Translations under genes and position numbers: made by a program | Notes under the pieces: model-generated | What the model was told of the DNA's origin: nothing | Database searches by the model: none | Seen by the model: the letters and a program-made list of their open reading frames with translations, nothing else | In this document: piece after piece, positions 1-64,000 of the stretch | How the letters are laid out: each line of letters begins with the position of its first letter | Numbering within the stretch: the stretch's first letter is position 1 | Source of the DNA: Escherichia coli | Lineage (GTDB): Bacteria; Pseudomonadota; Gammaproteobacteria; Enterobacterales; Enterobacteriaceae | Assembly (NCBI RefSeq): GCF_002854065.1 | Contig: NZ_CP024147.1 | DNA length: 64,000 bases | Reading direction: 5' to 3' (one strand)

Positions 1-1
1 T

Positions 2-1369
2 ATTGATGGTCTGGGCGGTTTGTTCCTCGCCATTCTTGGTGTGATTGGCTTTCTCACCGGTGTTTACTCGATTGGCTACATGCGTCATGAAGTGGCACAC
101 GGCGAGCTTTCACCCGTTACGCTGTGCGATTACTACGGTTTCTTCCATCTGTTTTTGTTCACCATGCTGCTGGTTGTTACCAGCAATAACCTGATTGTGA
201 TGTGGGCGGCGATCGAAGCCACCACCTTAAGCTCGGCGTTTCTGGTAGGCATTTACGGTCAGCGTTCATCGCTGGAAGCAGCATGGAAGTACATCATTAT
301 TTGTACTGTTGGTGTCGCTTTTGGTCTGTTCGGTACCGTGCTGGTATACGCCAACGCCGCCAGCGTTATGCCGCAGGCAGAAATGGCGATATTCTGGAGC
401 GAGGTTCTTAAGCAATCGTCCTTGCTTGACCCAACATTAATGCTGTTGGCCTTTGTGTTTGTGCTAATTGGCTTTGGCACTAAAACCGGGCTATTCCCCA
501 TGCACGCCTGGCTGCCAGATGCTCACAGTGAAGCGCCGAGTCCGGTCAGCGCCCTGCTCTCCGCCGTATTGCTGAACTGCGCGCTGTTGGTGCTTATTCG
601 CTATTACATCATTATTTGCCAGGCCATCGGCAGCGATTTCCCCAACCGGTTATTGCTCATCTTCGGCATGTTGTCGGTTGCCGTGGCGGCATTTTTCATT
701 CTGGTACAGCGGGACATTAAGCGTCTGCTGGCGTACTCCAGCGTGGAGAACATGGGACTGGTCGCGGTGGCGTTAGGCATTGGCGGGCCGCTGGGAATTT
801 TTGCCGCGCTGCTGCACACCTTAAACCACAGTCTGGCAAAAACGCTGCTGTTCTGCGGTTCCGGCAATGTACTGCTCAAGTACGGCACACGCGATCTCAA
901 CGTCGTCTGTGGGATGCTCAAAATCATGCCATTTACCGCCGTGCTGTTTGGCGGCGGTGCGCTGGCGCTGGCAGGGATGCCGCCCTTCAACATTTTTCTT
1001 AGCGAATTTATGACCGTTACCGCCGGACTGGCACGTAATCATCTGCTGATTATCGTCCTGCTGTTATTGCTGTTAACGCTGGTGCTGGCGGGCCTGGTAC
1101 GGATGGCTGCGCGGGTGTTAATGGCGAAACCGCCGCAGGCCGTTAACCGGGGTGATCTCGGCTGGTTGACCACCTCGCCAATGGTGATTCTGCTGGTCAT
1201 GATGCTGGCGATGGGAACGCATATTCCACAACCTGTCATCAGGATCCTGGCGGGCGCTTCCACTATAGTCCTCTCAGGGACGCACGACCTGCCTGCACAA
1301 CGTAGCACCTGGCATGATTTTTTGCCTTCAGGCACCGCATCTGTTTCGGAGAAACACAGTGAACGTTAA
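2..1369 (+). CDS. hyfF: Hydrogenase-4 membrane subunit HyfF (NuoL/M/N-like antiporter subunit), 5'-truncated by window edge
   Basis: Open frame from the window start, 449 aa of polytopic membrane protein; followed by the hyfGHIJR-focB gene order. Confidence 0.85.
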
Positions 1370-3074
1370 TTCATCGTCAAATCGTGGCGAAGCGATTCTC
1401 GCCGCCCTGAAAACGCAGTTCCCCGGCGCGGTGCTGGATGAAGAGCGACAAACGCCTGAACAGGTCACCATTACGGTGAAAATCAATCTGCTGCCTGACG
1501 TTGTACAGTATCTTTATTATCAACATGATGGCTGGCTTCCGGTCCTGTTTGGCAACGACGAGCGGACACTTAACGGTCATTACGCGGTTTATTATGCCCT
1601 TTCTATGGAAGGGGCCGAAAAATGCTGGATCGTGGTGAAGGCACTGGTCGATGCCGACAGTCGGGAGTTTCCGTCAGTCACACCGCGCGTCCCTGCCGCG
1701 GTCTGGGGCGAGCGAGAAATTCGCGATATGTACGGGCTGATTCCGGTTGGCCTGCCGGATCAGCGTCGCCTGGTGTTGCCCGATGACTGGCCGGAAGATA
1801 TGCATCCGCTGCGCAAAGATGCGATGGATTATCGACTGCGCCCTGAACCGACGACTGATTCCGAAACGTATCCGTTTATCAATAAGGGCAACAGCGATGC
1901 GCGGGTGATCCCTGTCGGCCCGCTGCATATCACCTCCGATGAACCGGGTCACTTCCGCTTGTTTGTGGATGGCGAGCAAATTGTCGATGCTGATTACCGC
2001 CTGTTTTATGTCCATCGCGGCATGGAGAAACTGGCAGAAACGCGGATGGGCTACAACGAAGTGACCTTCTTATCGGACCGCGTGTGTGGGATTTGCGGTT
2101 TTGCCCACAGTGTGGCCTATACCAACTCGGTTGAAAATGCACTGAGGATTGAGGTGCCGCAACGAGCGCATACCATTCGCTCGATTCTGCTGGAAGTCGA
2201 ACGGTTACACAGTCATTTGCTCAACCTTGGCCTCTCCTGCCATTTTGTTGGTTTTGATACCGGCTTTATGCAATTTTTCCGCGTGCGGGAAAAGTCGATG
2301 ACAATGGCGGAATTGCTGACCGGGTCGCGTAAAACCTACGGTCTGAATCTGATTGGTGGTGTTCGCCGCGATATTCTCAAAGAGCAACGTCTGCAAACGC
2401 TGAAACTGGTGCGCGAGATGCGCGCCGACGTGTCGGAGCTGGTAGAAATGCTGCTTGCCACGCCGAATATGGAACAACGCACTCAGGGCATTGGCATTCT
2501 CGACCGACAAATCGCCCGTGATTATAGCCCTGTAGGGCCGCTGATCCGCGGCAGTGGTTTTGCCCGTGATTTGCGCTTTGATCACCCCTACGCCGACTAC
2601 GGCAATATTCCAAAAACACTGTTTACCTTCACCGGCGGCGATGTTTTCTCCCGCGTGATGGTCCGTGTCAAAGAGACGTTTGATTCGCTGGCAATGCTGG
2701 AATTTGCTCTCGACAACATGCCGGATACCCCACTGCTGACCGAAGGCTTTAGCTATAAACCTCACGCATTCGCGCTCGGCTTTGTTGAAGCGCCACGCGG
2801 TGAAGACGTGCACTGGAGCATGCTCGGTGATAACCAAAAATTGTTCCGCTGGCGCTGTCGTGCCGCCACCTACGCCAACTGGCCGGTGCTGCGTTACATG
2901 CTACGCGGCAATACCGTTTCTGACGCACCGCTGATTATCGGTAGCCTTGATCCCTGCTACTCCTGTACCGACCGTGTGACGCTGGTTGATGTGCGCAAGC
3001 GCCAGTCAAAAACCGTGCCGTATAAAGAGATCGAACGCTACGGCATTGATCGTAACCGTTCGCCGCTGAAGTAA
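1359..3074 (+). CDS. hyfG: Hydrogenase-4 large (NiFe) subunit HyfG
   Basis: ORF 1314..3074; likely GTG start at 1359 preceded by GGAG; N-terminal RxC...C and C-terminal DPCxxC Ni-Fe ligand motifs ([17 protein letters not shown]); start position uncertain. Confidence 0.85.
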
Positions 3075-3083
3075 GGACAGAAG

Positions 3084-3629
3084 ATGCTGAAGTTACTGAA
3101 AACTATTATGCGCGCCGGAACCGCGACGGTGAAATATCCCTTCGCGCCACTGGAGGTCAGCCCAGGCTTTCGCGGGAAACCGGACCTGATGCCCAGCCAA
3201 TGTATTGCCTGCGGTGCCTGCGCCTGTGCTTGTCCGGCAAATGCGCTGACTATCCAGACCGACGACCAGCAAAATTCGCGCACCTGGCAGCTCTATCTGG
3301 GGCGTTGTATTTACTGCGGACGTTGTGAAGAAGTGTGCCCGACCAGAGCCATCCAGCTTACCAATAACTTTGAACTGACCGTCACCAATAAAGCCGATCT
3401 CTATACCCGCGCGACGTTCCATCTACAACGTTGCAGCCGTTGCGAACGCCCGTTTGCCCCGCAAAAAACCGTCGCACTGGCTGCTGAATTGTTGGCACAG
3501 CAACAAAATGCGCCACAAAACCGCGAAATGTTGCGGGCGCAAGCGAGCGTCTGCCCGGAGTGCAAACAACGCGCGACGCTGATCAACGACGATACAGATG
3601 TACCGCTGGTGGCTAAGGAGCAGCTATGA
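3084..3629 (+). CDS. hyfH: Hydrogenase-4 ferredoxin-type subunit HyfH (2x[4Fe-4S])
   Basis: 181 aa with two CxxCxxCxxxCP motifs; SD AAGGA upstream. Confidence 0.9.
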
Positions 3630-4384
3630 GTCCAGTGCTTACACAACATGTCAGCCAGCCCATCACGCTAGACGAGCAAACGCAAAAGATGAAGCGGCAT
3701 TTGCTACAGGATATCCGTCGCTCAGCCTACGTTTATCGCGTCGATTGCGGCGGCTGCAACGCCTGTGAAATCGAAATTTTTGCCGCCATCACACCAGTAT
3801 TCGACGCAGAACGTTTTGGCATTAAGGTTGTTTCATCACCGCGTCACGCCGATATTTTGTTATTTACTGGCGCAGTCACCCGGGCGATGCGTATGCCTGC
3901 ACTTCGGGCGTATGAGTCTGCCCCCGATCATAAAATCTGTGTTTCCTACGGCGCGTGCGGTGTCGGCGGCGGTATTTTCCACGATCTCTACAGCGTCTGG
4001 GGCGGCAGCGACACCATTGTCCCCATTGATGTTTGGATCCCCGGCTGCCCGCCAACACCGGCCGCCACCATTCACGGTTTCGCCGTGGCGCTCGGTTTGC
4101 TGCAACAGAAGATTCACGCGGTGGATTATCGCGATCCCACCGGGGTGACTATGCAACCGCTGTGGCCGCAGATCCCGCCATCACAGCGTATCGCCGTTGA
4201 GCGAGAAGCGCGGCGGCTGGCGGGCTATCGTCAGGGGCGAGAAATTTGCGATCGTCTCCTGCGCCATTTAAGCGATGATCCTACAGGAAATCGGGTTAAC
4301 ACCTGGTTGCGCGAAGCCGACGATCCGCGTCTCAATAGTATCGTTCAGCAACTCTTTCGCGTACTCCGGGGGTTACATGACTGA
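3626..4384 (+). CDS. hyfI: Hydrogenase-4 small subunit HyfI (NuoB-like)
   Basis: 252 aa; start overlaps hyfH stop (ATGA); CGGC..GCPP motifs. Confidence 0.9.
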
Positions 4385-4790
4385 AGAGTGCGGGGAAATT
4401 GTTTTCTGGACGCTGCGAAAAAAGTTTGTCGCCAGTAGCGACGAGATGCCGGAACACAGCTCTCAGGTAATGTATTACTCACTGGCTATCGGTCATCACG
4501 TTGGCGTGATTGATTGTCTGAATGTCGCCTTCCGCTGCCCACTGACGGAATACGAAGATTGGCTTGCACTGGTCGAAGAGGAGCAAGCCCGACGTAAGAT
4601 GCTGGGGGTGATGACTTTTGGTGAGATTGTTATTGACACCAGCCACACCGCCCTGTTGACCCGGGCATTCGCGCCACTGGCGGATGACGCGACGTCTGTG
4701 TGGCAGGCGCGTAGCATTCAATTCATTCATCTGTTGGATGAAATTGTGCAGGAACCGGCCATCTATCTGATGGCCAGAAAAATTGCGTGA
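4377..4790 (+). CDS. hyfJ: Hydrogenase-4 component HyfJ (HycH-like maturation factor)
   Basis: ATG at 4377 overlapping hyfI stop gives 137 aa ([11 protein letters not shown]...); the longer 171 aa ORF is a read-through extension. Confidence 0.85.
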
Positions 4791-4819
4791 GAAGGATTTC
4801 TCATTAATAAGGACTGTTG

Positions 4820-6832
4820 ATGGCTATGTCAGACGAGGCGATGTTTGCCCCGCCACAAGGAATAACAATTGAAGCGGTAAACGGAATGCTCGCGGAGCGG
4901 TTAGCACAGAAACACGGCAAGGCGTCTTTATTACGCGCCTTCATCCCGCTGCCGCCGCCGTTCAGCCCGGTACAACTTATTGAACTGCATGTTCTCAAAA
5001 GCAACTTCTATTACCGCTACCATGATGATGGCAGCGATGTGACGGCAACAGTAGAGTATCAGGGCGAGATGGTCGATTATTCGCGTCACGCCGTCCTTCT
5101 CGGCAGTAGAGGAATGGCGGAGCTACGCTTTATACGTACCCACGGCAGCCGTTTTACTCCCCAGGATTGCACACTGTTTAACTGGCTGGCACGCATTATC
5201 ACCCCGGTTCTGCAATCATGGCTCAATGATGAAGAACAACAGGTGGCGCTGCGTTTGCTGAAGAAAGATTGCGATCATCATCGGGTACTGGTGGATATCA
5301 CTAATGCAGTGCTGTCACATCTTGATCTCGACGATCTGATCGCTGACGTCGCTCGTGAGATCCATCATTTTTTCGGTCTGGCTTCAGTCAGTATGGTACT
5401 GGGCGATCATCGAAAGAACGAGAAGTTCAGCCTGTGGTGCAGCGATCTTTCTGCCTCACATTGTGCGTGTCTGCCACGCAATATGCCTGGCGACAGTGTA
5501 TTGCTGACACAAACGCTACAAACCCGACAACCGACCTTGACGCACCGTGCAGACGATCTGTTTCTCTGGCAACGCGACCCGTTATTACACTTACTTGCAT
5601 CTAACGGCTGCGAATCTGCGCTCCTTATACCGCTTACCTTTGGCAACCATACACCGGGTGCATTGTTGCTGGCGCATACCTCTTCCACTCTCTTTAGTGA
5701 GGAAAACTGCCAGCTACTACAACACATAGCCGATCGCATCGCTATTGCCGTTGGCAATGCCGATGCCTGGCGTAGCATGACCGATTTGCAGGAAAGTTTG
5801 CAGCAAGAAAACCACCAGCTTAGCGAGCAGCTCCTTTCGAATCTGGGCGTCGGTGACATTATCTATCAAAGCCAGGCAATGGAAGACCTGCTCCAGCAGG
5901 TAGATATTGTGGCGAGGAGCGACAGTACGGTGTTGATTTGCGGTGAAACCGGAACTGGCAAAGAGGTGATCGCCAGAGCGATCCATCAACTTAGCCCGCG
6001 ACGCGACAAGCCGCTGGTCAAAATCAACTGCGCTGCCATCCCCGCCAGTCTTCTGGAAAGTGAGTTATTCGGTCATGACAAAGGGGCGTTTACTGGTGCG
6101 ATTAATACCCATCGTGGTCGTTTTGAAATTGCCGATGGCGGCACGTTGTTTCTCGATGAAATTGGCGATCTGCCGTTAGAACTTCAGCCTAAACTGCTGC
6201 GCGTATTGCAGGAGCGGGAGATTGAGCGTCTCGGCGGGAGTAGAACGATCCCGGTGAATGTCAGAGTCATTGCCGCCACCAACCGTGATTTGTGGCAAAT
6301 GGTTGAAGATCGCCAGTTTCGCAGCGATCTCTTTTATCGCCTGAATGTCTTCCCACTGGAATTGCCGCCGCTACGCGACCGTCCGGAAGATATCCCTCTT
6401 TTAGCAAAACATTTCACGCAAAAAATGGCGCGCCATATGAATCGCGCAATTGACGCCATCCCGACCGAGGCACTACGCCAGTTGATGTCGTGGGATTGGC
6501 CGGGCAACGTGCGCGAGCTGGAAAACGTGATTGAGCGGGCGGTACTGCTGACTCGCGGTAACAGTCTGAATTTACATCTAAATGTCCGACAAAGCCGTTT
6601 ACTGCCGACGCTAAATGAAGATTCAGCGCTTCGCAGTTCAATGGCGCAGTTGCTGCACCCGACGACGCCAGAGAATGACGAAGAAGAACGTCAGCGCATT
6701 GTTCAGGTATTGCGAGAAACCAATGGCATTGTTGCCGGGCCCCGTGGCGCGGCGACACGATTAGGGATGAAGCGCACCACGCTGCTGTCACGAATGCAGC
6801 GTCTGGGGATCTCGGTTCGCGAGGTGTTGTAA
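4820..6832 (+). CDS. hyfR: Sigma-54-dependent transcriptional activator HyfR (FhlA-like)
   Basis: 670 aa from second Met; AAA+ sigma-54 interaction motifs ([14 protein letters not shown]) and C-terminal HTH. Confidence 0.9.
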
Positions 6833-6853
6833 TCTGCTTTTGCAGGAGTATGC

Positions 6854-7702
6854 ATGAGAAATAAACTCTCTTTCGACTTGCAGTTGAGCGCCAGAAAAGC
6901 GGCAATCGCTGAACGGATTGCCGCCCATAAAATTGCCCGCAGTAAAGTGTCGGTCTTTTTAATGGCGATGTCCGCTGGCGTGTTTATGGCGATTGGATTT
7001 ACTTTTTACCTTTCCGTTATCGCCGATGCCCCGTCTTCACAGGCATTAACCCATCTGGTGGGCGGCCTTTGCTTTACACTCGGCTTTATTTTGCTGGCGG
7101 TTTGCGGCACCAGCCTGTTCACCTCGTCGGTAATGACGGTGATGGCAAAAAGTCGGGGCGTTATTAGTTGGCGAACTTGGCTGATTAACGCACTTCTGGT
7201 GGCCTGCGGTAATCTGGCAGGTATTGCCTGTTTCAGTTTGTTAATCTGGTTTTCCGGGCTGGTGATGAGTGAAAACGCGATGTGGGGAGTCGCGGTTTTA
7301 CACTGCGCCGAGGGCAAAATGCATCATACATTTACTGAATCTGTCAGCCTCGGCATTATGTGCAATCTGATGGTTTGCCTGGCGCTGTGGATGAGTTATT
7401 GCGGGCGTTCGTTATGCGACAAAATCGTCGCCATGATTTTGCCCATCACCCTGTTTGTCGCCAGTGGCTTTGAGCACTGTATCGCCAATTTGTTTGTGAT
7501 TCCGTTCGCCATTGCCATTCGCCATTTCGCCCCTACCTCCTTCTGGCAACTGGCGCACAGTAGCGCAGACAATTTTCCGGCACTGACGGTAAGCCATTTT
7601 ATTACCGCCAATCTGCTCCCGGTGATGCTGGGTAATATTATCGGCGGTGCAGTGCTGGTGAGTATGTGTTATCGGGCTATTTATTTACGTCAGGAATCCT
7701 GA
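6854..7702 (+). CDS. focB: Formate channel FocB (FNT family)
   Basis: 282 aa polytopic membrane protein directly after hyfR. Confidence 0.9.
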   Translation: MRNKLSFDLQLSARKAAIAERIAAHKIARSKVSVFLMAMSAGVFMAIGFTFYLSVIADAPSSQALTHLVGGLCFTLGFILLAVCGTSLFTSSVMTVMAKSRGVISWRTWLINALLVACGNLAGIACFSLLIWFSGLVMSENAMWGVAVLHCAEGKMHHTFTESVSLGIMCNLMVCLALWMSYCGRSLCDKIVAMILPITLFVASGFEHCIANLFVIPFAIAIRHFAPTSFWQLAHSSADNFPALTVSHFITANLLPVMLGNIIGGAVLVSMCYRAIYLRQES

Positions 7703-7739
7703 AAAATCAGCCCGGCGAAACAGTTCGTCGGGCTGAAGA

Positions 7740-8801
7740 TTATTCTTGCGCTATTTGCCCATCGGGCCAGGCGTGGATCACGGCTTTGATCAGCGTCGCC
7801 AGTGGAATGGCGAAGAATACGCCCCAGAATCCCCACAAACCACCGAAGATCACCACCGATAAAATAATCACCAGCGGATGCAGGTTAACCGCTTCGGAGA
7901 ACAACACCGGTACTAACAGGTTGCCGTCCAGCGCCTGAATAATCAGATACACTGCGAAGCAGCTCCAGAATTCCGTGCCTGCACCAAACTGGAATAGCGC
8001 CACGCCAACCACCGGAATGGTCACCACAAATGCGCCAATGTACGGAATAAGTACCGAGAAGCCGACCAGCACCGCCAGCAGCAGCGAATAGTTCAGCCCA
8101 AAGAGCAAGAACCCCAGCCAGGTGGCGATCCCCACCACGATCATCTCCAGCACTTTGCCGCGGATATAGTTGGTGATTTGTTGATTCATCTCCTTCCACA
8201 CCTGTCCTGCCAGTCCACGGTTACGCGGCAGCACCCGGCGAACGGCATTCAGCATCTGCTCTTTGTCTTTCAGCAGGAAGAAGACCATCAATGGCACCAG
8301 CACCAGATAGACAGCTATGGTCAGCAAACCGACCAGCGAGGCGAGGGAAATTTTCACCACCGAATCGCCCATGGTCAGCATCCGACTGCGCATATTTTCG
8401 GCCATTGCATCAATAATGCCCGCATCCATTAACGCCGGATAGCGGCGCGGCAACGTGGCGGCAAAGTCAGAAAGCTTATTGAGCATCCCCGGCATATCGC
8501 GGATTAAGTAGATGCCCTGTTGCCAGGCGATAGGCAGTACCACGAACGCCATCAGTAGCAATATACCGACAAAAACCACCAATACAATCGACGTCGCCCA
8601 GCGGCGGGAGCAGCCAATAGATTGCAGGCGCACGGTTGGCCATTCCAGCAAATAGGCCAGCACAATAGCCACCAGCAACGGAGCAAGCAGGCCACTAAAG
8701 AAAAAGATAATGCCAAATCCGGCAACTAAAATAACCAGCAAGGCAATCGCTTCCGGGTCGCTAAAACGGCGGCGATACCATTGCATCAACATTTCGAGCA
8801 T
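7740..8801 (-). CDS. perM: Putative permease PerM (YfgO; AI-2E transporter family)
   Basis: 353 aa membrane protein, convergent with focB. Confidence 0.85.
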   Translation of the reverse strand: MLEMLMQWYRRRFSDPEAIALLVILVAGFGIIFFFSGLLAPLLVAIVLAYLLEWPTVRLQSIGCSRRWATSIVLVVFVGILLLMAFVVLPIAWQQGIYLIRDMPGMLNKLSDFAATLPRRYPALMDAGIIDAMAENMRSRMLTMGDSVVKISLASLVGLLTIAVYLVLVPLMVFFLLKDKEQMLNAVRRVLPRNRGLAGQVWKEMNQQITNYIRGKVLEMIVVGIATWLGFLLFGLNYSLLLAVLVGFSVLIPYIGAFVVTIPVVGVALFQFGAGTEFWSCFAVYLIIQALDGNLLVPVLFSEAVNLHPLVIILSVVIFGGLWGFWGVFFAIPLATLIKAVIHAWPDGQIAQE

Positions 8802-8954
8802 AAAGACCTTCCCTGAACCTCAAGAGCGGGATTGCGATCCGCAATTGTATCGAAATGTCACAAAAAAGACTTCGCTTTTTATGACGGATTCAGGAAACTG
8901 AAAAGTCATTTGAGTGGGCTAATCTTCGCCGTTACACTCAAAGGCGGCGCGGTG

Positions 8955-8982
8955 GGAACGATATTTCACAGTATCGGTCAAA
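8955..8982 (+). promoter_or_regulatory. Sigma-E-type promoter upstream of bepA (-35 GGAACG, 16 nt spacer, -10 TCAAA)
   Basis: GGAAC at 8955-8959 and TCAAA at 8978-8982, about 30 nt upstream of the bepA ATG; bepA is a known sigma-E regulon member. Confidence 0.5.
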
Positions 8983-9013
8983 TGACTATCTTCAGAAATA
9001 CAGGATAGAGGTT

Positions 9014-10477
9014 ATGTTCAGGCAGTTGAAAAAAAACCTGGTTGCAACCCTCATTGCTGCTATGACCATTGGTCAGGTAGCCCCGGCGTTTGCCGACAGC
9101 GCAGACACCTTGCCGGATATGGGAACCTCCGCAGGAAGCACGCTTTCCATTGGTCAGGAAATGCAGATGGGCGACTATTATGTCCGCCAGTTACGCGGCA
9201 GCGCGCCGTTAATTAATGACCCGCTGTTAACGCAATATATTAATTCGCTGGGGATGCGTCTGGTTTCGCATGCCAATTCGGTTAAGACACCGTTTCATTT
9301 CTTTCTGATCAACAACGACGAAATTAACGCCTTTGCTTTCTTTGGCGGCAACGTGGTGCTGCACTCTGCCCTGTTCCGTTATTCCGATAACGAAAGTCAA
9401 CTGGCTTCAGTTATGGCGCACGAAATCTCCCACGTCACCCAACGTCACCTGGCGCGAGCGATGGAAGATCAGCAGCGCAGCGCGCCGCTGACCTGGGTCG
9501 GCGCGTTAGGTTCTATTTTACTGGCGATGGCCAGTCCGCAGGCGGGGATGGCGGCGCTGACCGGTACACTGGCGGGAACGCGCCAGGGGATGATCAGTTT
9601 CACCCAGCAAAATGAACAGGAAGCGGACCGCATTGGTATTCAGGTGCTGCAACGCTCAGGATTCGATCCGCAGGCGATGCCGACCTTCCTCGAAAAATTA
9701 CTCGATCAGGCGCGTTACTCCTCCCGTCCGCCGGAAATTTTATTGACTCACCCGTTGCCGGAAAGTCGTCTGGCAGATGCCCGCAACCGTGCTAATCAGA
9801 TGCGCCCGATGGTGGTGCAGTCGTCGGAAGATTTCTATCTGGCGAAAGCGCGCACACTGGGGATGTATAATTCCGGACGTAACCAGCTCACCAGTGATTT
9901 GCTGGATGAATGGGCGAAAGGAAACGTTCGTCAGCAACGAGCGGCGCAATATGGTCGTGCTTTACAGGCGATGGAAGCCAATAAATACGACGAGGCGCGA
10001 AAAACGCTGCAACCGTTACTGGCGGCAGAACCTGGCAACGCATGGTATCTCGATCTGGCTACCGATATCGATCTTGGGCAAAACAAAGCCAATGAGGCGA
10101 TCAATCGCCTGAAAAATGCCCGTGATTTGCGCACCAATCCGGTGTTGCAGCTCAACCTGGCAAACGCTTATCTGCATGGCGGTCAACCACAAGAAGCGGC
10201 CAATATTCTCAATCGCTACACTTTTAACAATAAAGATGACAGCAACGGCTGGGATTTACTGGCACAGGCGGAAGCCGCGCTAAATAACCGCGATCAGGAA
10301 CTGGCTGCGCGAGCAGAAGGTTATGCGCTCGCCGGGCGACTCGATCAGGCCATTTCGCTGTTGAGTAGCGCCAGTTCGCAGGTGAAATTAGGCAGCCTGC
10401 AACAAGCGCGTTACGATGCGCGCATCGACCAGTTGCGCCAGCTGCAGGAACGCTTTAAGCCTTATACCAAGATGTAA
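9014..10477 (+). CDS. bepA: Periplasmic beta-barrel assembly-enhancing protease BepA (YfgC), M48 metalloprotease with TPR domain
   Basis: 487 aa; signal peptide; HEISH zinc motif; TPR-like C-terminal region. Confidence 0.9.
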
Positions 10478-10497
10478 TTCGCATTAAAGGAAGAACA

Positions 10498-10857
10498 ATG
10501 ACCAAACAGGTAAAAATCTACCATAACCCACGCTGTTCAAAGAGCCGGGAAACGCTGAACCTGCTGAAAGAAAACGGCGTGGAGCCAGAAGTGGTGCTCT
10601 ACCTTGAGACACCCGCCGATGCGGCAACGCTGCGCGATTTGCTGAAAATGCTGGGGATGAATAGCGCCCGTGAATTGATGCGCCAGAAAGAGGATCTTTA
10701 TAAAGAACTGAACCTGGCTGACAGTTCGCTTAGCGAAGAGGCGCTGATTCAGGCAATGGTGGATAATCCGAAGCTAATGGAGCGCCCGATTGTGGTCGCG
10801 AATGGCAAAGCGCGGATTGGTCGTCCACCGGAGCAGGTACTGGAAATCGTGGGTTAA
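10498..10857 (+). CDS. yfgD: ArsC-family reductase-like protein YfgD
   Basis: 119 aa, N-terminal conserved Cys (NPRCSKSR). Confidence 0.85.
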   Translation: MTKQVKIYHNPRCSKSRETLNLLKENGVEPEVVLYLETPADAATLRDLLKMLGMNSARELMRQKEDLYKELNLADSSLSEEALIQAMVDNPKLMERPIVVANGKARIGRPPEQVLEIVG

Positions 10858-10886
10858 GATGTGCTCCATCGCTAGTTGAAGCACAT

Positions 10887-10981
10887 TGCCGGATGCGACG
10901 CTTGCCACGTCTTATCCGGCCTACGAATATTATGGATTAACTTCGCGTAGTTCGGATAAGGCGTTCGCGCCGCATCCGACA
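10887..10981. repeat. REP (repetitive extragenic palindrome) pair / BIME
   Basis: Inverted GCCGGATGCG...CTTATCCGGCCTAC-type REP units between yfgD and hda. Confidence 0.8.
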
Positions 10982-10994
10982 ATAAACACCTTAT

Positions 10995-11696
10995 CTACAA
11001 CTTCAGAATTTCTTTCACAAACGGAATGGTCAGCTTACGTTGCGCGGTAATCGACGCACGATCCAACTGATCCAACGTCATAAATAGCGTGCGCATTTCT
11101 CTGTCGAGCCGCTTCAGCAAGAAACGCCCAACATCTTCCGGCAGTTCAAAACCACGCAAACGCGCGCGTAACTGTAGCGCCTGCAACTTATCTTCATCAG
11201 AAAGTGGCTGCAATTTGTAGATCTGCCCCCAGTCGAGTCGCGACGCGAGATCCGGTAATCCCAGATTCAACTGCCGCGGTGGACGATCGCCGGTGATCAA
11301 CAACCGTGTTTTGCCCGATTCCAGAATTCGATTGTAGAGATCGAAAATCGCCATCTCCCACAACTCATCGCCTGCAATACACTCAATGTTGTCGATACAG
11401 ACCAGCGACAAATGCTCCATACCGTCGAGCACTTCCGGAACAAACCAGGTGCGTTTATCCAGCGGGACATAGCCCACCGCATCGCCACGCTGCGACAATT
11501 CCGCGCAAGCCGCGTGCAGCAGATGGCTGCGCCCCGCGCCTTCGCGTGCCCAGAGATAGATGTAACCGCTATGTTCCTGACGCAGCACGTTTTGCAGCGC
11601 GGCCAGTAAAGAGGAGTTATCCCCCGGCCAGAAACTTGCAAAGGTTTCGTCGTCAGGAAGATAAAGTGGCAAAGAGAGCTGTGCCGGTGTGTTCAG
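10995..11696 (-). CDS. hda: DnaA-inactivating protein Hda (RIDA factor)
   Basis: ATG-initiated ORF 10995..11741 (248 aa); the functional protein is reported to start at an internal CUG (here codon ending at 11696) giving 233 aa; AAA+ motifs present. Confidence 0.85.
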
Positions 11697-11790
11697 AGAT
11701 ACCTCAACCAGGATTTCACAAAATCGCGAGAAGTTTACCACAGAATCCCATGATGTTTGAACCGGGCAGCAACACTGCCCGGTCGGTACA

Positions 11791-13080
11791 TTATTTGTCT
11801 GTTATATCCGCGTCTTCTGCGTCCAGCACCACTTCTTCAGGGCGCAGCACACTGATCAGTTTGAAAATCAAACTTAAGCCGATACCGACGATGGTCGCCA
11901 GCGCCATACCTTTCAACTCCGCCGCGCCGATGTTTACCTTCGCGCCACTGACGCCGATGATCAAAATCACGGAAGTCAGGATCAGGTTCTGTGCTTTGTT
12001 GTAATCCACTTTCGATTCGATCAAAACACGAATACCGGAAGCACCGATGACACCATAAAGCAGCAGCGAAACGCCGCCCATTACCGGCAATGGGATCATC
12101 TGGATAGCGGCAGCCAGTTTACCGACGCAGGAAAGCAGGATAGCGAAAATCGCCGCCCCGCCGATAACCCAGGTACTGTAAACACGGGTGATCGCCATCA
12201 CGCCAATGTTTTCTCCGTAAGTGGTATTTGGCGTAGAGCCAAAGAAGCCGGAGATCACGGTCGACAGGCCGTTAGCAAACATCGAACGGTGCAGACCTGG
12301 ATCGCGCAGCAGATCTTTTTTGACGATATTAGCCGTTACTACCAGGTGCCCTACGTGTTCGGCAATAACCACTAACGCCGCTGGCAGAATAGTCAGAATG
12401 GCAAACCACTCGAAGCGCGGCGTATAGAGGGTTGGCAGCGCAAACCAGTGAGCATTAATAATCGGCGTGGTATCGACAATTCCCATTGCGAAAGAGAGCG
12501 CGTACCCCACCAGCACGCCAATTAAAATCGGGATAATTGCCATGAAACCACGGAACAGCACGGAACCTAAAACCGTGACCGCCAGGGTGGTAATAGAGAT
12601 GATGATGGTTTTGGAGTCTGGCGTTTGCCCTTCAGCCGGGAGCAAACCCGCCATACCGGCAGCTACGCCCGCCAGCTCCAGACCGATGACGGCAACGATT
12701 GCGCCCATTGCCGCAGGTGGAAACAGCACGTCCAGCCAGCCGGTCCCCGCTTTCTTCACGATAAAAGAAACAAGGCAGAACAGCACGCCGCACATAATAA
12801 AGCCGCCCAGCGCGACTTCATACCCCAACGGCAACAGTAGCAATACCGGTGAAATAAAGGCAAAGCTGGAACCAAGATAAGCCGGAATTTTCCCTTTACA
12901 GATGAAGAGATACAGCAGCGTTCCAATACCGTTAAATAACAGTACAGTCGCCGGGTTAATATGAAATAAGACGGGCACCAGGACGGTTGCACCAAACATG
13001 GCGAACAAATGTTGCAAACTAAGCGGGATTGTCTGTAAAAGTGGCGGTCTTTCACTCACCCCGATAGCACGGCGCGTCAT
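11791..13080 (-). CDS. uraA: Uracil:H+ symporter UraA
   Basis: 429 aa from [11 protein letters not shown]...; polytopic NCS2 family transporter. Confidence 0.9.
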
Positions 13081-13165
13081 AGTATTATCCTCTGTATTAT
13101 GTGTTATAGGCGCTTTACTCAAAAAAAAGCCGACTCTTAAAGTCGGCTTTAATTATTTTTATTCT

Positions 13166-13792
13166 TTATTTCGTACCAAAGATTTTGTCACCGGCATCGC
13201 CGAGGCCCGGAATAATGTATCCGTGCTCGTTCAGTCCCTGATCAATCGATGCGGTATACAGTTCGACGTCCGGGTGCGCTTTTTCCAGCGCAGCGATACC
13301 TTCTGGCGCAGCTACCAGCACCAGAACTTTGATGCTGCTGCAGCCCGCTTTTTTCAGCAGGTCGATGGTCGCGATAACGGAACCACCGGTTGCCAGCATT
13401 GGGTCAACGATCAGCGCCATACGCTCATCGATGTTAGAAACCAGTTTCTGGAAGTACGGTACCGGCTCCAGCGTTTCTTCATTACGGTACATACCGACAA
13501 CGCTGATGCGCGCGCTCGGAACGTTTTCCAGCACACCGTCCATCATCCCCAGACCCGCACGCAGAATTGGCACAACGGTAATTTTCTTACCTTTGATCTG
13601 GTCGATTTCTACCGGGCCGTTCCAGCCTTCGATAGTTACTTTTTCCGTTTCGAGGTCGGCGGTCGCTTCGTAAGTCAGCAGGCTACCCACTTCGGAAGCG
13701 AGTTCGCGAAAGCGCTTGGTGCTGATATCTTGCTCACGCATCAGTCCCAGCTTGTGTTTGACGAGTGGGTGTTTGACTTCCACGATCTTCAT
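13166..13792 (-). CDS. upp: Uracil phosphoribosyltransferase Upp
   Basis: 208 aa from [14 protein letters not shown]...; PRTase motif. Confidence 0.9.
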
Positions 13793-14036
13793 ACTCTTTC
13801 TCCTTTGAGGGGCAGCCACAAAAAAAATCGACGGATTATACCTCCTTTCTTCAAGGCGGCAATATTATTTTCGTTGACTTTAGTCAAAATGATAACGGTT
13901 TGAGATAAAGTTATTTTATATTCAAATGGTTATGAAAGAAGATTATTCCATCCGAAAACTAACCTTTGCCCTGGCACAAGTCTTCTTTCGCCGCGCGCCT
14001 GGGGAAAAGACGTGCAAAAAGGTTGTGTAAAGCAGT

Positions 14037-14052
14037 CTCGCAAACGTTTGCT
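14037..14052 (+). promoter_or_regulatory. PurR operator (PUR box) of the purMN operon
   Basis: tCGCAAACGTTTGCtt matches the 16 bp PurR palindrome consensus, about 65 bp upstream of the purM start. Confidence 0.7.
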
Positions 14053-14098
14053 TTCCCTGTTAGAATTGCGCCGAATTTTATTTTTCTACCGCAAGTAA

Positions 14099-15153
<1,055 letters not shown>

Positions 15154-15154
<1 letters not shown>

Positions 15155-15792
15155 TGAATATTGTGGTGCTTATTTCCGGCAACGGAAGTAATTTACAGGC
15201 AATTATTGACGCCTGTAAAACCAACAAAATTAAAGGCACCGTACGGGCAGTTTTCAGCAATAAGGCCGACGCGTTCGGCCTTGAACGCGCCCGCCAGGCG
15301 GGTATTGCAACGCATACGCTCATCGCCAGCGCGTTTGACAGTCGTGAAGCCTATGACCGGGAGTTGATTCATGAAATCGACATGTACGCACCCGATGTGG
15401 TCGTGCTGGCTGGTTTTATGCGCATTCTCAGCCCGGCGTTTGTCTCCCACTATGCCGGGCGTTTGCTGAACATTCACCCTTCTCTGCTGCCGAAATATCC
15501 CGGATTACACACCCATCGTCAGGCGCTGGAAAATGGCGATGAAGAGCACGGTACATCGGTGCATTTCGTCACCGATGAACTGGACGGTGGCCCGGTTATT
15601 TTACAGGCGAAAGTCCCGGTATTTGCTGGTGATACGGAAGATGACGTCACCGCCCGCGTGCAAACCCAGGAACACGCCATTTATCCACTGGTGATTAGCT
15701 GGTTTGCCGATGGTCGTCTGAAAATGCACGAAAACGCCGCGTGGCTGGATGGTCAACGTCTGCCGCCGCAGGGCTACGCTGCCGACGAGTAA
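15154..15792 (+). CDS. purN: Phosphoribosylglycinamide formyltransferase PurN
   Basis: 212 aa; start overlaps purM stop (TAATG). Confidence 0.9.
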
Positions 15793-15962
15793 TGCCCCGT
15801 AGTTAAAGCGCCAGCTCTGCCGCTGGCGTTTTTCAATTCACCTGTAAATCGCAAGCTCCAGCAGTTTTTTTCCCCCTTTTCTGGCATAGTTGGACATCTG
15901 CCAATATTGCTCGCCATAATATCCAGGCAGTGTCCCGTGAATAAAACGGAGTAAAAGTGGTA

Positions 15963-19575
<3,613 letters not shown>

Positions 19576-19613
19576 TGCTTTGCGGGCCGACGAGAAATGT
19601 CGGCCCGCATTAT

Positions 19614-21857
19614 TCAGGCACTTTCGCGAATGGGTTCGATTTCATTCAGCGTATCAATTAACGGTTGCGGCTTACCAATAAGATAACCCTGCATATAATC
19701 GATCCCCAAAGAGAGCACTGCCTCGCGGATCTCTTCGTTTTCAACGTACTCTGCCACTACCAGCATTTTCTTCATTCGCGCCAGGTGGCAAATCGATGCC
19801 ACTATCTGATAATCCAGACTATTTGACACAATATTGCGGATAAAACTGCCGTCAATTTTAAGCAGATCGGCATTCACATTTTTAAGCCGCGCATAGCTGG
19901 CGTAGCCGGTGCCGAAATCATCAATCGCAATCTGGCAGCCTAATTCCTGAAGATGCTGCAAGGTGATTTGCGCCTGCTTAACATTGGTCAGAGCATTACT
20001 TTCGGTGACTTCAAAAATAAGTTGCCACGCTTCAATCTGATATTTAGCCAGCAACTGACTGACTTCAACAGGAAAACGAGCCTGACATACCGAGGTTGGA
20101 GACAGATTAATAGCAAAACGGTGAGCGGGCATCTTCGCTCTGTTTTCAGCCATAAATTGCAGCGTATGCTCAATGACCCACATGTCGATACTCGACGATA
20201 AACCAAATTCGTGCGCGACCGGCAAGAAGCTATCGGGGCTGATCAGTTCATCATTCTCACCTTTCATGCGCAGAAGAATTTCATGGTAAACATCACCACG
20301 CATACCTGTAATCGGCTGGGCCATCAGGAAAAAATGGTTGTGTTCCAGCGCCTGCTGTAGTCGATTCATCATCGCGACTTTATCTTTCAATTCGCGTTGC
20401 AAATACATTGCCCCGCGACGCTGCATATTTTCCGGGGCGTTGGTCACGATGGAAAGTTCGGCGACCGTATTTAGCTCTCCCAGCAGCAGGTAGATATGAT
20501 TCACTGGCGAGCGCACATAGCAGTAACTGACGCCAATCTGCGGTTGCATCGGCATGCCATCCCAAAAGAAACGAAATTGCTTGAGATGGCTATCCAGTGC
20601 GGTAATGCGCTCCTGGTGCGATTCTGTATTCAGTCGCAGCGCGAGATCGTTACCCGAAAGCTGATAAACATCTTCACCCGGTTCCAGCAATGGTGACAGC
20701 CAGTGAGAAAGTTTTTGCTTGTATTGAATCCGCAGCATGATGCCATAGTTTTTAACCAGCATTTCCATGCCAGGGATGCGTAAATAACAAAGCGCAGACC
20801 AGGGGGCATCACGCAACGCGCGATTCAGGGCGCGAACATTTGGCAGATGAACCACCGGGTCCACATACGCAAGCCGTTGAATGCGTCTGACTACCGCTCT
20901 CTGACGGGTTGCCAGTACAGCCATATAATTGACAATAAAAGAGAATACCAGATAACTTGAGGAGGTTATGGTCAGCTGCGTGGTATAGCCAGGATAAATG
21001 GGAATGTAATTTTGATAGCTGTGGATGCTGATCATCAACACGACCGCCCAGAGCAGTGAAATCAGCTTATAACCATAGCGCATCGCTCCCCACATCATCA
21101 GGGGCAGCAATAATGACAAGGTATAATTGGTGCTAAAAATTGTGCTTTTTTCATTTAACGGCATGCATAACAGCAACAGTAAAGCACCTAATGCCAGTAG
21201 CCAGAGTGCGAACTCTTTTTTGGTGACTTTGACATCAACCTGCTGTTTTAATTGCGAATAATAACTACGTAAATAAAACGGATTTCGAACTACCCGAATG
21301 ATGAAGTAGCACAGCGGGACACCAATCAGATTGCCCACCAGTAAGGCCTGATAATTGATTAAGGTCCCGAGGTTAAAAGGCATGACGCCGACCAGATTTT
21401 CTCTGCTCGCCAGTAATCCTACAAACGCAGCAAACTGGAAAAGTATCAGAAACAGCGTTGCAGGAAACACAATCTGCCAGAATATACGCTGGGAAATTAA
21501 ACGGGTATCACCATGTGAAACGTTGTTACGCCGGGGAGTAAAGACCCTGTAACCGCCCCAACAGAGAATGATAATGATAATAAAATTAGCCGTTAATGAG
21601 AGCGTTTCGTAAAAACCCAGCTCTGCATATTTGCGGACAAAAATCCCTAAGGCGATCCCTGGCAATGCCGCCCAGCTGAAAAACATCATCATGCTGATCA
21701 TCAGTGCCAAAGGCAGATAAAAGAGAAAAACCTCACCGGAAGAAATATGCGCGAAAGTATTAATGTGGGCGAAAATGGGCAAGATTAAAGAAGGCAGGAA
21801 CAGCGGAAGCCCCCACCATTTATCACGTATTTTTATATAAGTTGCATTCAGTTTCAT
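19614..21857 (-). CDS. pdeF: Cyclic-di-GMP phosphodiesterase PdeF (YfgF): MASE1 membrane domain, degenerate GGDEF, EAL
   Basis: 747 aa; N-terminal multi-TM region; C-terminal EAL motifs (EVTE, DDFGTGYAS). Confidence 0.85.
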   Translation of the reverse strand: MKLNATYIKIRDKWWGLPLFLPSLILPIFAHINTFAHISSGEVFLFYLPLALMISMMMFFSWAALPGIALGIFVRKYAELGFYETLSLTANFIIIIILCWGGYRVFTPRRNNVSHGDTRLISQRIFWQIVFPATLFLILFQFAAFVGLLASRENLVGVMPFNLGTLINYQALLVGNLIGVPLCYFIIRVVRNPFYLRSYYSQLKQQVDVKVTKKEFALWLLALGALLLLLCMPLNEKSTIFSTNYTLSLLLPLMMWGAMRYGYKLISLLWAVVLMISIHSYQNYIPIYPGYTTQLTITSSSYLVFSFIVNYMAVLATRQRAVVRRIQRLAYVDPVVHLPNVRALNRALRDAPWSALCYLRIPGMEMLVKNYGIMLRIQYKQKLSHWLSPLLEPGEDVYQLSGNDLALRLNTESHQERITALDSHLKQFRFFWDGMPMQPQIGVSYCYVRSPVNHIYLLLGELNTVAELSIVTNAPENMQRRGAMYLQRELKDKVAMMNRLQQALEHNHFFLMAQPITGMRGDVYHEILLRMKGENDELISPDSFLPVAHEFGLSSSIDMWVIEHTLQFMAENRAKMPAHRFAINLSPTSVCQARFPVEVSQLLAKYQIEAWQLIFEVTESNALTNVKQAQITLQHLQELGCQIAIDDFGTGYASYARLKNVNADLLKIDGSFIRNIVSNSLDYQIVASICHLARMKKMLVVAEYVENEEIREAVLSLGIDYMQGYLIGKPQPLIDTLNEIEPIRESA

Positions 21858-22208
21858 AGATGCTCAGCAGAATCCCCCACATCCTGAAGGAGGTGTATTC
21901 AGACAGGCATCCCACCTGACTTCGAATGATGATTATTCATCACTATAGAGAGCATTGATTCTAAGTGTCATATGAAAGTTCCAATTGATATATATCAAAC
22001 AAAATAACCCTGATTAATGAATTATTACGTTTATCATGTTAATTCATCATTATTACATCATCATTGTAAATAATTAAATTAACTTCCATAACATTAAAAT
22101 ATGTATCCACTGACGCTTTTTTACATAACGAAGAATTGACCATTTTGTCCTGTTGTGCCTTAATGTAAGTACCGTCCACAGCGTGGGACATACTTCAAGG
22201 AACCTTTT

Positions 22209-22400
22209 GTGAGTCAGGCAACCAGTATGCGAAAACGACACCGATTTAACAGTCGCATGACCCGTATCGTACTGCTCATCAGCTTTATCTTCTTCTTTGG
22301 CCGTTTTATCTACTCGTCCGTCGGTGCCTGGCAGCACCATCAGAGCAAAAAAGAAGCTCAGCAATCCACACTCTCCGTCGAATCACCGGTACAACGTTAG
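22209..22400 (+). CDS. yfgG: Small membrane protein YfgG
   Basis: 63 aa with one TM helix in an AT-rich intergenic region. Confidence 0.7.
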   Translation: MSQATSMRKRHRFNSRMTRIVLLISFIFFFGRFIYSSVGAWQHHQSKKEAQQSTLSVESPVQR

Positions 22401-22710
22401 CGGTTACCTTCTCCACTTTCACAGAACATAACGGCACTTCGCTGTCGGATGCTTTTGCTCTTTGGGATTATCAAAGCGGCAGATATTCTTTCATCTTAAA
22501 TTTTACGTCTTTGTCCTGACTGATGTTTATCCTGTTTGGCTGCGAAATAAATATAAAATTAATATATATGTTGTAATGATATATTTTTATAAATTATTCC
22601 CTGCGTGAATTTTAATAAATTTAATCTATCCCTTTATACGCAATACATTTACTTTCCTCTTTTGATGATCTTAAATGTCTTATTTTTCGTAATGTGTATA
22701 ACAAGGAATA

Positions 22711-23229
22711 GTGATGAAATTTAAAAAATGTCTTCTGCCTGTGGCAATGTTAGCGTCATTCACTCTTGCAGGATGCCAGTCAAATGCTGACGATCATGCC
22801 GCCGATGTTTATCAAACCGATCAACTGAATACCAAACAAGAAACTAAAACCGTTAATATTATTTCCATTCTTCCCGCAAAAGTTGCCGTAGACAACTCCC
22901 AAAATAAACGGAACGCACAAGCCTTCGGCGCGCTTATTGGCGCAGTCGCTGGCGGTGTTATCGGCCACAACGTCGGGTCTGGCAGCAATTCCGGAACGAC
23001 GGCAGGTGCAGTTGGCGGCGGAGCTGTAGGCGCGGCAGCGGGTTCTATGGTGAATGATAAAACCTTAGTGGAAGGTGTTTCTTTAACGTATAAGGAAGGC
23101 ACCAAAGTGTATACCTCTACTCAGGTGGGTAAAGAGTGCCAGTTTACGACAGGTTTAGCCGTTGTTATTACCACGACGTATAACGAAACGCGTATTCAGC
23201 CAAATACCAAATGTCCTGAAAAGAGCTAA
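22711..23229 (+). CDS. yfgH: Outer-membrane lipoprotein YfgH (glycine-zipper family)
   Basis: 172 aa; lipobox LAGC; Gly-rich GxxxG stretch. Confidence 0.85.
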   Translation: MMKFKKCLLPVAMLASFTLAGCQSNADDHAADVYQTDQLNTKQETKTVNIISILPAKVAVDNSQNKRNAQAFGALIGAVAGGVIGHNVGSGSNSGTTAGAVGGGAVGAAAGSMVNDKTLVEGVSLTYKEGTKVYTSTQVGKECQFTTGLAVVITTTYNETRIQPNTKCPEKS

Positions 23230-23244
23230 TAATCAGGAGGAGTC

Positions 23245-23784
23245 ATGAAGAAAGTTTTTCTTTGCGCCATCTTAGCCTCCTTAAGCTATCCGGCTATCGC
23301 CTCATCATTGCAGGATCAACTCTCTGCTGTCGCAGAAGCGGAACAGCAAGGTAAAAATGAAGAGCAAAGGCAGCATGACGAATGGGTCGCGGAGCGCAAC
23401 AGGGAAATCCAGCAAGAGAAGCAACGTCGCGCAAATGCCCAGGCCGCCGCTAACAAAAGAGCGGCAACGGCAGCGGCAAATAAGAAAGCTCGTCAGGATA
23501 AACTGGACGCCGAAGCCACTGCGGACAAAAAACGCGATCAAAGTTATGAAGATGAGCTACGCAGCTTAGAGATTCAGAAACAAAAACTGGCGCTGGCAAA
23601 AGAAGAAGCCCGCGTTAAGCGAGAAAACGAATTTATCGATCAGGAACTGAAGCACAAAGCTGCGCAAACCGATGTGGTGCAATCTGAAGCTGACGCCAAC
23701 AGAAATATGACTGAAGGCGGTCGCGATCTGATGAAAAGCGTGGGCAAAGCAGAAGAGAACAAATCGGACAGCTGGTTTAATTAA
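23245..23784 (+). CDS. yfgI: Periplasmic charged coiled-coil protein YfgI
   Basis: 179 aa; signal peptide; K/E/Q/A-rich. Confidence 0.85.
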   Translation: MKKVFLCAILASLSYPAIASSLQDQLSAVAEAEQQGKNEEQRQHDEWVAERNREIQQEKQRRANAQAAANKRAATAAANKKARQDKLDAEATADKKRDQSYEDELRSLEIQKQKLALAKEEARVKRENEFIDQELKHKAAQTDVVQSEADANRNMTEGGRDLMKSVGKAEENKSDSWFN

Positions 23785-23821
23785 TCGATGTTACTAACTT
23801 CAATCCTATGATTCGTGAGTA

Positions 23822-23852
23822 TAAAAAACCCTCTGTAGTAACAGAGGGTTTT
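23822..23852. terminator. Bidirectional Rho-independent terminator between yfgI (+) and guaA (-)
   Basis: AAAAAA-CCCTCTGT-agtaac-ACAGAGGG-TTTT hairpin flanked by A and T runs. Confidence 0.8.
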
Positions 23853-23876
23853 GTTCATTCATAGTGCAGGGTCAAA

Positions 23877-25454
23877 TCATTCCCACTCAATGGTAGCTGG
23901 CGGCTTGCCGCTGATGTCATACACCACGCGGGAAATACCGTTCACTTCATTGATAATGCGGTTGGAAACGCGACCGAGGAAATCGTACGGCAGGTGCGCC
24001 CAGTGTGCGGTCATGAAGTCGATGGTTTCGACAGCACGCAGAGAGACAACCCAGTCGTATTTACGACCATCGCCCATTACGCCAACAGAACGTACCGGCA
24101 GGAAGACAGTGAACGCCTGGCTGACTTTGTCGTACAGATCCGCTTTACGCAGCTCTTCAATGAAGATGGCATCAGCACGGCGCAGCAGGTCACAGTACTC
24201 TTTCTTCACTTCGCCCAGTACACGAACGCCGAGGCCCGGTCCCGGGAACGGGTGACGGTAGAGCATGTCGTACGGCAGGCCCAGCTCCAGACCAATCTTA
24301 CGCACTTCGTCTTTGAACAGCTCTTTCAGCGGTTCAACCAGGCCCATCTTCATCTCTTTCGGCAGGCCGCCCACGTTGTGGTGAGATTTGATGACGTGTG
24401 CTTTACCGGTTGCAGACGCCGCAGATTCGATAACGTCAGGGTAGATGGTGCCCTGTGCCAGCCACTTCACGTCTTCCAGTTTCAGCGCTTCTTCATCGAA
24501 TACTTCAACGAAAACGCGACCGATGATTTTACGTTTTGCTTCCGGATCGTTTTCGCCAGCCAGCGCTGACAGGAAGCGATCTTCTGCCGGAACGTGAACA
24601 ATGTTCAGACCAAAGTGATCGCCAAACATATCCAGAACCTGCTCTGCTTCGTTGAGACGCAGCAGGCCGTTGTCGACGAATACGCAAGTCAGGTTTTTAC
24701 CGATAGCGCGGTGCAGCAGCATTGCGGTTACGGAGGAATCCACACCACCAGAGAGGCCGAGGATAACTTTATCGTCGCCTACCTGCTCGCGGATGCGAGC
24801 TACAGCATCGTCGATAATTTTCGCTGGCGTCCACAGGGCTTCACACTGGCAGATATCACGCACAAAACGCTCCAGCATGCGCATACCCTGGCGGGTGTGA
24901 GTCACTTCCGGGTGGAACTGTACGCCATAGAAGCGTTTTTCTTCGTTAGCCATAATGGCAAACGGGCAGCTTTCGGTGCTGGCTACGGTGATGAAGTCGG
25001 ACGGGATAGCGGTAACTTTATCGCCGTGGCTCATCCAGACATCGAGCAGCGGTTTACCGTCTGCGGTCAGCGCATCTTCGATACCGCGAACCAGTGCGCT
25101 GTCGTTTACGACTTCAACCTGCGCGTAGCCAAATTCACGTTCGTTAGAGGCTTCAACGTGACCGCCCAACTGCATTGCCATGGTCTGCATGCCATAGCAA
25201 ACGCCGAATACCGGTACGCCTGCTTCAAAGACATACTGCGGCGCACGCGGGCTGTTTTCTTCAGTAGTACTTTCCGGGCCGCCGGAAAGAATAATGCCGC
25301 TTGGATTGAAGTCACGAATTTGTGCTTCTGTCACATCCCACGCCCACAGTTCGCAGTAAACACCCAGCTCACGCACGCGGCGCGCAACCAGTTGAGTGTA
25401 CTGAGAACCGAAGTCCAGAATGAGGATGCGATGCTTATGAATGTTTTCCGTCAT
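23877..25454 (-). CDS. guaA: GMP synthase (glutamine-hydrolysing) GuaA
   Basis: 525 aa; GATase domain plus ATP-PPase SGGVDSS motif. Confidence 0.95.
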
Positions 25455-25522
25455 TGACGCTTATTCCGAGGCAAGTGAAACAGATAATATAAATCGCCCG
25501 ACATGAAGTCGGGCGAAGAGAA

Positions 25523-26989
25523 TCAGGAGCCCAGACGGTAGTTCGGGGACTCTTTAGTAATGGTCACGTCGTGAACGTGGCTTTCCTGAATGCCCGCACC
25601 GCTGATACGTACAAACTCCGCTTTAGTACGCAGTTCGTCGATAGTACCACAGCCGGTCAAACCCATACAGGAGCGCAGGCCGCCCATCTGCTGGTGAATG
25701 ATCTCTTTCAGGCGACCTTTATAAGCTACGCGACCTTCGATACCTTCCGGCACCAGTTTGTCGGCAGCGTTATCGCTCTGGAAATAACGGTCAGAGGAAC
25801 CTTTGGACATCGCGCCCAGAGAGCCCATCCCACGGTAAGATTTGTAAGAACGGCCCTGGTAGAGTTCAATTTCACCCGGAGATTCTTCAGTACCTGCCAG
25901 CATGGAACCCACCATTACCGCGCTTGCGCCAGCGGCGATAGCTTTGGCGATGTCGCCAGAGAAACGGATACCGCCGTCAGCGATAACCGGAATGCCGGTG
26001 CCTTCCAGCGCTTCAACTGCGTCAGCAACGGCAGTGATCTGCGGAACACCTACGCCAGTCACGATACGAGTCGTACAGATAGAGCCAGGGCCGATACCGA
26101 CTTTAACCGCGCTGCAACCAGCTTCTGCCAGAGCGCGTGCACCTGCAGCTGTTGCCACGTTGCCGCCGATGATTTGCAGATCCGGATATTTAGCACGGGT
26201 TTCACGGATACGCTGCAAAACGCCTTCTGAGTGACCGTGGGAGGAGTCGATCAGCAGAACGTCAACGCCAGCGGCAACCAGCGCGTCAACACGCTCTTCG
26301 TTACCCGCACCTGCGCCAACTGCAGCACCAACACGCAGACGGCCTTGCTCGTCTTTACAGGCGTTCGGTTTACGTTCCGCTTTCTGGAAATCTTTCACGG
26401 TGATCATGCCGATCAGGTGGAATTCGTCATCAACCACCAGCGCTTTTTCAACGCGTTTTTCGTGCATTTTTGCCAGCACCACTTCACGGGCTTCACCTTC
26501 ACGCACGGTGACCAGACGCTCTTTCGGCGTCATGTAAACGCTAACCGGCTGGTTCAGGTCGGTAACAAAACGCACGTCACGACCGGTGATAATACCCACC
26601 AGTTCGTTTTCTTCGGTAACGACCGGATAGCCCGCAAAACCGTTACGCTCGGTCAGTTCTTTCACTTCGCGCAGCGTCGTGGTTGGCAGAACAGTCTGCG
26701 GATCAGTCACCACACCAGATTCGTGTTTTTTCACACGGCGAACTTCTTCTGCCTGGCGTTCAATGGACATGTTTTTGTGGATAAAGCCGATACCGCCTTC
26801 CTGAGCCAGAGCAATAGCCAGGCGCGCTTCCGTTACGGTATCCATTGCTGCGGAAAGCATAGGGATATTCAGACGAATAGTTTTCGTCAGCTGGGTGCTG
26901 AGGTCAGCAGTATTCGGCAGAACGGTAGAATGAGCAGGAACGAGGAGAACGTCGTCAAACGTCAGAGCTTCTTTAGCGATACGTAGCAT
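25523..26989 (-). CDS. guaB: IMP dehydrogenase GuaB
   Basis: 488 aa from [21 protein letters not shown]...; CBS pair; catalytic GPGSICTTR. Confidence 0.95.
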
Positions 26990-27120
26990 GGGCAATATCT
27001 CGACCAGAGTGGTTAATAAATATTGCCGCGGCATTATACAGAGCGTAACCGATTGCATCTACCCCTTTTTGCAAAAAATGCTTGCTATCCCCGAAGGGCG
27101 GGTTACTATCGACTGAATAA

Positions 27121-28527
<1,407 letters not shown>

Positions 28528-28595
28528 GCCGGAAAAGAGGCGCCAGCATCGCATTAGGCAATAGCGCCCAGGCTACGCCAAATGCGCTCCCCTCG

Positions 28596-38160: not shown

Positions 38161-39633
38161 TTACTTACTTTTCTTGATATGCTTCATCAGGCGCTTACGC
38201 TTGCGCATCTGGGTCGGCGTCAGGGTGTTACGCTTATTCGCATACGGGTTTTCCCCTTCTTTGAACTGAATACGAATCGGCGTCCCCATCACATCCAGAG
38301 ACTTGCGGAAATAGTTCATCAGATAACGCTTGTAGGAATCCGGCAGGTCTTTTACCTGGTTACCGTGAATCACCACAATCGGCGGGTTATAGCCACCTGC
38401 GTGAGCATACTTCAGCTTCACACGACGACCACGTACCAGCGGCGGCTGGTGATCTTCAACTGCCATGGTCATAATACGTGTCAGCATAGACGTTCCCACA
38501 CGACGGGTGGAACTGTCATAAGCTTCACGCACAGATTCAAACAGGTTACCAACACCGCTACCGTGCAATGCAGAGATAAAATGTACGCGAGCGAAGTCGA
38601 TAAAGCCCAGACGGAAGTCCAGCGTCTCTTTTACCTGCTCTTTCACTTCCTGGCTCAGGCCATCCCACTTGTTCACAACAATGACAAGTGAGCGCCCACT
38701 ATTGAGAATAAAGCCCAGCAGGGAGAGATCCTGATCGGAAATACCTTCGCGCGCATCAATCACCAGCATCACCACGTTGGCATCTTCAATCGCCTGCAAC
38801 GTTTTGATTACGGAGAATTTTTCTACTGCATCGGTGATTTTTCCGCGTTTACGTACGCCAGCGGTGTCAATGAGCACATACTCACGTCCGTCACGTTCCA
38901 TTGGAATGTAGATGCTGTCACGCGTCGTGCCTGGCATGTCGTAAACCACAACGCGTTCTTCACCGAGAATACGGTTAGTGAGCGTAGACTTACCAACGTT
39001 CGGACGACCAACAATCGCCAGTTTGATCGGCAGGCTTTGCGGGTCGAAGTCGTCTTCCTCTTCTTCTTCGCCGTTCTCTTGCGCTTCAAATTGCGCCCAG
39101 TATTCTGCGTCTTCGTCCACTTCTTCTTGCGGCGCGAGATCTTCCATCCACGGCAGCAGCACGTGCTCCAGCAGACTTAATACGCCACGCCCATGAGAAG
39201 CGGCAATTGGGTAGATTTCGCCTAAACCGAGCGAATAGAAATCAACGACTGCCTGGTCTGGATCTAAACCATCAGTTTTGTTTGCCACCAGGAAGGTAGG
39301 TTTTTCTCGGGAGCGCAGGTGCTTGGCAATAGCTTCATCTGCCGGCATCAGGCCCGCGCGCGCATCGACCATAAACAGTACGACGTCCGCTTCTTCAATC
39401 GCCAGCAGCGACTGTTCCGCCATGCGGGTTTCTACACCGTCTTCTGTGCCATCAATCCCGCCGGTATCAATACAGATAAACTCACGGCCTTCAATTTCCG
39501 CACGACCGTACTTACGGTCACGAGTCAGACCCGGGAAATCCGCAACCAGCGCATCTCGGGTGCGAGTTAGACGGTTAAATAACGTGGATTTTCCTACGTT
39601 AGGGCGCCCGACAAGCGCGACCACAGGTACCAT
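38161..39633 (-). CDS. der: Ribosome-associated GTPase Der (EngA), tandem GTPase domains
   Basis: 490 aa from [20 protein letters not shown]...; two G-domains (GRPNVGKS twice) plus KH-like C-terminus. Confidence 0.95.
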
Positions 39634-39750
39634 GTTTAAAGCCTCATTTTTATAAATCATCAGACAACGCACGCTATATTCGCGTCGTTGTTAAAAACAG
39701 GAAAACGGCCCCTGTCCAGGAGCCGTTTTCAAAGTGAACGACAGAGACGA

Positions 39751-40929
39751 TTAACGTGTAATAGAGTACACTGTTCCGTCTTTTGCCTGGATCAGCAGTT
39801 TGCCGTCAGCGGCAACCGGTTCAGTCTGGAAACCGGAACTATCAACTTTTTGCTGGGCAACGAAACGACCATCTTCGACGTTAATCCAGTGCAAATAACC
39901 TTCACTGTCACCGACCACCAGGTTGCCATTATACAGCACCGGAGAAGTCAGCAGGCGATGCAGCAGATCGCTTTGTGTCCACAGCGTAACGCCGCCATCA
40001 ATGGTCAACGCCATCACCCGGTCATTTTGATCGACCAGATAGATGCGATTGCCGTCGACGATGAAATCATTCACCGAACCCAGTTCGCGTTTCCACATAA
40101 TCTGACCACTGCGCAGATCAAGCGCCGTCAGGTTACCATTATAGGCCAGCGCGAAAACAACGCCGTTAACAACGACGGGAGTCGTGTCAACATCGCTCAG
40201 ACGGTCAATTTCGGTAGAACCGGTCGCCTGGGAAATACGCTGCTGCCAAATCATCTGGCCCTGTTCCATCAGCACTGCGCTGACGCGACCATTATCGCCC
40301 CCCACGACGGCCGCACCAAAAGCCGTTGCCGGCGCAGACTCGCCACGCAAAGAGAGCGAAGGCATATCGAGGTTAACTGTCCATTTGACAGCGCCGTCAG
40401 CTTCGTTCAGCGCTTGTAACTGACCGTTACTGGTGTGGATTAACACCAGACCGTCGCTGACCACCGGGCGCGAAAGTGCTTCACCCGCGACTTTAGTTTG
40501 CCATGCCACAGTACCATCGCTGGTATTCAGCGCGTAAACCTGCGCCTTTTCGCTGCCAATGTAGACATGTCCACCAGACACGGTCACACCGCCAGAAAGT
40601 AATGCAGGCTCTTTAGAGAACCAGCCATCTTTCTCGGCCAGGCTGACAGACCAGATTTCTTTGCCATCATCCGCATTCAGCGCTTTTACTAAACCAGCGC
40701 GGTCCGCTGCATAGACAACGTTGTCCGCCAGTGCCGGATGAAGATTAGAATAGAAGTTGCCAATGCCGCTACCAACAGAGGTGCTCCATACCGTGGTCGG
40801 CGTAAACTGGTTTTCAACGGTCGGCAATGGGGACATCTTTACCACATCTTCTTCGCTGTTAAACAGCGAACAGCCGCTTAAAAGAGTAACGGAAAGCAGT
40901 CCTGGCAGCAGTAATTTACGCAATTGCAT
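39751..40929 (-). CDS. bamB: Outer-membrane protein assembly factor BamB (PQQ-like beta-propeller lipoprotein)
   Basis: 392 aa; lipobox LSGC. Confidence 0.95.
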   Translation of the reverse strand: MQLRKLLLPGLLSVTLLSGCSLFNSEEDVVKMSPLPTVENQFTPTTVWSTSVGSGIGNFYSNLHPALADNVVYAADRAGLVKALNADDGKEIWSVSLAEKDGWFSKEPALLSGGVTVSGGHVYIGSEKAQVYALNTSDGTVAWQTKVAGEALSRPVVSDGLVLIHTSNGQLQALNEADGAVKWTVNLDMPSLSLRGESAPATAFGAAVVGGDNGRVSAVLMEQGQMIWQQRISQATGSTEIDRLSDVDTTPVVVNGVVFALAYNGNLTALDLRSGQIMWKRELGSVNDFIVDGNRIYLVDQNDRVMALTIDGGVTLWTQSDLLHRLLTSPVLYNGNLVVGDSEGYLHWINVEDGRFVAQQKVDSSGFQTEPVAADGKLLIQAKDGTVYSITR

Positions 40930-40939
40930 CGGGTCCCTC

Positions 40940-41560
40940 TCAGATGGACAAATTATTAATTTTCATCTGCATCATTTCGCTCAGTGCAGGGGTAACATCG
41001 CTTTTAACGCCTGCCTCCCATGCACTACGCGCACCTTGCTTATCACCTTTGCTCAGCAATGCTTCACCACGCAGGTCGGCAACAATGGCAGCCCACCCTT
41101 CACCTTTGATGGTATCAAGGGTTTTCAGCGCGGCATCAGCCTGCTTGAGCTGTACCTGAACGCGAGCAAGACGCAGATTTATCACGGCTTTGAGATTTTC
41201 ATCGCTCGTATCTGCCAGCCCCTGTTGTAACTGGGCGGCAGCTTTCTCTAGTTCATTTTTGTCAACAAATTGCTGCGCAAGTTCCAAAGAAGCCAGCGCA
41301 CCATAAGTATTTTTATTTTCAGCAGCAAATTTTTCCGCCGCCGGGATGCTATCCGGTTTGCCTTCGCTCACTGCGGTAACCGCATTTTGATAGGCAAGAG
41401 AAGCGGAGCGTGCAGAATCAACCTGATGGCTGTTCCAGTAGCGCCAGCCAATCAGTGCGCCAACGCCCAAAATCACCCCAACAGCCAGTGCTTTGCCATT
41501 TTCAGCAAAAAAGCGTTTAACCGCTTCTACCTGGTCGTTTTCGTTCTCGTAAATTTCCAC
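40940..41560 (-). CDS. yfgM: Ancillary SecYEG translocon subunit YfgM (TPR-like, N-terminal membrane anchor)
   Basis: 206 aa. Confidence 0.9.
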   Translation of the reverse strand: MEIYENENDQVEAVKRFFAENGKALAVGVILGVGALIGWRYWNSHQVDSARSASLAYQNAVTAVSEGKPDSIPAAEKFAAENKNTYGALASLELAQQFVDKNELEKAAAQLQQGLADTSDENLKAVINLRLARVQVQLKQADAALKTLDTIKGEGWAAIVADLRGEALLSKGDKQGARSAWEAGVKSDVTPALSEMMQMKINNLSI

Positions 41561-41577
41561 GCTGTCCTTCTCCTTCC

Positions 41578-42852
41578 TTAACCCAGTAACGTGCGCAAAT
41601 GCGCGGCTACGCTATCCTGCGCAACTGCCGTTTGCTCACCAGAGCGCAAATCCTTCACTACTGCTGTGCCGTTAGCCACTTCAGACTCACCCAGCACCAC
41701 AGCAACGCGGGCACCCCATTTATCAGCACGGGCAAACTGTTTCTTAAAGTTGCCGCCGCCGTGGTTGGTCATCAATTTCACGCCCGGTAATTCATCACGC
41801 AGACGCTCAGCTAATGCCATAGCCGCAGATTGTGTATCAGCACCTGAAGCCACCAAGTATATATCGACAACAGGATCGGCTTTAAATTCCGGATTAACGG
41901 CCTGTACTAACAATACAAGACGTTCGAGGCCCATCGCAAAACCGACAGCCGGTGTTGCACGACCGCCCAGTTGTTCCACAAGACCGTCATAACGACCGCC
42001 TGCACACACGGTGCCCTGGGAGCCGAGACTGTTAGTCACCCACTCGAAAACGGTACGGTTGTAGTAATCCAGACCACGCACCAGACGCTGGTTTACGGTG
42101 TAAGCGATCCCCGCGCTCTCAAGCAGTTTGCACAGACCAGCAAAGTGCTCACGAGATTCCTCGTCCAGATAATCACCTAATGCCGGAGCGTCGTTGAGAA
42201 GCGCCTGCACTTCCGGATTTTTTGAATCCAGCACGCGCAGCGGGTTAGTGTACATGCGGCGTTTGCAGTCTTCGTCCAGCTTTTCTTTATGCTGCTCAAG
42301 GAATGCCACCAGCGCATCGCGGTAATTGGCGCGTGCTTCCAGCGAACCGATAGAATTCAGCTCAAGAGTTACGTGCTCGGAAATACCCAGCGCGCGCCAC
42401 CAGCGGGCGGTGAGCATAATCAGTTCAGCGTCGATATCCGGACCTTGCAGACCGAAAACTTCGCAGCCCAACTGATGGAACTGACGATAACGCCCTTTCT
42501 GCGGACGCTCGTGACGGAACATCGGCCCGATATACCACAGACGCTGTTCCTGATTGTACAGAAGACCATGCTCGATGCCGGCGCGTACACAGCCCGCCGT
42601 CCCTTCAGGGCGCAGAGTCAGGCTGTCGCCATTGCGATCCTCAAAGGTGTACATCTCTTTTTCAACCACGTCGGTGACTTCACCAATCGCACGTTTGAAT
42701 AGCGGGGTCTGCTCTACAATCGGCAAGCGGATTTCACTGTAACCGTAGCTGCCGAGCACGTTTTTCAGTGTGCCTTCAATGCGCTGCCAGATGGCCGTTT
42801 CGCCAGGCAGGTAATCGTTCATGCCGCGAATGGCTTGAATGTTTTTTGCCAC
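41578..42852 (-). CDS. hisS: Histidine--tRNA ligase HisS
   Basis: 424 aa class II aaRS. Confidence 0.95.
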
Positions 42853-42962
42853 GTTTATTCTCTTTCTGAATATAAAAATGAACCCTCAACGCTTCCCTCA
42901 ATGTTTGGGGAGCCATGCGGGTTCAATCATACACGGGAAGCGAGGCGCTTCCCATCACGTTA

Positions 42963-44081
42963 TTATTTTTCGACCTGCTGAACGTCAATTCGACGCGCTT
43001 CGTCCAGCTGACTGGCTTTCGCACGAATGCGTGCTTCCAGCTGGTCGATCATATCGTTGTTGTCCAGACGGTCTTTGCGCACGCCATCTTCATAGAGGCC
43101 GCTTTTCTTGTTGCCGCCGGTGACGCCGAGTGTAGAAACCAGCGCCTCACCCGGGCCATTCACCACGCAGCCGATAATCGAAACGTCCATCGGAGTGATG
43201 ATATCTTCCAGGCGTTGCTCCAGCGCGTTAACCGTACCGATAACATCAAACTCCTGACGCGAACAGGTCGGACAGGCGATGAAGTTGATACCTCGCGAAC
43301 GGATACGAAGCGATTTCAAAATATCGAAACCGACTTTGATCTCTTCGACCGGATCGGCCGCCAGTGATACGCGCAGCGTGTCGCCGATGCCTTCAGACAG
43401 CAGCAAACCTAAACCAATGGCGGATTTTACTGCCCCGCTGCGCGCGCCACCCGCTTCGGTGATCCCCAGATGCAGCGGCTGATCGATTTGTTTTGCCAGC
43501 AAACGATAAGACTCAACAGCGAGGAAGACGTCAGACGCTTTCACGCTGACTTTGAACTGATCGAAGTTCAGGCGATCGAGATGATCAACATGACGCATGG
43601 CGGATTCCAGCAACGCCTGCGGCGTCGGTTCGCCATACTTTTCTTGCAGATCTTTTTCCAGCGATCCGGCGTTAACGCCAATACGGATCGGAATGTTTTT
43701 ATCGCGCGCACAGTCAACCACCATGCGAATACGCTCTTCATTACCGATATTGCCAGGATTAATACGCAGACAATCGACGCCGTATTCCGCTACTTTCAGC
43801 GCAATGCGATAGTCGAAGTGGATGTCAGCCACCAGCGGCACGTTAACCTGCTGTTTGATGAGTTTGAACGCTTCTGCCGCGTCCATCGTCGGTACAGATA
43901 CACGGACGATATCAGCGCCAACGCGTTCCAGCGCCTTGATTTGATTGACCGTTGCTTCGACGTCTGTCGTACGCGTATTGGTCATGGACTGTACGGCGAT
44001 GGGAGCACCATCGCCAATCGGCACATTCCCAACGTAAATACGTGTTGATTTTCTACGTTGAATTGGAGCCTGGTTATGCAT
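42963..44081 (-). CDS. ispG: 4-hydroxy-3-methylbut-2-enyl diphosphate synthase IspG (GcpE)
   Basis: 372 aa; Fe-S cysteine motif (CPTCSR). Confidence 0.95.
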
Positions 44082-44107
44082 GAAAAATCTCCCGCGTTAC
44101 CCGTCTG

Positions 44108-45121
44108 TTACTGCGCCGGTGATTGTTCGGCATTGAGGGTCAGACGCGCAACCTGGTTAGTTCTGATAAAACGACTCAGATCGACAGGTTTCCCTTGATA
44201 CTGGATCTGTACTGCGGCTGGCGCACCAATTTTCAGTTTGTACGGTGCCTGGCCGGTTAAGTTCAAATTACCGTCTTTACGCTGCATACCGCTAAACAAT
44301 TTTTTACCGGTAGCATCAGTGACCTCCAGCCAGCAATCGGCAGTAAAGTTCATCACCAGCGCATTCGGATCAGCCACCGGCGTGGTCACGCCAGCCTGAT
44401 CGGTTGGCAACGGCGCAGCACCATCTGGCGTTGTTGCTGCCGTTGGTGCCGGGGTCGCGGCGGTATCAACATTTGCCTGCGAAGGCGAAACAACCGCATT
44501 CTGTTGCGGATCAACAGCTGGTGCTGGCGCAGTTACGGCAGGTGTTTGCGTGTTGGTTGCGGTAGTATCCACAGACGCTGGCGGCGTGGACGTTGTAGCC
44601 GGGTCTGTAGTTGTCGACGTATTTAACGGAACACTCTGCCCCTGCTCGCTATTACTGCTCAGTTCCGCCGAAGATTGATCGGCCATAGTGGTGATCTCTT
44701 CCTGCTGAGCTTTGTGGTCTTGCCACCACCAGGCACCGCTCAGGCCGATAACCACAAACAACACCAGCCAGGTGAAGGTCATCAGCCAGCCGTCGCGTTT
44801 TTTGCGGCGTTTACCGAGGGAAAAACTCTGCATCGGCGCAACTTTTGCAGCCCGTAGTGGAGCCTGCTTTTCCAGCCCTGGCAGCAGTTCTTCTTCTGGA
44901 ATATGTACCAGACGCGCATAAGAGCGGATATATCCGCGCAGGAATGTTGAAGCAAGATCGGCGGGTGCCTTATCTTCTTCAATGTCGCGTACCGTGGAAA
45001 CCTTCAGGCAAAGTCGCTCGGCAACGGCCTGCTGACTAAGTCCTAGTTGTTCGCGAGCATTACGCAGGCGAGCGCCGGTAGTAAGTGCTTCATTTTGGTC
45101 GTGCGTGGCTTCAGTATTCAT
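44108..45121 (-). CDS. rodZ: Cytoskeleton protein RodZ (HTH plus TM plus Pro/Thr-rich linker)
   Basis: 337 aa. Confidence 0.9.
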
Positions 45122-45405
45122 TCGCTGCAGGTACGTTTAAATGAGAATTGAGATGCCGGTGAACCATCATGCTCACCCACACCGCGAAACATCCGTTAAG
45201 TTAACCGTTATCATACAGTATAAGACCGTCTGTGTGCTCGTGACAAAGCCCACATTCACTAAGGCTAACTTACTGTTGCATCGTTACATACTGCCTTAAA
45301 GTCAGCAAAAACGCACCGTTAATATTGACCAGACAATTGCAACTTAATACTTCATTCATAAAACATTACGCCACGGTACATAAAGTAACCGTGGCGTAAT
45401 GGCTA

Positions 45406-46560
45406 TCAGACCGCTTTAATGTCGATGGCTTCACCCTGCATCCGTTTACGCAGGGTACGTTTCGTACGGTCGATAACATCGCCCGCCAACTGACCACAGG
45501 CAGCATCGATATCATCACCACGCGTTTTACGCACAATAGTGGTGAAACCGTAGCTCATCAGCACTTTTGAGAAACGGTCGATACGGCTGTTCGAACTGCG
45601 TCCATACGGTGCGCCCGGGAACGGGTTCCACGGGATCAGGTTGATCTTACACGGCGTATCTTTCAGCAGTTCCGCCAGTTGGTGCGCGTGTTCAGTGCCG
45701 TCGTTAACGTGGTCAAGCATCACGTATTCAATAGTGACTCGGCCCTGATTGGCGTTGGATTTCTCCAGATAACGGCGCACCGCAGCAAGGAACGTTTCGA
45801 TATTGTACTTTTTGTTGATCGGCACAATTTCGTCACGAATTTCGTCGTTCGGCGCGTGCAGGGAAATTGCCAGCGCAACATCGATCATATCGCCCAGTTT
45901 ATCCAGCGCCGGAACTACACCGGAAGTGGAAAGCGTCACGCGACGTTTAGACAGACCAAAACCGAAATCATCAAGCATGATTTCCATCGCCGGAACGACG
46001 TTGTTCAGGTTGAGCAGCGGCTCGCCCATGCCCATCATCACTACGTTAGTGATCGGACGCTGACCGGTGACTTTTGCTGCGCCGACGATTTTCGCCGCAC
46101 GCCACACCTGGCCAATAATTTCCGATACCCGCAGGTTGCGGTTAAAGCCCTGCTGGGCGGTGGAACAGAATTTACACTCCAGCGCACACCCCACCTGCGA
46201 AGAGACGCAGAGCGTAGCGCGGTCGTCTTCCGGGATGTACACCGTTTCGACACGCTGGTCACCCACGGCAATCGCCCATTTAATGGTGCCGTCAGATGAA
46301 CGCTGTTCTTCAACCACTTCCGGTGCGCGGATCTCCGCCACCTCTTTCAGTTTGCCGCGCAACACTTTGTTGATGTCAGTCATCTCATCAAAGTTGTCGC
46401 AGCAATAGTGATACATCCACTTCATCACCTGATCGGCGCGGAAGGGTTTTTCACCTAAATCTTTAAAAAACTCCCGCATCTGCTGACGATTGAGATCCAG
46501 CAGGTTGATTTTTCCATCTTTGGTGGTGACGTTTTCAGGTGTGACTAATTGTTCAGACAT
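45406..46560 (-). CDS. rlmN: Radical-SAM 23S rRNA/tRNA m2A methyltransferase RlmN
   Basis: 384 aa; CxxxCxxC radical SAM motif (CALECKFCS). Confidence 0.95.
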
Positions 46561-46709
46561 ATGCTATTCCGGCCTCGTTATTACACGTTATGGCCCCTGG
46601 AGGGTTGAAAAAAGAAACGCCCCGGTGAGCGGCTGCTCGTCCGGGGGCGCTGCATTGTACAAATTCTGGCGCACGGATGCCACGTTTGCACGCGGCATTT
46701 ACGAAATTA

Positions 46710-47141
46710 TTAACGGGTGCGCGGGCACACTTCGCCTTCGCCGAAGAAATAAGCGATTTCGCGAGCGGCAGATTCGACGGAATCAGAACCGTGGGTACCA
46801 TTTTCGGTCAGGCTGTCAGCGTAATCAGCGCGCAGAGTACCGGCCAGTGCGTTTGCCGGATTGGTCGCGCCCAGCAGATCGCGGTGACGCTGAACGGCGT
46901 TTTCACCTTCCAGCACGGAAACCACGATCGGGCCAGAGGTCATGAATTCAACCAGACCATCAAAGAACGGTTTTCCATCGTGTTCAGCATAAAAGCCACG
47001 AGCCTGTTCAACGGTCAGGTGCAGCATTTTGGTGCCGACAATTTTGAACCCTGCAGCTTCAAAGCGCGCAAAGATATTACCAATGACGTTTTTTGCTACC
47101 GCGTTCGGTTTGATAATGGAAAAAGTACGTTCAATAGCCAT
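46710..47141 (-). CDS. ndk: Nucleoside diphosphate kinase Ndk
   Basis: 143 aa from [15 protein letters not shown]...; active-site NxxHGSD. Confidence 0.95.
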
Positions 47142-47288
47142 TTTTACCTCTGTAAAGTATTCGTTGTTGTCTGTACCTGCGTACGAGATGGCGCGGATTA
47201 TAAAGAGCAACAGGGCCGTTGACTATTGATGAAGGTAACATTTTTTTAAAATAAACCTAGTTTAAGCAACAATCAGGGACAAAACAGA

Positions 47289-49601
47289 CTATTGCATGAC
47301 AAATTTCACTGTCGCGATTTGCCCTACGTCATCCATCACCAGCAATTGATAATCACCTTTATCCGTCAAATGCAGGGTCACGTTGCGCCCGCGTTCAGTT
47401 AACGGTTCGCCGTTCAGAAACCACCAGCGTTCACCTGCCCCTCCACTTGATTGCAACGGCAAAGTCGCTTCCGCTGCGCCCGGTAAACGTTTAATAATCT
47501 CGCCATCGCGAACGCCTGTCAGCTGCAGCGGGAGCTGGGCATCGTGACCGTATGGCGGGCAAATTGTCGAGGCCGGTGGTAAGCGCACAGCGCGACGTTC
47601 TGATGCGGGCAACCAGGGTTCCAGCGGTAGCGGCCAGACATTTATCATTTCTTGTCGCGCTTGCGGGCAATCAGCGGCAACACGTTTGCCATTTTCATCC
47701 AGCCAGATGGGGAAACGAATGCCATTAATGCCTTCCTGCTCCGGCAGTAATAGAGTTGGCGGCTGACTCCCGTCCAGCAGCCAGGTTGCCAGGCGGCGGC
47801 GACAGTTACCGTCACCTTCCGGCAAAGACTGTCCGCCCGGCCAGCAAATAACGCCACGAGTGACTGAGTTCGGGCGCGGGTCTTCCGGCAGATTCGCACT
47901 GCGCGACAGTAAAATATTATTAACCTGATTCAACAGCGGTACAGCACTGGCAAAGCCAAACTGACCAACAACCGGCGTGCCATCCGGTCTGCCAGTCCAG
48001 ATCCCAATGACATAGCGAGCATTAACCCCAATCGCCCAGGCGTCACGATAGCCATAGCTGGTGCCCGTTTTCCATGCCAGTGGAGCGACGCGCGGCAAGG
48101 CACCATCCGGCAAGGGTTGCGCTTCATCAGCCATAATCCGGCGAATGATCCACGCAGCCCCCGACGACATTAAAGGCCGTTCAAGCAGCGGATCGTCAGG
48201 CTGTAAGCGCAATTTGCCTGCCTTGCCGTGGCGAGCAAACGCGGTATACGCTGCCGCCATATCTTCCAGTTTTGCACCAGCACCGCCGAGAATGAGCGAA
48301 AGATTGGGCGCAGCGCCGTTGGGCAGATACAACGGCAATCCAACATTGCGTAATTTTGCCGCAAACCGTTTCGGTCCATAGGCTTCCAGCACCTGCACAG
48401 CAGGTAAATTCAGCGAGCGCACCAGCGCCTCGCTCATGCTGATCGGGCCATGAAAACCGCTATCAAAGTTACCTGGTCGATAATCACCGGTGCGCCGGGG
48501 GACGTCTTGCAGCAGTGATGCCGGGTGGATCAAGCCTTCATCCAGCGCCAGACCATAAACAAACGGTTTGAGCACCGATCCTGGCGATCGGATCGCATTG
48601 ACCATATCAACATGACCAAAGCGTGAATCATCGTTGAGATCTACCGATCCCACCCAGCCGCGAACACGCATATCGGTATGATCAACCACGATCATCGCCA
48701 GTGAGCTGCGCGGTGGTAAACGTCCTTTCCAGTTTTGCGCCAGTTCTTCCAGACGTCGTTGAAGACCGGCATCCAGCGTAGTAACGATTTTGTCGCTTTT
48801 GCTTTTACCGAGCATCATGCGCGAAAACAGCGGTGCAAGTTGCGGCATTTGTCGGGGTGCCAGCCAGATGGGTTCTTCCCTTGACTCTTTTACCTGCTCA
48901 CGGGACCACACACCTTGCACGGCCATCCGTTCGAGCACTTTATTACGCGCGGCTTCGGCACGCTCCGGCCAACGATCCGGGCGCAGTCGGCTGGGCGCTT
49001 GCGGTAACACCGCCAGCATTGCCGCCTCGGAATAGCTTAAATTCGCAGGCGACTTTCCGAGATAAGCCCAACTTGCCGCACCGATCCCCTGCAACGTACC
49101 GCCAAACGGAGCGCGGTTAAGATACAAGGTCAGAATTTCACGCTTAGACAGATGCCATTCCAGTTGCAACGCGCGCCAGAGCTGGCGAATTTTGCCGCCA
49201 AATGTTTTGGGGTGAGGATCAAGCAGACGAGCAACCTGCATAGTGAGCGTGCTGCCACCGGAAATAACCCGTCCCGAAGTGAGATCTTGCCATGCTGCGC
49301 GCGCCACCGAGAATGGATTCACCCCCGGATGCTTCCAGAACCAGCGATCTTCATAATTGATCAGCGCTTCAAGGTAACGTGGAGAAACATCTTCGATTGT
49401 TACCGGATAACGCCAGATGCCGTCAGCATCGGCGAAGCGCCAGAGCGGCGTACCATCCTGCGCCACGACCACTCGTGCGGGATTGACTTCATGCAGCGGT
49501 AGAGGCCAGAGTTTATCTGCTCCCCACGCTGCAAGAAAAAGGAGAAATGGCGCAGCTGCCAGCGTTATCCAGCAGCCGCGTTTGGTTAACAAGCGAGGCA
49601 T
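47289..49601 (-). CDS. pbpC: Penicillin-binding protein 1C (PbpC), bifunctional glycosyltransferase/transpeptidase-like
   Basis: 770 aa, directly abutting yfhM. Confidence 0.9.
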   Translation of the reverse strand: MPRLLTKRGCWITLAAAPFLLFLAAWGADKLWPLPLHEVNPARVVVAQDGTPLWRFADADGIWRYPVTIEDVSPRYLEALINYEDRWFWKHPGVNPFSVARAAWQDLTSGRVISGGSTLTMQVARLLDPHPKTFGGKIRQLWRALQLEWHLSKREILTLYLNRAPFGGTLQGIGAASWAYLGKSPANLSYSEAAMLAVLPQAPSRLRPDRWPERAEAARNKVLERMAVQGVWSREQVKESREEPIWLAPRQMPQLAPLFSRMMLGKSKSDKIVTTLDAGLQRRLEELAQNWKGRLPPRSSLAMIVVDHTDMRVRGWVGSVDLNDDSRFGHVDMVNAIRSPGSVLKPFVYGLALDEGLIHPASLLQDVPRRTGDYRPGNFDSGFHGPISMSEALVRSLNLPAVQVLEAYGPKRFAAKLRNVGLPLYLPNGAAPNLSLILGGAGAKLEDMAAAYTAFARHGKAGKLRLQPDDPLLERPLMSSGAAWIIRRIMADEAQPLPDGALPRVAPLAWKTGTSYGYRDAWAIGVNARYVIGIWTGRPDGTPVVGQFGFASAVPLLNQVNNILLSRSANLPEDPRPNSVTRGVICWPGGQSLPEGDGNCRRRLATWLLDGSQPPTLLLPEQEGINGIRFPIWLDENGKRVAADCPQARQEMINVWPLPLEPWLPASERRAVRLPPASTICPPYGHDAQLPLQLTGVRDGEIIKRLPGAAEATLPLQSSGGAGERWWFLNGEPLTERGRNVTLHLTDKGDYQLLVMDDVGQIATVKFVMQ

Positions 49602-52600
49602 TTACGGTCTGACAATCAGCAAATCTTCAGCCGCGCCGGTCGCCCGCCATTGGGGAACATACATTGATTCCACCATCGGTTGCGGTACCTGATACGTTCC
49701 CGGCGTCACCGCCCGCGCCAGATACACCAGCGTTACCGGTTGGTATTCATCAACGGCAACCGCCGCCACAAAGCGATCGTCACGGAACTCAATGTGCTTA
49801 GTACTCGCCTGCTGCATCTGGTTCAGTAAGTTCTGCACTTCGCCACCACTTTGCTCCAGGCTGGCGCTACCGTTCGCCAGATTCTGGTTTTCCAGTTCCA
49901 GACCCGCAGGCAGCAGATCCACGACTAACGCATCCGGCACGCTGTTACTGGCTTTTACCTGCAACCAGACCAGCACCAGATCGCCGCTACGTAACGAGTC
50001 CAGCGATTTGCTCTTACCATCAGTACCAAGAATATGACGCTCGATTTGCAGCACATTGTTCGCCGGTAAAGGTGCGGATTGCGGATAACCGCTGGCATCC
50101 ACACGCAGCCATAACGGCTGATCGCCACTGTTGGTCACCTGCAAGGTAGCAAGTTGATCGCTATTCAGATTGCTGTTTTGCGCTTTCTCGCCTGTCAGCG
50201 GCTCAGCTGAGAAAGAGGTTTGCGCCTGCCATTTACCCGGTAAATCCTGAATCGTACGGGCAGCCAGGAACAACGCGTTACTTTCCTGCGTCGATAGCCA
50301 GCGTTCACCAAACGCCTGCTGCGAAAGTGTGTTCAGCAAAGTGTACTGCTCATCGGGTAGCAGTTTATTTTCTTCCAGCAAGGAGAGCATCAACGCGTTG
50401 TCGCGCAGTGGACTACCGTAATCACCCAGCCATATCCGCTCATCACTATTTCTCGGCGTTTTCAGCGCCAGCGCAATCGCTTCTTCACCACGCGTCGCAT
50501 CACCCATGGTTTTCAGCGCAACGCCAAGTTGCAGCAGCGGTAATCCAGACGCAGCATCTGCACGATGCTCCCAGATTTCACGCAGCGCACCCAGTGGTGC
50601 TTTTTGCTGACGGGCCAGCACCAGCGCAGCGTAAGACTGTACGGCGAATTTACTGGCTTTGAGATTATCCGCGTACGGGATCGACATCATGCCTGGATCT
50701 TGTAAATAGCGCAGCAGACGCTCATTACCCCGGTTAATGACGTCTGTCGGCACGCTGTAACCCTGTTCGCCTGCGCGGACCAGGAAATCCATCACGTAAG
50801 CCGTCAGCCAGTACTCTTCGTCACCGTTTTTATCCCACAGCGCAAAGCCGCCGTTATCACGTTGCATTTGCAGCAAACGGGAAATGCCGATATCGACCGA
50901 TGCACGGCGTTTCTCATCACTGTCGCCTTTGATGCCCAACGCCTGCAGTTGGGCTGCGTTGGTATAAAGTGACGGGAACAGGCCGCTGGCGGTTTGCTCA
51001 AGACAGCCGTACGGATACGCTTTTAACTCTTTGATATAACGTGCGATGTTCAGCGGTGGTTTGCCGCTCAACAACAATTGCCCTTCCAGCGTAACAGGCG
51101 AGAAGTTTTGCAATCCATCCGCCGGAATCGCCCATGTCTCACCAGGCTGCAACGCCGTACCGTAATTAACCGTTTGTGCCGGGAACGCTGGACGGACGCC
51201 GATTTTCCACTGCTTATGCTGATCGGCAACGGTTTCACCCGGTAACGCTAACCCGCTAATGGTGGCCTGAATTTCTCCATCGCCATAACCCGGCAATGCT
51301 CGCACCGGGATAAACAGCGTAGTACGCACACCTGGCGCTAATTCAACGGCTGCGGGTGAATCGCTGACCAGTTCAAGCAAACCACTGGCGGTCAGGGCAA
51401 CGTTCAGTTTTTGCGGTTTATCGGTAAGATTAGTGATATCCAGCGTCAGACGCGAGGTATCGCCACTCGCCATAAAGCGCGGCATGTTCAGTTCAGCAAT
51501 CACCGGTGCGGCAACTATCACTTTGCTTTCGTTGCTACCGAAGTCATCTGCCGTCCAGGCTTGCGCCATGACGCGCAATTCACCGTTAAAATCGCCAATC
51601 GGCAGTGTAACCGAGCCTTCGCCCTGTTCGTTGAGCGTTACCGGCAGCGCCTGCTGCGCGACAATATTGACGTGATTGACCGGCGGTTTACCACCACGTT
51701 TCAGCTCATCACCATCGCCACCGAAACGCAGAGCTGCCAGACGCCCCTGACCTTCAATAACCTGACCGTAAATATCGTAAATGTCTGCGCCATAGCGTTT
51801 CTGACCAAAGAACGCCTGCCACGGATCTGGCGTGACGTAGTCAGTAATATTCAGCACACCACTATCAACGGCAGACACCAGCACATTCACCTGTTTAGGC
51901 TTCTCGCCATTTTTAGTGCTGGCTTTAATTTTCACGGTTAATGGTTGATTGGGACGCATTTTTGCTGGTGTTTCCAGCGCCAGATCGAGGCGACGGTTTT
52001 CATCACCAAGCGGCAGATGCAACACACCAACCGCGCGTTTTGGCGTCGCGGAGCGAGATTTATCGCCAGGACGCACCACCAGCGTACTCAAATAAAGATC
52101 ATGACGATTCCAGGTTTTATCGACCGGAATCGTCAGATCCAGCCCTTGAGCCGGAACATCAATCTCTTGCCACCACAGCGGCCCTTCACTGGACTCGACC
52201 ATCGCATAACCTTTACCCGCCGTTGGCGCGGCAATATGCAACTTAATGGTATCGCCAGGGCGATAACTGGCTTTATCCAGTTTCAGCGTGACACGGTCGG
52301 GTCGCACGGCACCGCTTCCGTCGCTGTTGTCCTGCCAGCTATAGCCAGCCCAGAAACGCACACTACTGACCGCTTCATTCGGCGCTTTGACTTCCAGACG
52401 ATAAGCGCCCCACTCTACCGGAAAACTGACCTTGCCGGTTTCGTCCGCTTTCAGATCCAGAGTTTGTTCATTTTCGATCAGATCTTTTTGATCAAACTGT
52501 GACTGCCAGCCTTCATCTTCTGACCAGTTCCAGTAGTAATCGCGGCGTTCGCGAATCAGGCGCACCTGCAAGCCCGACACGGCTTTTTTCACGCCTTGCG

Positions 52601-54563
52601 CATCGCTATAAACGATGTCAAAAGCGGCGTTACTGCCCTCATCAACAATGGGCTGTTTCACCGTGCTGTCAGTGCGATAATCGTAAACCGATTTCGAGGC
52701 GAACTGCGGACGGAGCCCCGGCAATGCATCGGCAGGCCAGATAGCCTGCTCAGCGCGGCGCGTCACCGGGCGACCGCCCGATTCCAGCAAACTGCCCTGG
52801 AAAATAACCTGCAATGGGGAATGCGTTTCCTTCCACTGGCTTTCTGTAGAAACTTCGCCGCGCCCTTTATCGTCCAGCGTCAACTGAACTTCATCCAGCG
52901 TGCGGGAAAGGTTTTCGGCAGCTATATCGCCGAATTCAAAACCAGGTAAGGCTGACACAGCCTCACGCAGTGGGCGCAGGAAAAGTTGCCCTTGCAAAGT
53001 ATTACCATTAGCAGGCGCACCGTACAGGTAGTATCCCACCACGGAGAATTTCACTTCATCATTCGGCGTAAGCGGGGTTTTCTCACCGGTCAGATTCAGC
53101 GCCATACGCTCTGGCATAAAATCTTCGACGTGGAAATCCCACATCCGATACTGGTTATCGCCCGTGTTAGCGCGAATATGCCACATACCGGTTGCCGCAT
53201 TGCTATCGAGTGGCCAGGTAAAGTGGTAGAGGCCATTTTCCGGCTGACTAACGACGCTCCTGAGTACCTGCCCATCGGGTTTAATCACGTCTAACTTGAT
53301 GGGTTGATTGGGCAACGCTTTACCGTCTGCATCACGCAGCAAACCATTGAGGATTACCGTTTCACCCGGGCGATAAAGATCGCGCGGGCCAAACATGAAA
53401 AACTGTTTGCTATAGCCTGGCGCACCTGCAATGTTAAATTCTGCTAAGTCCAGCGCCGGAAGTTTTAAATCGAGTAGCGTTGTCTGACCGTCTTTACGTG
53501 CCAGCAGTAATGCCGCATTTTTATCATTTTCCAGCTGCACATGCCCCTGAGCGTCACTGGTTGCCTGAGTCAGAGTCTGCCCTTTCTCATTTAATAAAGA
53601 GACTTCAATTCCTTGCTGGGCCGCGCCGTTTTCCAGACTTTGGGTAAAGATATCCAGACGATTGTGATAACGGTGAGCTGAAACGCCGATATCACTTAAC
53701 GTAAACAGCGTCGCGGGATTACTGTAATCGTAACGTCCAGCCTGATTCATCACAGCCAGATACACGCCCGCCTGCTGAAGCGGTTTGATATCGCCCAGCG
53801 GCAGCAATAATTTTTCACGGGTGTTACGCGCAGGATTGAGATCAAACCGTCCGGTGTAGACCAGATCCGCCATCTGCAGCAGTTTGTCTGACTGCCAGTT
53901 CGCCAGCGAATTGCGGTATTCCCATTGGCTAATGAATGCTGGCAGAGATTCTGGCTTAACGCGGAAGAAGTTAACATCGACATTATTAACGTTGAGCGCC
54001 ATTACCGGCAGCCCTTCAACGACTTTACCAGGCAGCAGCGAACCACGGCTGGAAAAACCGACACTGGGTTGGATGTCGCGGGTAGTTATAGTTTTTTCGT
54101 AATCTTTACTGAAGGTTGCGTTGTTGAGTGCTTTGACCTCCTTGCCAATTGTAACGATCAAATCACGTTTCGGTTCGAGGTGGCGTAAACGCAGCTCTTT
54201 AAGATTATCTGACAGCTCCCAGGCACCATCCACTTTGCCGCTTTTTTTATCGACGACATGAATAACGCGTGAGAAATCCTGATCCGGGTCGAGAGGGATG
54301 GAGAACGTCAGCACCAGCGTGGCTGCACCATCAAGTTGGACTTCAGAGAGATCCAGCAATGTCAGCGCCTTACCGGCACTCTGTTGTGCCAGTTTTTGTC
54401 GCTCTGGCGCGGAGAGTTTTGCTGAACTCGCGTTTTCTGAAGAGGCCGCTTTAGTAACTTCAGAAGGCGCATCTTTTTTCACCGCTGTTGGCGCGTTATC
54501 GTTGTTGTCGCACCCTGCCAGCGCCAGCATTAGCATGCAGGCGGCTACGCGTAACTTTTTCAT
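49602..54563 (-). CDS. yfhM: Alpha-2-macroglobulin family lipoprotein YfhM
   Basis: 1653 aa; lipobox LAGC; thioester motif CLEQ. Confidence 0.9.
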   Translation of the reverse strand: MKKLRVAACMLMLALAGCDNNDNAPTAVKKDAPSEVTKAASSENASSAKLSAPERQKLAQQSAGKALTLLDLSEVQLDGAATLVLTFSIPLDPDQDFSRVIHVVDKKSGKVDGAWELSDNLKELRLRHLEPKRDLIVTIGKEVKALNNATFSKDYEKTITTRDIQPSVGFSSRGSLLPGKVVEGLPVMALNVNNVDVNFFRVKPESLPAFISQWEYRNSLANWQSDKLLQMADLVYTGRFDLNPARNTREKLLLPLGDIKPLQQAGVYLAVMNQAGRYDYSNPATLFTLSDIGVSAHRYHNRLDIFTQSLENGAAQQGIEVSLLNEKGQTLTQATSDAQGHVQLENDKNAALLLARKDGQTTLLDLKLPALDLAEFNIAGAPGYSKQFFMFGPRDLYRPGETVILNGLLRDADGKALPNQPIKLDVIKPDGQVLRSVVSQPENGLYHFTWPLDSNAATGMWHIRANTGDNQYRMWDFHVEDFMPERMALNLTGEKTPLTPNDEVKFSVVGYYLYGAPANGNTLQGQLFLRPLREAVSALPGFEFGDIAAENLSRTLDEVQLTLDDKGRGEVSTESQWKETHSPLQVIFQGSLLESGGRPVTRRAEQAIWPADALPGLRPQFASKSVYDYRTDSTVKQPIVDEGSNAAFDIVYSDAQGVKKAVSGLQVRLIRERRDYYWNWSEDEGWQSQFDQKDLIENEQTLDLKADETGKVSFPVEWGAYRLEVKAPNEAVSSVRFWAGYSWQDNSDGSGAVRPDRVTLKLDKASYRPGDTIKLHIAAPTAGKGYAMVESSEGPLWWQEIDVPAQGLDLTIPVDKTWNRHDLYLSTLVVRPGDKSRSATPKRAVGVLHLPLGDENRRLDLALETPAKMRPNQPLTVKIKASTKNGEKPKQVNVLVSAVDSGVLNITDYVTPDPWQAFFGQKRYGADIYDIYGQVIEGQGRLAALRFGGDGDELKRGGKPPVNHVNIVAQQALPVTLNEQGEGSVTLPIGDFNGELRVMAQAWTADDFGSNESKVIVAAPVIAELNMPRFMASGDTSRLTLDITNLTDKPQKLNVALTASGLLELVSDSPAAVELAPGVRTTLFIPVRALPGYGDGEIQATISGLALPGETVADQHKQWKIGVRPAFPAQTVNYGTALQPGETWAIPADGLQNFSPVTLEGQLLLSGKPPLNIARYIKELKAYPYGCLEQTASGLFPSLYTNAAQLQALGIKGDSDEKRRASVDIGISRLLQMQRDNGGFALWDKNGDEEYWLTAYVMDFLVRAGEQGYSVPTDVINRGNERLLRYLQDPGMMSIPYADNLKASKFAVQSYAALVLARQQKAPLGALREIWEHRADAASGLPLLQLGVALKTMGDATRGEEAIALALKTPRNSDERIWLGDYGSPLRDNALMLSLLEENKLLPDEQYTLLNTLSQQAFGERWLSTQESNALFLAARTIQDLPGKWQAQTSFSAEPLTGEKAQNSNLNSDQLATLQVTNSGDQPLWLRVDASGYPQSAPLPANNVLQIERHILGTDGKSKSLDSLRSGDLVLVWLQVKASNSVPDALVVDLLPAGLELENQNLANGSASLEQSGGEVQNLLNQMQQASTKHIEFRDDRFVAAVAVDEYQPVTLVYLARAVTPGTYQVPQPMVESMYVPQWRATGAAEDLLIVRP

Positions 54564-54769
54564 TTTTCATCCCTGCCACAATGGCCCGTTAGCAACGTCG
54601 AATAATTATTATGCGTGAGAATTTACGTTATGTAATTCAGTATCACGCCCATACAATCCGAATTTTAGTGAGAATTGTGGCTCAGACAGCCAAATCAGCC
54701 TCTTTTGCTTGTCGCTTTTCACTAAACATCCGACAATTTAGCCTAACCCCGGCAAAAATGGAGATGCCT

Positions 54770-55615
54770 ATGTCCACGACATGGTTTGTAGGAGCCGACT
54801 GGCTCGCCGAACATATTGATGACCCGGAAATTCAGATTATCGATGCCCGCATGGCGTCGCCTGGACAGGAAGATCGTAACGTTGCTCAGGAGTATCTGAA
54901 TGGACATATTCCCGGCGCAGTGTTTTTTGATATCGAAGCGCTTTCTGATCACACTTCCCTGCTTCCGCACATGCTGCCGCGCCCGGAAACGTTCGCCGTG
55001 GCGATGCGTGAATTAGGCGTTAACCAGGATAAGCACCTGATTGTCTATGACGAAGGTAATCTTTTCTCAGCCCCACGAGCATGGTGGATGCTGCGCACCT
55101 TTGGTGTAGAGAAAGTGTCGATTCTGGGGGGTGGACTTGCAGGCTGGCAGCGCGATGATCTGTTGTTAGAAGAAGGTGCAGTAGAGCTGCCGGAAGGAGA
55201 GTTTAACGCCGCGTTTAATCCTGAAGCAGTGGTGAAAGTAACCGATGTGTTATTGGCAAGCCATGAAAATACGGCGCAAATTATTGATGCCCGCCCGGCT
55301 GCACGTTTTAACGCAGAAGTTGATGAACCTCGCCCAGGTTTACGTCGCGGACATATTCCCGGTGCATTGAACGTTCCGTGGACGGAACTGGTGCGCGAAG
55401 GCGAACTAAAAACGACCGATGAACTGGATGCGATATTTTTTGGTCGCGGCGTCAGCTATGACAAACCGATTATCGTCAGCTGCGGCTCTGGTGTAACAGC
55501 AGCCGTGGTTTTGTTGGCACTCGCGACGCTGGATGTGCCAAACGTGAAACTGTACGACGGCGCATGGAGTGAATGGGGCGCGCGGGCAGATTTACCGGTT
55601 GAGCCATTGAAATAA
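54770..55615 (+). CDS. sseA: 3-mercaptopyruvate sulfurtransferase SseA (tandem rhodanese domains)
   Basis: 281 aa from MSTTWFVGADWLAEH...; active-site CGSGVTA. Confidence 0.9.
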   Translation: MSTTWFVGADWLAEHIDDPEIQIIDARMASPGQEDRNVAQEYLNGHIPGAVFFDIEALSDHTSLLPHMLPRPETFAVAMRELGVNQDKHLIVYDEGNLFSAPRAWWMLRTFGVEKVSILGGGLAGWQRDDLLLEEGAVELPEGEFNAAFNPEAVVKVTDVLLASHENTAQIIDARPAARFNAEVDEPRPGLRRGHIPGALNVPWTELVREGELKTTDELDAIFFGRGVSYDKPIIVSCGSGVTAAVVLLALATLDVPNVKLYDGAWSEWGARADLPVEPLK

Positions 55616-55631
55616 GCTTTTTACAGGCAAT

Positions 55632-55660
55632 AAAAAACCGCCGAATTTGGCGGTTTTTTA
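55632..55660. terminator. Bidirectional Rho-independent terminator (sseA on + strand; candidate antisense sRNA on - strand)
   Basis: AAAAAA-CCGCC-gaattt-GGCGG-TTTTTT, with runs on both sides. Confidence 0.75.
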
Positions 55661-55731
55661 TTGCTGGTCTGGTTCGCGGCCTTTCCAGCAGGTTGACTTG
55701 TGTTGCCGGAGCAACGCAGGCACCCCACAGT
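55635..55731 (-). ncRNA. Candidate divergent antisense sRNA, copy 1 (RyfB/TimR-like)
   Basis: TTGACA -35 on the - strand (55761-55766) with a weak -10; predicted 5' end falls on a 16 nt core (55717-55732) whose complement matches the ryfA-like 5' region (55879-55894); bounded by the bidirectional terminator. Confidence 0.35.
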
Positions 55732-55812
55732 GTTGAAATACTCTCTTTTATGCCTGGCTGTGTCAAGATAATAAACAGAGTAATTATTCAAACATGAGAG
55801 TATTATTCTTAA

Positions 55813-56116
55813 TGGCCCTTTTCGCCGTCTCGCAAACGGGCGCTGGCTTTAGGAAAGGATGTTCCATGACCGTAAATACAGGCACCCCACAGTGCTTGCT
55901 ATCGCGGCAATATCGCCAGTGGTGCTGTCGTGATGCGGTCTTCGCATGGACCGCACAATGAAGATACGGTGCTTCTGTATCGTACTTATTGTTTCTGGTG
56001 CGCTGTTAACCGAGGTAAATAATAACCTGAGTCTCTCCGGCAACAATTTACTGGTGGTTAACAACCTTCAGAACAGCAGGTAAGCCCGAATGCCGCCCTT
56101 TGGGGCGGCATATTTA
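55813..56116 (+). ncRNA. ryfA: ryfA-like transcript, copy 1 (putative type I toxin mRNA)
   Basis: TATTAT -10-like box at 55801-55806; strong hairpin terminator GCCGCCC-ttt-GGGGCGGC plus T run at 56092-56116; span about 304 nt. Confidence 0.5.
55958..56083 (+). CDS. Small hydrophobic protein (41 aa, MKIRCFCIVLIVSGALLTEVNNN...), candidate type I toxin (TimP-like), copy 1
   Basis: ATG overlaps by ATGA the stop of an upstream 31-codon ORF (55866..55961) that has an ideal SD (AGGAAAGG, 7 nt spacing); N-terminal 17-residue hydrophobic segment; stop 8 nt before the terminator hairpin. Confidence 0.45.
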   Translation: MKIRCFCIVLIVSGALLTEVNNNLSLSGNNLLVVNNLQNSR

Positions 56117-56314
56117 GATTATCCGATTCTGTTTAAAGTCACGCAAAAAACCACCCCAGCGACGTTCATAGAATGGCGCAATATGTTCGATATTAAAATG
56201 ACCTGGCTTATTAGTCCGAATTCAGACAAATATAAACAAATCCCGCTCAATATTAAAAATACTAACCGGTAAAAGATATTACTTAAACATGTAAATTCAC
56301 TTTCTTTAAGCAAC

Positions 56315-56345
56315 AAAAAACCGCCAAAATCAGGCGGTTATTTGT
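56315..56345. terminator. Bidirectional hairpin terminator, copy 2 of the repeat unit
   Basis: AAAAAA-CCGCC-aaaatca-GGCGG-TTATTTGTT. Confidence 0.6.
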
Positions 56346-56414
56346 TGCCGGTTTGGTTCGCGGCCTCTCCAGCAGATTGACTTGTGTTGCATGAGCAACG
56401 CAGGTGCTTCACAG
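56318..56414 (-). ncRNA. Candidate divergent antisense sRNA, copy 2 (RyfB/TimR-like)
   Basis: Conserved TTGACA -35 on the - strand (56445-56450), AATATT -10-like box about 18 bp downstream; 5' core 56401-56415 matches 56560-56574 in the copy-2 ryfA-like 5' region. Confidence 0.35.
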
Positions 56415-56494
56415 CAGAGCAATATTCGCCAGCAACTCTCTTTTTGTCAAGCAAAAGAGAGTAATTATTGTTTATTTAGCGTATTATCGACACC

Positions 56495-56798
56495 GGCCCT
56501 TTCCGCCGTCTCGCAAACGGGCGCTGGCTTTAGGAAAGGATGTTCCGTGGCCGTAAATGCAGGTGTTTCACAGCGCTTGCTATCGCGGCAATATCGCCAG
56601 TGGTGCTGTCGTGATGCGGTCTTCGCATGGACCGCACAATGAAGATACGGTGCTTTTGTATCGTACTTATTGTTTCTGGTGCGCTGTTAACCGAGGTAAA
56701 TAATAACCTGAGTCTCTCCGGCAACAATTTACTGGTGGTTAACAACCTTCAGAACAGCAGGTAAGCCCGAATGCCGCCCTTTGGGGCGGCATATTTTA
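56495..56798 (+). ncRNA. ryfA: ryfA-like transcript, copy 2
   Basis: Same architecture as copy 1; terminator hairpin 56773-56790 with a T run overlapping the sseB stop codon. Confidence 0.5.
56639..56764 (+). CDS. Small hydrophobic protein (41 aa), candidate type I toxin, copy 2
   Basis: Identical protein to copy 1 (single synonymous difference TTC to TTT); preceded by a GTG-initiated 31-codon ORF (56547..56642) with the same SD and ATGA overlap. Confidence 0.45.
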   Translation: MKIRCFCIVLIVSGALLTEVNNNLSLSGNNLLVVNNLQNSR

Positions 56799-57572
56799 GA
56801 TTATCCGGTTCTGTTTAAAGTCACGCAAAAAACCACCCCAACGACGTTCATAGAATGGCGCAATATGTTCGGTAATAAAGTGGCTAATTCCTTTTTCCCC
56901 TTTTTTCACCTGACAAATATCGATTGGTTCATCGCCAGGTAATGTATCGGTCGCTACACTTCCCGCCGCCTGAATAATTTCTTCGATATCACCATCGGCT
57001 TCAATGCCAATAAGTAAATTAGGCTGTGCCTCTTCGTTCTCTTTAATTGAACATATAAAAGCACGCTTCACCGGCTTAATAGTTTTAAATAAGGTGGTGA
57101 GTGAATCAATCATTTGTGCTGGCGGCTCTGCGACTTCCGATAATATTAGCGATTCACCGCCTTCCAGTACTTCCTGGCTACTCAGCGGATTCCCTTCTTC
57201 ACCAATCAACAAACTGATTTCACGCGGCATAAATTCTTTACCGGTTGGCAGTTTGGCATTAAGGAAGAGCGTTTCGCCAAGGGTCATCTCAAACAATGTG
57301 CGAACGGGCATTACTACAAATGCCTGTTCGTCTTCAACCGCCTGTTGAAGTGCTTCTAACGAGGTAAAAAAAGGAATGACGCTGGTGCCGTCTTCTTTTT
57401 CCCAATGCTGTAAATCAAGCGCACTATCTTCAACCACAGCCTCGCCCTGCGCCGCCGTACCAGGCACCCAGACGGTGGATCCCAGTAGAGTACGGAAAAA
57501 GGCCGGGCGGTGCGCCGGTTCGGTTGCTGCTTTTTCCAGCAGGTCTTCAAGTTCGTTTTTTGTTTCGGACAT
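56796..57572 (-). CDS. sseB: Protein SseB (enhancer of serine sensitivity)
   Basis: 258 aa from MSETKNELEDL... Confidence 0.9.
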   Translation of the reverse strand: MSETKNELEDLLEKAATEPAHRPAFFRTLLGSTVWVPGTAAQGEAVVEDSALDLQHWEKEDGTSVIPFFTSLEALQQAVEDEQAFVVMPVRTLFEMTLGETLFLNAKLPTGKEFMPREISLLIGEEGNPLSSQEVLEGGESLILSEVAEPPAQMIDSLTTLFKTIKPVKRAFICSIKENEEAQPNLLIGIEADGDIEEIIQAAGSVATDTLPGDEPIDICQVKKGEKGISHFITEHIAPFYERRWGGFLRDFKQNRII

Positions 57573-57608
57573 AAGAACCACAATTCATTCAACGTTCGGG
57601 GCACAAGT

Positions 57609-57707
<99 letters not shown>

Positions 57708-57714
57708 TATTAGT

Positions 57715-58998
57715 TTACGCCGTTAACAGATTAGCAATCGTGCGCACACCAAGTCCCGTAGCACCCGCAGACCACTGTTCAACCGGCGCTTTACGGTAAG
57801 TCGCCGAGCAGTCGATATGCAGCCAGCCTTGCTGATAGTTCTCAACAAAGTGCGACAGGAAGCCCGCTGCCGTGCTCGCGCCTGCCGGATACGCCGCGCT
57901 TCCGGTATTGTTCAGTTCGGCAAAGTTAGACGGCAGCTGGCTGCGGTGGAATTCCGCCAGCGGCAGACGCCAGAATGGTTCGTTCTCTTGTGAGGCACTC
58001 GCCAGCAAACGACCGGCAAGCGCATCGTCAAAACTGAACAGCGCGTGATAATCATTACCCAGCGCAGTTTTCGCCGCCCCGGTGAGGGTCGCCGCATCAA
58101 TGATCATTTCCGGTTTCTGCGCACTGGCATCAATCAGACCATCGGCAAGCACCAGGCGCCCTTCGGCATCAGTGTTCATCACTTCAACTTTTTTACCGTT
58201 GCGATAGGTGATGATATCGCCCAGCTTAAACGCATTGCCGCTGATCAGGTTATCCGCACAGCAGAGGAACAGCTTCACGCGCTTGTTCAGTCCGCGCGTA
58301 ATGGCAAATGCCAGCGCCCCGGTAACCGTTGCCGCGCCGCCCATGTCCGACTTCATCGAGTCCATAAACGCAGTCTGTTTGATGCTGTAGCCGCCGGAGT
58401 CAAAAGTGATACCTTTACCTACCAGGCACGCGTACACTGGCGCTTCTTTATCGCCAGTTGGGTTGTAATCCAGCGCCAGCAATACCGGAGAACGTTCTGA
58501 ACCGCGTCCGACGGTGTGCAGCCCCATATAACCTTGCTCACGCAGATCCTCACCTTTGGTGATCCGATAAGTCACACGATCGCCTGCGACGTTGTTGATC
58601 AGATCAACAGCACGCTGTGCCAGTTGCGATGGCCCCAGCTCTTCCGCCGGTGCGTTGATGGTGTCACGCACCCAGTCGATGATCATCAGGCGGTTATCCA
58701 GTTCCTGCCGCTGGGCATCGTCCAGATCCGGCCACTCCACTTTACGCGTGCCTTTCGGGGCTTTGTAACCTTGCCAGAATGCCCAGCAGCGATCCACATC
58801 CCAGCCTTCACCGCTTAGCTGAACATGCTTGATGCCCAGACCGTCAATCTTGCGCGCCGCACGCTGGATCAGCCCCAGATCGTCTGCCCCGTTCAAATGC
58901 AGAGTAATGCCATCATTATTAATGCTGTAAGTTGCTTTTTCTCCCCAGCGCGCGTCGGCAGGTTGGGTAGAGAGGGTAATTTTCATCGCTTCTGTCAT
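57715..58998 (-). CDS. pepB: Peptidase B (M17 leucyl aminopeptidase family) PepB
   Basis: 427 aa; M17 signature NTDAEGRL. Confidence 0.95.

Positions 58999-64000: not shown

Follow-up and report, generated by a model that had tools for sequence, protein, structure and literature searches.

Neighbouring genes in the distal hyf cluster of Escherichia coli and in purMN overlap by a few nucleotides at their stop and start codons. This raises the question of whether these overlaps are true gene boundaries and, if so, whether translation is coupled across them. The window, a 64,000-nt stretch of E. coli DNA, opens inside hyfF, and all features described here lie on its plus strand. The 3′ part of hyfF (2–1369; stop TAA at 1367–1369; open reading frame (ORF) list and annotation) is followed by hyfG (1359–3074; 571 aa, GTG start), identified by sequence, annotation and homology as the large subunit gene of [NiFe]-hydrogenase-4. 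HyfG is homologous to HycE over its full length (72% identity, including the C-terminal DPCYSCTDR motif), and its residues 7–571 match the solved HycE chain 7z0s_E (E = 2e-291). The ORF list and K-12 annotation then place hyfH (3084–3629; 181 aa) and hyfI (3626–4384; 252 aa, hydrogenase small subunit). They are followed by hyfJ (4377–4790; 137 aa), a HycH-like assembly chaperone gene by its sequence, K-12 annotation and relatives. K-12, a near-identical annotated strain and tblastn mapping all gave the gene order hyfF-G-H-I-J-R-focB, with the gene for the antiporter-like HyfF directly 5′ of hyfG. With K-12 starts kept, purM (14117–15154; 345 aa, GTG start at 14117; sequence, K-12 and PGAP annotation) is followed at once by purN (15154–15792; 212 aa; ORF list, K-12 annotation). 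The longest purM ORF opens at GTG 14102, which differs from the annotated start at 14117. Both hyfA-focB and purMN are treated as operons in the literature, and purMN is PurR-regulated. The gaps and overlaps appear too tight to hold a terminator and a promoter, which would fit a single transcript.

A script check found the four overlaps of the first-pass annotation to be exact in coordinates and bases. The hyfG GTG (1359–1361) begins 11 nt inside hyfF, giving an 11-nt overlap (GTGAACGTTAA; 1359–1369). hyfH and hyfI share ATGA (3626–3629), hyfI and hyfJ overlap by 8 nt (ATGACTGA; 4377–4384), and purM and purN overlap by 1 nt within TAATG (15152–15156). We observed that the Shine-Dalgarno (SD) sites of the three overlapping hyf starts lie within the upstream genes. 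The hyfG site, GGAGA (1348–1352), is inside hyfF and ends 6 nt before the GTG (anti-SD duplex −6.6 kcal/mol); its GGAG core (1348–1351) has a 7-nt spacer, and the motif is kept in all examined Enterobacterales hyf loci. The hyfI site, AAGGAG (3615–3620; −8.3 kcal/mol), is inside hyfH, and an SD-like GGGGGT (4368–4373; −9.2 kcal/mol) precedes hyfJ inside hyfI. SD duplexes at annotated starts of −5.8 to −9.2 kcal/mol rank in the top 0.4–6% of random window positions. The purN site is weak: its −2.2 kcal/mol hardly departs from the background mean, −1.7. Of 4294 E. coli genomes that carry hyf, 4245 had the hyfF/hyfG junction (1325–1395; 71 nt) at 99% identity or more, which here means an exact match.

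The overlaps are very probably the true boundaries of the distal hyf genes and of purMN, with termination-reinitiation as the most likely mechanism of coupling. Each downstream start overlaps the upstream gene by 1 to 11 nt, with its SD within that gene. A ribosome finishing hyfF, hyfH, hyfI or purM would remain on the mRNA and restart at the adjoining start codon, so that output of the downstream gene would track that of the upstream gene. Coupling at hyfH-hyfI has been shown in dual-reporter constructs carrying the fragment in a heterologous setting (Huber et al. 2019, 2023; PMC6728339, PMC10666635). In that work, early termination upstream made downstream translation extremely low or undetectable, a −99 to +30 fragment was enough for coupling, and reinitiation fell by 80–90% at a distance of +38 nt. 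Three further pairs in those studies (astDB, ydbH/ynbE and menDH) are reinitiation-coupled as well. The remaining window junctions have in common with them a short overlap and an SD inside the upstream gene; the −8 and −11 overlaps and the GTG start of hyfF/G were not among the pairs studied. At hyfF/G, hyfI/J and purM/N, coupling is a reasonable inference. A literature search found no coupling experiments on purMN and no data on the dependence of hyfG, hyfJ or purN on upstream translation. The near absence of an SD at purN fits dependence on purM translation, and the strong SDs at hyfG, hyfI and hyfJ are compatible with independent initiation too. The ribosome-profiling check suggested in the first-pass annotation would probably tell little about hyf, since this operon is apparently neither transcribed nor active in laboratory conditions (PMC7654741).

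Of the alternatives, coupling through RNA unfolding survives best, although we consider it unlikely. Here a ribosome translating the upstream gene would act by opening structure at the downstream start. Stable double-stranded structure has been predicted in or close to the initiation region of hyfHI (Huber et al. 2019, PMC6728339), and our own minimum-free-energy fold of hyfH/I pairs the AUG within a hairpin that carries the SD in its loop. A 2025 review holds the unfolding and reinitiation models both open and not mutually exclusive. However, when we folded −99 to +30 around each start, we did not observe any unusual start-occluding structure. The junction fragments were no stabler than dinucleotide shuffles (z = −0.2 to +0.9), and accessibility from SD to start was ordinary, ranking between the 20th and 78th percentiles of the operon background. 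These folding results neither support nor exclude the unfolding model. The steep loss of coupling with tens of nucleotides of extra distance argues for reinitiation.

Less probable still is a by-product view, in which genome compactness and stop-codon drift produced the overlaps, each downstream gene is initiated de novo on its own SD and coupling is negligible. The duplex energies at hyfG, hyfI and hyfJ would allow this. Among relatives the hyfF stop shifts while the SD and GTG stay constant, so that in E. coli a displaced stop seems to account for the 11-nt overlap. Of the five overlapping E. coli pairs tested, one was uncoupled, namely bioBF, which is also an ATGA pair. Overlaps of this kind are ordinary, as the first-pass annotation had said: 24% of unidirectional pairs genome-wide in E. 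coli lie within −8 to +6 nt, with overlaps of −4, −1 and −8 the most frequent (PMC10666635). The annotation of the near-identical strain, which spans approximately the first 49 kb of the window, has 28 adjacent pairs on the same strand, and the four described here are the only ones that overlap. Against de novo initiation stand its near-undetectable level at hyfHI after an early upstream stop and the lack of a usable SD at purN.

The comparison across taxa bears on the by-product view from both sides. With starts assigned by a heuristic of ours that combines SD strength with homology offset, in place of curated annotation, the HyfH/I-type junction overlapped in 46 of 51 loci, the HyfI/J type in 36 of 43 and the HycH/I type in 32 of 40. 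The hyfF/G junction was tight (−4 to +3) in 9 of 16 other taxa, spanned −11 to +25 overall, and had the 11-nt overlap only in E. coli. Overlap lengths at homologous junctions differ by taxon (−1, −4, −8, −11, −14), as expected for by-products, so the exact junction geometry is not conserved. However, tight junctions recur at the same three positions in dozens of genera, and two other positions never overlap, one of them being hycD-to-hycE (0 of 21 loci). It is this position-specific conservation of overlaps across taxa that goes beyond chance.

We also assessed the start codons, which the overlaps help to fix according to the first-pass annotation. Curated K-12 annotation (NC_000913.3) uses the equivalents of GTG 1359, ATG 3626, ATG 4377 and ATG 15154, and PGAP annotation of the near-identical strain has the same starts at all four overlaps. 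For hyfG the GTG, and for hyfJ the ATG, are backed by related operons from ~55 other taxa. An in-frame stop just 5′ makes the GTG the sole possible hyfG start in several Enterobacterales, and hyf loci of this order keep GGAG-N(6-9)-GTG at hyfG. In-frame stops also occur just 5′ of the hyfJ/hycH ATG in relatives, and Met1 of HycE aligns to the N-terminus of HyfG when HyfG begins at GTG 1359. No in-frame ATG, GTG or TTG was listed within ~15 codons 3′ of 1359; by manual reading of the sequence, the next candidate is a GTG at codon 25, which falls past residues invariant between HyfG and HycE (G10, L14–L17 and F21–G23). It is thus very improbable that starts are mis-assigned (hyfG to ATG 1314–1316 or a downstream codon, hyfJ to ATG 4275–4277) and the overlaps annotation artefacts: the longer ORFs exist in the window (1314–3074, 586 aa; 4275–4790, 171 aa), but neither ATG has an SD (+0.6 and +1.9 kcal/mol, respectively), both extensions are unconserved with in-frame stops in relatives, and the ATG at 4275 is near-private, with K-12 reading ACG and a single one of 4118 genomes giving an exact match to the surrounding 65 nt. 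Annotation and comparative evidence together show the gene boundaries and starts, the comparative data rule out ATG 1314 and ATG 4275, and the preference for 4377 over 4275 as the hyfJ start is fully borne out.

The proposal of coupling through hyfF-G-H-I-J implies an unbroken chain, although the first-pass annotation listed no overlap at hyfG-hyfH. It stands at hyfH-hyfI, where the published dual reporters bear it out, and is interrupted at hyfG-hyfH. There, the script check found the hyfG stop TAA (3072–3074), a 9-nt gap (the two together spanning 3072–3083) and the hyfH ATG at 3084, with no overlap. The hyfH SD, AAGGA (3073–3077), begins within the hyfG stop codon. The junction from the large subunit gene to hyfH overlapped in 0 of 57 homologous loci and had a positive gap in all 57. 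The chain is therefore broken at G/H. Pairs spaced +9 to +12 are probably independently initiated (Huber et al. 2023, PMC10666635), and hyfH would more likely have its own initiation or weak coupling. Across hyf and hyc, three junctions nearly always overlap and the one after the large subunit gene never does, which suggests a conserved break in the coupling chain. The rationale that overlapping genes encode stoichiometric complexes applies to part of the set; it does not extend to HyfJ, an annotated assembly chaperone, or to PurM and PurN, which act at different pathway steps.

The K-12 MG1655 hyf genes (b2486–b2490, NC_000913.3) have the same geometry (F/G −11, G/H +9, H/I −4, I/J −8), with junction DNA 100% identical to the window at F/G and 99% at I/J. 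The K-12 hyc operon is similar: hycE/F (+9) resembles hyfG/H, hycF/G (−1) parallels hyfH/I, hycG/H (−4) parallels hyfI/J, and hycH/I overlaps by 8 nt. Unlike hyf, hyc has no hyfF equivalent 5′ of its large subunit gene, which has an ATG start and follows hycD at +17; E. coli hyf in turn lacks the hycI-type protease gene of hyc. K-12 purMN (b2499–b2500) has the same TAATG 1-nt overlap and the same starts; PurM and PurN catalyse steps 5 and 3 of their pathway as separate enzymes and are not known as subunits of a complex. The overlaps and starts are correct, match curated annotation and are already known. On their own they have little significance. They confirm curated starts, and published work has already put coupling at hyfH/I to the test. 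The comparative pattern of junctions and a length polymorphism in hyfG lend modest further value.

A separate observation concerns the length of hyfG. K-12, BL21 and about half of the hyf-carrying E. coli genomes have a 48-bp in-frame deletion in hyfG, giving 555 aa in K-12 compared to the full-length 571 aa in the window. The deletion sits between two 10-bp direct repeats (GCCCGTGATT). The 16 HyfG residues that it removes were present ungapped in 98 of 98 large-subunit homologues examined. Our AlphaFold2 model of the window HyfG, built from a 22-sequence alignment, had a mean pLDDT of 63 (~68–72 near residues 380–410); this confidence is low, and we therefore make no functional statement on the 16-residue segment. 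The passages searched in hydrogenase-4 papers did not mention the deletion, which may already be known from the older hyf literature. One tentative reading, which we hold to be possible and on balance doubtful, is that the window hyfG is ancestral and that the deletion is a main reason why hydrogenase-4 activity is undemonstrated in K-12, with full-length alleles possibly active. The usual candidates would otherwise be that hyf is poorly expressed or that the protease gene is missing. The polymorphism bears on why hydrogenase-4 seems inactive in laboratory E. coli.

We checked the gene boundaries by script and reproduced every coordinate given in the first-pass annotation. hyfG (1359-3074) begins with a GTG (1359-1361) 11 nt inside hyfF, whose TAA stop lies at 1367-1369. 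hyfH (3084-3629) and hyfI (3626-4384) share ATGA at 3626-3629, hyfI and hyfJ (4377-4790) overlap by 8 nt (ATGACTGA, 4377-4384), and purM (14117-15154) and purN (15154-15792) overlap by 1 nt within TAATG (15152-15156). Boundaries are those of the PGAP annotation of the near-identical strain CUWW06, which is colinear with the window up to ~30.3 kb. In this annotated part, 4/28 same-strand adjacent pairs overlap, and all four had been named, making the original list complete. hyfG and hyfH do not overlap: a 9-nt gap separates the hyfG stop (3072-3074) from the hyfH ATG (3084), and the hyfH Shine-Dalgarno (SD) sequence AAGGA begins within the hyfG TAA stop (window 3072-3084). Of the 11 junctions in the complete K-12 hyf operon, 4 overlap (hyfA/B −1, hyfF/G −11, hyfH/I −4, hyfI/J −8 nt), and the membrane-subunit genes are separated by small positive gaps.

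The start codons that had been fixed from these overlaps are correct. The curated K-12 record (NC_000913.3) has identical starts and geometry (hyfF/G −11, hyfG/H +9, hyfH/I −4, hyfI/J −8, purM/N −1). Anti-SD duplex energies were −6.6 kcal/mol at the hyfG GTG (1359), −5.8 kcal/mol for hyfH, −8.3 kcal/mol for hyfI and −9.2 kcal/mol at the hyfJ ATG (4377); random window positions had a mean of −1.7 kcal/mol, and only 0.4-6% of them reached the annotated-start values. Two longer candidates in the ORF list were rejected, namely hyfG from ATG 1314 (586 aa; +0.6 kcal/mol compared to −6.6 at GTG 1359) and hyfJ from ATG 4275 (171 aa; +1.9 kcal/mol compared to −9.2 at ATG 4377).

Met1 of HycE, the hydrogenase-3 counterpart of HyfG, aligns 3 residues inside the GTG-1359 N-terminus; invariant residues run from G10 on, and the alignment of HyfG with the solved HycE chain 7z0s_E starts at residue 7. 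We observed GGAG followed 6-9 nt on by a GTG start in every Enterobacterales hyf locus (Enterobacter, Pluralibacter, one further Enterobacteriaceae, Proteus, Morganella, Acerihabitans, Budvicia and Yersinia). Several of these have an in-frame stop just upstream that leaves GTG as the sole possible hyfG start. The GTG start thus occurs in E. coli and in 8/8 such loci (our scan loci L006, L018, L027, L076, L091, L102, L107 and L118); more distant taxa use ATG for hycE and hyfG. Relative to the fixed GTG, the hyfF stop shifts among the Enterobacterales hyf loci (−4, +1, +2, +25), making the 11-nt overlap the E. coli version of a junction that is conserved as tight. The overlap is fixed within the species, the 71-nt hyfF/hyfG junction being identical in 4245/4294 genomes. 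In relatives, the hyfJ/hycH ATG overlapping the stop before it is preceded at a short distance by in-frame stops. At 4275-4277 the window reads ATG but K-12 reads ACG, a synonymous change in hyfI, and the 65-nt hyfI stretch containing this ATG (4244-4308) has an exact match in only 1/4118 E. coli genomes. The long hyfJ ORF is therefore close to a private accident of the strain.

The first-pass annotation had also proposed translational coupling through hyfF-G-H-I-J and at purM-purN. This holds for hyfH-hyfI, where reporter data have been published, but the chain is broken at hyfG-hyfH by the +9 gap. With a fragment made up of the final 99 nt of hyfH plus the first 30 nt of hyfI placed between two reporters, an early upstream stop made downstream reporter translation undetectable or extremely low, and the authors concluded that the pair is strongly coupled by termination-reinitiation (Huber et al. 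2019, PMC6728339). Relocating the stop codon opened gaps of +2, +14 or +38 nt, and with the widest of these reinitiation fell by 80-90% in hyfH-hyfI and ydbH-ynbE and was abolished in menD-menH, the third of three pairs (Huber et al. 2023, PMC10666635). The same study describes a separate class of 203 E. coli pairs with gaps of +9 to +12 nt, in which an SD fits and initiation is probably independent. hyfG-hyfH falls in this class.

Judged from geometry and conservation, coupling is plausible at hyfF/hyfG, hyfI/hyfJ and purM/purN. At purM/purN the case is strengthened by the near-absence of an SD for purN (−2.2 kcal/mol), in keeping with dependence on purM translation. Folding of the junction fragments was unremarkable (z −0.2 to +0.9), with ordinary start-site accessibility and the hyfI AUG paired in the minimum-free-energy structure, and so does not separate reinitiation from RNA unfolding; a 2025 review regards both models as open. 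Because neither transcription nor activity of the hyf operon is apparent in laboratory conditions (PMC7654741), hyf start sites are unlikely to be revealed by ribosome profiling under standard conditions.

To compare junctions across taxa, one genome per species was scanned for DNA encoding DPCYSCTDR, yielding 120 loci on which Hyf and Hyc proteins were placed by tblastn. Starts were picked by SD strength and homology offset, with no term for overlaps, and the counts leave out the window, K-12 hyc, two loci with a near-K-12 hyc region and a second Collinsella locus. Overlaps were found at 46/51 HyfH/I-type junctions (−4 in 25, −1 in 20), 36/43 HyfI/J-type junctions (−14 to −1) and 32/40 HycH/I-type junctions (mostly −8, −4 and −1). 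Between the large subunit and HyfH/HycF there was none (0/57, mostly +9 to +12), nor between hycD and hycE (0/21, +9 to +80). hyfF and hyfG overlapped in 4/16 loci and lay within −4 to +3 in 9/16. The K-12 hyc paralogue repeats the hyf pattern (E/F +9, F/G −1, G/H −4, H/I −8). Tight junctions tied to particular positions in this way go far beyond the E. coli genome-wide rate, which puts 24% of unidirectional pairs within −8 to +6 nt (Huber et al. 2023, PMC10666635). Across L004-L123, a small positive gap at hyfG-hyfH or hycE-hycF was seen in 57/57 loci, and the next three junctions overlap almost always. The scan is dominated by Collinsella (Actinomycetota; including L007 and L050), whose hyf-type operons have a hyfF-like gene upstream of the large subunit, a hycI-like protease downstream, and gaps of +1 to +3 at junctions that overlap in Proteobacteria.

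Overall, the overlaps are known biology, and ordinary, as had been stated. The accompanying rationale, that they belong to operons for stoichiometric complexes, fits part of the set but neither HyfJ, which is annotated as an assembly chaperone and not a structural subunit, nor PurM and PurN, which are separate enzymes (purine synthesis steps 5 and 3, respectively).

HyfG is 571 aa in the window compared to 555 aa in K-12. K-12 hyfG lacks 48 bp, in frame, between 10-bp direct repeats (GCCCGTGATT; window 2514-2523 and 2562-2571, inside hyfG), which removes the 16 residues 386-401. Full-length hyfG is carried by 2179/4294 hyf-carrying complete E. coli genomes, including the O157:H7 strains listed. 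In the remaining 2115/4294, every sampled row shows a match spanning 108 rather than 156 nt, the shortening expected from the deletion; this form includes K-12, BL21 and an O111:H8 strain. The segment is ungapped in 98/98 large-subunit homologues from other taxa, so the deletion is the derived state. A386, R387, S390, V392, G393, P394, R397, S399 and G400 are invariant in a 22-sequence alignment. In none of 15 K-12 strains engineered to have strong promoters and hybrid C-termini was hydrogenase-4 activity seen (Finney et al. 2020). The hydrogenase-4 literature passages searched, a set outside which much older literature lies, do not mention the deletion. The deletion may bear on the unexplained hydrogenase-4 inactivity in K-12. 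The allele is widespread and otherwise intact, which argues for caution over terming the deletion inactivating.

The window is E. coli DNA, and two complete genomes match it at ~100% over positions 1-5000. The hyf region is present in 4294/5426 complete E. coli genomes and absent from 1132; only 337 reach 99% identity with the window over 1-5000, indicating that its hyf is a minority haplotype. Annotated starts also differ from the longest ORF elsewhere. For hda (minus strand, 10995-11741), the start in PGAP and in the K-12 record alike is CTG 11696, giving the shorter form (233 aa), and the longest ORF starts at GTG 11741 (248 aa). purM is annotated from GTG 14117 (SD −5.5 kcal/mol) vs. the longest-ORF GTG 14102 (−0.2 kcal/mol), and ppk from ATG 15963, its longest ORF starting at GTG 15957. 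At ~30300-30550, the window has ~830 bp fewer than CUWW06 inside a 6.4-kb adhesion-domain protein gene adjoining sinH, which may be a repeat copy-number difference.

Follow-up and report, generated by a model that had tools for sequence, protein, structure and literature searches.

Sequence, geometry, and conservation point to a sigma-E promoter upstream of bepA-yfgD in Escherichia coli, shared with strain K-12

Positions 8955-8982 of the 64-kb stretch of Escherichia coli DNA analyzed here (the window) very probably hold the promoter from which sigma-E (RpoE, an extracytoplasmic-function sigma factor) transcribes bepA-yfgD, as in E. coli K-12. The bepA sigma-E promoter is already known, and the one in the window is not a variant of it. 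A previous reading of the DNA letters alone (the sequence-only reading) had assigned bepA (yfgC) to the sigma-E regulon, and we found that assignment supported by the sequence, spacing, and position of the promoter, by its identity to K-12 and its conservation across genera, by a mapped transcription start at A8988, and by the reported induction of the operon. BepA is a periplasmic, BAM-associated protease/chaperone that acts as a quality-control factor for the assembly of outer-membrane proteins and LptD, and its control by sigma-E is textbook knowledge.

Results

Sequence and Geometry of the Site

The plus strand of the window reads GGAACG (8955-8960), a 16-nt spacer (ATATTTCACAGTATCG, 8961-8976), and GTCAAA (8977-8982), which is the GGAACG-N16-GTCAAA arrangement that the sequence-only reading had reported at 8955-8982. 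The bepA ATG lies at 9014, and the end of the -10 element lies 31 nt upstream of it, in good agreement with the earlier figure of about 30 nt. The bepA open reading frame (487 aa; 9014-10477, plus strand) carries a RefSeq annotation in E. coli genomes that are 100% identical over the region; it is co-transcribed with the arsC-like gene yfgD (10498-10857, plus strand) as the operon b2494|b2495, and the surrounding gene order is hyfR-focB-yfgO(-)-bepA-yfgD-hda(-)-uraA(-).

We compared the site part by part to the sigma-E promoter model of Rhodius et al. 2006 (PMC1312014), which is based on 28 starts located by 5' RACE. The model has a -35 motif of GGAACTTTT, a -10 motif of (T/C)GGTCAAAA, a "strongly preferred" spacing of 16 nt between GGAACTT and TCAAA, a purine start after a 5/6-nt discriminator, and 30 nt of generally A/T-rich DNA upstream. 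For membership, we looked for a -35 resembling GGAACTT with its GAAC core intact and for a GGAACTT-to-TCAAA distance of 15-19 nt, ideally 16, and we treated an A/T-rich UP region ahead of the -35 as typical of sigma-E promoters, not as required.

The -35 element, GGAACGA (8955-8961, plus strand), resembles the consensus GGAACTT and keeps the GAAC core: it matches GGAAC at 5/5 positions and the full consensus at 5/7, with the T-tract missing. Counted by the GGAACTT/TCAAA convention, the spacer (8962-8977, plus strand) has exactly the preferred 16 nt, and its last three bases, CGG (8975-8977), are part of the extended -10, in which CGGTCAAAT (8975-8983) matches eight of the nine positions of (T/C)GGTCAAAA. 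The -10 element proper, TCAAA (8978-8982, plus strand), is a 5/5 match. It is followed by a discriminator, TGACT (8983-8987, plus strand), whose 5 nt are within the preferred length, and then by a purine, A8988, which sits 5 nt after TCAAA with an uncertainty of 1 nt that stems from the coordinate convention discussed below. The 30 nt upstream of the -35 (8925-8954), at ~35% A+T, are GC-rich and do not form an A/T-rich UP region. The promoter is kept upstream of the orthologous gene in related genomes (see below), and, as far as sequence can tell, the site has everything that defines a sigma-E promoter except the optional UP region. The term "near-consensus" in the sequence-only reading is therefore apt for the core (GGAAC, CGGTCAAA, and a spacer of 16) and inapt for the -35 T-tract (GGAACGA versus GGAACTT) and for the upstream A/T-rich region. 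Loss of the -35 T-tract has been associated with promoters that are active only at high polymerase concentration (Rhodius and Mutalik). Because the site has neither this tract nor an A/T-rich UP element, we expect the promoter at 8955-8982 to be functional but weak.

The window contains the exact 12-base pattern a single time, versus 0.02 matches expected from shuffled sequences, and the 10-base core, GGAAC-N18-TCAAA, likewise has one exact match in the 64 kb (0.16 expected by chance). When one mismatch is allowed, the core has seven matches in the window against 4.5 expected, which is no enrichment over chance. The bare or loosely defined motif is weak evidence alone and is not significant; significance comes from an exact match in the right place and orientation before a gene of the sigma-E regulon. 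Cross-species conservation and a mapped transcription start bring the site well beyond what chance would produce.

Transcription Starts Upstream of bepA

Transcription starts were taken from Supplementary Data 2 of the SMRT-Cappable-seq study (PMC6131387), in which strain MG1655 was grown to late log in M9 and in rich medium and starts were mapped to NC_000913.3. For b2494|b2495 (bepA-yfgD), the table gives forward starts at 2615987, 2616025, and 2616067 (PMC6131387). Judged from the entries for thrL (147) and degP (180843), forward coordinates in this table appear to be one below the 1-based position: adding 1 places both of these starts on A residues, and the A start of degP then falls exactly 5 nt past its TCTGA -10, with GGAACTT 16 nt upstream. 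The offset between window and K-12 numbering is 2607080, such that the bepA ATG at 9014 corresponds to K-12 2616094. On the 0-based reading, the three bepA starts fall on A8908, G8946, and A8988, all of them purines.

A8988 (plus strand; K-12 2616068, table value 2616067) is the very position predicted by sigma-E geometry, and the alternative reading of the coordinates shifts the start by 1 nt only. The capped 5' end mapped in K-12 is therefore where the sequence-only reading would have it, 5 nt past the motif and not elsewhere, although additional starts exist. The start was recorded in unstressed cultures, which fits basal sigma-E activity and is no proof of dependence. In the accessible part of the 2016 Cappable-seq supplements (PMC4782308), there is no entry at 2616045 or at 2616066-2616070.

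From A8988 to the base before the ATG runs a 5' leader of 26 nt (8988-9013, plus strand), which contains a purine-rich ribosome-binding region, ACAGGATAGAGG (9000-9011, plus strand); the ACAGGAcAGAGGTTATG portion of the leader is kept across the Enterobacteriaceae. A known riboswitch or small RNA was considered as an explanation and rejected, since an Rfam search returned no RNA family in 8600-9200.

G8946 (table value 2616025) is a K-12 start located 7 nt downstream of TACACT (8933-8938), which together with TTGAGT (8910-8915) and a 17-nt spacer makes up an upstream promoter of the sigma-70 type (8910-8946, plus strand). Of 21 Enterobacteriaceae loci, 19 retain this hexamer in the form TA(C/A)ACT, at a 17-nt spacing from a TTxxCA-like hexamer. 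Because this sigma-70-type site has both a mapped K-12 start and a conserved hexamer and spacing, we conclude that bepA has tandem housekeeping and stress promoters. The sigma-E site is not the sole bepA promoter: two starts, at 8908 and 8946, lie upstream of it, and sigma-E is therefore not required for all bepA transcription.

Two further observations concern the same intergenic region. The A8908 start (table value 2615987) has no convincing hexamers upstream beyond a weak GAAACT at 8895-8900. An inverted repeat, ATTGCG-atc-CGCAAT (8831-8845), sits at the K-12 start of yfgO (2615915, reverse; window ~8835) and could be an operator for this divergent gene.

Response of the Operon to Sigma-E

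In Rhodius et al. 2006 (PMC1312014), yfgC (bepA)-yfgD is a member of the sigma-E regulon. Overexpression of sigma-E increased yfgC 2.4-fold and yfgD 1.5-fold (Bury-Moné et al. 2009), and we read the "Rh" superscript that both genes carry in the table of that study as meaning that they were also found by Rhodius et al. Published work calls bepA-yfgD sigma-E-dependent, with Lacoux et al. cited, and describes it as the "bicistronic operon bepA-yfgD." Nothing relevant was returned when full texts were searched using the promoter sequence or the names yfgCp and bepAp. The induction data apply at the level of the operon and are not specific to the A8988 start; secondary citations, taken with the geometry of the site, suggest that A8988 in particular is the sigma-E-dependent start. 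The induction of yfgC, at 2.4-fold, is modest, and we counted this against the sigma-E reading.

Variation within E. coli

Across the 212-bp yfgO-bepA intergenic region, K-12 differs from the window at one base only, at +5, where the window has T8992 and K-12 has C. The promoter is fully identical in the two, with identity spanning at least -198 to +4. The region is also 100% identical to that of O157:H7 and other strains, and it is carried by 5,425 of 5,426 complete E. coli genomes, which bears out the remark in the sequence-only reading that this is canonical core. The divergent E. coli strains that we sampled show the changes C8906T, C8928T, C8967A, and T8992C (+5), and among these strains no change was found in GGAAC or GTCAAA. 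C8967A, a spacer SNP of O111 strain 8234, is tolerated; it probably explains the ~570 genomes without an exact 28-mer shared with 8950-8993. At +5, K-12, E. albertii, and Citrobacter all have C, so that the T of the window (T8992) is probably derived. With T at this position, the sequence forms the TATCTT hexamer picked up in our sigma-70 scan.

The one exception among the 5,426 complete genomes is E. coli A24, from an armadillo (NZ_CP028751.1; locus L122, 2976-3056), which has a deletion of ~180 bp equivalent to window positions ~8778-8960. The deletion takes out the 5' end of yfgO together with both of the upstream bepA promoters and the -35 of the sigma-E site; the spacer and GTCAAA remain, with yfgO codons fused to the spacer. 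A24 is also without hyf-focB beside yfgO. The deletion may represent a promoter knockout that arose naturally, or else an error of assembly. Elsewhere, the window from ~9000 to 41000 is not collinear with K-12: yfgM lies ~10 kb further from bepA than it does in K-12, and this extra ~10 kb implies an insertion in the lineage of the window.

Conservation across the Enterobacteriaceae

To obtain a phylogenetic footprint, 120 loci were retrieved from one-genome-per-species contigs by means of a degenerate pattern for a BepA protein motif; start codons were located by tblastn, and the upstream regions were then scanned for GGAAC/TCAAA. A match at no fewer than nine of the ten core positions, located 29-34 nt before the ATG, was present in 16 of the 20 non-E. 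coli Enterobacteriaceae loci, with a spacer of 16-17 nt (mostly 16). In these loci, matches of this kind had a background frequency of 1.6e-4 per position, or ~0.0016 expected per locus in a 10-nt positional window. The matching taxa include Escherichia albertii, Citrobacter, Leclercia, Enterobacter, Pseudocitrobacter, and Siccibacter, as well as Kluyvera, Superficieibacter, Klebsiella, Pluralibacter, and others.

Information content was calculated from 19 Enterobacteriaceae species in an alignment anchored on the -10. Mean values per column were 1.42 bits for GGAAC and 1.69 bits for TCAAA, compared to 0.39 bits for the first 12 columns of the spacer, 1.19 bits for its last four (the cGG of the extended -10), 0.27 bits for the 40 nt upstream, and 0.57 bits for the 20 nt downstream. 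Spacer length was 16 in 17 of the 19 species and 17 in the other two, and the distance from the motif to the ATG was also kept across species. A spacer that is free in sequence and fixed in length indicates two sigma contact sites, not residual similarity.

Three other explanations of the site were weighed, and even taken together they retain only a small part of the probability. The best of them, itself very unlikely, holds that what is conserved is a housekeeping promoter for sigma-70 that overlaps the site, TTCACA-N16-TATCTT (8965-8992), and that the likeness to a sigma-E promoter is incidental. This arrangement scored 9/12 matches in a consensus scan, and bepA is indeed expressed without stress. 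However, a single occurrence, where shuffled sequences lead one to expect 0.4, is not significant; its TTCACA -35 falls in the spacer, which varies freely between species; the final T of TATCTT (8992) is a C in K-12, E. albertii, and Citrobacter, where the near-invariant last base of the -10 is thus gone; and K-12 has no start listed ~7 nt downstream of TATCTT, near 8999. For these reasons we rejected TTCACA-N16-TATCTT as the conserved feature.

It is less probable still that the motif is a chance match and that bepA is transcribed from the two upstream starts only. Starts are mapped at 8908 and 8946, and the one-mismatch core does occur at chance frequency, but the window has no second exact match, and the one at 8955-8982 is followed exactly 5 nt later by a capped 5' end. 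Across genera, the motif keeps both its sequence and its distance from the ATG, while the spacer sequence does not stay the same, and the bepA-yfgD operon responds to sigma-E. Equally improbable is that the two conserved blocks form a transcription-factor binding site and are not sigma contacts: conservation alone cannot separate a bipartite operator from promoter elements, but the GGAAC and TCAAA blocks do not repeat each other in direct or inverted form; each corresponds to a different element of a sigma-E promoter, the preferred 16 nt separate them, and a start lies 5 nt downstream; and degP and bamB have the same geometry.

bepA Loci beyond the Enterobacteriaceae

Sites related to the sigma-E promoter of the Enterobacteriaceae, of the form (A/C)GAACyyT...GTC(A/T)AA, can be recognized in more distant Enterobacterales, namely Edwardsiella, Yersinia, Serratia, Hafnia, and Tatumella. 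They read AGAACTCTT...GTC(A/T)AA or GTCTTA in Edwardsiella, Yersinia, Serratia plymuthica, and Hafnia, and CGAACCT...GTCAAA in Tatumella. A simple scan of the same position found no site in Pantoea, Erwinia, Pectobacterium, Brenneria, Rahnella, or the Morganellaceae.

The Morganellaceae loci (L086, L007, L068, and L004/L111/L027, representing Proteus, Providencia, Arsenophonus, and Photorhabdus) have a -10-like hexamer, TATCAT, that precedes the bepA ATG by ~50-75 nt; nothing resembling a sigma-E motif was found in that interval. TTGACA is present 17 nt upstream of TATCAT in Proteus and Arsenophonus; Providencia has a weaker TTAACA, and Photorhabdus has ATCATA only, with no clear -35. These arrangements suggest promoter turnover at the Morganellaceae bepA loci.

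BepA-like loci of betaproteobacteria (L009, L110, L020, L047, L045, L104, L053, L067, L058, L113, L101, L063, L082, and L019) carry a strongly conserved TATCATAGCAyC directly before the ATG, as defined by automatically assigned start codons of homologues that are 30-43% identical to BepA. The -10-like TATCAT is only 6 nt before the start codon, which suggests that the bepA-like mRNA of these species is leaderless. In several of the betaproteobacterial loci, TCATA is also preceded by GGAACTT at a distance of 16-17 nt.

It is possible, although less likely than not, that the regulation of bepA has been rewired across the Proteobacteria while the gene itself stayed unchanged. In such a picture, the Enterobacteriaceae may combine, in tandem, a conserved sigma-70-type promoter (TA(C/A)ACT, start 8946) with a deliberately weak sigma-E promoter (no T-tract, no UP), with constitutive expression as the baseline and a slight increase under stress, and the Yersiniaceae, Hafniaceae, and Edwardsiella may use a stronger-looking GAACTCTT -35. 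The sigma-E site of the Morganellaceae appears to have been replaced by a near-consensus sigma-70 promoter, and the betaproteobacterial homologues, with TATCATAGCAyC-ATG, look leaderless. If this were true, the feature in the window would stay a known promoter, and only the comparative picture would be new.

Discussion

During envelope stress, unassembled outer-membrane proteins cause proteolysis of the anti-sigma factor RseA, which sets sigma-E free. We propose that free sigma-E joins core RNA polymerase and that, at the bepA promoter, its region 4 would contact GGAAC (8955-8959) and its region 2 would contact and melt GTCAAA (8977-8982), across the optimal 16-nt spacer; sequence, spacing, and conservation support recognition of both elements by the sigma-E holoenzyme. 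Initiation would take place at A8988, the start mapped in K-12, and would yield a bepA-yfgD mRNA with a 26-nt leader that encodes BepA and YfgD. The upstream sigma-70-type promoter (start G8946) probably supplies basal expression, and this would explain why sigma-E induces the operon only ~2.4-fold. The sigma-E promoter most likely adds a modest, stress-dependent boost (~2.4-fold on overexpression) to constitutive expression, given that its -35 has no T-tract, that no A/T-rich UP element precedes it, and that a conserved sigma-70-type promoter lies upstream.

The site serves as a positive control for motif-based sequence reading, and it marks the region as canonical E. coli core whose envelope-stress wiring is intact. 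Our analysis adds mildly to this: bepA has three starts, of which the sigma-E promoter, intrinsically weak by its appearance, is one, and comparison across genera reveals exactly which of its bases are constrained.

Compared to the K-12 yfgC (bepA)-yfgD sigma-E promoter, the one in the window differs in nothing functional and shares the flanking genes yfgO, bepA, yfgD, and hda; the window represents another E. coli lineage. The K-12 sigma-E promoter of degP (htrA), whose start is listed in the same Cappable-seq table as that of bepA, likewise has a GGAAC -35 core, a 16-nt spacer, a 5-nt discriminator, and an A start. Unlike bepA, degP has the full GGAACTT -35, A/T-rich upstream DNA, and a TCTGA -10. 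The -10 of bepA (CGGTCAAA) is better than that of degP, whereas bepA is without the T-tract and UP element, and degP is induced ~56-fold versus 2.4-fold for yfgC (Bury-Moné et al. 2009).

The window also contains a candidate sigma-E site upstream of bamB-der, GGAACTT-N16-ACAAA (41285-41258, minus strand), with a 5-nt discriminator and an A start at 41252. The K-12 bamB-der start (2638975, reverse) coincides with this A, exactly 5 nt after ACAAA. Rhodius et al. 2006 (PMC1312014) mention a sigma-E promoter of yfgL (bamB) as a prediction only, and the candidate site fits that prediction. The candidate bamB-der site has the opposite balance to that of bepA, with a perfect -35 and an imperfect -10 (ACAAA), and it is intragenic, inside yfgM, whereas the bepA site is intergenic. 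Both belong to the theme of BAM and outer-membrane-protein assembly.

Follow-up and report, generated by a model that had tools for sequence, protein, structure and literature searches.

The CTG start codon of hda in an Escherichia coli chromosome region, its conservation, and the in-frame GTG upstream of it

Introduction

Hda of Escherichia coli stimulates the hydrolysis of DnaA-ATP together with the DNA-loaded beta clamp (regulatory inactivation of DnaA, RIDA), and the protein described is identical to the one encoded at the locus analyzed here (PMC5397184). In its statement on hda, EcoGene 3.0 starts the gene at CTG, citing Su'etsugu et al. 2008 and the N-terminal determination reported there. 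After hda, yfjD is the second gene of E. coli K-12 whose CTG start has been verified; its CTG was predicted from conservation and inspection of the ribosome-binding site (EcoGene 3.0). In yfjD as in hda, the canonical start annotated previously proved wrong (EcoGene 3.0). Unlike in hda, the mis-annotated start lay downstream in yfjD (TTG at codon 9) and not upstream, and the two genes encode unrelated proteins. Hda of Shewanella (PDB 3BOS) and HdaA of Caulobacter belong to the same family as E. coli Hda and share its layout, with the clamp motif in the first few residues followed by the AAA+ domain. Outside the Enterobacterales, Hda and HdaA have been called with canonical starts, unlike the CUG of hda.

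The AUU start of infC, the gene of IF3, limits its expression within a demonstrated autoregulatory loop, in which IF3 discriminates against non-canonical starts. The AUU of infC and the CUG of hda are both weak, conserved, non-canonical starts of essential or near-essential regulators; to our knowledge, no feedback like that of infC has been shown for hda. Su'etsugu et al. in 2008 are said to have found that hda is translated from a CUG downstream of the annotated start and that correctly started Hda is highly active, and reportedly considered that the CUG start may limit a cell to some 100 molecules of Hda.

The locus analyzed here lies on the minus strand of a stretch of E. coli DNA of 64,000 nucleotides (contig NZ_CP024147.1), referred to as the window. 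It carried the same gene as E. coli K-12 (b2496, NP_416991.2), with the same CTG, Shine-Dalgarno sequence (SD), promoter and transcription start site (TSS), and nothing of substance differed. The CUG start of hda is already known from curated E. coli annotation and from the literature. What is added here is corroboration, not discovery: the GTG that opens the longest reading frame is part of the probable promoter and lies outside the mapped transcript, and neither CUG nor its SD varies across the order. The text of the Ribo-RET preprint, PIRT-seq, and the Salmonella riboproteogenomics paper and supplements contained nothing on hda, and reviews covering HdaA and the DnaA cycle were silent on the start codon.

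Materials and Methods

The comparative set consisted of 80 Enterobacteriaceae loci from species-representative genomes (92-100% protein identity) plus the window, 81 sequences in total. The 80 distinct upstream regions were aligned with MAFFT, and entropy was calculated by column. The Hda family was defined by the NCBIfam equivalog models NF005982 and TIGR03420, and by Pfam PF00308 plus PF22688. The Edwardsiella entry (P0043) was a protein entry without an encoding contig on record. Window positions were converted to MG1655 coordinates by adding 2,607,080. The consensus promoter scan required 9 of 12 hexamer matches and left the TG extension unscored.

Results and Discussion

Identity of the gene and its reading frame

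Among 5,426 complete E. coli genomes, 5,425 carried the 1-kb region with hda (at least 95% identity), annotated as "hda: DnaA inactivator Hda" and flanked by uraA and arsC/yfgD. The hda region of the window had 100% identity to strain 100416. RefSeq/PGAP placed hda at window 11696..10995 (233 aa), both in a 100%-identical strain (locus 1705 corresponding to window 11696) and in MG1655 (b2496, complement 2,618,075-2,618,776, 233 aa, NP_416991.2). Between the window and MG1655 there was no indel and there were 4 SNPs over 10900-11999, with zero differences over 11690-11800; CTG fell at 2,618,776 and GTG at 2,618,821 of MG1655. A 50-mer over the GTG (11726-11775) had no annotated feature above it in the E. 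coli genomes listed (about 5,400).

Compared position by position with MG1655 over 2921-17900 (about 15 kb), the window had 1,692 mismatches and is not K-12 MG1655. Real divergence, an indel offset on the hyf/focB side further upstream, or a combination of the two accounts for these mismatches.

In the profile search, Hda scored 476.6 bits with NF005982 (cut-off 268) and 281.4 bits with TIGR03420 (cut-off 194.8). The features of the reading frame, all on the minus strand, were as follows.

11741 to 10995, minus strand: longest hda open reading frame, 248 codons plus a TAG stop, opened by GTG
11696 to 10995, minus strand: hda coding sequence as used, from the CTG start (11696-11694) to the TAG stop (10997-10995), encoding the 233-aa DnaA inactivator Hda
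11696 to 11694, minus strand: CTG (CUG) initiation codon of hda, based on conservation and the EcoGene 3.0 statement
11741 to 11739, minus strand: GTG opening the longest frame (old 248-aa annotation), not a start codon; its last two bases form the TG of an extended -10 element
11738 to 11697, minus strand: the other 14 codons of the supposed N-terminal extension, which are promoter and leader DNA and do not code for protein

The preliminary description had placed a CTG at 11694-11696 with a run of 13 residues matching Hda after it, and both were borne out by the window sequence: the CTG was followed by AAC ACA CCG GCA CAG CTC TCT TTG CCA CTT TAT CTT CCT. The frame also reached beyond the CTG as described, beginning exactly 15 codons upstream of it. 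The codon at 11741-11739, described as ATG, reads GTG. It was preceded by GGGA 4 nt upstream and by no convincing SD.

The sole ATG nearby (11751-11749) is in a different frame from hda and opens an 11-codon reading frame (11716-11751, minus strand; ATG GGA TTC TGT GGT AAA CTT CTC GCG ATT TTG TGA) that overlaps the hda promoter. A leader peptide at 11751-11716 was rejected because the ATG columns were variable among Enterobacteriaceae and because the frame opens before the hda TSS; most probably this reading frame arose by chance.

Promoter, transcription start and leader

The transcription features of hda, on the minus strand, were as follows.

11740 to 11732, minus strand: extended -10 element TGgTAAACT, with TG at 11740-11739 and the hexamer TAAACT at 11737-11732
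11725, minus strand: hda transcription start G, by SMRT-Cappable-seq (±1 nt from the coordinate convention)
11725 to 11697, minus strand: 5' untranslated leader of the monocistronic hda mRNA, 29 nt from the TSS to CTG, carrying the SD

The TG, TA and ACT columns of TGnTAAACT were invariant in the 80 distinct sequences, and the n position was fully variable (entropy 1.95). Because invariant TG, TA and ACT surround a maximally variable n, these columns read as an extended -10 element rather than as codons. In Yersinia, Erwinia, Dickeya, Proteus and Xenorhabdus, the form TGnTAnnnT could likewise be seen some 40 nt before the CTG. The element predicts a start 7 nt past the hexamer, at G11725, a nearly invariant base (entropy 0.1). 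In MG1655, transcription of the monocistronic operon b2496 starts at 2,618,805, reverse strand (SMRT-Cappable-seq; Yan et al. 2018, PMC6131387, Supplementary Data 2). This TSS corresponds to window 11725, which is the 7th base after T11732 of the hexamer and 16 nt downstream of the GTG. From motif and TSS together, TGnTAAACT is inferred to be a functional sigma-70 extended -10 promoter of hda.

The extended -10 element takes its TG from the last two bases of the GTG at 11741-11739. Since transcription starts at 11725, past the GTG, this codon is absent from the hda-specific mRNA. With the upstream "start codon" being part of the promoter, mutating the GTG as a test of start use would alter transcription and not translation.

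A -35 candidate, TTCAAA (11761-11756), matched at 4 of 6 positions with an 18-nt spacer, and only its TTC was conserved. In promoters of the extended -10 type, a good -35 element is often missing. The consensus promoter scan gave no hit over 11500-12300; it was silent at hda because TTCAAA and TAAACT together give only 8 of 12 matches and the TG extension was ignored. A search of the literature found no paper on the hda promoter, and the supplement text of Cappable-seq 2016 held no position near 2,6188xx.

The leader and early coding region folded no better than shuffled sequences (z = +1.41). A structured leader regulating the use of CUG was rejected on this result. An unstructured initiation region is in keeping with a weak start codon, whose use relies on access to the site.

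Terminator of uraA and transcripts reading into hda

The gene upstream ends in a hairpin that lies immediately before the hda promoter.

11784 to 11760, minus strand: uraA terminator hairpin with an 11-bp stem and a 3-nt loop (-22.2 kcal/mol, z = -5.39)

The upp-uraA transcripts have a termination site at 2,618,838, or window position of about 11758 (SMRT-Cappable-seq, PMC6131387), just past the 11784-11760 hairpin. The 3' arm of the hairpin, GCCCGGTTC, was nearly invariant in the MAFFT alignment. No U-tract followed the hairpin (11756-11784, minus strand). As GCCCGGTTC overlaps the place expected for the -35 element of hda, the uraA terminator and the hda promoter appear to share sequence. 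Judged by SMRT-Cappable-seq counts, the terminator was leaky in one growth condition, with 95 reads passing it vs. 37 ending there, and 8 vs. 30 in the other condition (PMC6131387).

Read-through transcripts bear on whether the GTG might be used in addition to CUG, with CUG giving the main 233-aa Hda and GUG on upp-uraA-hda read-through RNA giving a minor 248-aa isoform. An operon b2498|b2497|b2496 from the upp TSS is listed, whose transcripts contain the GTG (PMC6131387), and the counts above agree with frequent passage of the terminator; GUG is also an intrinsically far stronger start than CUG (bioRxiv 10.1101/063800). However, most read-through RNAs do not cover hda, their median 3' extension beyond the uraA terminator being only about 190-250 nt (PMC6131387), and the GUG lacks a good SD. 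The extension was unconserved even within Escherichia, where one locus (L003) carried a 1-nt insertion that shifts the GTG out of frame, so that any 248-aa isoform would be without conserved function. N-terminally extended Hda aggregates and is poorly active, which also counts against dual initiation. On balance, a minor product from GUG next to the CUG-started Hda is very unlikely.

Conservation of CTG and the Shine-Dalgarno sequence

For the comparative data, one further feature is needed.

11705 to 11701, minus strand: SD GAGGT, ending 4 nt upstream of CTG, with its GAGG core 5 nt before CTG

CTG is the commonest codon of E. coli, and a single CTG is unremarkable by itself. That of hda stands above chance because of its context, namely its invariance, the GAGGT upstream of it, and a coding periodicity that starts only at CTG. 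It was invariant in 81/81 Enterobacteriaceae and in 5/5 further Enterobacterales (86/86). In the 81 sequences, codon 1 was the sole hda leucine codon of 43 without synonymous change; the other 42 used 2 to 6 different codons each. Only 3 of 224 degenerate codons were invariant at the nucleotide level, codons 1 and 4 being two of them.

GAGGT was present in all 86 sequences, at an identical spacing to CTG in 85. In the MAFFT alignment, the columns of GAGGT (11705-11701) and of CTG-AA (11696-11692) had zero entropy, and T11697 was nearly invariant (entropy 0.17). The codon-position periodicity of substitutions began only at CTG, with indels and no periodicity upstream.

No in-frame ATG, GTG or TTG occurred between the nearest upstream stop and CTG in 46/81 loci, and at most 6 sense codons separated that stop from CTG in 28/81. 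The 15-codon extension was broken by stops or indels, with the frame closed before position -15, in 60/81. Only 8/81 had an open frame that began with a canonical codon at -15.

These counts weigh on the reading of Hda as a 248-aa product from the GTG at 11741, with the CTG as an ordinary internal leucine codon. The reading has in its favor that the frame is the longest, that GTG is a canonical start, and that the 248-aa form is common among automatically called proteins (P0002 stands for 3,510 member sequences). Against it, the mapped hda TSS comes after the GTG, this codon has nothing better than GGGA in the place of an SD, the extension is interrupted in 60/81 loci, and coding periodicity is absent upstream of CTG. 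Curated annotation and EcoGene 3.0 give CTG, and neither the family profiles nor the solved structure cover the extension: it lies outside TIGR03420, only its last 2 residues fall inside NF005982, and the Hda chain of PDB 5X06 is a tag plus MNTPAQL..., identical to the window translation from CTG on and without the extension. A GTG start for the main Hda product is already refuted, and the 248-aa reading as a whole is hardly credible. The preliminary description had called use of the upstream start improbable, and this stands on the position of the codon upstream of the mapped TSS and on the lack of conservation of the extension; the part of the claim that did not hold is the name of the codon, which was given as ATG and is GTG.

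Initiation at CUG also fits the more distant Enterobacterales. Yersinia, Erwinia, Dickeya, Proteus and Xenorhabdus kept GAG-GTG-NTT-CTG-AAY, with the same GAGG core 5 nt before CTG. Two outgroup Hda loci (63% and 52% identity) start with GTG, and CTG is absent from the corresponding position; on these sequences, the CUG start appears to be confined to the Enterobacterales in the sampled set.

In the same five genera (L082-L085, L088) the SD reads GAGGTG, a longer match to the anti-SD, and gene callers take the GTG two codons before CTG as the start (MLLNTP..., 235 aa); NCBI holds both forms. Its location within the SD makes it improbable, judging from the sequence, that this GTG is the real start. 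In over-extended gene calls, the SD GAGGT reads as "EV".

Position of the clamp-binding motif

The N-terminal landmark of Hda lies shortly after the CTG.

11681 to 11664, minus strand: beta-clamp-binding motif QLSLPL, codons 6-11, numbered 6-QLSLPL-11 in PMC5397184

The paper on the Hda-clamp crystal structure numbers Q6-L11, E17, W23, G55-R56-S57 and R153 (PMC5397184). These numbers fit the window translation only if residues are counted from CTG, and the AAA+ nucleotide-binding loop (G55-R56-S57) and the box VII arginine finger (R153) were present at exactly those positions of the CTG-numbered translation. The Q of the clamp motif is residue 6 when counted from CTG and residue 21 when counted from GTG (motif at 21-26). 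Among distant homologues (representatives of clusters at 50% identity that cover the entire Hda family), Q was mostly at residues 2-9, with a mode of 4. The CTG form matches the family norm, since Q6 is within this range and Q21 is outside it.

Every canonical in-frame codon downstream of CTG is codon 9 or later, and its use would remove the clamp-binding motif. A start at the first of them (TTG, codon 9, 11672-11670) is in frame and corresponds to 225-aa forms in public sets (P0063 and P0104), but it would lose QLSLPL, which occupies the clamp cleft in the crystal structure (PMC5397184), codon 9 is TTG in only 43/81 loci (CTG or TTA in the others), and no SD precedes it, which leaves this start a negligible chance.

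Proposed expression of hda

The best explanation of the locus as a whole, with a probability of about 95%, combines an own extended -10 promoter, a 29-nt leader, GAGGT, a CUG start and a 233-aa Hda, with the GTG as a coincidence of the promoter. Under this reading, hda would be transcribed from its own sigma-70 extended -10 promoter (11740-11732), just past the uraA terminator, and a start at G11725 would give the 29-nt leader. Ribosomes would then bind at GAGGT (11705-11701) and initiate with fMet-tRNA at CUG (11696-11694). [quoted passage not shown] The GTG at 11741 would be a coincidence of the promoter, its TG being that of the extended -10 element. The claim of the preliminary description that functional Hda starts at CUG gained support from RefSeq, EcoGene 3.0, the structure numbering, the comparative sequence, the TSS and the position of the clamp motif.

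In E. coli reporters, initiation at CUG was about 1-2% of that at AUG, and GUG was far stronger than CUG (bioRxiv 10.1101/063800). In the 86 Enterobacterales, the CTG of hda was never replaced by TTG, ATG or GTG, each of which is a single mutation away. This strict retention of CTG agrees with selection for a weak start and suggests that CUG may be kept to hold Hda at a low level. Su'etsugu et al. in 2008 reportedly had already proposed that CUG keeps Hda scarce. The invariance across the order is a small addition in support of that published idea.

A further step would be that CUG is actively maintained across the Enterobacterales as a limiter of Hda dosage, and that the synthesis of Hda is sensitive to the level or activity of IF3. 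This rests on the analogy with infC and is put forward tentatively, as an unlikely rather than a probable extension. If true, the control of replication initiation would be coupled to the state of the translation machinery, as with the AUU of infC. The start codon of hda matters mainly for correct annotation, and little beyond, as its CUG is already in the curated annotation and the literature.

Hda N-termini in databases and other observations

In the public sets (P0001-P0120), Hda orthologues were present at 233, 235, 238, 241, 244, 248 and 258 aa, together with 225-aa forms, which begin at codon 9 and are missing the clamp-binding motif. Izhakiella australiensis was listed with two versions of Hda, 233 and 235 aa long, with a longest contig of 147,420 bases for each. 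The N-termini scatter because gene callers cannot call CTG; callers limited to ATG, GTG or TTG still yield wrong Hda N-termini in public databases.

The 258-aa E. coli Hda variant (P0001) has an internal tandem duplication of 25 residues, with TS replacing TG where the two copies meet. Within the repeated segment lies the box VII arginine finger. Either a true variant or an error of assembly could account for the duplication.

Downstream of the hda stop, at about 10880-10990 and up to arsC/yfgD, GC-rich imperfect inverted repeats of REP/BIME type were seen by eye (GTCGGATGCGGCGCGAACGCCTTATCCGA ... TAGGCCGGATAAGACGTGGCAAGCGTCGCATCCGGCA); they fill the intergenic space between hda and arsC/yfgD.

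Follow-up and report, generated by a model that had tools for sequence, protein, structure and literature searches.

The operators recognised by LacI/GalR repressors have a central CG and A/T-rich half-site cores in common, and in the PUR box, the operator of the family member PurR, the central CpG is where PurR kinks the DNA in the PurR-purF operator structures. Regulation is said to cover a 5- to 17-fold range, a figure credited to He et al. 1990. Cho et al. count the purMN operon as one of the IMP-synthesis units under repression by PurR-hypoxanthine, and for an involvement of purR in purMN regulation they cite Meng et al. 1990 (PMC3159470). The role of the corepressor in PurR binding is likewise taken from the literature. 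PurR ChIP-chip in MG1655 located the purM-purN motif, TCGCAAACGTTTGCTT, at 2,619,140-2,619,155 within a bound region of 2,618,847-2,619,484, and the enrichment at purM-purN was log2 2.08 with adenine versus 0.98 without it (Cho et al. 2011, PMC3159470). When the upp-purM intergenic region was cloned in multicopy, it gave a phenotype that the authors ascribed to titration of PurR and FNR, and deletion of the PurR sequence from the high-copy upp-purM plasmid led to a weaker titration phenotype (PMC3266220). In most of the regulon the PurR site lies over the promoter; exceptionally it works as a roadblock further downstream (PMC6245113).

The locus described here lies in a 64-kb stretch of E. coli chromosome (the window), in which arsC, hda, uraA and upp share one strand and purM, purN and ppk1 the opposite one, according to the RefSeq annotation of an identical region. 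The 1-kb stretch around the site was matched over at least 80% of its length in 5424 of 5426 complete E. coli genomes, with 100% identity in three strains, 100416, D8 and CUWW06. The first-pass annotation had placed a 16 bp palindrome, tCGCAAACGTTTGCtt, at 14037-14052 and named it the PurR operator of purMN. Direct reading of the sequence puts this string, the same as the published TCGCAAACGTTTGCTT, at 14038-14053, a shift of +1, while 14037-14052 reads CTCGCAAACGTTTGCT, i.e. those coordinates are one base too far left. The description as a 16 bp palindrome holds for the inner 12 positions, GCAAACGTTTGC at 14040-14051, which are perfectly self-complementary, and fails for the outer two on each side, which mismatch. 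The central CpG falls on 14045-14046, the palindrome centre and positions 8-9 of the box, and 64 bp lie between the end of the box (14053) and the purM GTG (14117). In MG1655, where purM occupies 2,619,219-2,620,256 (PMC3266220), the published motif starts 79 bp before the purM start codon and therefore maps exactly to position 14038 of the window. The elements of the locus are as follows.

14038..14053, no strand assigned: PUR box (PurR operator) of the purMN promoter, TCGCAAACGTTTGCTT, from direct reading, the published motif, position weight matrix (PWM) scoring and conservation.
14040..14051, no strand assigned: perfect 12-bp palindromic core GCAAACGTTTGC with the central CpG, from its single exact match and the Enterobacterales alignment.
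14038..14043, plus strand: expected -35 hexamer TCGCAA, inside the PUR box, predicted from the spacing to the conserved -10.
14058..14066, plus strand: extended -10 TGtTAGAAT (TG at 14058-14059, TAGAAT at 14061-14066), from the alignment, with a presumed -10 function.
14072..14074, plus strand: predicted start of purMN transcription, 6-8 nt past the -10 and deduced from its position.
14104..14108, plus strand: Shine-Dalgarno-like GGGGA 5' of the purM start codon, with GGGG kept in 17 of 17 aligned Enterobacterales.
14117..15154, plus strand: purM (phosphoribosylformylglycinamidine cyclo-ligase), with a GTG start, the first of the genes under operator control, from mapped RefSeq annotation and the open reading frame (ORF) list.
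15154..15792, plus strand: purN (phosphoribosylglycinamide formyltransferase), the operon's second gene, which shares one base with the purM stop, from mapped RefSeq annotation and the ORF list.

The purR gene is absent from the 64-kb window, and an E. coli genome is expected to carry it. In MG1655 it is found near 1.74 Mb, going by the coordinate of the purR motif (PMC3159470).

The PWMs drew on Table 1 of Cho et al. 2011 (PMC3159470), which lists 28 motif instances, and were built with either the purMN site omitted or all three window sites omitted, the latter leaving 25 training sites outside the window. The purMN box scored 17.2 bits when only purMN was omitted and 17.46 bits (p = 6.3e-7) when all three were, which passes the FIMO cut-off of p < 1e-4 applied by Cho et al. 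(PMC3159470), so the PWM scan that had been proposed as a check comes out in favour of a PUR box. Furthermore, the consensus CGCAAACGTTTNCNT, the published PurR consensus as quoted in PMC3266220, has a single match in the window, an exact one at the purMN box (14039-14053), and the resemblance to a PUR box claimed in the first-pass annotation is thereby borne out. Allowing up to one mismatch, the expectation for this consensus is 0.19 matches, and at least one turned up in 16 of 100 shuffles. The core GCAAACGTTTGC also has one exact match in the whole window; a loose search of the 64 kb for the 12-mer with up to two mismatches found 2 sites against 5.6 expected, an absence of enrichment that is uninformative. 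In leave-one-out scoring the purMN box ranks 19th of the 28 published sites, which range from 7.4 to 25.3 bits, and it falls below the median because of the T at position 1 and the TT at positions 15-16.

Scores of this size leave some room for the view that the palindrome arose by chance and has no regulatory role. Hits at the score of the purMN box are expected 0.08 times per 64 kb under a zero-order model and 0.18 times under a first-order Markov model, 49 of 300 simulated first-order Markov windows (16%) reached it, and an equally good 16-mer is present inside uraA. Over the whole window the match is thus only moderately surprising, while within the upp-purM intergenic region of about 325 bp the expectation is approximately 4e-4 by arithmetic from the PWM p-value. 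The PWM score alone is indecisive in 64 kb, and the case therefore rests on position, conservation and outside evidence.

Conservation was followed at 120 purM loci across the Proteobacteria, one genome per species, picked by a degenerate DNA pattern for a PurM peptide; because nothing but this pattern was used for selection, the choice of loci is independent of the box. The 330 bp upstream of the PurM peptide were scanned with the PWM lacking the purMN site. A PUR box was found in 16 of 16 Enterobacterales (13.7-17.8 bits, 99-112 bp before the PurM peptide, or 167 bp in Mangrovibacter), in all seven Vibrionales (15.7-25.5 bits, 113-118 bp) and at both Aeromonas loci that represent the Aeromonadales (14.4-21.0 bits, 121-122 bp), and these three are the orders from which a PurR regulon is known. 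The best upstream score was at most 11.3 bits in 16 Alteromonadales, about 37 other Gammaproteobacteria, one Orbaceae, one Betaproteobacterium, two Epsilonproteobacteria, one unclassified proteobacterial MAG and 32 of 33 Alphaproteobacteria, and control scans of adjacent coding DNA reached a maximum of 13.4 bits.

In a MAFFT alignment of 17 enterobacterial upstream regions, the sole conserved intergenic island consists of CTCGCAAACGTTTGC, six variable bases and CTGtTAGAAT. Within it GCAAACG[T/A]TTGC, central CG included, is invariant in 17 of 17 Enterobacterales, as are the CTG and TAGAAT columns, while the rest of the intergenic DNA is unalignable and conservation ahead of the coding sequence is otherwise limited to the ribosome binding site GGGG and the GTG start. 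Among E. coli genomes, the 30-mer made up of the box and 7 bp on each side is matched without a mismatch over at least 28 bases in 5418 of 5426, in one copy per genome; the 81 bp surrounding the box differ in 373 genomes, and the 1 kb surrounding it has less than 99% identity in 1134.

A chance palindrome would not account for a box that keeps a constant spacing to purM in Enterobacterales, Vibrionales and Aeromonadales between flanks that cannot be aligned, nor for its invariance in those 5418 E. coli genomes, and in-vivo PurR occupancy is published for this very sequence (PMC3159470). Coincidence is accordingly an extremely improbable explanation. A second view accepts an operator and assigns it mainly to another LacI/GalR regulator, for example Cra/FruR, CytR or GalR, with PurR binding incidentally through a shared AAnCGnTT core, and the general likeness of operators in this family, down to the central CG and A/T-rich half-site cores, lends it some plausibility. 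Against it, the protein targeted in the ChIP-chip work was PurR itself and the response to adenine was as expected for a hypoxanthine corepressor. At ±5/6 the outer GC agrees with the PurR motif derived from 25-27 PurR sites, the controlled gene belongs to a purine-biosynthesis operon, and the box is confined to the three orders from which a PurR regulon is known. A site that serves chiefly another family member is consequently highly improbable, and PurR stands as the regulator.

Three loci outside the common pattern are recorded here in their own right. A Pseudorhodobacter MAG (L025) has AGTTAAACGATTGCCC, 15.9 bits, 99 bp upstream of the PurM DAGVDID codons, the only strong PUR-like box upstream of purM outside the Enterobacterales, Vibrionales and Aeromonadales and at a distance like that in enterics; other Rhodobacteraceae have no such box. 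It may be a chance match (an estimated 0.1 or so are expected over all negative loci), a site for a different LacI-family protein or the product of a mis-binned contig. Mangrovibacter yixingensis (L115) carries an insertion of about 60 bp in the purM leader, between the -10 and the start codon, with ends that form the terminal inverted repeats GCGCACTACCC...GGGTAGCGC and with a resemblance to a small REP- or MITE-like element. This leader insertion is the reason why its PUR box is 167 bp from the reference peptide, and the box/-10 block is undisturbed. Upstream of purM in Orbaceae bacterium ESL0727 (L044), which is related to the enterics, the best score is 3.4 bits, without a PUR box, which suggests that PurR control of purM was lost or is absent in that lineage.

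The conserved island also outlines a promoter. The extended -10 TGtTAGAAT begins 4 bp past the end of the box, and a 17-bp spacer puts the -35 at TCGCAA (14038-14043), the first six bases of the box, with a 3/6 match to TTGACA. From the position of the -10 and the 17-bp spacer it follows that the operator takes in the -35 position together with ten spacer bases. A consensus promoter scan did not report a plus-strand promoter for purM because the -35 is weak, and the -10 was instead obtained from the cross-species alignment. Transcription of purMN is predicted to start near 14072-14074, which would place the box at about -35 to -20, and the wording "28 nucleotides upstream" in PMC3266220 fits this start if it is counted from the box centre.

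With the box at the -35 and next to the extended -10, promoter function must constrain part of the same DNA, and some of the conservation of the box could reflect this second role as the -35 region. Taken further, the coincidence with the -35 position and the abutting invariant extended -10 raise the prospect that the whole block is conserved mainly as the purMN core promoter, to which a repressor contributes little. The -35, however, is a poor match (TCGCAA, 3/6), and extended -10 promoters depend little on the -35. All 12 core positions are invariant, including spacer positions without a promoter role, while Vibrionales and Aeromonadales retain a PUR box in the same place with other outer bases. 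PurR-dependent occupancy and repression are, moreover, published for purMN. Conservation chiefly as a core promoter is therefore very improbable, and an operator that is laid over a promoter is the reading retained.

Meanwhile, a perfect 12-bp inverted repeat might act as nucleic-acid structure, as a cruciform or a transcript hairpin, and not as a protein site. This particular repeat leaves no spacer for a loop, the best regional fold is -4 kcal/mol with z = -1.85 (11 of 200 shuffles were equal or better), and an Rfam scan gave no match at or near the site. The alignment shows invariance of the sequence itself. Furthermore, the box is probably untranscribed, since it is upstream of the predicted purMN start and behind the divergent upp promoter. 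A structural role has a vanishingly small probability, which leaves PurR binding as the function of the palindrome.

The evidence taken together makes it almost certain that 14038-14053 is a PUR box through which PurR controls purMN, with the bound repressor most likely excluding RNA polymerase. All of the sequence-level defining features of a PUR box that were tested were observed, and no observation speaks against the assignment. The assignment to purMN made in the first-pass annotation is upheld, in that the box is the same as the published PurR ChIP-chip motif in both sequence and mapped position, and conservation and promoter placement agree with it. In the proposed mechanism, dimeric PurR with hypoxanthine or guanine bound would occupy the near-palindromic box and cover the -35 and most of the spacer, up to 4 bp before the extended -10. 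There it would most likely keep RNA polymerase off the purMN promoter by a presumed steric exclusion, and the result would be less transcription of purM and purN, which provide steps 5 and 3 of de novo IMP synthesis, respectively. When purines are scarce, PurR without corepressor would come off the DNA and the purMN operon would be expressed. The invariant extended -10 that adjoins the box across the Enterobacterales makes it clear why repressor and polymerase should compete.

Besides the purMN box, the window holds two other published PurR motifs. In the guaB-xseA gap, 27043-27058 on the plus strand reads GCGTAACCGATTGCAT, the published guaB-guaA PurR ChIP-chip motif (PMC3159470), and scores 15.0 bits with a PWM untrained on the site. 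It is one base off the MG1655-based prediction, and this offset implies that the strains differ by a 1-bp indel somewhere between purM and guaB. On the minus strand at 8741-8756, in the perM (yfgO)/bepA (yfgC) region, CCGGAAGCGATTGCCT is the published "yfgO/yfgC" PurR motif (PMC3159470) with 13.6 bits. By the ORF list, CCGGAAGCGATTGCCT is within the 5' end of the 353-aa perM ORF (7740..8801), approximately 45-60 nt after the ATG, and this perM-internal location contrasts with the description by Cho et al. of all PurR binding regions as intergenic (PMC3159470). A PUR-like 16-mer in hda, ACGCGCGCGTTTGCGT at 11154-11169 on the minus strand, was considered and set aside; its 13.6 bits are at chance level, with 0.76 expected per window, and it is probably meaningless.

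The top PUR match of the window is a different one, ACGGCAACGATTGCGC at 12689-12704 on the plus strand, with 18.05 bits and 0.056 expected per window. It is located inside uraA (CDS 13080..11791, minus strand), over codons 126-131 and the invariant peptide GAIVAV, in the divergent upp-uraA operon and 1.35 kb from the purMN operator, and it is one base off the published yieG box; its MG1655 equivalent is at about 2,617,791 (U00096.2 numbering). The uraA-internal box is not among the sites in the published PurR ChIP-chip table (PMC3159470), and a literature search found no report of PurR acting on uraA. Two Citrobacter and two Enterobacter species carry ACGGCAACGATTGCGC unaltered, and E. albertii has it with a single change; eight other genera have lost it through synonymous changes, and it drifts freely at synonymous positions in genera that are more distant. 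Every base of it is kept in four of the five genera whose uraA identity is about 82-84%, where it is one of just three islands of conservation in the gene. A seemingly striking conservation, a zero-variation window of a kind seen in 1% of windows, was discarded because the taxa had been chosen post hoc as those that retain the box. With taxa fixed in advance, retention of this degree is found in 4.8% of same-frame windows for 13 taxa and in 15 of 415 when the five taxa with 82-84% identity are used, and at about 4-5% of windows it is only marginally unusual. On these sequence comparisons the uraA box is a candidate for a purB-type PurR roadblock that has so far gone unrecognised, although an unlikely one, and it could instead be a chance or codon-driven match. 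If true, such a roadblock would make the uptake of uracil depend on purine status in Escherichia, Citrobacter and Enterobacter.

Several other elements of the window were recorded in passing. The upp promoter, at 13862-13835 on the minus strand, consists of TTGCCG, a 16-bp spacer and TATAAT (10/12 matches), and 3' of it on the same strand is GATTTTTTTTG (13829-13819), in the T-run start region. This is presumably the initially transcribed region of upp that serves UTP-sensitive start-site selection and reiterative transcription. An FNR site published for the upp-purM intergenic region (PMC3266220) corresponds to window 13874-13887. In the alignment, FNR/CRP-like sequences of the form TTGAT-N4-ATCAA or GATC-N4-GATCAA occur at the matching place in Photorhabdus, Rahnella, Acerihabitans and two Enterobacter loci. 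The Rfam scan found two full-length copies of the ryfA sRNA (316 and 314 bits) on either side of an IS128 sRNA match, at 55812-56116, 56147-56357 and 56493-56797 on the plus strand, and the two copies around IS128 imply that the ryfA locus is tandemly duplicated in the window strain. The same scan placed sroE at 42872-42963 on the minus strand and ES036/CssrF at 34351-34393.

The purMN operator is thus an already known one, identical to the site in the E. coli PurR regulon, conserved and ordinary, and the remark in the first-pass annotation that there was nothing unusual about it is a fair one. The value of the present assignment is a correct annotation, in which PurR ties the expression of purM and purN to purine availability. 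It is a textbook case of a corepressor-dependent LacI-family repressor on a promoter and will not surprise a specialist.

Compared with the E. coli K-12 purMN operator, the site has the same 16-mer, the same 79 bp from the start of the box to the GTG and the same flanking genes; the window strain is non-K-12, and there is no difference in the operator. With the purF, purT, purHD, purL, purC and purEK boxes (consensus ACGNAAACGTTTGCNT) it shares the 16-bp format, the central CpG and the AAACGTTTGC core. It is weaker at the outer positions, with T at position 1 and TT at 15-16 where the regulon usually has A and GT, and scores 17.2 bits versus 25.3 bits for purT; its differences from the strongest boxes (purT, purHD and purF) are confined to these outer, less informative positions. 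The published site most similar to it is the xanP box, TGGCAAACGTTTGCTT. The overlap of the box with the promoter is the usual arrangement according to Cho et al. (PMC3159470) and PMC6245113. The roadblock sites of purB and purR, in transcribed or coding DNA, involve the same protein and the same type of box, but they block elongation downstream of the promoter, whereas the purMN box is upstream of the predicted start and most likely acts on initiation. In this window the roadblock class is relevant only to the PUR-like box inside uraA.

Follow-up and report, generated by a model that had tools for sequence, protein, structure and literature searches.

Two probable tandem timPR (ryfA) modules between sseA and sseB of Escherichia coli, in an arrangement shared with Shigella dysenteriae

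Introduction

In a 64,000-nucleotide stretch of an Escherichia coli contig (NZ_CP024147.1, assembly GCF_002854065.1; hereafter the window), two similar ryfA-like units lie between sseA and sseB. This raises the question of what the two units encode, and whether they represent the pair described in Shigella or an independent duplication, which the first-pass annotation had offered as alternatives. The tandem arrangement is already known: Fris 2017 described RyfA1/RyfA2 and RyfB1/RyfB2 of S. dysenteriae at the same sseA-sseB locus, in the same order and orientation (Genes 8:50, PMC5333039), and the RefSeq annotation of E. coli strain EC1515 contains timP twice together with a partial sseB. Both published for S. 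dysenteriae and present in the annotation of public E. coli genomes, it counts as known and not as a discovery. The timPR mechanism was published from 2020 to 2026 (Andresen et al. 2020, PMC7667032; Eleftheraki & Holmqvist 2024, PMC11228461; Eleftheraki et al. 2026, PMC13000454); in Salmonella, TimP acts as a toxin whose translation is repressed by TimR (PMC7667032), which binds timP mRNA at stem-loop 2 (SL2) (PMC11228461). We consider it probable (about 0.82) that the two units of the window are complete timPR type I toxin-antitoxin modules in tandem and that they are orthologous to the S. dysenteriae RyfA1/RyfB1-RyfA2/RyfB2 array.

Organization of the sseA-sseB region

Strain EC1515 is 100% identical to the window over 55560-56960, and its RefSeq annotation was mapped to the window. 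The features are listed below in window positions.

54770..55615, + strand: sseA (3-mercaptopyruvate sulfurtransferase), left flank of the array (EC1515 RefSeq annotation and open reading frame list)
55630..55733, - strand: TimR1/RyfB1-like antitoxin sRNA gene, about 100 nt, ends estimated
55801-55806, + strand: ryfA1 -10 element, TATTAT
55812..56116, + strand: ryfA1, the timP1 mRNA, 305 nt (Rfam RF00126, 315.7 bits, model 1-296 of 296)
55879..55894, + strand: predicted TimR1 target in SL2 of timP1, CAGGCACCCCACAGTG
55883-55887, + strand: ryfA1 5-nt variable region, CACCC, as defined in Fris 2017 (PMC5333039)
55958..56083, + strand: timP1 open reading frame, 41 aa, MKIRCFCIVLIVSGALLTEVNNNLSLSGNNLLVVNNLQNSR (NF040796 toxic_TimP; annotated timP, WP_001491247.1, in EC1515)
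56090-56111, + strand: ryfA1 terminator hairpin (terminator scan)
56114..56200, - strand: sseB' remnant, copied from sseB (final 29 codons and stop), at the right end of the duplicated block
56201..56315, no strand: AT-rich unique spacer, 115 nt, joining both units
56314..56416, - strand: TimR2/RyfB2-like antitoxin sRNA gene, about 100 nt, ends estimated
56339-56319, - strand: TimR2 terminator (terminator scan)
56426-56421, - strand: TimR2 -10 element, AATATT
56450-56445, - strand: TimR2 -35 element, TTGACA
56482-56487, + strand: ryfA2 -10 element, TATTAT
56493..56797, + strand: ryfA2, the timP2 mRNA, 305 nt (Rfam RF00126, 313.8 bits, full length, 1-296 of 296)
56556-56575, + strand: predicted SL2 target of ryfA2
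56564-56568, + strand: ryfA2 variable region, TGTTT
56639..56764, + strand: timP2 open reading frame, 41 aa, same protein as timP1
56771-56792, + strand: ryfA2 terminator
56796..57572, - strand: sseB, right flank

The 3' end of TimR1 was placed by folding at a terminator hairpin (55632-55660) followed by a U-run, which is bidirectional and common to sseA. A TTGACA at 55767-55762 precedes its estimated 5' end; the TimR1 promoter scored under the threshold of the consensus scan, and that of TimR2 matched the sigma-70 consensus at 10 of 12 positions. The 3' end of sseB (56796-56882) lies inside the second unit and shares 2 nt with the 3' end of ryfA2. The sseB' remnant, a partial sseB pseudogene in the EC1515 annotation, ends in HFNIEHIAPFYERRWGGFLRDFKQNRII before its stop, versus HFITEHIAPFYERRWGGFLRDFKQNRII in sseB. 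The spacer (GC 28% over 56201-56320) forms the core of an Rfam 'IS128' match (56147-56357, 227 bits) and scored no better than shuffled controls when compared with the 3' end of sseA, the body of sseB and everything else in the window.

Extent and identity of the repeat

A repeat search of the window found direct repeats whose starts lie 681-684 nt apart.

55632-55743 and 56316-56427: 78% identical
55773-56072 and 56454-56753: 91% identical
56113-56200 and 56795-56882: 94% identical

Global alignment delimited two units of about 569 nt, 55632-56200 and 56316-56882, with 500 of 571 columns identical (87.6%). Homology ends beyond the unit edges, where identity falls to 48% in the left flank and 36% in the right. 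Each copy aligns with the full length of the Rfam ryfA model (E = 4e-88 and 1.4e-87, both above the 80-bit gathering score), so the repeat is far above chance. That the ryfA locus is duplicated in tandem between sseA and sseB had been proposed from the sequence by eye, and the alignment bears it out, with unit ends within 1-8 nt of those first given (55631-56205 and 56321-56890). The 5' halves had likewise been described as diverged, and they are, although the estimate of 75-80% was slightly generous: over 55632-55811 the units are 71.3% identical, with 81% in the TimR body and 58% in the promoter region.

The 3' halves are nearly identical, as had also been noted. The ryfA RNAs match at 292/306 positions (95.4%); 11 of the 12 substitutions fall within nt 1-82, five of them in the variable region, and nt 83-146, which include the putative Shine-Dalgarno (SD)-sequestering and pseudoknot-forming parts of the 5'UTR, show zero differences. 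The timP coding sequences are identical at 125/126 nt, the single difference (C55975 vs T56656) being synonymous, and the copied sseB 3' end matches sseB at 82/87 nt (94.3%).

Toxin family, predicted RNA structure and antitoxin pairing

Both TimP open reading frames matched NCBIfam NF040796 with 77.7 bits (E = 5.7e-22, residues 1-39 of 41; curated cut-off 45 bits). The protein starts with MKIRCFCIVLIVSGALL, basic residues followed by a hydrophobic stretch, which is compatible by sequence with a signal peptide. In the covariance-model alignment all Rfam consensus helices were formed in both ryfA copies, and the SL2 stem covaries between them (A55884-U55893 vs G56565-C56574). A candidate 7-bp SL1-SL3 pairing, CGCUGGC/GCCAGUG, picked by inspection alone, is the same in both copies. 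The RNA family (RF00126) and protein family (NF040796) are those of Salmonella enterica timPR (PMC7667032, PMC11228461, PMC13000454), in which the antitoxin is likewise encoded divergently and pairs through its 5' end with SL2; the four-stem-loop layout of the 5'UTR is probably common to both. One module with an adjacent extra gene, STM2534, has been described there, whereas the window has two modules with different recognition loops. Rather than sRNA genes alone, the ryfA-like units of the first-pass annotation are probably type I toxin-antitoxin modules, each with a timP mRNA and a TimR antitoxin.

In each module, a rightward structured RyfA mRNA of about 305 nt would encode the 41-aa inner-membrane toxin TimP, and the 5' end of a leftward TimR/RyfB sRNA of about 100 nt would pair with SL2 in the 5'UTR of that mRNA. 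As in Salmonella, this pairing would disrupt an SL1-SL3 pseudoknot needed for translation initiation, and the toxin would stay silent. The two modules would thus share the toxin and the downstream RNA structure and differ in their recognition loops. The analysis shows the repeat itself, its distribution among genomes, its family membership, the complementarity of cognate pairs and the Shigella orthology; we infer that all four RNAs are expressed, that the peptide is toxic and that the modules are insulated from each other.

The main difference between the copies is the recognition loop, which reads CACCC in unit 1 and TGTTT in unit 2, with corresponding changes in their antitoxins. The + strand at 55717-55732 is identical to the SL2 target of ryfA1, so the TimR1 transcript is complementary to that target. 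Pairing was computed on the recognition segments alone, with energies that leave intramolecular structure out of account. In the predicted duplexes, TimR1 formed 16 contiguous Watson-Crick pairs with timP1 and no G.U (-38.2 kcal/mol), and TimR2 (segment 56397-56416) formed 20 bp with timP2, including 3 G.U (-37.2 kcal/mol). For the non-cognate pairs, TimR2 with timP1 gave 7 bp (-16.6 kcal/mol) and TimR1 with timP2 gave 18 bp including 6 G.U (-25.8 kcal/mol). In a separate run with slightly longer segments, shuffled antitoxins averaged about -19 +/- 4 kcal/mol, compared with -42.2 and -38.8 for the cognate pairs. Full-length RNAduplex runs returned duplexes of about 100 nt at -67 to -75 kcal/mol for all four pairs and were discarded as meaningless. 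Given the loop differences and the matching antitoxin changes, each TimR would be expected to act chiefly on its own mRNA. No recognition of timP1 by TimR2 is expected, while G.U wobbles could allow TimR1 a weak pairing with timP2; since that pairing lies above background, insulation may be one-way only.

Other multicopy type I toxin-antitoxin families of E. coli, Ibs/Sib, Ldr/Rdl and ZorO/OrzO, occur as tandem or dispersed paralogous modules, and small differences in their pairing regions are thought to keep the antitoxins copy-specific. Their toxins and RNAs are unrelated to timPR, and the antitoxin genes of Ibs/Sib and Ldr/Rdl overlap or abut their targets, whereas TimR is encoded apart and pairs in trans over 16-20 nt. 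Each of the allele classes CACCC, TGTTT, CGCGT and TGTAT was found with a TimR of matching complementarity (16-20 bp) in its own locus. In S. dysenteriae, RyfB1 overproduction lowers RyfA1 and leaves RyfA2 unaffected (PMC5333039).

The toxin-antitoxin reading rests on the Salmonella experiments, because the TimP peptide was undetected in uropathogenic (UPEC) and avian pathogenic (APEC) E. coli and in S. dysenteriae, timR deletion in APEC had little effect (both PMC8205139, PMC13188913, PMC5333039), and ryfA phenotypes of UPEC CFT073 persist when the open reading frame is destroyed, such alleles still complementing the mutant (PMC8205139). These CFT073 results would suit a different explanation, in which RyfA1 and RyfA2 act mainly as trans-acting sRNAs with different target sets given by the variable loop, the TimP frame has no role in E. 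coli and RyfB/TimR serve as anti-sRNAs. So would the finding that RyfA1 overproduction in S. dysenteriae removes ompC mRNA and blocks cell-to-cell spread, with no peptide detected (PMC5333039). We regard this explanation as rather unlikely, since the open reading frame is the most conserved part of the unit and passes the TimP model, the putative SD-sequestering and pseudoknot parts of the 5'UTR do not differ between copies, and the loop matches its antitoxin in every allele class, as would be expected of a toxin-antitoxin recognition site. Both explanations could hold at once in a dual-function RNA.

The array in Shigella and among E. coli genomes

The published S. dysenteriae oligonucleotides fall on the window in the expected order: the RyfB1 probe (55683-55702, - strand), the RyfB1 qPCR primer (55709-55726, - strand) and the ryfA2 TaqMan probe (56554-56578) all match exactly. 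The 1.4-kb block is colinear with S. dysenteriae 1 ATCC 13313 (CP026774.1, so identified in a table in PMC7819885), with 1347/1363 aligned positions identical (98.8%) and the same order of TimR, ryfA, sseB', spacer, TimR and ryfA. The junction, comprising the ryfA terminator, 29-codon sseB remnant and 115-nt spacer, is also the same. Fris 2017 described siblings differing mainly in a 5-nt region, with TGTTT in ryfA2 and CACCC, CCCCC or CGCGT in ryfA1-like copies (PMC5333039), and the window has this form: tandem ryfA with variable regions, and a divergent RyfB-like gene of about 100 nt upstream of each. The upstream loop is CACCC in the window vs CCCCC in S. dysenteriae, both 'ryfA1-like', and TimR1 matches the loop region at 16/16 positions vs 16/18 reported for Shigella (PMC5333039). 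The hosts also differ: S. dysenteriae is an enteropathogen, and the block in this E. coli matches a urinary isolate.

Whole-block BLAST coverage cannot separate the architectures, because pieces of the single K-12 ryfA are joined across both query copies. Junctions were therefore counted with 207- and 201-nt queries at an E-value limit of 1e-60, which enforces contiguity. The full junction was present in 156 of 5426 complete E. coli genomes (2.9%) from many hosts, and the spacer in 2157 (40%), about 2000 of which have lost the upstream ryfA; a three-unit form of the array was also found. Among species-representative genomes, a scan for the conserved SL4 pattern found only 6 loci, and E. whittamii had one CGCGT-class module, in a locus sequence that ends 215 nt upstream of the module.

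K-12, whose intergenic region is not identical to that of the window, as it would be if this were simply the standard locus, has one ryfA, as stated in the first-pass annotation, although it is not a plain one-copy locus. It lacks 356 nt (window ~55828-56183), corresponding to the upstream ryfA. Still present are the TimR-like gene upstream, a portion of the sseB remnant and the spacer, and unit 2 is also common to both loci. On this pattern K-12 has not kept an ancestral single copy: its locus is a decayed array that lost the upstream ryfA. K-12-type arrays make up 31% of complete genomes. The K-12 ryfA is of the TGTTT class, like window unit 2 (1 difference in nt 1-95), its adjacent TimR is of the CGCGT class, and a matching TGCTT-class TimR sits beside sseA.

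A broader interpretation, offered tentatively and with less than even confidence, is that the sseA-sseB region may be a variable-length array (1-3 units) of timPR cassettes with one conserved toxin and mutually discriminating recognition loops in at least four classes (CACCC, TGTTT, CGCGT, TGTAT), decaying and recombining to orphan antitoxins, with the K-12-type toxin mRNA matched by the distal, sseA-side TimR and not the adjacent one. We found no description of this in the literature searched. On this reading, deleting "the" timR in K-12-type strains could hit the wrong gene.

Age and integrity of the two units

In pairwise alignment (Biopython), unit 1 shows no difference from the single-copy O157:H7 allele over the upstream 180 nt, and 1 difference from that sole module over the first 95 nt of ryfA. 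The upstream 180 nt of unit 2 differ at 9 positions from unit 2 of another strain. These matches indicate that both units are old alleles. Over nt 96-305 (210 nt) the two copies are the closest pair, with 2 differences vs 5 to the allelic counterpart of each. Recent gene conversion may be considered as a source of this near-identity; the same region shows only 2-8 differences among nine of ten alleles, rising to at most 14 when the GTDB representative is included, and the two copies of strain M25631H differ by 6. Because the region is conserved across all E. coli alleles compared, conservation accounts for most of the similarity of the 3' halves.

The frequent loss of the upstream ryfA in spacer-bearing genomes, together with the weaker consensus of the TimR1 promoter, could mean that one module is already non-functional and heading to the K-12 state. 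This appears improbable, as the covariance-model scores are full-length and nearly equal, the open reading frames and terminators are intact, each copy has a cognate antitoxin, and the upstream region of unit 1 is that of the O157:H7 sole module, which must be the working copy there. The near-identical 3' halves could also suggest a young copy, arisen independently in this lineage and merely Shigella-like. This very improbable origin is refuted by the allele comparisons, with 5' halves only 71% identical, and by the junction itself: its presence in ATCC 13313 and the 156 E. coli genomes, with a truncated form in K-12, means that the duplication is shared with Shigella, so that of the two origins first offered the Shigella type stands. 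An assembly or collapse artefact is negligible, since units differing at 71/571 aligned columns cannot be one mis-joined copy, 156 complete genomes independently show the same structure, and an array of three units exists as well.

The two tandem timPR modules probably derive from a single old duplication. The duplicated block reached from the sseA terminator through the final 29 codons of sseB, and the event is common to Shigella and many E. coli lineages, most of which have since lost one module wholly or partly.

Discussion

For workers on ryfA and timPR, three points are useful. A 5-nt loop change, with matching changes in the antitoxins, is predicted to keep the two modules largely insulated from each other. 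Few E. coli genomes have the full array (2.9%) while its scar is common (40%), and K-12 represents a decayed array. Carriers of the CACCC 'ryfA1-like' allele are not confined to enteropathogens, in contrast to the correlation proposed in 2017 (PMC5333039).

The sseA-sseB intergenic region carries a tandem repeat

The order of the window genes yfhM (minus strand), sseA, sseB and pepB (minus strand) is that of the E. coli sseA-sseB neighbourhood, and E. coli EC1515, a Taiwanese urinary isolate, was 100% identical to window 55560-56960. In the 1180-nt sseA-sseB intergenic region, a repeat search found a sequence repeated in tandem, in direct orientation, every 681-684 nt, and global alignment delimited two units with 87.6% identity over their full length.

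Features of the sseA-sseB region (window coordinates)
54770-55615, plus strand, sseA
55632-56200, repeat unit 1
55632-55660, intrinsic terminator of the unit-1 antitoxin gene, common to sseA
55883-55887, ryfA1 variable region, CACCC
56114-56200, sseB', a remnant with the final 29 sseB codons and stop, two amino-acid changes
56201-56315, spacer between the units, 115 nt, unique
56316-56882, repeat unit 2
56319-56339, intrinsic terminator of the unit-2 antitoxin gene
56564-56568, ryfA2 variable region, TGTTT
56796-57572, minus strand, sseB

Identity was 71.3% in the 5' halves (sRNA body 81%, divergent promoter region 58%), 95.4% between the two ryfA RNAs, 125/126 nt in the timP ORFs, which encode the same protein, and 94.3% in the terminal 87 nt (the sseB 3' end in unit 2). 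As these segment identities fit and similarity collapses beyond the unit limits, the first-pass annotation had placed and described the two units correctly, in agreement with both the repeat search and the global alignment; the 5' halves were diverged as it stated, slightly more so than its by-eye 75-80%. Between sseB and pepB, a REP-like inverted repeat (57624-57652 / 57658-57686) lies in window 57607-57720, where the Rfam naRNA4 match was sub-threshold (40.3 bits, gathering score 59.5).

Both units are timP/TimR modules

Both units gave full-length matches to the Rfam ryfA model, at 315.7 bits for unit 1 and 313.8 bits for unit 2 against a gathering score of 80, and the RefSeq annotation of EC1515 contains two timP genes and a partial sseB pseudogene. 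Upstream of each ryfA, a gene of ~100 nt was found on the opposite strand, preceded in unit 2 by a sigma-70 promoter match (10/12). The RyfB1 qPCR primer and probe published for S. dysenteriae matched exactly at 55709-55726(-) and 55683-55702(-), respectively. These divergent genes are homologues of TimR of Salmonella and RyfB of Shigella.

In Salmonella, ryfA serves as the mRNA for the toxin TimP, and the 5' end of TimR pairs with stem-loop SL2 of the timP 5'UTR, which destabilises the SL1-SL3 pseudoknot needed for translation initiation because the Shine-Dalgarno is otherwise locked in SL4 (PMC7667032, PMC11228461, PMC13000454). By analogy, each TimR in the window would most likely pair with SL2 of its own timP mRNA. 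A role as regulatory sRNA or dual-function RNA, which does not exclude toxin-antitoxin function, remains a serious rival, because the TimP peptide was not detected in studies of UPEC, APEC and S. dysenteriae, the UPEC ryfA phenotypes did not depend on the ORF, and timR loss had little effect in APEC.

The two antitoxins are predicted to discriminate between the two mRNAs

Eleven of the 12 substitutions between the ryfA copies fall in nt 1-82, and five of these make up what Fris et al. named the 'variable region', located in SL2, where a compensatory exchange preserves the stem: A55884-U55893 in ryfA1 is G56565-C56574 in ryfA2. Beyond nt 82 (SL3, SL4, ORF and terminator), a synonymous base change and an inserted T are all that separates the two copies. 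Matching changes are present in both antitoxin genes.

Predicted pairing of recognition segments
TimR1 with timP1: 16 contiguous Watson-Crick pairs, -38.2 kcal/mol
TimR1 with timP2: 18 pairs, 6 of them G.U, -25.8 kcal/mol
TimR2 with timP1: 7 pairs, -16.6 kcal/mol
TimR2 with timP2: 20 pairs including 3 G.U, -37.2 kcal/mol

On slightly longer segments, the cognate pairs reached -42.2 and -38.8 kcal/mol, compared with about -19 +/- 4 kcal/mol for shuffled antitoxins. Some wobble pairing of TimR1 with timP2 is kept, since all five loop differences between CACCC and TGTTT are transitions. The two modules are thus predicted to encode the same toxin under largely separate control; we infer their expression, toxicity and insulation in this strain. 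Such separate control agrees with Shigella, where RyfB1 overproduction lowered RyfA1 and not RyfA2 (Fris et al. 2017).

The duplication is shared with Shigella

On its right, the duplicated block breaks off within sseB. Together, sseB' and the 28%-GC spacer (measured over 56201-56320) form a distinctive junction. Comparison of the spacer with sseA, sseB and the remainder of the window detected no similarity. The S. dysenteriae ryfA1 cloning primer has its end at 56321-56334, within the terminator of unit 2, and the ryfA2 probe matched exactly at 56554-56578. A search of contigs encoding the same TimP retrieved CP026774.1, S. dysenteriae 1 ATCC 13313 (PMC7819885), which contains the published ryfA1 probe exactly, has the order TimR, ryfA, sseB', spacer, TimR, ryfA as in the window, and is identical to the window block at 1347/1363 aligned positions. 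The ryfA terminator, sseB' and spacer were contiguous in 156/5,426 complete E. coli genomes (2.9%; this and the other spacer and junction frequencies reflect database composition, not natural populations), from humans, poultry, pigs, wild animals and water. The 175 extra matches to a ryfA query were consistent with this number, and ~85 genomes matched the 1.4-kb block in full at >=95% identity. Of the two origins proposed in the first-pass annotation, the evidence on the junction from these oligonucleotides, CP026774.1 and the E. coli genomes establishes a Shigella-type array and excludes an independent duplication.

K-12 carries a decayed array

The first-pass annotation noted that K-12 is usually described with one ryfA, and named an identical K-12 intergenic region as a refuting result. 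K-12 is not identical to the window, nor is it a plain one-copy locus: it has the same array minus 356 nt (window ~55828-56183), and K-12 TOP10 (comparison locus L002, 1557-2373) corresponds to window 55616-56795. The deletion took out the upstream ryfA and spared the upstream TimR-like gene, the final ~17 nt of sseB', the spacer and unit 2, which makes K-12 a decayed array. Among the database genomes, 2,157/5,426 (39.8%) had the spacer and 1,688/5,426 (31%) the K-12 deletion junction. Rfam IS128 (RF00125) matched window 56147-56357 (+) with 227 bits. The match takes in sseB', the spacer and the strand antisense to the TimR2 terminator, so what Rfam lists as the 'IS128 sRNA' family is in essence a scar left by this duplication.

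In K-12, the TimR adjacent to ryfA (CGCGT class) was predicted to form 11 bp with SL2 (-27.3 kcal/mol), and the distal TimR beside sseA (TGCTT class) 20 bp (-35.8 kcal/mol), matching the surviving ryfA. For strain E300010 the predictions were 6 bp (-16.1 kcal/mol) for the adjacent TimR, which is of another class, and 17 bp (-34.5 kcal/mol) for the distal one beside sseA. These pairings offer a lead that in both strains the surviving ryfA may be matched by the distal, not the adjacent, TimR, of which no description was found in the literature searched.

Array forms and allele classes vary across the species

Single modules without spacer were found, for example, in O157:H7 (CACCC class) and ST131 (CGCGT class), and strain M25631H has a CGCGT+TGTTT array. 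PapM-32-1 (NZ_CP049204.1, locus L016, 700-2540) has three units, CACCC-CGCGT-TGTTT, each with a cognate TimR, with two sseB remnants, two spacers and three RefSeq timP annotations; two junctions occurred in 5/5,426 genomes. The upstream 180 nt of unit 1 is identical to the O157:H7 singleton, and that of unit 2 has 9 differences from M25631H unit 2. Nine of ten E. coli alleles compared had 2-8 differences in ryfA nt 96-305 (up to 14 with the GTDB representative). A young copy as the reason for near-identical 3' halves was rejected, as nt 96-305 is conserved across the alleles compared. Since 5' alleles are shared across strains and the 3' part is conserved, the sequences indicate that the diverged-5'/identical-3' pattern is a species-wide property of the locus, with hypervariable antitoxin, promoters and loop and a conserved toxin part.

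E300010 (NZ_CM128601.1, locus L005, 1-600) has an IS200/IS605 transposase gene upstream of the array, replacing the sseA-proximal terminator region, and a fourth recognition class, TGTAT, absent from the list of Fris et al. In strain 06-00048 (NZ_CP015229.1, locus L009, 1526-1811), the TimR gene is fused directly to ryfA at a common 16-nt segment (CAGGCACCCCACAGTG). This looks like a recombination deletion between the antitoxin recognition sequence and its target, a +-strand direct repeat, with loss of both promoters and ryfA nt 1-~70. An ISEcB1 element lies between sseA and this remnant.

The 2017 study confined ryfA1-like genes to enteropathogens (Fris et al.). The CACCC 'ryfA1-like' allele (window 55883-55887) was found in the urinary isolate and in poultry, pig, otter, mink, baboon and fresh-water isolates, which does not fit that claim.

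The tandem pair is real, well defined and was correctly interpreted in the first-pass annotation. It is already annotated in public records and described by Fris et al. 2017, with the mechanism from the Holmqvist laboratory (2020-2026). The value added here is modest and consists of the orthogonality matrix, the census of the population and the finding that K-12 is a decayed array.

Follow-up and report, generated by a model that had tools for sequence, protein, structure and literature searches.

The window, that is, the whole 64,000-nucleotide stretch of Escherichia coli DNA analyzed here, very probably carries the timPR (ryfA/ryfB) type I toxin-antitoxin module twice in tandem. The two copies occupy the timPR position between sseA and sseB, and the gene order is sseA, TimR1 (minus strand), timP1/ryfA1 (plus strand), sseB fragment, IS128, TimR2 (minus strand), timP2/ryfA2 (plus strand), and sseB. 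The locus is 100% identical to that of E. coli EC1515, in which RefSeq annotates timP twice. A preliminary description of the sequence had proposed two separate antisense sRNA/toxin mRNA pairs, and this proved correct, as the Rfam and NCBIfam matches, the divergent units, and the work of Fris et al. (2017) agree. The parallel that it drew to the TimR/TimP and RyfB/RyfA arrangement was likewise borne out by matches to the ryfA family and the TimP family in both copies. The two-module interpretation is supported, yet it is already known from Shigella dysenteriae (2017). The features of the locus are listed in Table 1.

TABLE 1 Features of the two timPR modules and their surroundings (positions in the window)
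Feature	Position	Strand	Basis or remark
Bidirectional intrinsic terminator, AAAAAACCGCC-GAATTT-GGCGGTTTTTT	55632-55659	both	Read from sequence; common to sseA (+) and TimR1 (-)
TimR1 (RyfB1-type) antitoxin sRNA, about 102 nt	55631-55732	-	Predicted; 5' end equals RyfB1 cloning primer (Fris 2017)
TimR1 seed, reverse complement of CAGGCACCCCACAGTG	55717-55732	-	16 Watson-Crick pairs with timP1
Predicted TimR1 promoter	55738-55766	-	-35 TTGACA 55761-55766, 17-nt spacer, -10 GAGTAT 55738-55743
timP1 mRNA (ryfA1)	55812-56116	+	Rfam RF00126, 315.7 bits, full length
uORF, copy 1, 31 codons, ATG start	55866-55961	+	Stop TGA overlaps timP1 ATG
SL2 of timP1, CAGGCAC-CCCACA-GUGCUUG	55879-55898	+	Rfam structure line
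timP1 CDS, 41 aa	55958-56083	+	RefSeq annotation of identical EC1515 locus; NCBIfam NF040796
Duplicated 3' fragment of sseB (pseudogene)	56114-56200	-	RefSeq annotation; marks end of first repeat unit
IS128 element between the two modules	56147-56357	+	Rfam RF00125, 227 bits
TimR2 (RyfB2-type) antitoxin sRNA, about 102 nt	56314-56415	-	Predicted; homology to TimR1
TimR2 seed region	56397-56416	-	Complementary to timP2 56556-56575: 17 Watson-Crick + 3 G·U
Second stretch, GCAATATTCGCCAG	56419-56432		Near-copy of mRNA SL3 segment at 56588-56600
Predicted TimR2 promoter	56421-56450	-	TTGACA 56445-56450, 18-nt spacer, AATATT 56421-56426; 10/12 consensus matches
timP2 mRNA (ryfA2)	56493-56797	+	Rfam RF00126, 313.8 bits, full length
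uORF, copy 2, GTG start	56547-56642	+	Counterpart of copy 1 uORF
SL2 of timP2 with TimR2 site	56556-56579	+	RF00126 match
timP2 CDS	56639-56764	+	RefSeq annotation; NCBIfam NF040796

Both mRNA copies span positions 1 to 296 of the RF00126 model (gathering score, 80), and both coding sequences reach 77.7 bits with NF040796 (cutoff, 45). The two copies encode the same TimP protein, with one protein accession for both. Among the 305 positions of the timP1 and timP2 RNAs, 14 are not the same in the two, and 6 of these 14 fall within the 16-nt sRNA site (Fisher P = 1.8e-5). Both mRNAs share the CACA portion of the SL2 loop. Candidate pseudoknot elements, picked from the text description in the published work, are CGCUGGC in SL1 and GCCAGUG in SL3; they could form 7 pairs and are unchanged between the two copies. 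With identical toxins encoded by both modules, insulation between them is without evident benefit.

In the mechanism that we propose, each plus-strand mRNA of ∼305 nt encodes the same 41-amino-acid membrane toxin, TimP, and is preceded by a predicted divergent sRNA of ∼100 nt (TimR1 or TimR2), the first 16 to 20 nt of which match, as complements, the SL2 5' arm and loop in the 5' untranslated region of the cognate mRNA. If the Salmonella mechanism applies, this pairing would open SL2 and destabilize the SL1-SL3 pseudoknot needed for translation initiation, so that no TimP would be made. The modules differ almost solely in the seed/site pair, and each antitoxin would on that account prefer its own mRNA. 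Expression and repression in this strain are both inferred.

The core sequences on which this scheme is built were matched within each copy, as had been described. The copy 1 core, CAGGCACCCCACAGTG, occurs exactly twice in the 64 kb, at 55717 to 55732 and 55879 to 55894, both times on the plus strand, and none of 100 shuffles gave a match; the second occurrence, the TimR1 site, takes in the 5' arm and loop of SL2 plus 3 nt from its 3' arm. The copy 2 core, GCAGGTG(C/T)TTCACAGC, is also found exactly twice: as GCAGGTGYTTCACAGC, with an expectation of 0.01, it lies at 56400 to 56415 (with C) and at 56559 to 56574 (with T). If G·U pairs are allowed, the copy 2 match reaches 20 nt (56397 to 56416 versus 56556 to 56575, with three G·U pairs). 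Each core is an exact repeat confined to its own unit.

Upstream of each timP lies a divergent, nonoverlapping putative sRNA gene that has a predicted TTGACA promoter and an intrinsic terminator and carries the seed at its 5' end. The minus-strand TTGACA reported earlier is present in both copies, and it is kept in all aligned units. The predicted start of TimR1 does fall on the core: the RyfB1 primer starts with CACTGTGGGGTGCCTG, the reverse complement of 55717 to 55732, so that the prediction agrees with the RNA-seq-based 5' end of Fris et al. The TimR1 promoter was not listed by a consensus promoter scan, because its -10 element matches the consensus at only 3 of 6 positions, and its terminator was missed by the terminator scan, because the A/T runs lengthen the stem. 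For TimR2, that scan returned a terminator at 56339 to 56319 on the minus strand, whose antisense forms the 3' hairpin of IS128. Aligning 8 TimR sequences revealed a common architecture of 5' seed, short stem-loop, conserved body stem, and terminator, with two compensatory pairs. No Rfam family matched TimR1 at threshold; sraL (32 bits) and AgrB (31 bits) appeared in a relaxed-threshold search with scores below gathering, and membership in either was dropped. Rfam holds no TimR/RyfB family.

To compare cognate and noncognate duplexes, we used site-restricted hybrid plus opening energies together with dimer partition functions. Folding of the full-length duplexes had given all-intermolecular structures of -66 to -74 kcal/mol, which are meaningless. 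Over the 16 core positions, TimR1-timP1 forms 16/16 Watson-Crick pairs. The statement that each sRNA is mismatched to the sibling mRNA stands for TimR2-timP1, which has 4 true mismatches, but does not stand for TimR1-timP2, in which 10 Watson-Crick pairs and a single mismatch are accompanied by five consecutive G·U wobbles (hybrid, -25.8 kcal/mol). The energies favor the cognate pairs: hybrid plus opening energy was -11.4 (TimR1-timP1) and -8.1 kcal/mol for these versus +4.1 (TimR1-timP2) and +9.6 kcal/mol for the noncognate pairs, and binding by dimer partition function was -16.8 and -19.9 versus -8.6 and -11.4, respectively. The cognate advantage is 12 to 18 kcal/mol by the first measure and about 8 kcal/mol by the second. 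Discrimination is predicted to be strong for TimR2 against timP1, with its true mismatches, and less so for TimR1 against timP2, in which all the differences turn into G·U wobbles; a reciprocal specificity of TimR2 for timP2 over timP1 is inferred. Some cross-repression at a high TimR1 level is conceivable, because the TimR1-timP2 helix is uninterrupted, its five G·U pairs included.

In another conceivable arrangement, insulation is partial and runs one way: TimR1 would repress timP1 and, by way of a G·U-rich duplex, timP2 as well, and TimR2 would repress only timP2, so that the modules would form a hierarchy and not a pair of independent circuits. The five core differences are all transitions that become G·U opposite the TimR1 seed GGGUG, and the TimR1-timP2 hybrid energy and the shared CACA of the SL2 loop point in the same direction. 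We nevertheless consider it unlikely, given the unfavorable energy of TimR1-timP2 after opening costs relative to that of the cognate pair. Furthermore, RyfB1 overproduction in Shigella lowered RyfA1 and left RyfA2 abundance unchanged (PMC5333039), although this sole experiment covered one direction and measured RNA abundance, not translation. Insulation of the two modules, presented in the preliminary description as an added implication, is not new, since it was proposed and half-tested in 2017, when specificity was attributed to complementarity overlapping a 5-nt variable region (PMC5333039).

A second stretch shared between the upstream segment and the mRNA had also been pointed out in copy 2. 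Its sequence is real and not a chance match: it resembles GCAATATCGCCAG, which is located at 56588 to 56600 and recurs in the copy 1 mRNA at 55907 to 55919; copy 1 has no upstream counterpart. The stretch covers about -4 to -17 relative to the predicted TimR2 start, overlapping the -10 box and spacer, and is probably not transcribed in TimR2. A longer TimR2 isoform, starting upstream of the -35 box and including CUGGCGAAUAUUGC, could in principle also pair with the SL3 pseudoknot element GCCAGUG, as the stretch holds a complement of the SL3 loop able to form 7 bp with SL1 CGCUGGC, and the related CAATACTCGCCAG is kept in the timR promoters of type 2 and type 3 units (core types are given below). 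Such an isoform is very improbable, since the only good minus-strand promoter would have transcription begin near 56415, which is already downstream of the stretch, the Shigella transcripts are ∼100 nt, copy 1 lacks the stretch, and its conservation is explained by its role as -10 box and spacer.

The seed and site were followed across genomes with a strict SL4 pattern scan of genome contigs, and the 6 loci that it retrieved all belong to Escherichia or Citrobacter, with none from Salmonella, Klebsiella, or Serratia; matches in a TimP protein search came from Escherichia and Shigella only. The phylogenetic covariation that had been suggested as a check was found within Escherichia and Citrobacter. 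Five distinct core types occur there, and in each of them seed and site agree inside the unit (14 to 16 Watson-Crick pairs and no mismatch over 16 positions), cross-type pairs contain 1 to 5 mismatches, and seed and site covary while the remainder of TimR is conserved. The E. coli types are T1 (CAGGCACCCCACAGUG), T2 (GCAGGUGUUUCACAGC), and T3 (GCAAGCGCGUCUCAGCG), all of them self-matched in strain GF4-3, which has three tandem intact cognate units with nearly identical toxin bodies but distinct, matched seed/site pairs. That the repeats are mere scars of duplication, with upstream segments that yield no functional antisense RNA in E. coli and with RyfA acting as a noncoding regulator, is largely refuted by this covariation and by GF4-3, as well as by the transcripts observed in Shigella and the compensatory mutations that prove TimR-timP pairing in Salmonella (Andresen 2020, PMC7667032), even though the stretch GCAATAT(T)CGCCAG resembles vestigial homology within a promoter, studies of Shigella, uropathogenic E. 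coli (UPEC), and avian pathogenic E. coli (APEC) treat RyfA as an sRNA, two groups (E. coli and Shigella) reported it to act as a regulatory RNA with no peptide detected, and timR deletion is reported to have little phenotype.

We found 5,601 timP-body places in 5,425 genomes, and their excess over genomes gives an estimate of about 176 extra copies. Counting two-copy genomes with a junction query was abandoned as confounded, as pieces of single-copy loci get joined, and an 89-nt query was uninformative for timR copy number, the second copy lacking a 28-nt exact word. K-12-type genomes have two timR genes to a single timP, and about 30% of the complete genomes, K-12 included, seem to be of this kind. 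It is the distal timR, beside sseA, that is perfectly cognate; the adjacent timR is a near-match only. K-12 had at first appeared to be a mismatched natural recombinant (type 3 timR beside type 2 timP), an idea that was dropped when an alignment revealed the second, cognate timR. A tentative reading, to which we give somewhat less than even weight, is that timPR in E. coli is a small array of paralogs with as many as three toxin/antitoxin specificities, orthogonal to one another, of which lineages retain subsets via recombination; the ryfA "alleles" would be retained paralogs, and a wobble leak would run one way from TimR1 to timP2. Divergence would be limited to transitions because SL2 must stay folded, hence the leak. 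Neither this reading nor the two-timR arrangement of K-12 was found in the literature searched.

The "leader start codon" of the preliminary description is the start of a uORF, and it failed in two published tests: a GFP fusion to the Shigella counterpart of the ATG gave no signal (Fris 2017, PMC5333039), and the Salmonella uORF AUG is not needed for timP translation (PMC11228461).

Our finding rederives a published system from sequence alone, and it confirms that the two modules are arranged in E. coli isolates such as EC1515 as they are in S. dysenteriae. In practice, its value is modest, in that timR/ryfA knockouts and reporters in E. coli must heed the specificity type and copy number of the strain. 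In K-12, deleting the adjacent timR alone would spare the perfectly matched distal timR, which could explain weak timR phenotypes. If the array reading is true, pathogen-associated ryfA1-like and ryfA2-like types are retained paralogs. The three matched specificities can also serve as a minimal set, provided by nature, for testing how a 5-nt change retargets an antisense RNA with the target hairpin still folded.

The closest known system is that of S. dysenteriae, where divergent ∼100-nt transcripts, ryfB1 and ryfB2, were described at the same locus and ryfA1/ryfB1 and ryfA2/ryfB2 have the same arrangement (Fris et al. 2017, PMC5333039). Copy 2 of the window and the ryfA2 probe published there are identical in sequence, and the pRyfA1 reverse primer falls within the IS128/TimR2 terminator (PMC5333039). 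The TimR1-timP1 core is perfect (16/16) in this E. coli strain, whereas S. dysenteriae ryfA1 has CAGGCCCCCC, with one mismatch. The authors took RyfA as noncoding and presented neither a RyfB2 function nor a reciprocal test; in the literature searched, RyfB2 is mentioned only there (PMC5333039). The Salmonella system has a homologous toxin, mRNA fold (SL1 to SL4), and divergent sRNA (PMC7667032; PMC11228461; Eleftheraki 2026, PMC13000454). There, TimR uses base pairing to repress the synthesis of TimP, whose overexpression is toxic (PMC7667032), and its binding to SL2 breaks up the pseudoknot (Eleftheraki and Holmqvist 2024, PMC11228461); it acts mainly on translation. The complementarity of the sRNA 5' end to SL2, a site well upstream of the ribosome binding site, is common to Salmonella and the window. 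Only one module is present in Salmonella, whereas the window has two, and the Salmonella uORF is short, whereas those of the window run to an ATGA overlap with timP.

Among other toxin/sRNA loci, dinQ-agrA/agrB consists of one toxin gene flanked by two related divergent sRNAs, one of which matches better. It resembles the K-12-type timR-timR-timP arrangement only, not the window, and this is a likeness with no homology shown, the AgrB hit on TimR1 being subthreshold. The Ibs/Sib and ZorO-OrzO/ZorP-OrzP systems of E. coli consist of paralogous toxin/sRNA pairs in tandem, where each sRNA is directed to its own mRNA by short differences in the seed; the Zor/Orz sRNAs are divergent and do not overlap their targets, whereas the Sib RNAs are true cis-antisense RNAs. 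The modules of the window are like both in having seed-discriminating tandem pairs, but the toxins are unrelated and the mechanism of inhibition differs, timP repression proceeding by predicted disruption of a pseudoknot.

The two units that lie in tandem between sseA and sseB proved to be two timR-timP modules, in each of which the timP (ryfA) mRNA, encoding the 41-amino-acid toxin TimP, is preceded by a divergent gene for the ~100-nucleotide antitoxin small RNA TimR (RyfB). Their proposed identity as two antisense RNA/toxin mRNA pairs of the TimR/TimP kind is correct, given full-length Rfam ryfA matches, matches of both coding sequences to the NCBIfam TimP model (NF040796), and published transcripts and pairing. 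The region matches uropathogenic E. coli EC1515 at 100% identity over 1.3 kb; the RefSeq annotation of the EC1515 locus reads, in order, sseA, timP, an sseB 3' fragment (pseudogene), timP, and sseB, with one protein accession for both timP genes; at least 40 genomes carry the two-module junction at ≥99% identity. In the unit alignment the copies are near-identical from SL3 on, and 14 of 305 positions differ between the two mRNAs, 6 of them inside the 16-nucleotide site in SL2 of the 5' untranslated region (Fisher P = 1.8e-5). The 5' end of the Rfam IS128 element covers the duplicated sseB tail, and its 3' end is antisense to the TimR2 terminator; the "IS128 RNA" model thus includes pieces of the timPR repeat unit.

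Features of the two modules in the window and in comparison loci (L numbers; coordinates local to each locus)
Feature	Position	Strand	Remark
ryfA RNA, full-length (Rfam)	55812-56116		
ryfA RNA, full-length (Rfam)	56493-56797		
IS128 element (Rfam)	56147-56357		between the two ryfA RNAs
Core repeat, copy 1	55717-55732, 55879-55894	+	CAGGCACCCCACAGTG
Core repeat, copy 2	56400-56415, 56559-56574	+	GCAGGTG(C/T)TTCACAGC
Core repeat, copy 2, G·U pairs allowed	56397-56416, 56556-56575	+	20 nt
Second stretch, upstream	56419-56432	+	GCAATATTCGCCAG
Second stretch, downstream	56588-56600	+	GCAATATCGCCAG
-10 box, copy 1	55738-55743	-	GAGTAT, 17-18 nt downstream of -35
-10 box, copy 2	56421-56426	-	AATATT, 17-18 nt downstream of -35; 10/12 consensus matches
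TimR body segment GGAAAGGCCGCGAACC	55665-55690, 56348-56373	-	
uORF, 31 codons, copy 1	55866-55961		start ATG (55866)
uORF, 31 codons, copy 2	56547-56642		start GTG (56547)
Core-to-core deletion, ~160 bp	about 1207-1290		L013, E. coli 06-00048
Core-to-core deletion, ~160 bp	about 8090-8130		L004, C. amalonaticus
Core-to-core deletion, ~160 bp	1360-1450		L016, E. marmotae
Terminator hairpin absent	about 1285-1300		L018, E. albertii
Terminator hairpin absent	about 1355-1372		L016, E. marmotae
Two intact-looking timR for one timP	300-395, 625-715		L014, E. coli K-12 MG1655; also L008
Three intact tandem timR-timP units	2040-3900		L021, E. coli GF4-3
Orphan timR-like gene	412-500		L012, E. coli WP7

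The repeats that had been reported to link each upstream segment to its own timP were recovered by pattern search, each core pattern occurring at its two positions only in the whole 64-kb window and that of copy 1 having no match in shuffled sequence; the second shared stretch of copy 2 is likewise present. Since both repeats are direct on the plus strand, a leftward RNA from the upstream copy would be complementary to the downstream copy in plus-strand RNA, from which the proposed complementarity to the cognate ryfA-like mRNA follows. In three separate lineages, the timR body is fused to the 3' half of timP SL2 by a deletion between the direct-repeat cores that takes out both promoters and SL1. 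The direct repeats that give antisense control appear also to serve as substrates for module loss.

Each upstream unit carries a minus-strand TTGACA -35 box, a predicted TimR start at the first bases of the core, and an intrinsic terminator about 100 nucleotides beyond it, which bears out on sequence the conserved promoter, start, and terminator described earlier. When eight TimR sequences from Escherichia and Citrobacter are aligned, the 5' seed is variable; behind it come a stem-loop containing two compensatory pairs, a body that is strongly conserved, and the terminator. One body segment, GGAAAGGCCGCGAACC, is near-invariant together with its flanking stem in these genera, unlike the seed, and may serve in protein binding or stability. 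No Rfam family covers TimR; sub-threshold matches of TimR1 (55629-55757, minus strand) to sraL (32.2 bits; gathering score, 39) and AgrB (30.7; 40) were rejected as membership and taken as a resemblance of shape and terminator, and TimR2 gave no such matches. The bidirectional sseA/TimR terminator hairpin is absent from E. albertii and E. marmotae, apparently through deletion between two T-runs; E. albertii keeps the timR promoter and seed.

The comparison of cognate and non-cognate duplexes suggested in the preliminary description favors the cognate pairs in both energy measures. Hybrid energy plus the opening cost of both partners was -11.4 kcal/mol for TimR1-timP1 and -8.1 kcal/mol for TimR2-timP2, versus +4.1 kcal/mol for TimR1-timP2 and +9.6 kcal/mol for TimR2-timP1, and the dimer partition function gave -16.8 and -19.9 kcal/mol for cognate versus -8.6 and -11.4 kcal/mol for non-cognate binding. 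The two non-cognate combinations are unequal: the claim that each RNA is mismatched to the sibling holds for TimR2 against timP1, with four true mismatches (hybrid, -15.0 kcal/mol), but not for TimR1 against timP2, where the seed GGGUG forms five consecutive G·U pairs (hybrid, -25.8 kcal/mol). All five core differences are transitions (mRNA CACCC to UGUUU), which we attribute to the need of the SL2 5' arm to keep pairing with a nearly constant 3' arm, GYGCUUG; a single A-U to G-C change is compensated within the hairpin. TimR1 may also repress timP2 weakly, given that the published specificity test measured RNA abundance (Fris et al. 2017, PMC5333039) and that the main effect of TimR in Salmonella is on translation (Andresen et al. 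2020, PMC7667032).

Across the loci fetched, the anticipated covariation of seed and site was seen in five distinct cores from Escherichia and Citrobacter, each matched in its own unit by 14 to 16 Watson-Crick pairs with 0 mismatches over 16 positions, against 1 to 5 mismatches between core types. Three classes are represented in E. coli: T1 occurs in window copy 1, O157, and E. albertii; T2 in window copy 2, CFT073, and ETEC1701; and T3 in UM146, WP7, and E. whittamii. Counted as identity bands (≥95% to each ~210-nucleotide unit) rather than by per-genome typing, T1, T2, and T3 are found in approximately 572, 470, and 2,979 genomes, and the K-12-type unit, with a T3 timR beside a T2 timP, in a further 1,594; about 176 extra timP copies occur among 5,425 genomes. 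The units of GF4-3 are of types T1, T2, and T3, with nearly identical toxin-coding parts and seeds that each match only their own SL2 site. The orphan timR-like gene of WP7 is distal, lying next to sseA; its seed, GACGAGAUACACUUGCAG, is of a fourth kind, its stem is shortened, and no timP site matching this seed was found in that locus.

The K-12 arrangement could be taken for a mismatched recombinant, a reading that we rejected because a second timR, intact and of type T2, adjoins sseA in MG1655 and TOP10, followed by a timP promoter, the first ~17 nucleotides of timP, and IS128. The distal seed pairs with K-12 timP through 14 Watson-Crick and 2 G·U pairs with 0 mismatches over the 16-nucleotide core, as good as a cognate type 2 pair, whereas the adjacent T3 seed has 2 mismatches and 3 G·U pairs over 20 positions and an intermediate energy (-3.4 to -5.8 kcal/mol). 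The distal junction is present at ≥99% identity in 1,612 genomes, about the same number as the proximal unit, and both junctions in about 1,600 of 5,426 complete genomes.

The upstream copy of the second stretch overlaps the predicted TimR2 -10 box and spacer and precedes the predicted start (about 56415); it has no counterpart in copy 1, and a related CAATACTCGCCAG is kept in other type 2 and type 3 promoters. We read this upstream copy as promoter sequence and as a probable relic of the duplication from which the antisense gene arose; an extended TimR2 isoform that takes it in is conceivable. In its mRNA twin is the SL3 loop GCCAGUG, a possible pairing partner of CGCUGGC in SL1.

The two-pair reading, including copy-specific regulation, had already been published; our analysis confirms the observation and supports the interpretation of a known finding. 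At the population level, three putatively orthogonal specificities, the two antitoxin genes of K-12, and recurrent direct-repeat deletion may be new, as may the corrections made here; all of these extend beyond the original finding and call for experimental support. In S. dysenteriae, ryfA1 and ryfA2 are in tandem, RNA-seq showed ~100-nucleotide divergent transcripts (ryfB1 and ryfB2), one upstream of each ryfA, RyfB1 is complementary to RyfA1 at 16 of 18 positions overlapping a "five-nucleotide variable region," and overproduced RyfB1 reduced RyfA1 without reducing RyfA2 (Fris et al. 2017, PMC5333039). The primer table of that work ties it directly to our locus: reverse-complementing 55717-55732 gives their RyfB1 forward primer, CACTGTGGGGTGCCTG; their ryfA2 probe has exactly the copy 2 sequence; and their ryfA1 probe departs from copy 1 at a single core base (CAGGCCCCCC), so that the E. 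coli pair is perfect and the Shigella pair has one mismatch. That ryfA encodes TimP has been established, as has the pairing of TimR with the timP 5' untranslated region, for which the proof came from compensatory mutations and translation in vitro; all enterobacterial timP genes examined were preceded, on the other strand, by a complementary sequence bearing a terminator (Andresen et al. 2020, PMC7667032). TimR binds SL2 and destabilizes an SL1-SL3 pseudoknot needed for translation (Eleftheraki and Holmqvist 2024, PMC11228461). The codon previously called a leader start does open a uORF; a GFP fusion to exactly the copy 1-type ATG showed no translation in Shigella (Fris et al. 2017, PMC5333039), and the Salmonella uORF AUG, which overlaps the TimR site, is dispensable (Eleftheraki and Holmqvist 2024, PMC11228461). 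While the Salmonella timP uORF was described as short, that of E. coli spans 31 codons, and its stop overlaps the timP start codon (ATGA) in both copies.

Follow-up and report, generated by a model that had tools for sequence, protein, structure and literature searches.

Two tandem timPR toxin–antitoxin modules between sseA and sseB in Escherichia coli, with a leader reading frame that is most probably incidental

Introduction

The closest described relative of the locus examined here is timPR of Salmonella. In that organism, ryfA is the mRNA of TimP, a toxic, membrane-located protein, and a divergent sRNA, TimR, pairs with the 5′UTR and blocks translation (Andresen et al. 2020, PMC7667032). 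The leader forms four stem-loops (SL1–SL4), with the Shine-Dalgarno (SD) sequence trapped in SL4, and initiation requires a 7-bp pseudoknot between SL1 and SL3, which is destabilized when TimR binds to SL2 (Eleftheraki & Holmqvist 2024, PMC11228461). RyfA in E. coli and Shigella has been studied mostly as a regulatory RNA. Fris et al. (2017, PMC5333039) treated it as non-coding, tested an upstream 30-aa ORF only, and left the TimP ORF unrecognized.

We analyzed a 64,000-nucleotide stretch of E. coli DNA (the window) that contains two ryfA-like copies. A preliminary description of this DNA had proposed that each copy encodes a 31-codon leader ORF translationally coupled, through an ATGA overlap, to a 41-codon ORF for a small membrane toxin. 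We consider it highly probable (roughly 88%) that the known timPR (ryfA/ryfB) module occurs in the window as two tandem copies, flanked by sseA and sseB, and that the leader ORF is incidental and not required. Earlier papers already describe the toxin, its antitoxin, the tandem arrangement of siblings, and the candidate upstream ORF, and RefSeq now annotates timP as a matter of routine, which gives the locus little weight as a discovery.

Results

Organization of the tandem modules

The timPR modules of the window have sseA upstream and sseB downstream, and comprise the following features.

55632..55731, minus strand: TimR1 (= RyfB1), antitoxin sRNA of copy 1, placed by homology to K-12 timR (b4811)
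55812..56116, plus strand: ryfA1/timP1 mRNA, full length (Rfam RF00126, 315.7 bits)
55866..55961, plus strand: 31-codon "leader ORF" of copy 1, judged to be an incidental frame through SL2–SL4 and not a gene
55958..56083, plus strand: timP1 CDS, 41 aa (NCBIfam NF040796; RefSeq WP_001491247.1 at identical coordinates)
56090..56116, plus strand: intrinsic terminator of ryfA1, a hairpin and T-run (Rfam alignment)
56114..56200, minus strand: sseB 3′-end fragment (pseudogene) between the copies (RefSeq annotation of E. coli EC1515, mapped to the window)
56315..56415, minus strand: TimR2 (= RyfB2), antitoxin sRNA of copy 2, placed by homology to K-12 timR
56493..56797, plus strand: ryfA2/timP2 mRNA (Rfam RF00126, 313.8 bits)
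56547..56642, plus strand: 31-codon "leader ORF" of copy 2 with a GTG start, judged incidental
56639..56764, plus strand: timP2 CDS, 41 aa, the same protein as timP1 (NF040796, RefSeq)
56771..56797, plus strand: intrinsic terminator of ryfA2 (terminator prediction)

Between 55600 and 56900 the window is 100% identical to E. coli EC1515, for which RefSeq gives the order sseA, timP, partial sseB pseudogene, timP, sseB, the sseB fragment between the copies marking a tandem duplication. At the same locus of K-12 MG1655, timR (b4811), ryfA (b4440), and timP (b4812) are annotated. We also considered IS128 (RF00125, 56147–56357) as a separate sRNA and rejected it, as it consists of inter-copy filler and the opposite-strand TimR2 terminator.

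Reading the window together with its ORF listing, we found in copy 1 the purine-rich tract AGGAAAGG at 55851–55858, with an ATG downstream at 55866. This ATG opens the 31-codon frame MTVNTGTPQCLLSRQYRQWCCRDAVFAWTAQ, which stops with TGA at 55959–55961 and is overlapped by the 41-codon ORF MKIRCFCIVLIVSGALLTEVNNNLSLSGNNLLVVNNLQNSR (ATG 55958, TAA 56081–56083). A terminator hairpin follows at 56090–56111, with a 9-bp stem that includes 7 GC pairs and then a T-run. Copy 2 has the same arrangement shifted by +681 (GTG 56547, ATGA 56639–56642, ORF 56639..56764). The transcription start of ryfA1 is placed near 55814 by homology to the Salmonella +1.

The coordinates that the preliminary description had given for both copies were all found in the sequence. 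Its distance of 8 nt from the timP1 stop to the terminator holds if the stem is counted from GCCGCCC, and is 6 nt by the stem that the terminator tool reports. It had also noted that the 41-aa product is conserved between the copies while the leader differs at five residues, and both observations were reproduced: the two 41-aa proteins show no difference, and the 305-nt copies differ at 14 positions, nine of which fall at copy positions 55–82 and produce the leader start-codon change and the five leader residue changes.

The 41-codon ORF is TimP by homology

Both ryfA copies match Rfam RF00126 over model positions 1–296, with scores (315.7 and 313.8 bits) far over the gathering score of 80 bits. 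The 41-aa ORF matches the NCBIfam model NF040796 (small toxic inner membrane protein TimP) at 77.7 bits over residues 1–39 of 41, against a curated cut-off of 45 bits, and RefSeq annotation of EC1515 places both timP genes at exactly the coordinates of the preliminary description. That account had likened the product to Salmonella TimP, a small membrane toxin carried on RyfA, and the family match and RefSeq annotation bear this identity out. The exact 41-aa sequence carries the name TimP on 775 contigs in a 15-billion-protein collection (RefSeq/nr), and a word-index search with it returned matches in Escherichia and Shigella only. Pfam holds no family for the 41-aa TimP and none for the 31-aa leader peptide. 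The N-terminal segment is hydrophobic, with a Kyte-Doolittle 11-residue mean of up to 2.9. By these family matches, the 41-codon ORF in each ryfA copy is identified as TimP, the toxin of the timPR type I toxin–antitoxin system.

For comparative analyses, we assembled homologs by a pattern scan of species-representative genomes with GCGGTCNNNGCANNGACCGCAC, which gave at least 18 enterobacterial loci among the matches listed; all 18 were confirmed by Rfam at 159–313 bits. The scan returned mostly chance matches in GC-rich genomes, and no Salmonella or Klebsiella were among the matches listed. Nine E. coli genomes chosen across the identity range and the two window copies completed the set.

No full-length ryfA homolog examined, from Escherichia to Yersinia, Rahnella, and Erwinia, has a broken TimP ORF; its length among them is 38–41 codons, and its indels all come in multiples of three. 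This conservation argues that the ORF exceeds chance expectation. Over its N-terminal 20 codons, pN/pS is 0.45, versus 0.78 and 1.07 in the other frames.

We considered and rejected a 45-aa alternative that starts at ATG 55946 (MDRT-MKIRC..., used in the UPEC paper). Salmonella, Rahnella, Erwinia, and some Yersinia have AAG at this codon; TimP begins at MK in both RefSeq and the NCBIfam model; and a Salmonella start-codon mutant shows that translation begins at the downstream ATG (PMC7667032).

The leader is conserved as RNA structure

We compared the leader with the structure known from Salmonella, using the following elements of copy 1.

55818..55857, plus strand: SL1; lower stem 55818–55823 with 55852–55857, 97.3% paired in 25 homologs
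55871..55898, plus strand: SL2 and predicted TimR1-binding site; stem-loop 55879–55898, TimR1 site 55871–55894
55879–55894, plus strand: perfect core of the TimR1-binding site, 16 nt, complementary to TimR1
55883–55887, plus strand: 5-nt "variable region" in SL2, described by Fris et al. 2017 (PMC5333039)
55901..55934, plus strand: SL3; apical GCCAGUG 55915–55921 pairs with SL1 55841–55847
55935..55954, plus strand: SL4, over the timP Shine-Dalgarno region (GGAC); 7/7 pairs invariant in 25 homologs

The 305-nt ryfA1 has a minimum free energy of −118.3 kcal/mol (z = −5.0), and the corresponding fold reproduces SL2, SL3, SL4, and a hairpin at the timP start codon. SL4 alone folds at −11.3 kcal/mol, and its Salmonella counterpart is given as −11 kcal/mol (PMC11228461). 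When the Rfam structure was projected onto the 25-sequence alignment, 96.5% of cells in SL1–SL4 held standard pairs, versus 38–46% in controls whose partners were slid, and five pairs showed compensatory changes. The SL1–SL3 pseudoknot pairs the upper part of SL1 (CGCUGGC, 55841–55847), its 5′ partner, with 55915–55921; all 175 cells for its seven pairs were paired, with compensatory changes at three of the pairs (slid controls, 15%–77% paired), and both window copies form all seven. With SL1–SL4, an SD within SL4, and the 7-bp SL1–SL3 pseudoknot, the leader has the structure expected of a timPR module. Six of the eight bases of AGGAAAGG, the putative SD of the leader ORF, belong to the lower stem of SL1, on its 3′ side. 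These comparisons indicate that the conservation of the leader belongs to its RNA helices and pseudoknot and is explained by base pairing.

Each TimR matches the SL2 of its own copy

TimR ends and transcription starts in the window were placed by homology. In both copies, a divergent sRNA lies upstream of timP, has a 5′ end complementary to SL2, and continues into an intrinsic terminator, as in timPR. The published RyfB1 cloning primer of Fris et al. (PMC5333039), CACTGTGGGGTGCCTG, matches 55717–55732 (minus strand) and also the complement of 55879–55894, in SL2 of timP1. The TimR1 fold ends in an 11-bp hairpin followed by a U-run, and a promoter-like site was seen by eye (−35 TTGACA, 55766–55761; −10 AGTATT, 55742–55737). 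TimR2 has a promoter-like TTGACA-18-AATATT at 56450–56421 and a terminator at 56339–56319, both on the minus strand.

We computed duplex energies with RNAduplex for the 5′ 24 nt of each TimR against each SL2 region. Cognate duplexes reached −34.4 kcal/mol (TimR1 with timP1) and −35.9 kcal/mol (TimR2 with timP2), versus −24.6 kcal/mol for TimR1 with timP2 and −16.3 kcal/mol for TimR2 with timP1; the wobble pairing of TimR1 with timP2 is predicted to be one-way. The TimR/timP pair of a third allele class found in other strains (class C) is equally self-specific, at −35.9 kcal/mol. Because nine of the 14 copy differences fall in and around SL2 and the cognate duplexes are stronger, we read the five leader residue differences as TimR-matching nucleotide changes. 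The copy differences would then set antitoxin specificity and not encode a peptide. Antitoxin matching had already been suggested for the variable region by Fris et al. (PMC5333039).

The 31-codon frame varies among alleles and genera

At the position of the leader start codon, ATG is found in class A E. coli (window copy 1, O157:H7), Citrobacter, Superficieibacter, two Rahnella, and one Yersinia, and GTG in class B E. coli (window copy 2, K-12). The same position is GCG in class C E. coli alleles and E. whittamii, and ACG in most Yersinia, Pantoea, Erwinia, and two Rahnella. Citrobacter, Superficieibacter, and E. coli classes A and B retain all 31 codons of the frame together with an ATG or GTG start. 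One or two in-frame stops interrupt the frame in 13/13 Yersinia, Pantoea, Erwinia, and Rahnella copies among the matches listed, and the Salmonella frame contains an in-frame stop too.

Among 5,426 complete E. coli genomes searched with 71-nt allele-specific queries, the ATG allele (class A) occurred in 547, the GTG allele (class B) in 2,022, and the GCG allele (class C) in 2,993. With GCG in about 55% of the genomes, more than half of E. coli genomes are without a leader start codon. In the examples checked, genomes with the GCG allele still keep an intact, annotated timP.

Neither the start codon nor the open frame is conserved among the homologs, and the substitution pattern is not of the coding type. 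Variable columns number 16, 14, and 17 of 31 at the three codon positions, with no third-position excess, and the leader-frame pN/pS of 0.68 versus 0.95 and 1.03 in the other frames is a weak difference drawn from few related sequences. When the 147-nt leader was shuffled with the TGA kept fixed, 11–23% of cases had an ATG or GTG ORF that reached this stop and spanned 31 codons or more; the length of the leader ORF is not above chance. The ATGA overlap, and with it the leader TGA, arises because TimP begins with Met-Lys (ATG AAR). The leader peptides of both copies are absent from the 15-billion-protein collection, the 31-aa peptide has no match in NCBIfam, and a literature search for ribosome profiling on ryfA in E. 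coli yielded nothing beyond the TimP paper. The 31-codon frame appears from these comparisons to be an incidental reading frame through the conserved stem-loops SL2–SL4 that is open in some alleles, and it is most likely not translated.

Published experiments map onto the leader start

Two published experiments bear directly on the leader start codon. Fris et al. (2017, PMC5333039) fused gfp at the leader ATG and detected no GFP; their insert oligonucleotide (ryfA1 5′UTR) corresponds to window 55807–55868 with 0 mismatches and has its 3′ end at the leader ATG. The fusion held SL1 and the ATG only, without the downstream pseudoknot partner, and was assayed under one condition.

For the Salmonella experiments, we rebuilt the first 195 nt of the transcript from oligonucleotides in the 2024 supplement and aligned them to window 55814–56008, which gave a gapless alignment with 163/195 identical positions. 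The Salmonella uORF AUG (+53) aligns to 55866, its stop (TAG, +77) to CAG 55890 inside the TimR-binding site, and the timP AUG (+145) to 55958. Changing the uORF AUG (+53–55) to AAG (M1) left TimP translation unaffected, a result described by the authors as "ruling out translational coupling" (PMC11228461). Since the Salmonella uORF has only eight codons, the M1 result stops short of formally excluding coupling for the 31-codon E. coli version.

A second set of mutants concerns GGAGAGG, the Salmonella counterpart of AGGAAAGG. M7 alone leaves this purine tract unpaired and nearly abolishes TimP translation in Salmonella, and the M7+M7′ double mutant, in which M7′ converts GGAGAGG to CCTTTCC, translates TimP fully (PMC11228461). 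Loss with M7 and restoration with M7+M7′ indicate that in Salmonella the tract does not serve as a ribosome-binding site but forms the 3′ arm of a helix.

Discussion

We considered a mechanism akin to hok/mok, in which ribosomes would start at AGGAAAGG and the ATG or GTG, read the 31-codon leader, end at the ATGA, open SL4, and re-initiate at timP, with TimR blocking leader translation. The layout is present in both copies, and the frame stays open in Citrobacter, Superficieibacter, and E. coli class A and B alleles as well; however, about 55% of E. coli genomes have GCG at the start position and still keep timP intact, and other genera have ACG starts and in-frame stops. The TimR site overlaps leader codons 2–10, as this mechanism would have it, but SL1 pairing takes up the supposed SD in 97% of cells, and the gfp fusion to the exact site was negative (PMC5333039). 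The leader pN/pS of 0.68 lies marginally under that of the other frames, and an ORF this long arises by chance in 11–23% of shuffles. The Salmonella start-codon test concerned an 8-codon uORF and does not strictly cover the 31-codon version, yet M7+M7′ removes the SD-like arm with translation intact and M7 alone exposes it with translation lost (Salmonella, PMC11228461). We regard this mechanism as very improbable. With a start codon that varies, in-frame stops, an SD paired in SL1, and negative published tests, the translational coupling of leader ORF and toxin put forward in the preliminary description is not supported. There is a slim chance that in ATG and GTG alleles (classes A and B, about 45% of genomes) the leader is occasionally translated when SL1 opens, with termination at the ATGA then offering an additional, allele-specific way of unfolding SL4 and initiating TimP. 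If true, these alleles would be leakier or differently regulated than the GCG class C alleles and Salmonella.

A different possibility is that RyfA in E. coli and Shigella is purely a trans-acting sRNA (ompC, stress, fimbriae, motility), with neither ORF expressed and RyfB/TimR acting as an anti-sRNA. Overproduction of RyfA1 eliminates ompC mRNA, and RyfB1 lowers the RyfA1 level specifically (PMC5333039). UPEC ryfA phenotypes are complemented by alleles with a disrupted TimP ORF, and the authors of a 2026 APEC study leave undecided whether E. coli ryfA encodes a toxic peptide; from these two reports, regulation by the RNA itself may be an additional, or the main, role of RyfA in E. coli and Shigella. 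A regulatory role is, however, compatible with coding, and a dual-function RNA is possible. Against a purely non-coding RNA stand the TimP ORF itself, intact at 38–41 codons with 3-fold indels in all full-length homologs, its pN/pS over the N-terminal 20 codons (0.45 vs 0.78 and 1.07), and the closeness of its N-terminal half to a Salmonella protein shown to be translated, membrane-bound, and toxic (PMC7667032). We judge that RyfA acting purely in trans is improbable.

We favor the reading of the locus as two timPR modules. In each, the ~303-nt ryfA transcript is the mRNA for the 41-aa TimP, with a 145-nt leader of four stem-loops in which SL4 hides the timP ribosome-binding site. By analogy with Salmonella, translation would start only in the conformer that pairs the top of SL1 with the top of SL3 in the pseudoknot. 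The divergent TimR1 and TimR2, each ~100 nt, would pair by their 5′ ends with SL2 of their own mRNA, destabilize the pseudoknot, and block TimP synthesis, and TimP, when made, would insert in the inner membrane and be toxic. For these alleles, the toxicity of TimP, its inner-membrane location, and translational repression by TimR are inferred from Salmonella.

Toxicity and the pseudoknot mechanism come from Salmonella and not from these E. coli/Shigella alleles, an observation that counts against the two-module reading.

The locus holds a broader lesson, namely that an SD, an ORF, and an ATGA overlap in a structured leader are not readable as coding without allele comparison. Copy differences as determinants of antitoxin specificity bear on cross-talk between the two modules, and also on whether E. 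coli and Shigella ever produce TimP.

Comparison with known systems

The modules resemble Salmonella timPR in belonging to the same RF00126 family, with a four-stem-loop leader, an SD in SL4, a 7-bp pseudoknot, and a divergent upstream TimR whose 5′ end pairs with SL2 (PMC7667032, PMC11228461). The TimP N-termini are closely similar (MKIRCFCIVLIVSGALL in the window versus MKVRCFCVVLLVSGTLC in Salmonella). The window differs in having two tandem modules versus one, a TimP of 41 aa with an Asn-rich tail versus 38 aa, distinct SL2/TimR recognition sequences, and an upstream frame open for 31 codons versus eight. It also has no STM2534-like gene between sseA and the module, unlike Salmonella. Toxicity was shown for Salmonella TimP, whereas the E. 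coli alleles are known here from their sequence.

Shigella dysenteriae ryfA1/ryfA2–ryfB1/ryfB2 shares the tandem layout, the 5-nt variable region in SL2, and divergent RyfB transcripts of ~100 nt with the window, and its ryfA2 probe TAAATGCAGGTGTTTCACAGCGCTT equals window copy 2 (PMC5333039). The variable region of the ryfA1 probe of Fris et al. is GGCCCCCCAC, versus GGCACCCCAC in the window; given this mismatch, the window represents a close relative and not necessarily the strain of Fris et al.

Among other type I systems, hok/mok/sok of plasmid R1 is alike in combining a small membrane toxin, a ribosome-binding site in a hairpin, and an overlapping upstream frame with an antisense RNA acting ahead of the toxin start. 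In that system, the mok frame is conserved, translated, and required, and hok mRNA needs 3′ processing. In contrast to mok, the upstream frame of timP is not conserved, has a reporter-inactive start, and is dispensable in Salmonella, and in contrast to hok mRNA, timP mRNA is unprocessed (PMC11228461).

The tisB/istR-1 and zorO/orzO systems share with timPR a structured 5′UTR and a divergent, non-overlapping antitoxin that pairs with ~16–20 nt of the 5′UTR far upstream of the toxin ribosome-binding site. Initiation on tisB depends on a structural element farther upstream (standby site or pseudoknot), and both tisB and zorO mRNAs need 5′ processing for activity. The tisB and zorO toxin sequences are unrelated to TimP, and, unlike those two mRNAs, the timP transcript reportedly changes conformation with no cleavage step (PMC11228461).

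Recognition classes of TimR and SL2

TimR recognizes the timP leader at stem-loop SL2, and comparison of both window copies with the ryfA loci of K-12 MG1655 (L122) and of other E. coli genomes (L124 and L126–L129) showed that SL2/TimR recognition within E. coli falls into at least three classes that are mutually specific. The recognition stretches in the window lie at 55871–55898 (copy 1, class A) and 56552–56579 (copy 2, class B, shared with K-12).

SL2 recognition sequences and their occurrence among 5,426 complete E. coli genomes
Class A: CAGGCACCCCACAGUG, 547 genomes
Class B: GCAGGUGUUUCACAGC, 2,022 genomes
Class C: GCAAGCGCGUCUCAGC, 2,993 genomes

Predicted TimR–SL2 duplex energies are approximately −34 to −36 kcal/mol for cognate pairs and −12 to −25 for non-cognate pairs. 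Through G-U wobbles, timP2 could be a partner of TimR1 (predicted −24.6 kcal/mol); the predicted duplex of timP1 with TimR2 is poor (−16.3 kcal/mol).

Duplication of the module and its remnants in K-12

Behind copy 1 lies a fragment of the 3′ end of sseB, annotated as a pseudogene in the record of EC1515, an E. coli identical at this locus, and its position indicates that the duplicated unit comprised TimR, ryfA, and the sseB end. A match to the Rfam family named IS128 RNA lies between the two copies.

56114–56200, minus strand: sseB 3′-end fragment, 87 nt
56147–56357, plus strand: IS128 RNA (RF00125) match, 227 bits

The two-copy form is rare, with 88 of the 5,426 genomes matching the whole two-copy query at ≥95% identity. 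K-12 MG1655 retains the remnants of a two-module ancestor (L122, about 557–1060), in the following order.

timR (b4811), class B, distal
about 735–758: stump of approximately 24 nt from a deleted ryfA copy
IS128 region
about 880–977: second TimR-like gene, class C, lacking a class C target
ryfA/timP, class B

This order leaves the annotated cognate antitoxin of K-12 approximately 400 nt away from its target, and the proximal TimR-like gene is an orphan. RF00125 also matches the corresponding K-12 site (L122 716–924). In the window, the match consists of inter-copy filler together with an overlap of the TimR2 terminator (56319–56339), read on the opposite strand; IS128 looks like a segment of intergenic DNA specific to this locus rather than an independent sRNA.

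Apparent recombinant and chimeric modules

In E. coli Z1323CEC0015 (L128 372–625), a class C ryfA/timP has a class B TimR directly upstream, and class C TimR is absent from this locus. The predicted duplex of this mismatched pair is −21.5 kcal/mol, versus −35.9 for the cognate pair, and the class B TimR/class C ryfA junction occurs in 22 of the 5,426 genomes at ≥95% identity. In E. coli 400660 (L130, about 646–730), ryfA is joined to the TimR gene body at their common complementarity stretch, GCAAGCGCGTCTCAGCG, and by deletion ryfA has lost its promoter, SL1, and the 5′ half of SL2. The fusion looks like recombination at the short repeat shared by antitoxin and target, and the timP annotation persists there.

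Two chimeras involve the 31-codon leader frame that precedes timP, and we infer both from protein sequences alone. The 63-residue P0033 of Escherichia albertii (MTVNAGTPQCLLSRQYRQWCCRDAV-RCFCIVLIVSG...) carries TimP from residue 4 fused in-frame behind the leader frame, as expected if 26 nt between CGGT repeats had been deleted, and with them the timP ATG and the 3′ arm of SL4. P0063 (38 residues) appears to be the reverse chimera, with the leader-frame C terminus following the TimP N terminus.

The TimP start codon

Initiation at another ATG in the TimP frame, four codons farther upstream (55946–55948 and 56627–56629) and positioned in the loop and 3′ arm of SL4, would yield the 45-residue form on which the UPEC study was based (MDRT-MKIRC...). 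We rejected this start: in Salmonella, Rahnella, Erwinia, and some Yersinia the codon at the upstream position reads AAG, and the conserved start is therefore that of the 41-residue form.

Follow-up and report, generated by a model that had tools for sequence, protein, structure and literature searches.

The interval between sseA and sseB in the Escherichia coli DNA analysed here (a single stretch of 64 000 nucleotides, hereafter the window, whose numbering is used unless another locus is named) is occupied by two tandem ryfA/timP units, separated by a fragment of sseB and an AT-rich junction (Table 1). ryfA encodes the small toxin TimP, which is repressed by the divergent sRNA TimR, the two forming a type I toxin-antitoxin system (PMC7667032). 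A tandem pair of 'sibling sRNAs', ryfA1 and ryfA2, with divergent ryfB1 and ryfB2, has been described in Shigella dysenteriae (Fris 2017, PMC5333039); it resembles the arrangement in the window in lying in the sseA-sseB interval, in having two ryfA copies in tandem, and in carrying CACCC in the first copy and TGTTT in the second. Over 1.6 kb there is 100% identity between the window and the urinary isolate E. coli EC1515 (NZ_CP021844.1; window coordinate = locus coordinate + 53949), in whose record PGAP places, after sseA, a timP gene, an incomplete sseB pseudogene, another timP, sseB and pepB. Between sseB and pepB, at 57624-57686, the window also contains an imperfect inverted repeat of REP/BIME-like appearance, with 29-nt arms and a 5-nt spacer.

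Table 1. Features of the sseA-sseB interval, in window coordinates.
Feature	Coordinates	Strand	Basis and remarks
sseA (3-mercaptopyruvate sulfurtransferase), left flank of the array	54770-55615	+	PGAP of NZ_CP021844.1; ORF
Unit 1 upstream segment (putative timR/ryfB1 side), class alpha	55627-55811	-	100% identical to the O157:H7 single copy
Hairpin after sseA, left edge of unit 1	55632-55660		Inverted repeat; homologous to hairpin 56319-56339
ryfA copy 1 (ryfA1-like, variable region CACCC)	55812-56116	+	Rfam RF00126, 315.7 bits; PGAP timP
Terminator hairpin of ryfA copy 1	56090-56111		Identical to 56771-56792
Relic, truncated sseB 3' fragment	56114-56197	-	Repeats, alignments, BLAST; PGAP pseudogene 56114-56200
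Rfam IS128 RNA match (K-12 candidate sRNA)	56147-56357	+	RF00125, 227 bits (gathering score 80), full length 1-209
Junction filler, AT-rich, found at this locus only	56198-56287		No significant similarity to sseB or sseA
Weak homologue of 55605-55626 (sseA stop region and spacer)	56288-56309		In register, offset 683
Unit 2 upstream segment (putative ryfB2/timR side), class beta	56310-56492	-	Includes hairpin 56319-56339
ryfA copy 2 (ryfA2 type, variable region TGTTT)	56493-56797	+	Rfam RF00126, 313.8 bits; PGAP
sseB, functional; last 84 nt parental to the relic	56796-57572	-	PGAP; ORF; 99% identity to SseB of other Escherichia

Both ryfA copies match RF00126 at full length (gathering score 80) and both contain an intact timP reading frame (55958-56083 in copy 1, 56639-56764 in copy 2), the two coding sequences having the identical product WP_001491247.1. 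The second copy of the terminator hairpin, at 56771-56792, sits between ryfA copy 2 and sseB. The hairpin that follows sseA is preceded by an A-run and followed by a T-run, and is likely to act as a bidirectional terminator for sseA and for a divergent RNA of the timR/ryfB type. That antitoxin RNA is putative for both copies: no Rfam model matched an antitoxin RNA upstream of either ryfA in the window, and its position is taken from the divergent placement of ryfB1/TimR upstream of ryfA in the published systems (Fris 2017, PMC5333039; Andresen 2020, PMC7667032).

An earlier note on this DNA had proposed that the first unit ends in a degenerate relic of sseB, 56113-56205 matching the 3' coding end of the gene, and that the duplicated block had included the last 90 bp or so of sseB. 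The match itself is confirmed. The 90-nt string on which the proposal was based is located at 56114-56203, and ungapped comparison with 56796-56887 gives 83/92 identities, with the mismatches past position 76 all bunched at the distal end. An independent repeat search of the window pairs 56113-56200 with 56795-56882 at 94%, and BLAST of the relic against the true sseB 3' end gives 94.25% over 87 nt (82/87 identities, E ~1e-33), which is far beyond chance. A gapped alignment of 55627-56200 with 56310-56882 runs unbroken from the ryfA core through the terminator hairpin and into the sseB tail, and the relic is in register with the repeat of approximately 682 bp. The similarity passes the terminator hairpin and extends for 84 nt, from the stop codon into coding sequence, so that the pairwise alignment leaves no room for the view that it stops at the terminator. 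The limits originally given can be sharpened at both ends. The relic starts at 56114; at offset 682, 20-mers match at 20/20 and 17/20 positions as far as about 56199 and drop to background past it, at 6-9/20 (background mean 5.1), and in a comparison of six relic copies from five genomes homology ceases after ...GGTAATAAA, between 56197 and 56198 and not at 56205. The length of sseB carried in the block, about 84-90 nt, is in agreement with the earlier estimate.

The segment 56114-56197 on the minus strand is a truncated, non-coding copy of the 3' end of sseB, its parent segment being sseB 56796-56879, that is, the stop codon plus 27 codons. Similarity, orientation and register all agree with an sseB pseudogene at the boundary of a duplication. 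Translation of the relic in the sseB frame gives ...HFNIEHIAPFYERRWGGFLRDFKQNRII before the stop codon, the counterpart in SseB being ...HFITEHIAPFYERRWGGFLRDFKQNRII. It has no start codon, the sseB frame is closed by stops just upstream in the window, and the window ORF list contains no ORF of 20 or more amino acids in that frame. The first three bases of the relic (the TTA of the stop codon) lie inside the Rfam ryfA match and in the T-rich tract after the hairpin; thus a few nucleotides of sseB would be needed for a complete 3' end of ryfA1.

It should be noted that the relic is already known, in that RefSeq/PGAP flags an sseB pseudogene here. CDH89_RS28480 of NZ_CP021844.1 is the same feature (window 56114-56200, minus strand) and is labelled 'enhanced serine sensitivity protein SseB; incomplete; partial in the middle of a contig'; the same sseB pseudogene label appears in five further multi-unit E. 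coli loci (L084, L085, L088, L089, where it occurs twice, and L090). The label is automatic, and is silent on the repeat, on the common breakpoint and on the link with IS128. What is added here is modest: the relic serves as a marker of a timP-timR array of single origin and variable copy number, and the K-12 IS128 region is re-read as a scar of that array.

Beyond the breakpoint lies a filler of some 87-90 nt (56198-56287) that has no detectable relative in the continuation of sseB, in the end of sseA or in the loci fetched for comparison. Continuation of the relic into sseB at low identity was considered and rejected (local alignment score 9.0, shuffle mean 8.9, p=0.49), as was the comparison of an 87-nt version of the junction with the sseB continuation (p=0.15); the sole word common to the two, GACAAATAT, is displaced from the register by 5 nt. 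Derivation of the junction from a degenerate sseA 3' end was likewise rejected (p=1.0), only the last 22 nt or so being weakly similar in register. In that final piece 56288-56309 matches 55605-55626 with 12-13/20 identities at offset 683, the 99.9th percentile of the background being 12, and it is probably the left end of the duplicated segment. A sensitive blastn search of 5426 complete E. coli genomes found the junction at a second locus in none of them; blastn gave no match in 80 loci from other Enterobacteriaceae, and nhmmer with an eight-sequence junction profile did no better than E = 0.1 among loci of other species, and that in the wrong orientation. The joint is therefore not that of a clean head-to-tail tandem duplication, as about 87 nt without detectable homology (56198-56287) intervene; either the module was not cleanly duplicated in tandem at the outset or the joint has since been rewritten. 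The E. whittamii locus (L006) has an insert of approximately 178 nt (3256-3436) separating the stop codon of sseB from the ryfA terminator, and parts of this insert recur in several loci. This extra sequence was considered as a relative of the junction and proved to be REP-like and unrelated. Within the junction, at 56229-56256 on the minus strand, there is a match to the sigma-70 consensus (TTAATA-16-TATATT, 9/12) directed towards the relic; this candidate promoter is a consensus match only.

The structure of the joint was compared in five further multi-unit genomes, three with two units each (L084, L085 and L090), one with a scar plus two units (L088) and one with three (L089, E. coli PapM-32-1). 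In the last, the three-unit timP array occupies 809-2655 and includes two sseB relics, one of them frameshifted. The breakpoint is identical in the window, in L084, L090 and L088 and in both relics of L089: in all six copies ...GGTAATAAA is followed directly by A..ACCTGGCTTATTAGTCC..., and the same junction comes next. The sequence past the breakpoint can be written A(T/C)(G/A)ACCTGGCTTATTAGTCCGAATTC... for every relic compared, and the junction of about 110 nt is 92-100% identical among multi-unit genomes. The joint arose once, since every multi-unit genome inspected has the same breakpoint and the same junction, and the uniqueness of the joint shows that a single founding event lies behind every multi-copy ryfA/timP locus in E. 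coli. To this extent the suggestion that the relic fixes the end point of the duplication was correct: it marks the right-hand end, and independent lineages have it at the same position. The joint of the S. dysenteriae pair we assume to be the same as that of the window.

The junction is present in 2241 of the 5426 complete E. coli genomes, always at the sseA-sseB locus, and a contiguous relic plus junction in 156. The latter count comes from a 101-nt query spanning the relic/junction breakpoint; a 271-nt query joined the junction to the downstream true sseB. The relic has thus been lost from about 2085 of the 2241 junction-bearing genomes. About seven genomes contain two junctions, and copy number ranges from one to three units. 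Neither a second copy nor the junction occurs in the outgroups (E. whittamii, cryptic Escherichia, Salmonella, Citrobacter and others), in a sample that is thin among the closest relatives: E. fergusonii, E. marmotae and the E. coli species representative are not among the loci, and the E. albertii locus ends 74 nt past sseB. Single-copy O157:H7 and B2 strains could be ancestral and not collapsed arrays.

K-12 and O157:H7 sseB are identical over the 112 nt compared, including the 84 nt that correspond to the relic. Relative to the E. coli sseB consensus, the window relic has two private changes in 84 nt (97.6% identity), A at 56190 and T at 56193; both are non-synonymous in the sseB frame, both occur also in relic 2 of L089, and both are absent from every true sseB examined. 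Relative to the sseB of its own strain there are five differences, two of which, 56808 G and 56841 A, belong to the functional gene and not to the relic. The word 'degenerate' used previously therefore overstates the case, as only 2/84 positions have relic-specific changes and two of the five differences lie in the allele of the functional gene. The relics of L084 and L090 have a G>A change at position 65 that is otherwise found only in the functional sseB of L084, L088 and L090, and an A/G polymorphism at position 13 is common to relics and true sseB genes. This sharing of sites between paralogues, which involves few SNPs in 84 nt of five multi-unit genomes, suggests that gene conversion or unequal exchange with sseB keeps the relic near-identical to it.

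The upstream segments of window units 1 and 2, on the timR side, are by contrast only 71.5% identical, and there are at least three timR-side classes, mutually 66-80% identical (window 55627-55811 and 56310-56492; L003, L005, L006, L084 and L087-L089). Class alpha comprises window unit 1, O157:H7, L089 unit 1 and, at 95%, cryptic Escherichia (L005); class beta comprises window unit 2, L089 unit 3 and L084 unit 2; class gamma comprises K-12, the B2 strain MS7163, L084 unit 1, L089 unit 2, L088 unit 3 and, at 85-90%, E. whittamii. Divergence of this order is far above the level usual within E. coli, and suggests old alleles of the antitoxin region that have been balanced or exchanged. The order of the units is alpha-beta in the window, gamma-beta in L084, alpha-gamma-beta in L089 and beta'-gamma in L088, and in K-12 a beta-like remnant is followed by gamma. 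Window unit 1 agrees with L089 unit 1 at 78/79 informative sites as far as 55893 and mostly with L089 unit 2 from 56008; judged by these sites, it is a recombinant mosaic. The switch between 55893 and 56008 is the pattern that would be expected of unequal crossover in the conserved ryfA core.

The earlier note had gone on to claim that the relic fixes the direction of the duplication, the sseB-proximal copy 2 being the template-like one. The data give this no support, in view of the filler of about 87 nt at the joint, the old allele classes and the mosaic unit 1. A tandem duplication has no template: unit 1 keeps the left context (sseA) and unit 2 the right (sseB). Nor can any copy be called the template when the order of units is shuffled among strains. 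Where comparison is possible, the upstream segment of outgroup single copies (L005, Salmonella, Citrobacter) is nearer to unit 1 than to unit 2.

The K-12 locus, usually regarded as having a single ryfA, can be understood in the same terms. In BW25113 (L002), sseA is followed by nucleotides 1 to about 200 of unit 1 (the left hairpin, the timR side and the first few nucleotides of ryfA), then by a relic tail of 13-17 nt (GTTCGGTAATAAA), the junction and a complete unit adjoining sseB. At the joint of the scar ...CCGCCGT runs directly into GTTCGGTAATAAAATAACC..., some 355 bp having been deleted, and with them almost the whole of ryfA copy 1 and the greater part of the relic. Since the unit 1 remnant, the relic tail and the junction are all retained, K-12 descends from the two-unit state, and its 'single' ryfA locus is, to judge by what it retains, a collapsed two-unit array. 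The remnant (L002 1678-2002) includes the ryfA promoter region, and an orphan antitoxin copy of the timR/ryfB type may be present next to sseA in K-12. A second type of scar, at 547-636 of L086 and 1291-1380 of L088, has nearly all of unit 1 replaced by an orphan sequence of about 90 nt, for which there was no match in the window or in the 90 fetched loci.

The deletion scar bears on IS128, a candidate sRNA of K-12. In K-12 the Rfam match (L002 1842-2050, 261 bits) coincides with the scar, and in the window the match takes in 51 nt at the distal end of the relic together with the junction and the unit 2 hairpin. The two differ at the 5' end, which in K-12 is unit 1 remnant fused to 13-17 nt of relic and in the window overlies the relic. 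The K-12 IS128 'sRNA' is thus best read as a deletion scar. Strand-specific Northern probes did not detect IS128, whereas the antisense ECS011/IS129 was detected (PMC3175480), and the patchy distribution of IS128 has been attributed to secondary loss (PMC3318445); both observations fit the scar of a variable array.

Taken together, the observations are very probably best explained by an old timP-timR duplication of single origin, of which the relic is the right-hand breakpoint and which has since become an unstable array. The ryfA/timP-timR module would have been duplicated between sseA and sseB in a founding event that left one joint, giving a repeat unit composed of the left hairpin, the timR side, ryfA/timP, the terminator, 84 nt of sseB and a junction of about 90-110 nt. 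From then on the locus would have existed as a small, unstable array of one to three units, which may expand, contract and reshuffle by unequal homologous recombination in the ryfA core and the sseB tail. Internal deletions would leave scars, the 'IS128' region of K-12 being one example, and gene conversion with the real sseB tail would hold the relic nearly identical to it. The most likely role of the relic would be no more than that of 3' flank to the ryfA1 terminator and of extra homology for recombination between units. Alpha and gamma timR-side classes have counterparts in the cryptic Escherichia clade and in E. whittamii, and a bolder version of this account, to which we give an even chance, would make the sseB tail and junction the constant 'linker' of a recombining array of one to three units, in which old cross-species alleles are shuffled into any order by unequal crossover, most single-copy E. 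coli loci (K-12 with its IS128 'sRNA' among them) are collapsed arrays, and conversion returns variation to the 3' end of the functional sseB.

Two other histories have to be weighed against the old duplication. It might be supposed that a recent, simple head-to-tail duplication took place, copy 2 templating leftward, with copy 1 and its sseB tail having decayed since; after all, the relic is truncated and differs from its own sseB at 5/87 positions, and copy 2 directly adjoins intact sseB. The same joint, however, is present in 2241 genomes, which belong to several lineages and include K-12, so that the event was neither recent nor lineage-specific. Unit 1 is not a decayed unit 2, since the timR sides are only 71.5% identical and that of unit 1 is 100% identical to O157:H7 and 95% to a cryptic outgroup; moreover, the true sseB accounts for two of the five differences, as derived or allelic states, and 87 nt of filler stand at the joint. 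Such a history is already largely refuted, and we regard it as very improbable. Alternatively, the relic might owe its identity to sseB to a recent import of unit 1, with a piece of the sseB tail, from an O157-like single-copy donor into an existing array. The region 55450-56200 is 98.7% identical to, and colinear with, sseA-ryfA-sseB of O157:H7, and the relic has A (56126) and G (56159), the states of O157 and K-12 sseB and not of its own. Yet 56190A and 56193T, which L089 relic 2 shares, would have no source in any true sseB examined, unit 1 from 56008 onwards matches L089 unit 2 and not an O157-type unit, and the SNP that the L084 and L090 relics share with their own sseB needs exchange within a genome. 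An import is therefore unlikely, if somewhat less so than a recent duplication.

A different question is whether the relic has a function, as the 5' part of an IS128 sRNA, as an antisense RNA or other regulator acting on sseB mRNA, or as a small-peptide gene. The Rfam match to IS128 (RF00125, 56147-56357, 227 bits) begins within it, its sequence is highly conserved, and read-through of the ryfA1 terminator on the plus strand would give an RNA complementary to the 3' end of sseB, near-perfectly over 87 nt. However, the IS128 model was built on K-12, in which 13-17 nt of relic are left, and the relic is not the conserved part of IS128, which strand-specific Northern analysis in any case failed to detect (PMC3175480). 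Some 2085 of the 2241 junction-bearing genomes do without the relic, the sseB frame contains no ORF, and the two relic-specific changes are non-synonymous in that frame. A functional relic therefore seems most improbable. No evidence of function was found for a segment that has no ORF and has been lost from most genomes descended from the duplicated state; the relic is a by-product of the old duplication, real but ordinary.

In itself the relic is of little importance; its value is as a marker. If the junction is followed as a trace of the founding event, 41% of complete genomes, K-12 and BL21 among them, had an ancestor with the duplicated locus, which is a caution for studies that take K-12 as a 'single-copy' reference. 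This bears on the reading of the ryfA1/ryfA2 'sibling sRNA' story. Fris and colleagues (PMC5333039) proposed that ryfA2 is the ancient form, which was duplicated to give ryfA1; their paper mentions neither sseB (0 occurrences) nor a relic or junction, and two recent papers on timP/RyfA contain nothing on copies or sseB. In contrast to that proposal, K-12, the supposed carrier of a single ryfA2, reads as a collapsed array, and it is the ryfA1-type upstream sequence that is nearest to several outgroups. The published idea of an ancestral ryfA2 and a pathogen-specific gain of ryfA1 thus sits poorly with these data.

Tandem chromosomal type I toxin-antitoxin loci are familiar in E. coli, in the form of the LDR (ldr-rdl) repeats, the Sib/QUAD repeats and the zorO-orzO pair. 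By description, the timP array is like these in consisting of a toxin mRNA and a divergent or antisense sRNA arranged in tandem, and also in its strain-variable copy number and divergent antitoxin-recognition regions. It is unlike them in that its unit includes part of a neighbouring housekeeping gene, a fragment that both dates and marks the joint.

Follow-up and report, generated by a model that had tools for sequence, protein, structure and literature searches.

One GC-rich hairpin as a probable bidirectional terminator for the convergent timP (ryfA2) and sseB genes of Escherichia coli

The convergent genes timP (ryfA2) and sseB of Escherichia coli very probably end at an ordinary overlapping bidirectional terminator, built on one GC-rich hairpin that takes up the 31 nt separating their stop codons. 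The locus lies in a 64,000-nt stretch of contig NZ_CP024147.1 (hereafter "the window", whose numbering is used throughout unless K-12 coordinates are named). On the plus strand, the hairpin and the tail AUAUUUUA would terminate the timP toxin mRNA, an abundant transcript, in the canonical Rho-independent manner, and the same hairpin would also provide it with a stabilising, ProQ-type 3′ end. Owing to the shortness of this gap in Escherichia, the complement of the sseB TAA supplies the final U residues of the tail, and the timP RNA would end either on the sseB stop codon or just within it. On the minus strand, the sseB mRNA would pass through the same hairpin and end 3–6 nt beyond it, beside the timP stop, such that the two RNAs would be complementary over ~32–36 nt. 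Formation of the sseB end may involve hairpin-induced pausing or polymerase collision, or else trimming back to the hairpin. The end positions known from K-12 presumably apply to the two-copy strain as well, and the overlap probably has no dedicated regulatory role.

The gene order around the junction is yfhM, sseA, ryfA, sseB, and pepB. A 1401-bp query spanning positions 55560–56960 was 100% identical to E. coli EC1515, a urinary isolate from Taiwan, and the PGAP annotation was taken from that genome, where the identical locus reads sseA, timP, an sseB pseudogene fragment, a second timP, sseB, and pepB. The two ryfA copies, ryfA1 (55812–56116, plus strand, variable region CACCC) and ryfA2 (56493–56797, plus strand, variable region TGTTT), match Rfam RF00126 with 315.7 and 313.8 bits, respectively, for a gathering score of 80, and both are full length, covering model positions 1–296 of 296 with the 3′ terminator helix included. 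The CACCC and TGTTT variable regions are those of the ryfA1 and ryfA2 classes of Shigella dysenteriae (Fris 2017). Each copy is a timP mRNA with its own timP ORF on the plus strand, at 55958–56083 in copy 1 and at 56639–56764 in copy 2 (41 aa, stop TAA at 56762–56764), and each ORF matches the TimP model NCBIfam NF040796 with 77.7 bits vs a cutoff of 45. The reading originally made from the sequence alone had spoken of a "ryfA-like" and "toxin-like" transcript, and it was right on both counts, as the TimP match identifies ryfA as the timP toxin mRNA. Opposite copy 2, the sseB coding sequence (56796–57572, minus strand, 258 aa) was annotated by PGAP on the identical locus and matches the NCBIfam equivalog NF008624 for SseB (enhanced serine sensitivity protein B) over residues 1–257 of 258 with 481.6 bits vs a cutoff of 295; pepB adjoins it. 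A REP-like palindromic element is also present at 57607–57720 in the sseB–pepB intergenic region, with a sub-threshold naRNA4 match (40.3 bits vs a gathering score of 59.5). The sub-threshold Rfam matches to AgrB, Leu_leader, mir-944, and naRNA4 were taken as chance or as terminator or REP resemblance.

[quoted passage not shown] TimR1/RyfB1 is placed at approximately 55629–55732 (minus strand), with a palindromic terminator at 55627–55664 that it has in common with sseA, and TimR2/RyfB2 at approximately 56313–56415 (minus strand), with a terminator hairpin at 56319–56339 and a K-12 3′ end, 2653679 (−), that converts to position 56313. The complementarity is specific to each pair, with 16 of 16 positions matching between TimR1 (55717–55732) and the timP1 5′UTR (55879–55894), 15 of 16 between TimR2 (56400–56415) and the timP2 5′UTR (56559–56574), and no more than 7 nt across copies, which indicates that each duplicated toxin has diverged in step with its antisense partner, in agreement with the reported specificity of RyfB1 for RyfA1 in Shigella. 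The locus does not differ in kind from the known ryfA/timP–timR system (RF00126; Andresen 2020; Fris 2017), with which it shares a full-length ryfA, TimP, the location between sseA and sseB, and one divergent TimR/RyfB partner per copy matched to the 5′UTR variable region; the 3′ overlap with sseB is not discussed in the portions of this literature that were covered.

Two further elements of the locus touch on these antisense genes. An Rfam "IS128 sRNA" match (56147–56357, plus strand, 227 bits) is composed of part of the sseB fragment, a 109-nt spacer, and the TimR2 terminator. This region is better explained as the antisense of TimR2 than as a separate sRNA, because the strong K-12 Term-seq 3′ end at 2653679 (−), i.e., window position 56313, with ~107,000 reads, lies on the strand opposite to the "IS128 sRNA". 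The sseA/TimR1 terminator (55627–55664) is a near-perfect palindrome with 19-nt arms that are 95% complementary and with U-tracts on both strands, and the K-12 ends of sseA (2653384, plus strand) and timR (2653353, minus strand) convert to positions 55660 and 55629. With this palindrome, the locus has a further overlapping bidirectional terminator.

The hairpin shared by timP and sseB occupies positions 56771–56792, with a 9-bp stem (ATGCCGCCC/GGGCGGCAT) and the loop TTTG, and was recovered by folding (centroid energy of −19.1 kcal/mol), by a terminator scan, and as part of the Rfam ryfA consensus structure. The sequence-only reading had described a GC hairpin at 56773–56790 followed by a sequence ending in the complement of the sseB stop, and this description is confirmed on the bases, with the full stem extending to 56771–56792. 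Specifically, GCCGCCCTTTGGGGCGGC (56773–56790) is the 7-bp core of the 9-bp stem (7 GC pairs), ATATTTTA follows directly after this GC core at 56791–56798, and the TTA at 56796–56798 is the complement of the TAA stop codon of the sseB ORF (56796–57572, minus strand). The U-rich tail of the timP/ryfA2 terminator, ATTTTA, spans 56793–56798 on the plus strand, its last two U residues and final A being given by the complement of the sseB stop codon, and its RNA 3′ end is predicted at 56796–56800 from the K-12 Term-seq and TRS data. The spacer between the timP and sseB stops (56765–56795) contains the hairpin and short flanks only and measures 31 nt, compared to 30 nt in K-12.

The hairpin is not a chance structure, because terminator-like sites in the region number 11 in the consensus scan vs 2.8 ± 1.7 in shuffles, and because 14 distinct sequences from four genera preserve its pairing in 92.9% of cells. 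An assignment to REP or another repeat element was rejected, the hairpin being part of the ryfA covariance model and associated with a mapped 3′ end. In the consensus scan, it was terminator-like on the plus strand only. Read in the direction of timP, it has the features of a canonical intrinsic (Rho-independent) terminator, namely a GC-rich 9-bp stem followed by the tail ATTTTAGA, and the K-12 timP 3′ ends sit 4–8 nt past the stem. Saturation mutagenesis of Salmonella timP by FASTBAC-Seq provides a functional counterpart, as loss-of-function mutations in the 3′UTR mostly break the terminator stem, and the stem-loop with its four-U tail is a predicted ProQ site on RyfA. Read in the direction of sseB, the tail is TTCGGGCTTA, the longest U-run is 2 (TRS table), and the consensus scan returned no minus-strand site, so that this strand does not carry a canonical intrinsic terminator. 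Because there is no U-tract on the sseB side, what looks like an sseB "terminator" may in reality be a processing stop.

Published 3′-end maps place the ends of both transcripts at this hairpin. All of these data are from K-12 rather than from the two-copy strain, and K-12 positions were converted to the window by exact sequence matching. For timP, the Term-seq data of Adams 2021 (eLife, supplementary file 1) include a curated 3′ end at 2654157 on the plus strand in all three growth conditions (7630 reads in LB at OD 0.4 and 3922 in a second condition), which is classified as internal to ryfA and antisense to sseB. From the sequence given in this table around each end (50 nt before and 10 nt after it), 2654157 could be identified as the first T of TTA, which makes it the final base of the sseB stop. 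The TRS 2023 data likewise include a primary timP/ryfA terminus, with peaks at 2654153–2654164, a dominant position of 2654160 or 2654161, and a signal of 0.99–1.0. Taken together, the timP/ryfA ends (2654157–2654161, plus strand) correspond to window positions 56796–56800. For sseB, TRS 2023 reports a primary minus-strand terminus with peaks at 2654124–2654135, a dominant position of 2654127 or 2654130, signals of 0.59 and 0.95 (the 0.59 entry having rank 1563), adjusted p values down to 6e-18, and a 3′UTR of 31 nt; an sseB 3′ end at this junction is not listed in the Adams 2021 table. Converted to the window, the predicted sseB mRNA 3′ end lies at 56765–56768 on the minus strand (K-12 2654127–2654130), 3–6 nt past the stem on the first bases after the timP stop, with the tail UUCGGGCUUA and no U-tract.

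The K-12 ends thus fall on opposite sides of the hairpin, and the two RNAs therefore overlap by ~32–36 nt, a length that includes the whole hairpin. The sequence-only reading had proposed 3′-end mapping as a check of its claim that the two convergent transcripts overlap or share a terminator, and the public K-12 Term-seq and TRS maps show this overlap, with sseB not ending short of it. That part of the claim is therefore upheld by the K-12 ends at 2654157–2654161 (+) and 2654127–2654130 (−), and the feature is specific neither to the second ryfA copy nor to this strain, being found in copy 1 and in single-copy strains as well.

A second, weaker sseB terminus in the TRS 2023 data bears on how the sseB end is formed. 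This "alternative primary" terminus at 2653971 (signal of 0.61) corresponds to window position 56609 and coincides with a hairpin internal to timP (56607–56626 in minus-strand reading), where we place a predicted minor read-through end of sseB; some sseB transcription therefore runs antisense through the whole timP ORF. One can thus conceive of a hairpin that terminates timP only, an explanation we regard as a serious although less probable one. Transcription of sseB would then continue antisense into timP and be stopped by Rho, at the internal hairpin around 56609, or at the TimR2 terminator, after which 3′-to-5′ exonucleases would trim the RNA back to 56765–56768. The lack of a U-tract on the sseB strand, where U-runs reach 2 at most in the TRS data, would be expected under such a scheme, as would the second sseB terminus, which indicates that read-through occurs. 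The stem also starts 3 nt past the sseB stop, and a terminating ribosome would presumably cover its 5′ arm and hinder folding of the hairpin behind the polymerase. Rho-terminated transcripts are reportedly trimmed back to stable hairpins, a point in favor of this route.

Other data fit it less well. The bicyclomycin table of Adams 2021 (supplementary file 2) lists no Rho-dependent region at 2653.6–2654.1 kb, although an absence from this table is still compatible with Rho activity. Within the same TRS sheet, the sseB end at the hairpin is far better supported statistically than the read-through end (adjusted p of 6e-18 vs 3e-4), although their signals are about equal (0.59 vs 0.61). In addition, Rho-independent, hairpin-only bidirectional terminators are reported as widespread between convergent E. 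coli genes. We continue to favor a single hairpin serving both genes as the more probable explanation.

Overlapping bidirectional terminators of this type were reportedly described between convergent pairs involving hundreds of E. coli genes by SEnd-seq (Ju 2019), and hairpin-dependent pausing combined with polymerase collision has been proposed as the mechanism for the class (Wang et al. 2022, e.g., for ynaJ–uspE). The K-12 orthologue of the timP/sseB junction has the structural properties of this class, i.e., a convergent pair, mapped ends flanking one hairpin, and overlapping RNAs, and the junction sequence is conserved in the window. The likeness extends to a single hairpin located in the overlap with the ends on its opposite sides, an overlap about as long as the hairpin, and one side without a canonical U-tract; the difference is that the timP side resembles a normal intrinsic terminator, with a hairpin and four U residues. 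The layout is also frequent in the Term-seq data, since the first ~78 rows of the Adams 2021 table contain 20 "primary" 3′ ends, 9 of which are also antisense to a convergent gene, with mog/satP, hpt/can, and speD/yacL as examples from these sampled rows. In K-12, mog/satP and hpt/can have facing 3′ ends ~25–30 nt apart around one hairpin and are mutually antisense, as seen here; being different genes, these pairs serve as controls for the commonness of the layout only. The shared hairpin and the overlap are an ordinary feature of E. coli, already mapped in public datasets.

Within the window, the junction occurs twice as part of a larger duplication. Two repeat units, at 55627–56200 and 56310–56882, are 87.5% identical and separated by a 109-nt spacer, and each comprises a TimR/RyfB antisense gene, ryfA/timP with its terminator, and the last 87 nt of sseB. 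The copy-1 hairpin (56090–56111) is identical to that of copy 2 and lies beside an sseB 3′ fragment (56114–56200, minus strand), a 94% direct repeat of 56795–56882 that PGAP annotates as a pseudogene and that moved with the copy-1 terminator; the tail in this copy is one T shorter (ATTTA). A restriction of the overlap to the duplicated copy 2 was considered and rejected, as single-copy genomes carry the same junction. Across the hairpin, the ATATTTTAG tail, and the stop, an ST131 genome matches copy 2, and the junction of a K-12-like genome differs from that of the window by one loop base, the hairpin in the window having one extra loop base.

Of 5426 complete E. coli genomes, 5425 carry a ryfA match, with 5600 matching places in total, and at most ~3% of these genomes therefore carry an extra ryfA copy. 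The ryfA match overlapped the sseB annotation in 11 of the 12 rows sampled. The arrangement of the locus is variable in other respects. Compared to window positions 55829–56183, the K-12 locus, as seen in a K-12-like genome, looks like a two-copy locus from which ~355 bp have been lost, a segment that would hold the bulk of ryfA1, its terminator, and the greater part of the sseB fragment. K-12 keeps two TimR-like genes, both with mapped 3′ ends, and the ST131 genome has a clean single unit. With the two-copy, K-12-like, and ST131 layouts, at least three architectures of the locus thus coexist in E. coli. The T-run at the junction (56113–56116 in copy 1 vs 56794–56798 in copy 2) varies as well, being TTTA in copy 1 and in E. 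albertii, TTTTA in copy 2, K-12, and ST131, and TTTTTA in E. coli SCPM-O-B-8794. ProQ binding is said to require four U residues, and the copy-1 tail has fewer.

We extended the comparison to sseB in Enterobacteriaceae and Erwinia, with 80 loci in total. At 73 of these 80 loci, the sseB stop is followed by a hairpin of −10 kcal/mol or lower, with a median gap of ~4 nt and 62 within 12 nt, and a T-rich tail on the sseB side is present at only 14 loci of the same set. ryfA was detected beside sseB by blastn only in Escherichia, some Citrobacter, Salmonella arizonae and diarizonae, and Superficieibacter. Where it is the neighbor of sseB in Citrobacter, Salmonella, and Superficieibacter, the two genes are again arranged stop-to-stop around a GCCGCCC/GGGCGGC core, and the U-tract, TTTCCTTTAC or TTTCTTTTCT, finishes just before the sseB stop. 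The Escherichia tail is ~5 nt shorter than in those genera, which brings the stop codon inside the U-tract. Salmonella and Citrobacter ryfA thus differ from the locus studied here in having a longer U-tract (UUUCCUUUAC) that halts just short of the sseB stop, whereas here the stop is included. Covariation provided a weak test, as the core is invariant, a single outer pair flips between UA and AU, and the observed score is equalled or exceeded in 35 of 500 shuffles.

Among the 80 loci, blastn found no ryfA beside sseB in Enterobacter, Klebsiella, and others, a result that may reflect sensitivity limits or another location of the gene. For the same reasons, limited blastn sensitivity or a different location, we did not accept a loss of ryfA in Enterobacter and Klebsiella. 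Enterobacter, Leclercia, and Lelliottia have an equally close hairpin after sseB, which sseB shares there with an unrelated convergent ORF. Given this 80-locus comparison, a tight convergent hairpin is the rule after sseB, whatever the partner gene.

Three individual loci in this set stand out. In Escherichia whittamii, a repeat insertion of ~174 nt with an ERIC-like motif (AAGTAAGTGACTGGGGTGAGCG; locus L006, 3256–3433) parts the sseB stop from the ryfA 3′ end, and this species represents a natural case of a broken sseB/ryfA overlap. No ryfA was found by blastn beside sseB in Superficieibacter sp. 1612_C1 (L049) or Citrobacter werkmanii (L007). The former has kept a GCCGCCC/GGGCGG hairpin by the sseB stop (L049, 3275–3310), whereas only half of it is left in L007; these loci hint that the hairpin can persist beside sseB even without ryfA.

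These comparisons also inform whether the overlap could itself be regulatory, which we consider improbable. Strong timP transcription might lower sseB through polymerase collision, or sseB 3′ ends and read-through RNA might pair with the timP mRNA and affect its stability or translation, adding a cis-antisense layer beside TimR. Such effects would draw on the 32–36-nt transcript overlap and on the fraction of sseB RNA that is antisense across the whole timP ORF to ~56609. They would also fit with the expression of timP far above that of sseB, as seen in their TRS 3′-end ranks (143 vs 1563) and in the presence of only the timP end in Adams 2021, and with the close packing of the two genes, conserved in four genera. 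However, overlap with a convergent gene is seen for about half of the primary 3′ ends among the Term-seq rows sampled, and therefore has no predictive value by itself. The packing is not maintained in Escherichia whittamii either, where the inserted repeat puts ~174 nt between sseB and ryfA, and an equally close sseB hairpin stands beside an unrelated convergent ORF in Enterobacter-type genomes. In copy 1, the same terminator works without a full sseB opposite. In the six papers naming both ryfA and sseB, sseB is absent from every title and abstract, and in those of them covered here it figures only as the flanking gene. Overall, nothing singles out the timP/sseB pair for regulation, and the read-through terminus keeps interference formally possible.

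A more elaborate version of this idea would treat sseB read-through as a signal rather than noise. A terminating ribosome 3 nt from the hairpin would decide whether the latter folds, translation of sseB would thereby set the level of antisense RNA across the timP ORF to ~56609, this RNA would act as a second cis-encoded repressor of timP besides TimR, and heavy timP transcription would in turn cap sseB. We consider this scenario very unlikely. An ordinary bidirectional terminator remains our preferred interpretation of the junction.

Beyond confirming the overlap in public tables, this interpretation has little wider significance, and its main consequences are for the timP/ryfA tail and for genetic work at the locus. 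The sseB stop codon partly dictates the four-U tail that serves in termination and in predicted ProQ binding, and copy 1 has one U fewer in this tail. When a ryfA/timP deletion extends through the annotated 3′ end, sseB loses the only hairpin that follows it, and the deletion reaches into its stop codon. Because such a deletion takes away the only 3′ hairpin of sseB, ryfA knockout phenotypes may include sseB effects, and the published ones, which concern stress resistance, virulence, and biofilm formation, could in principle include consequences of an altered sseB mRNA 3′ end.
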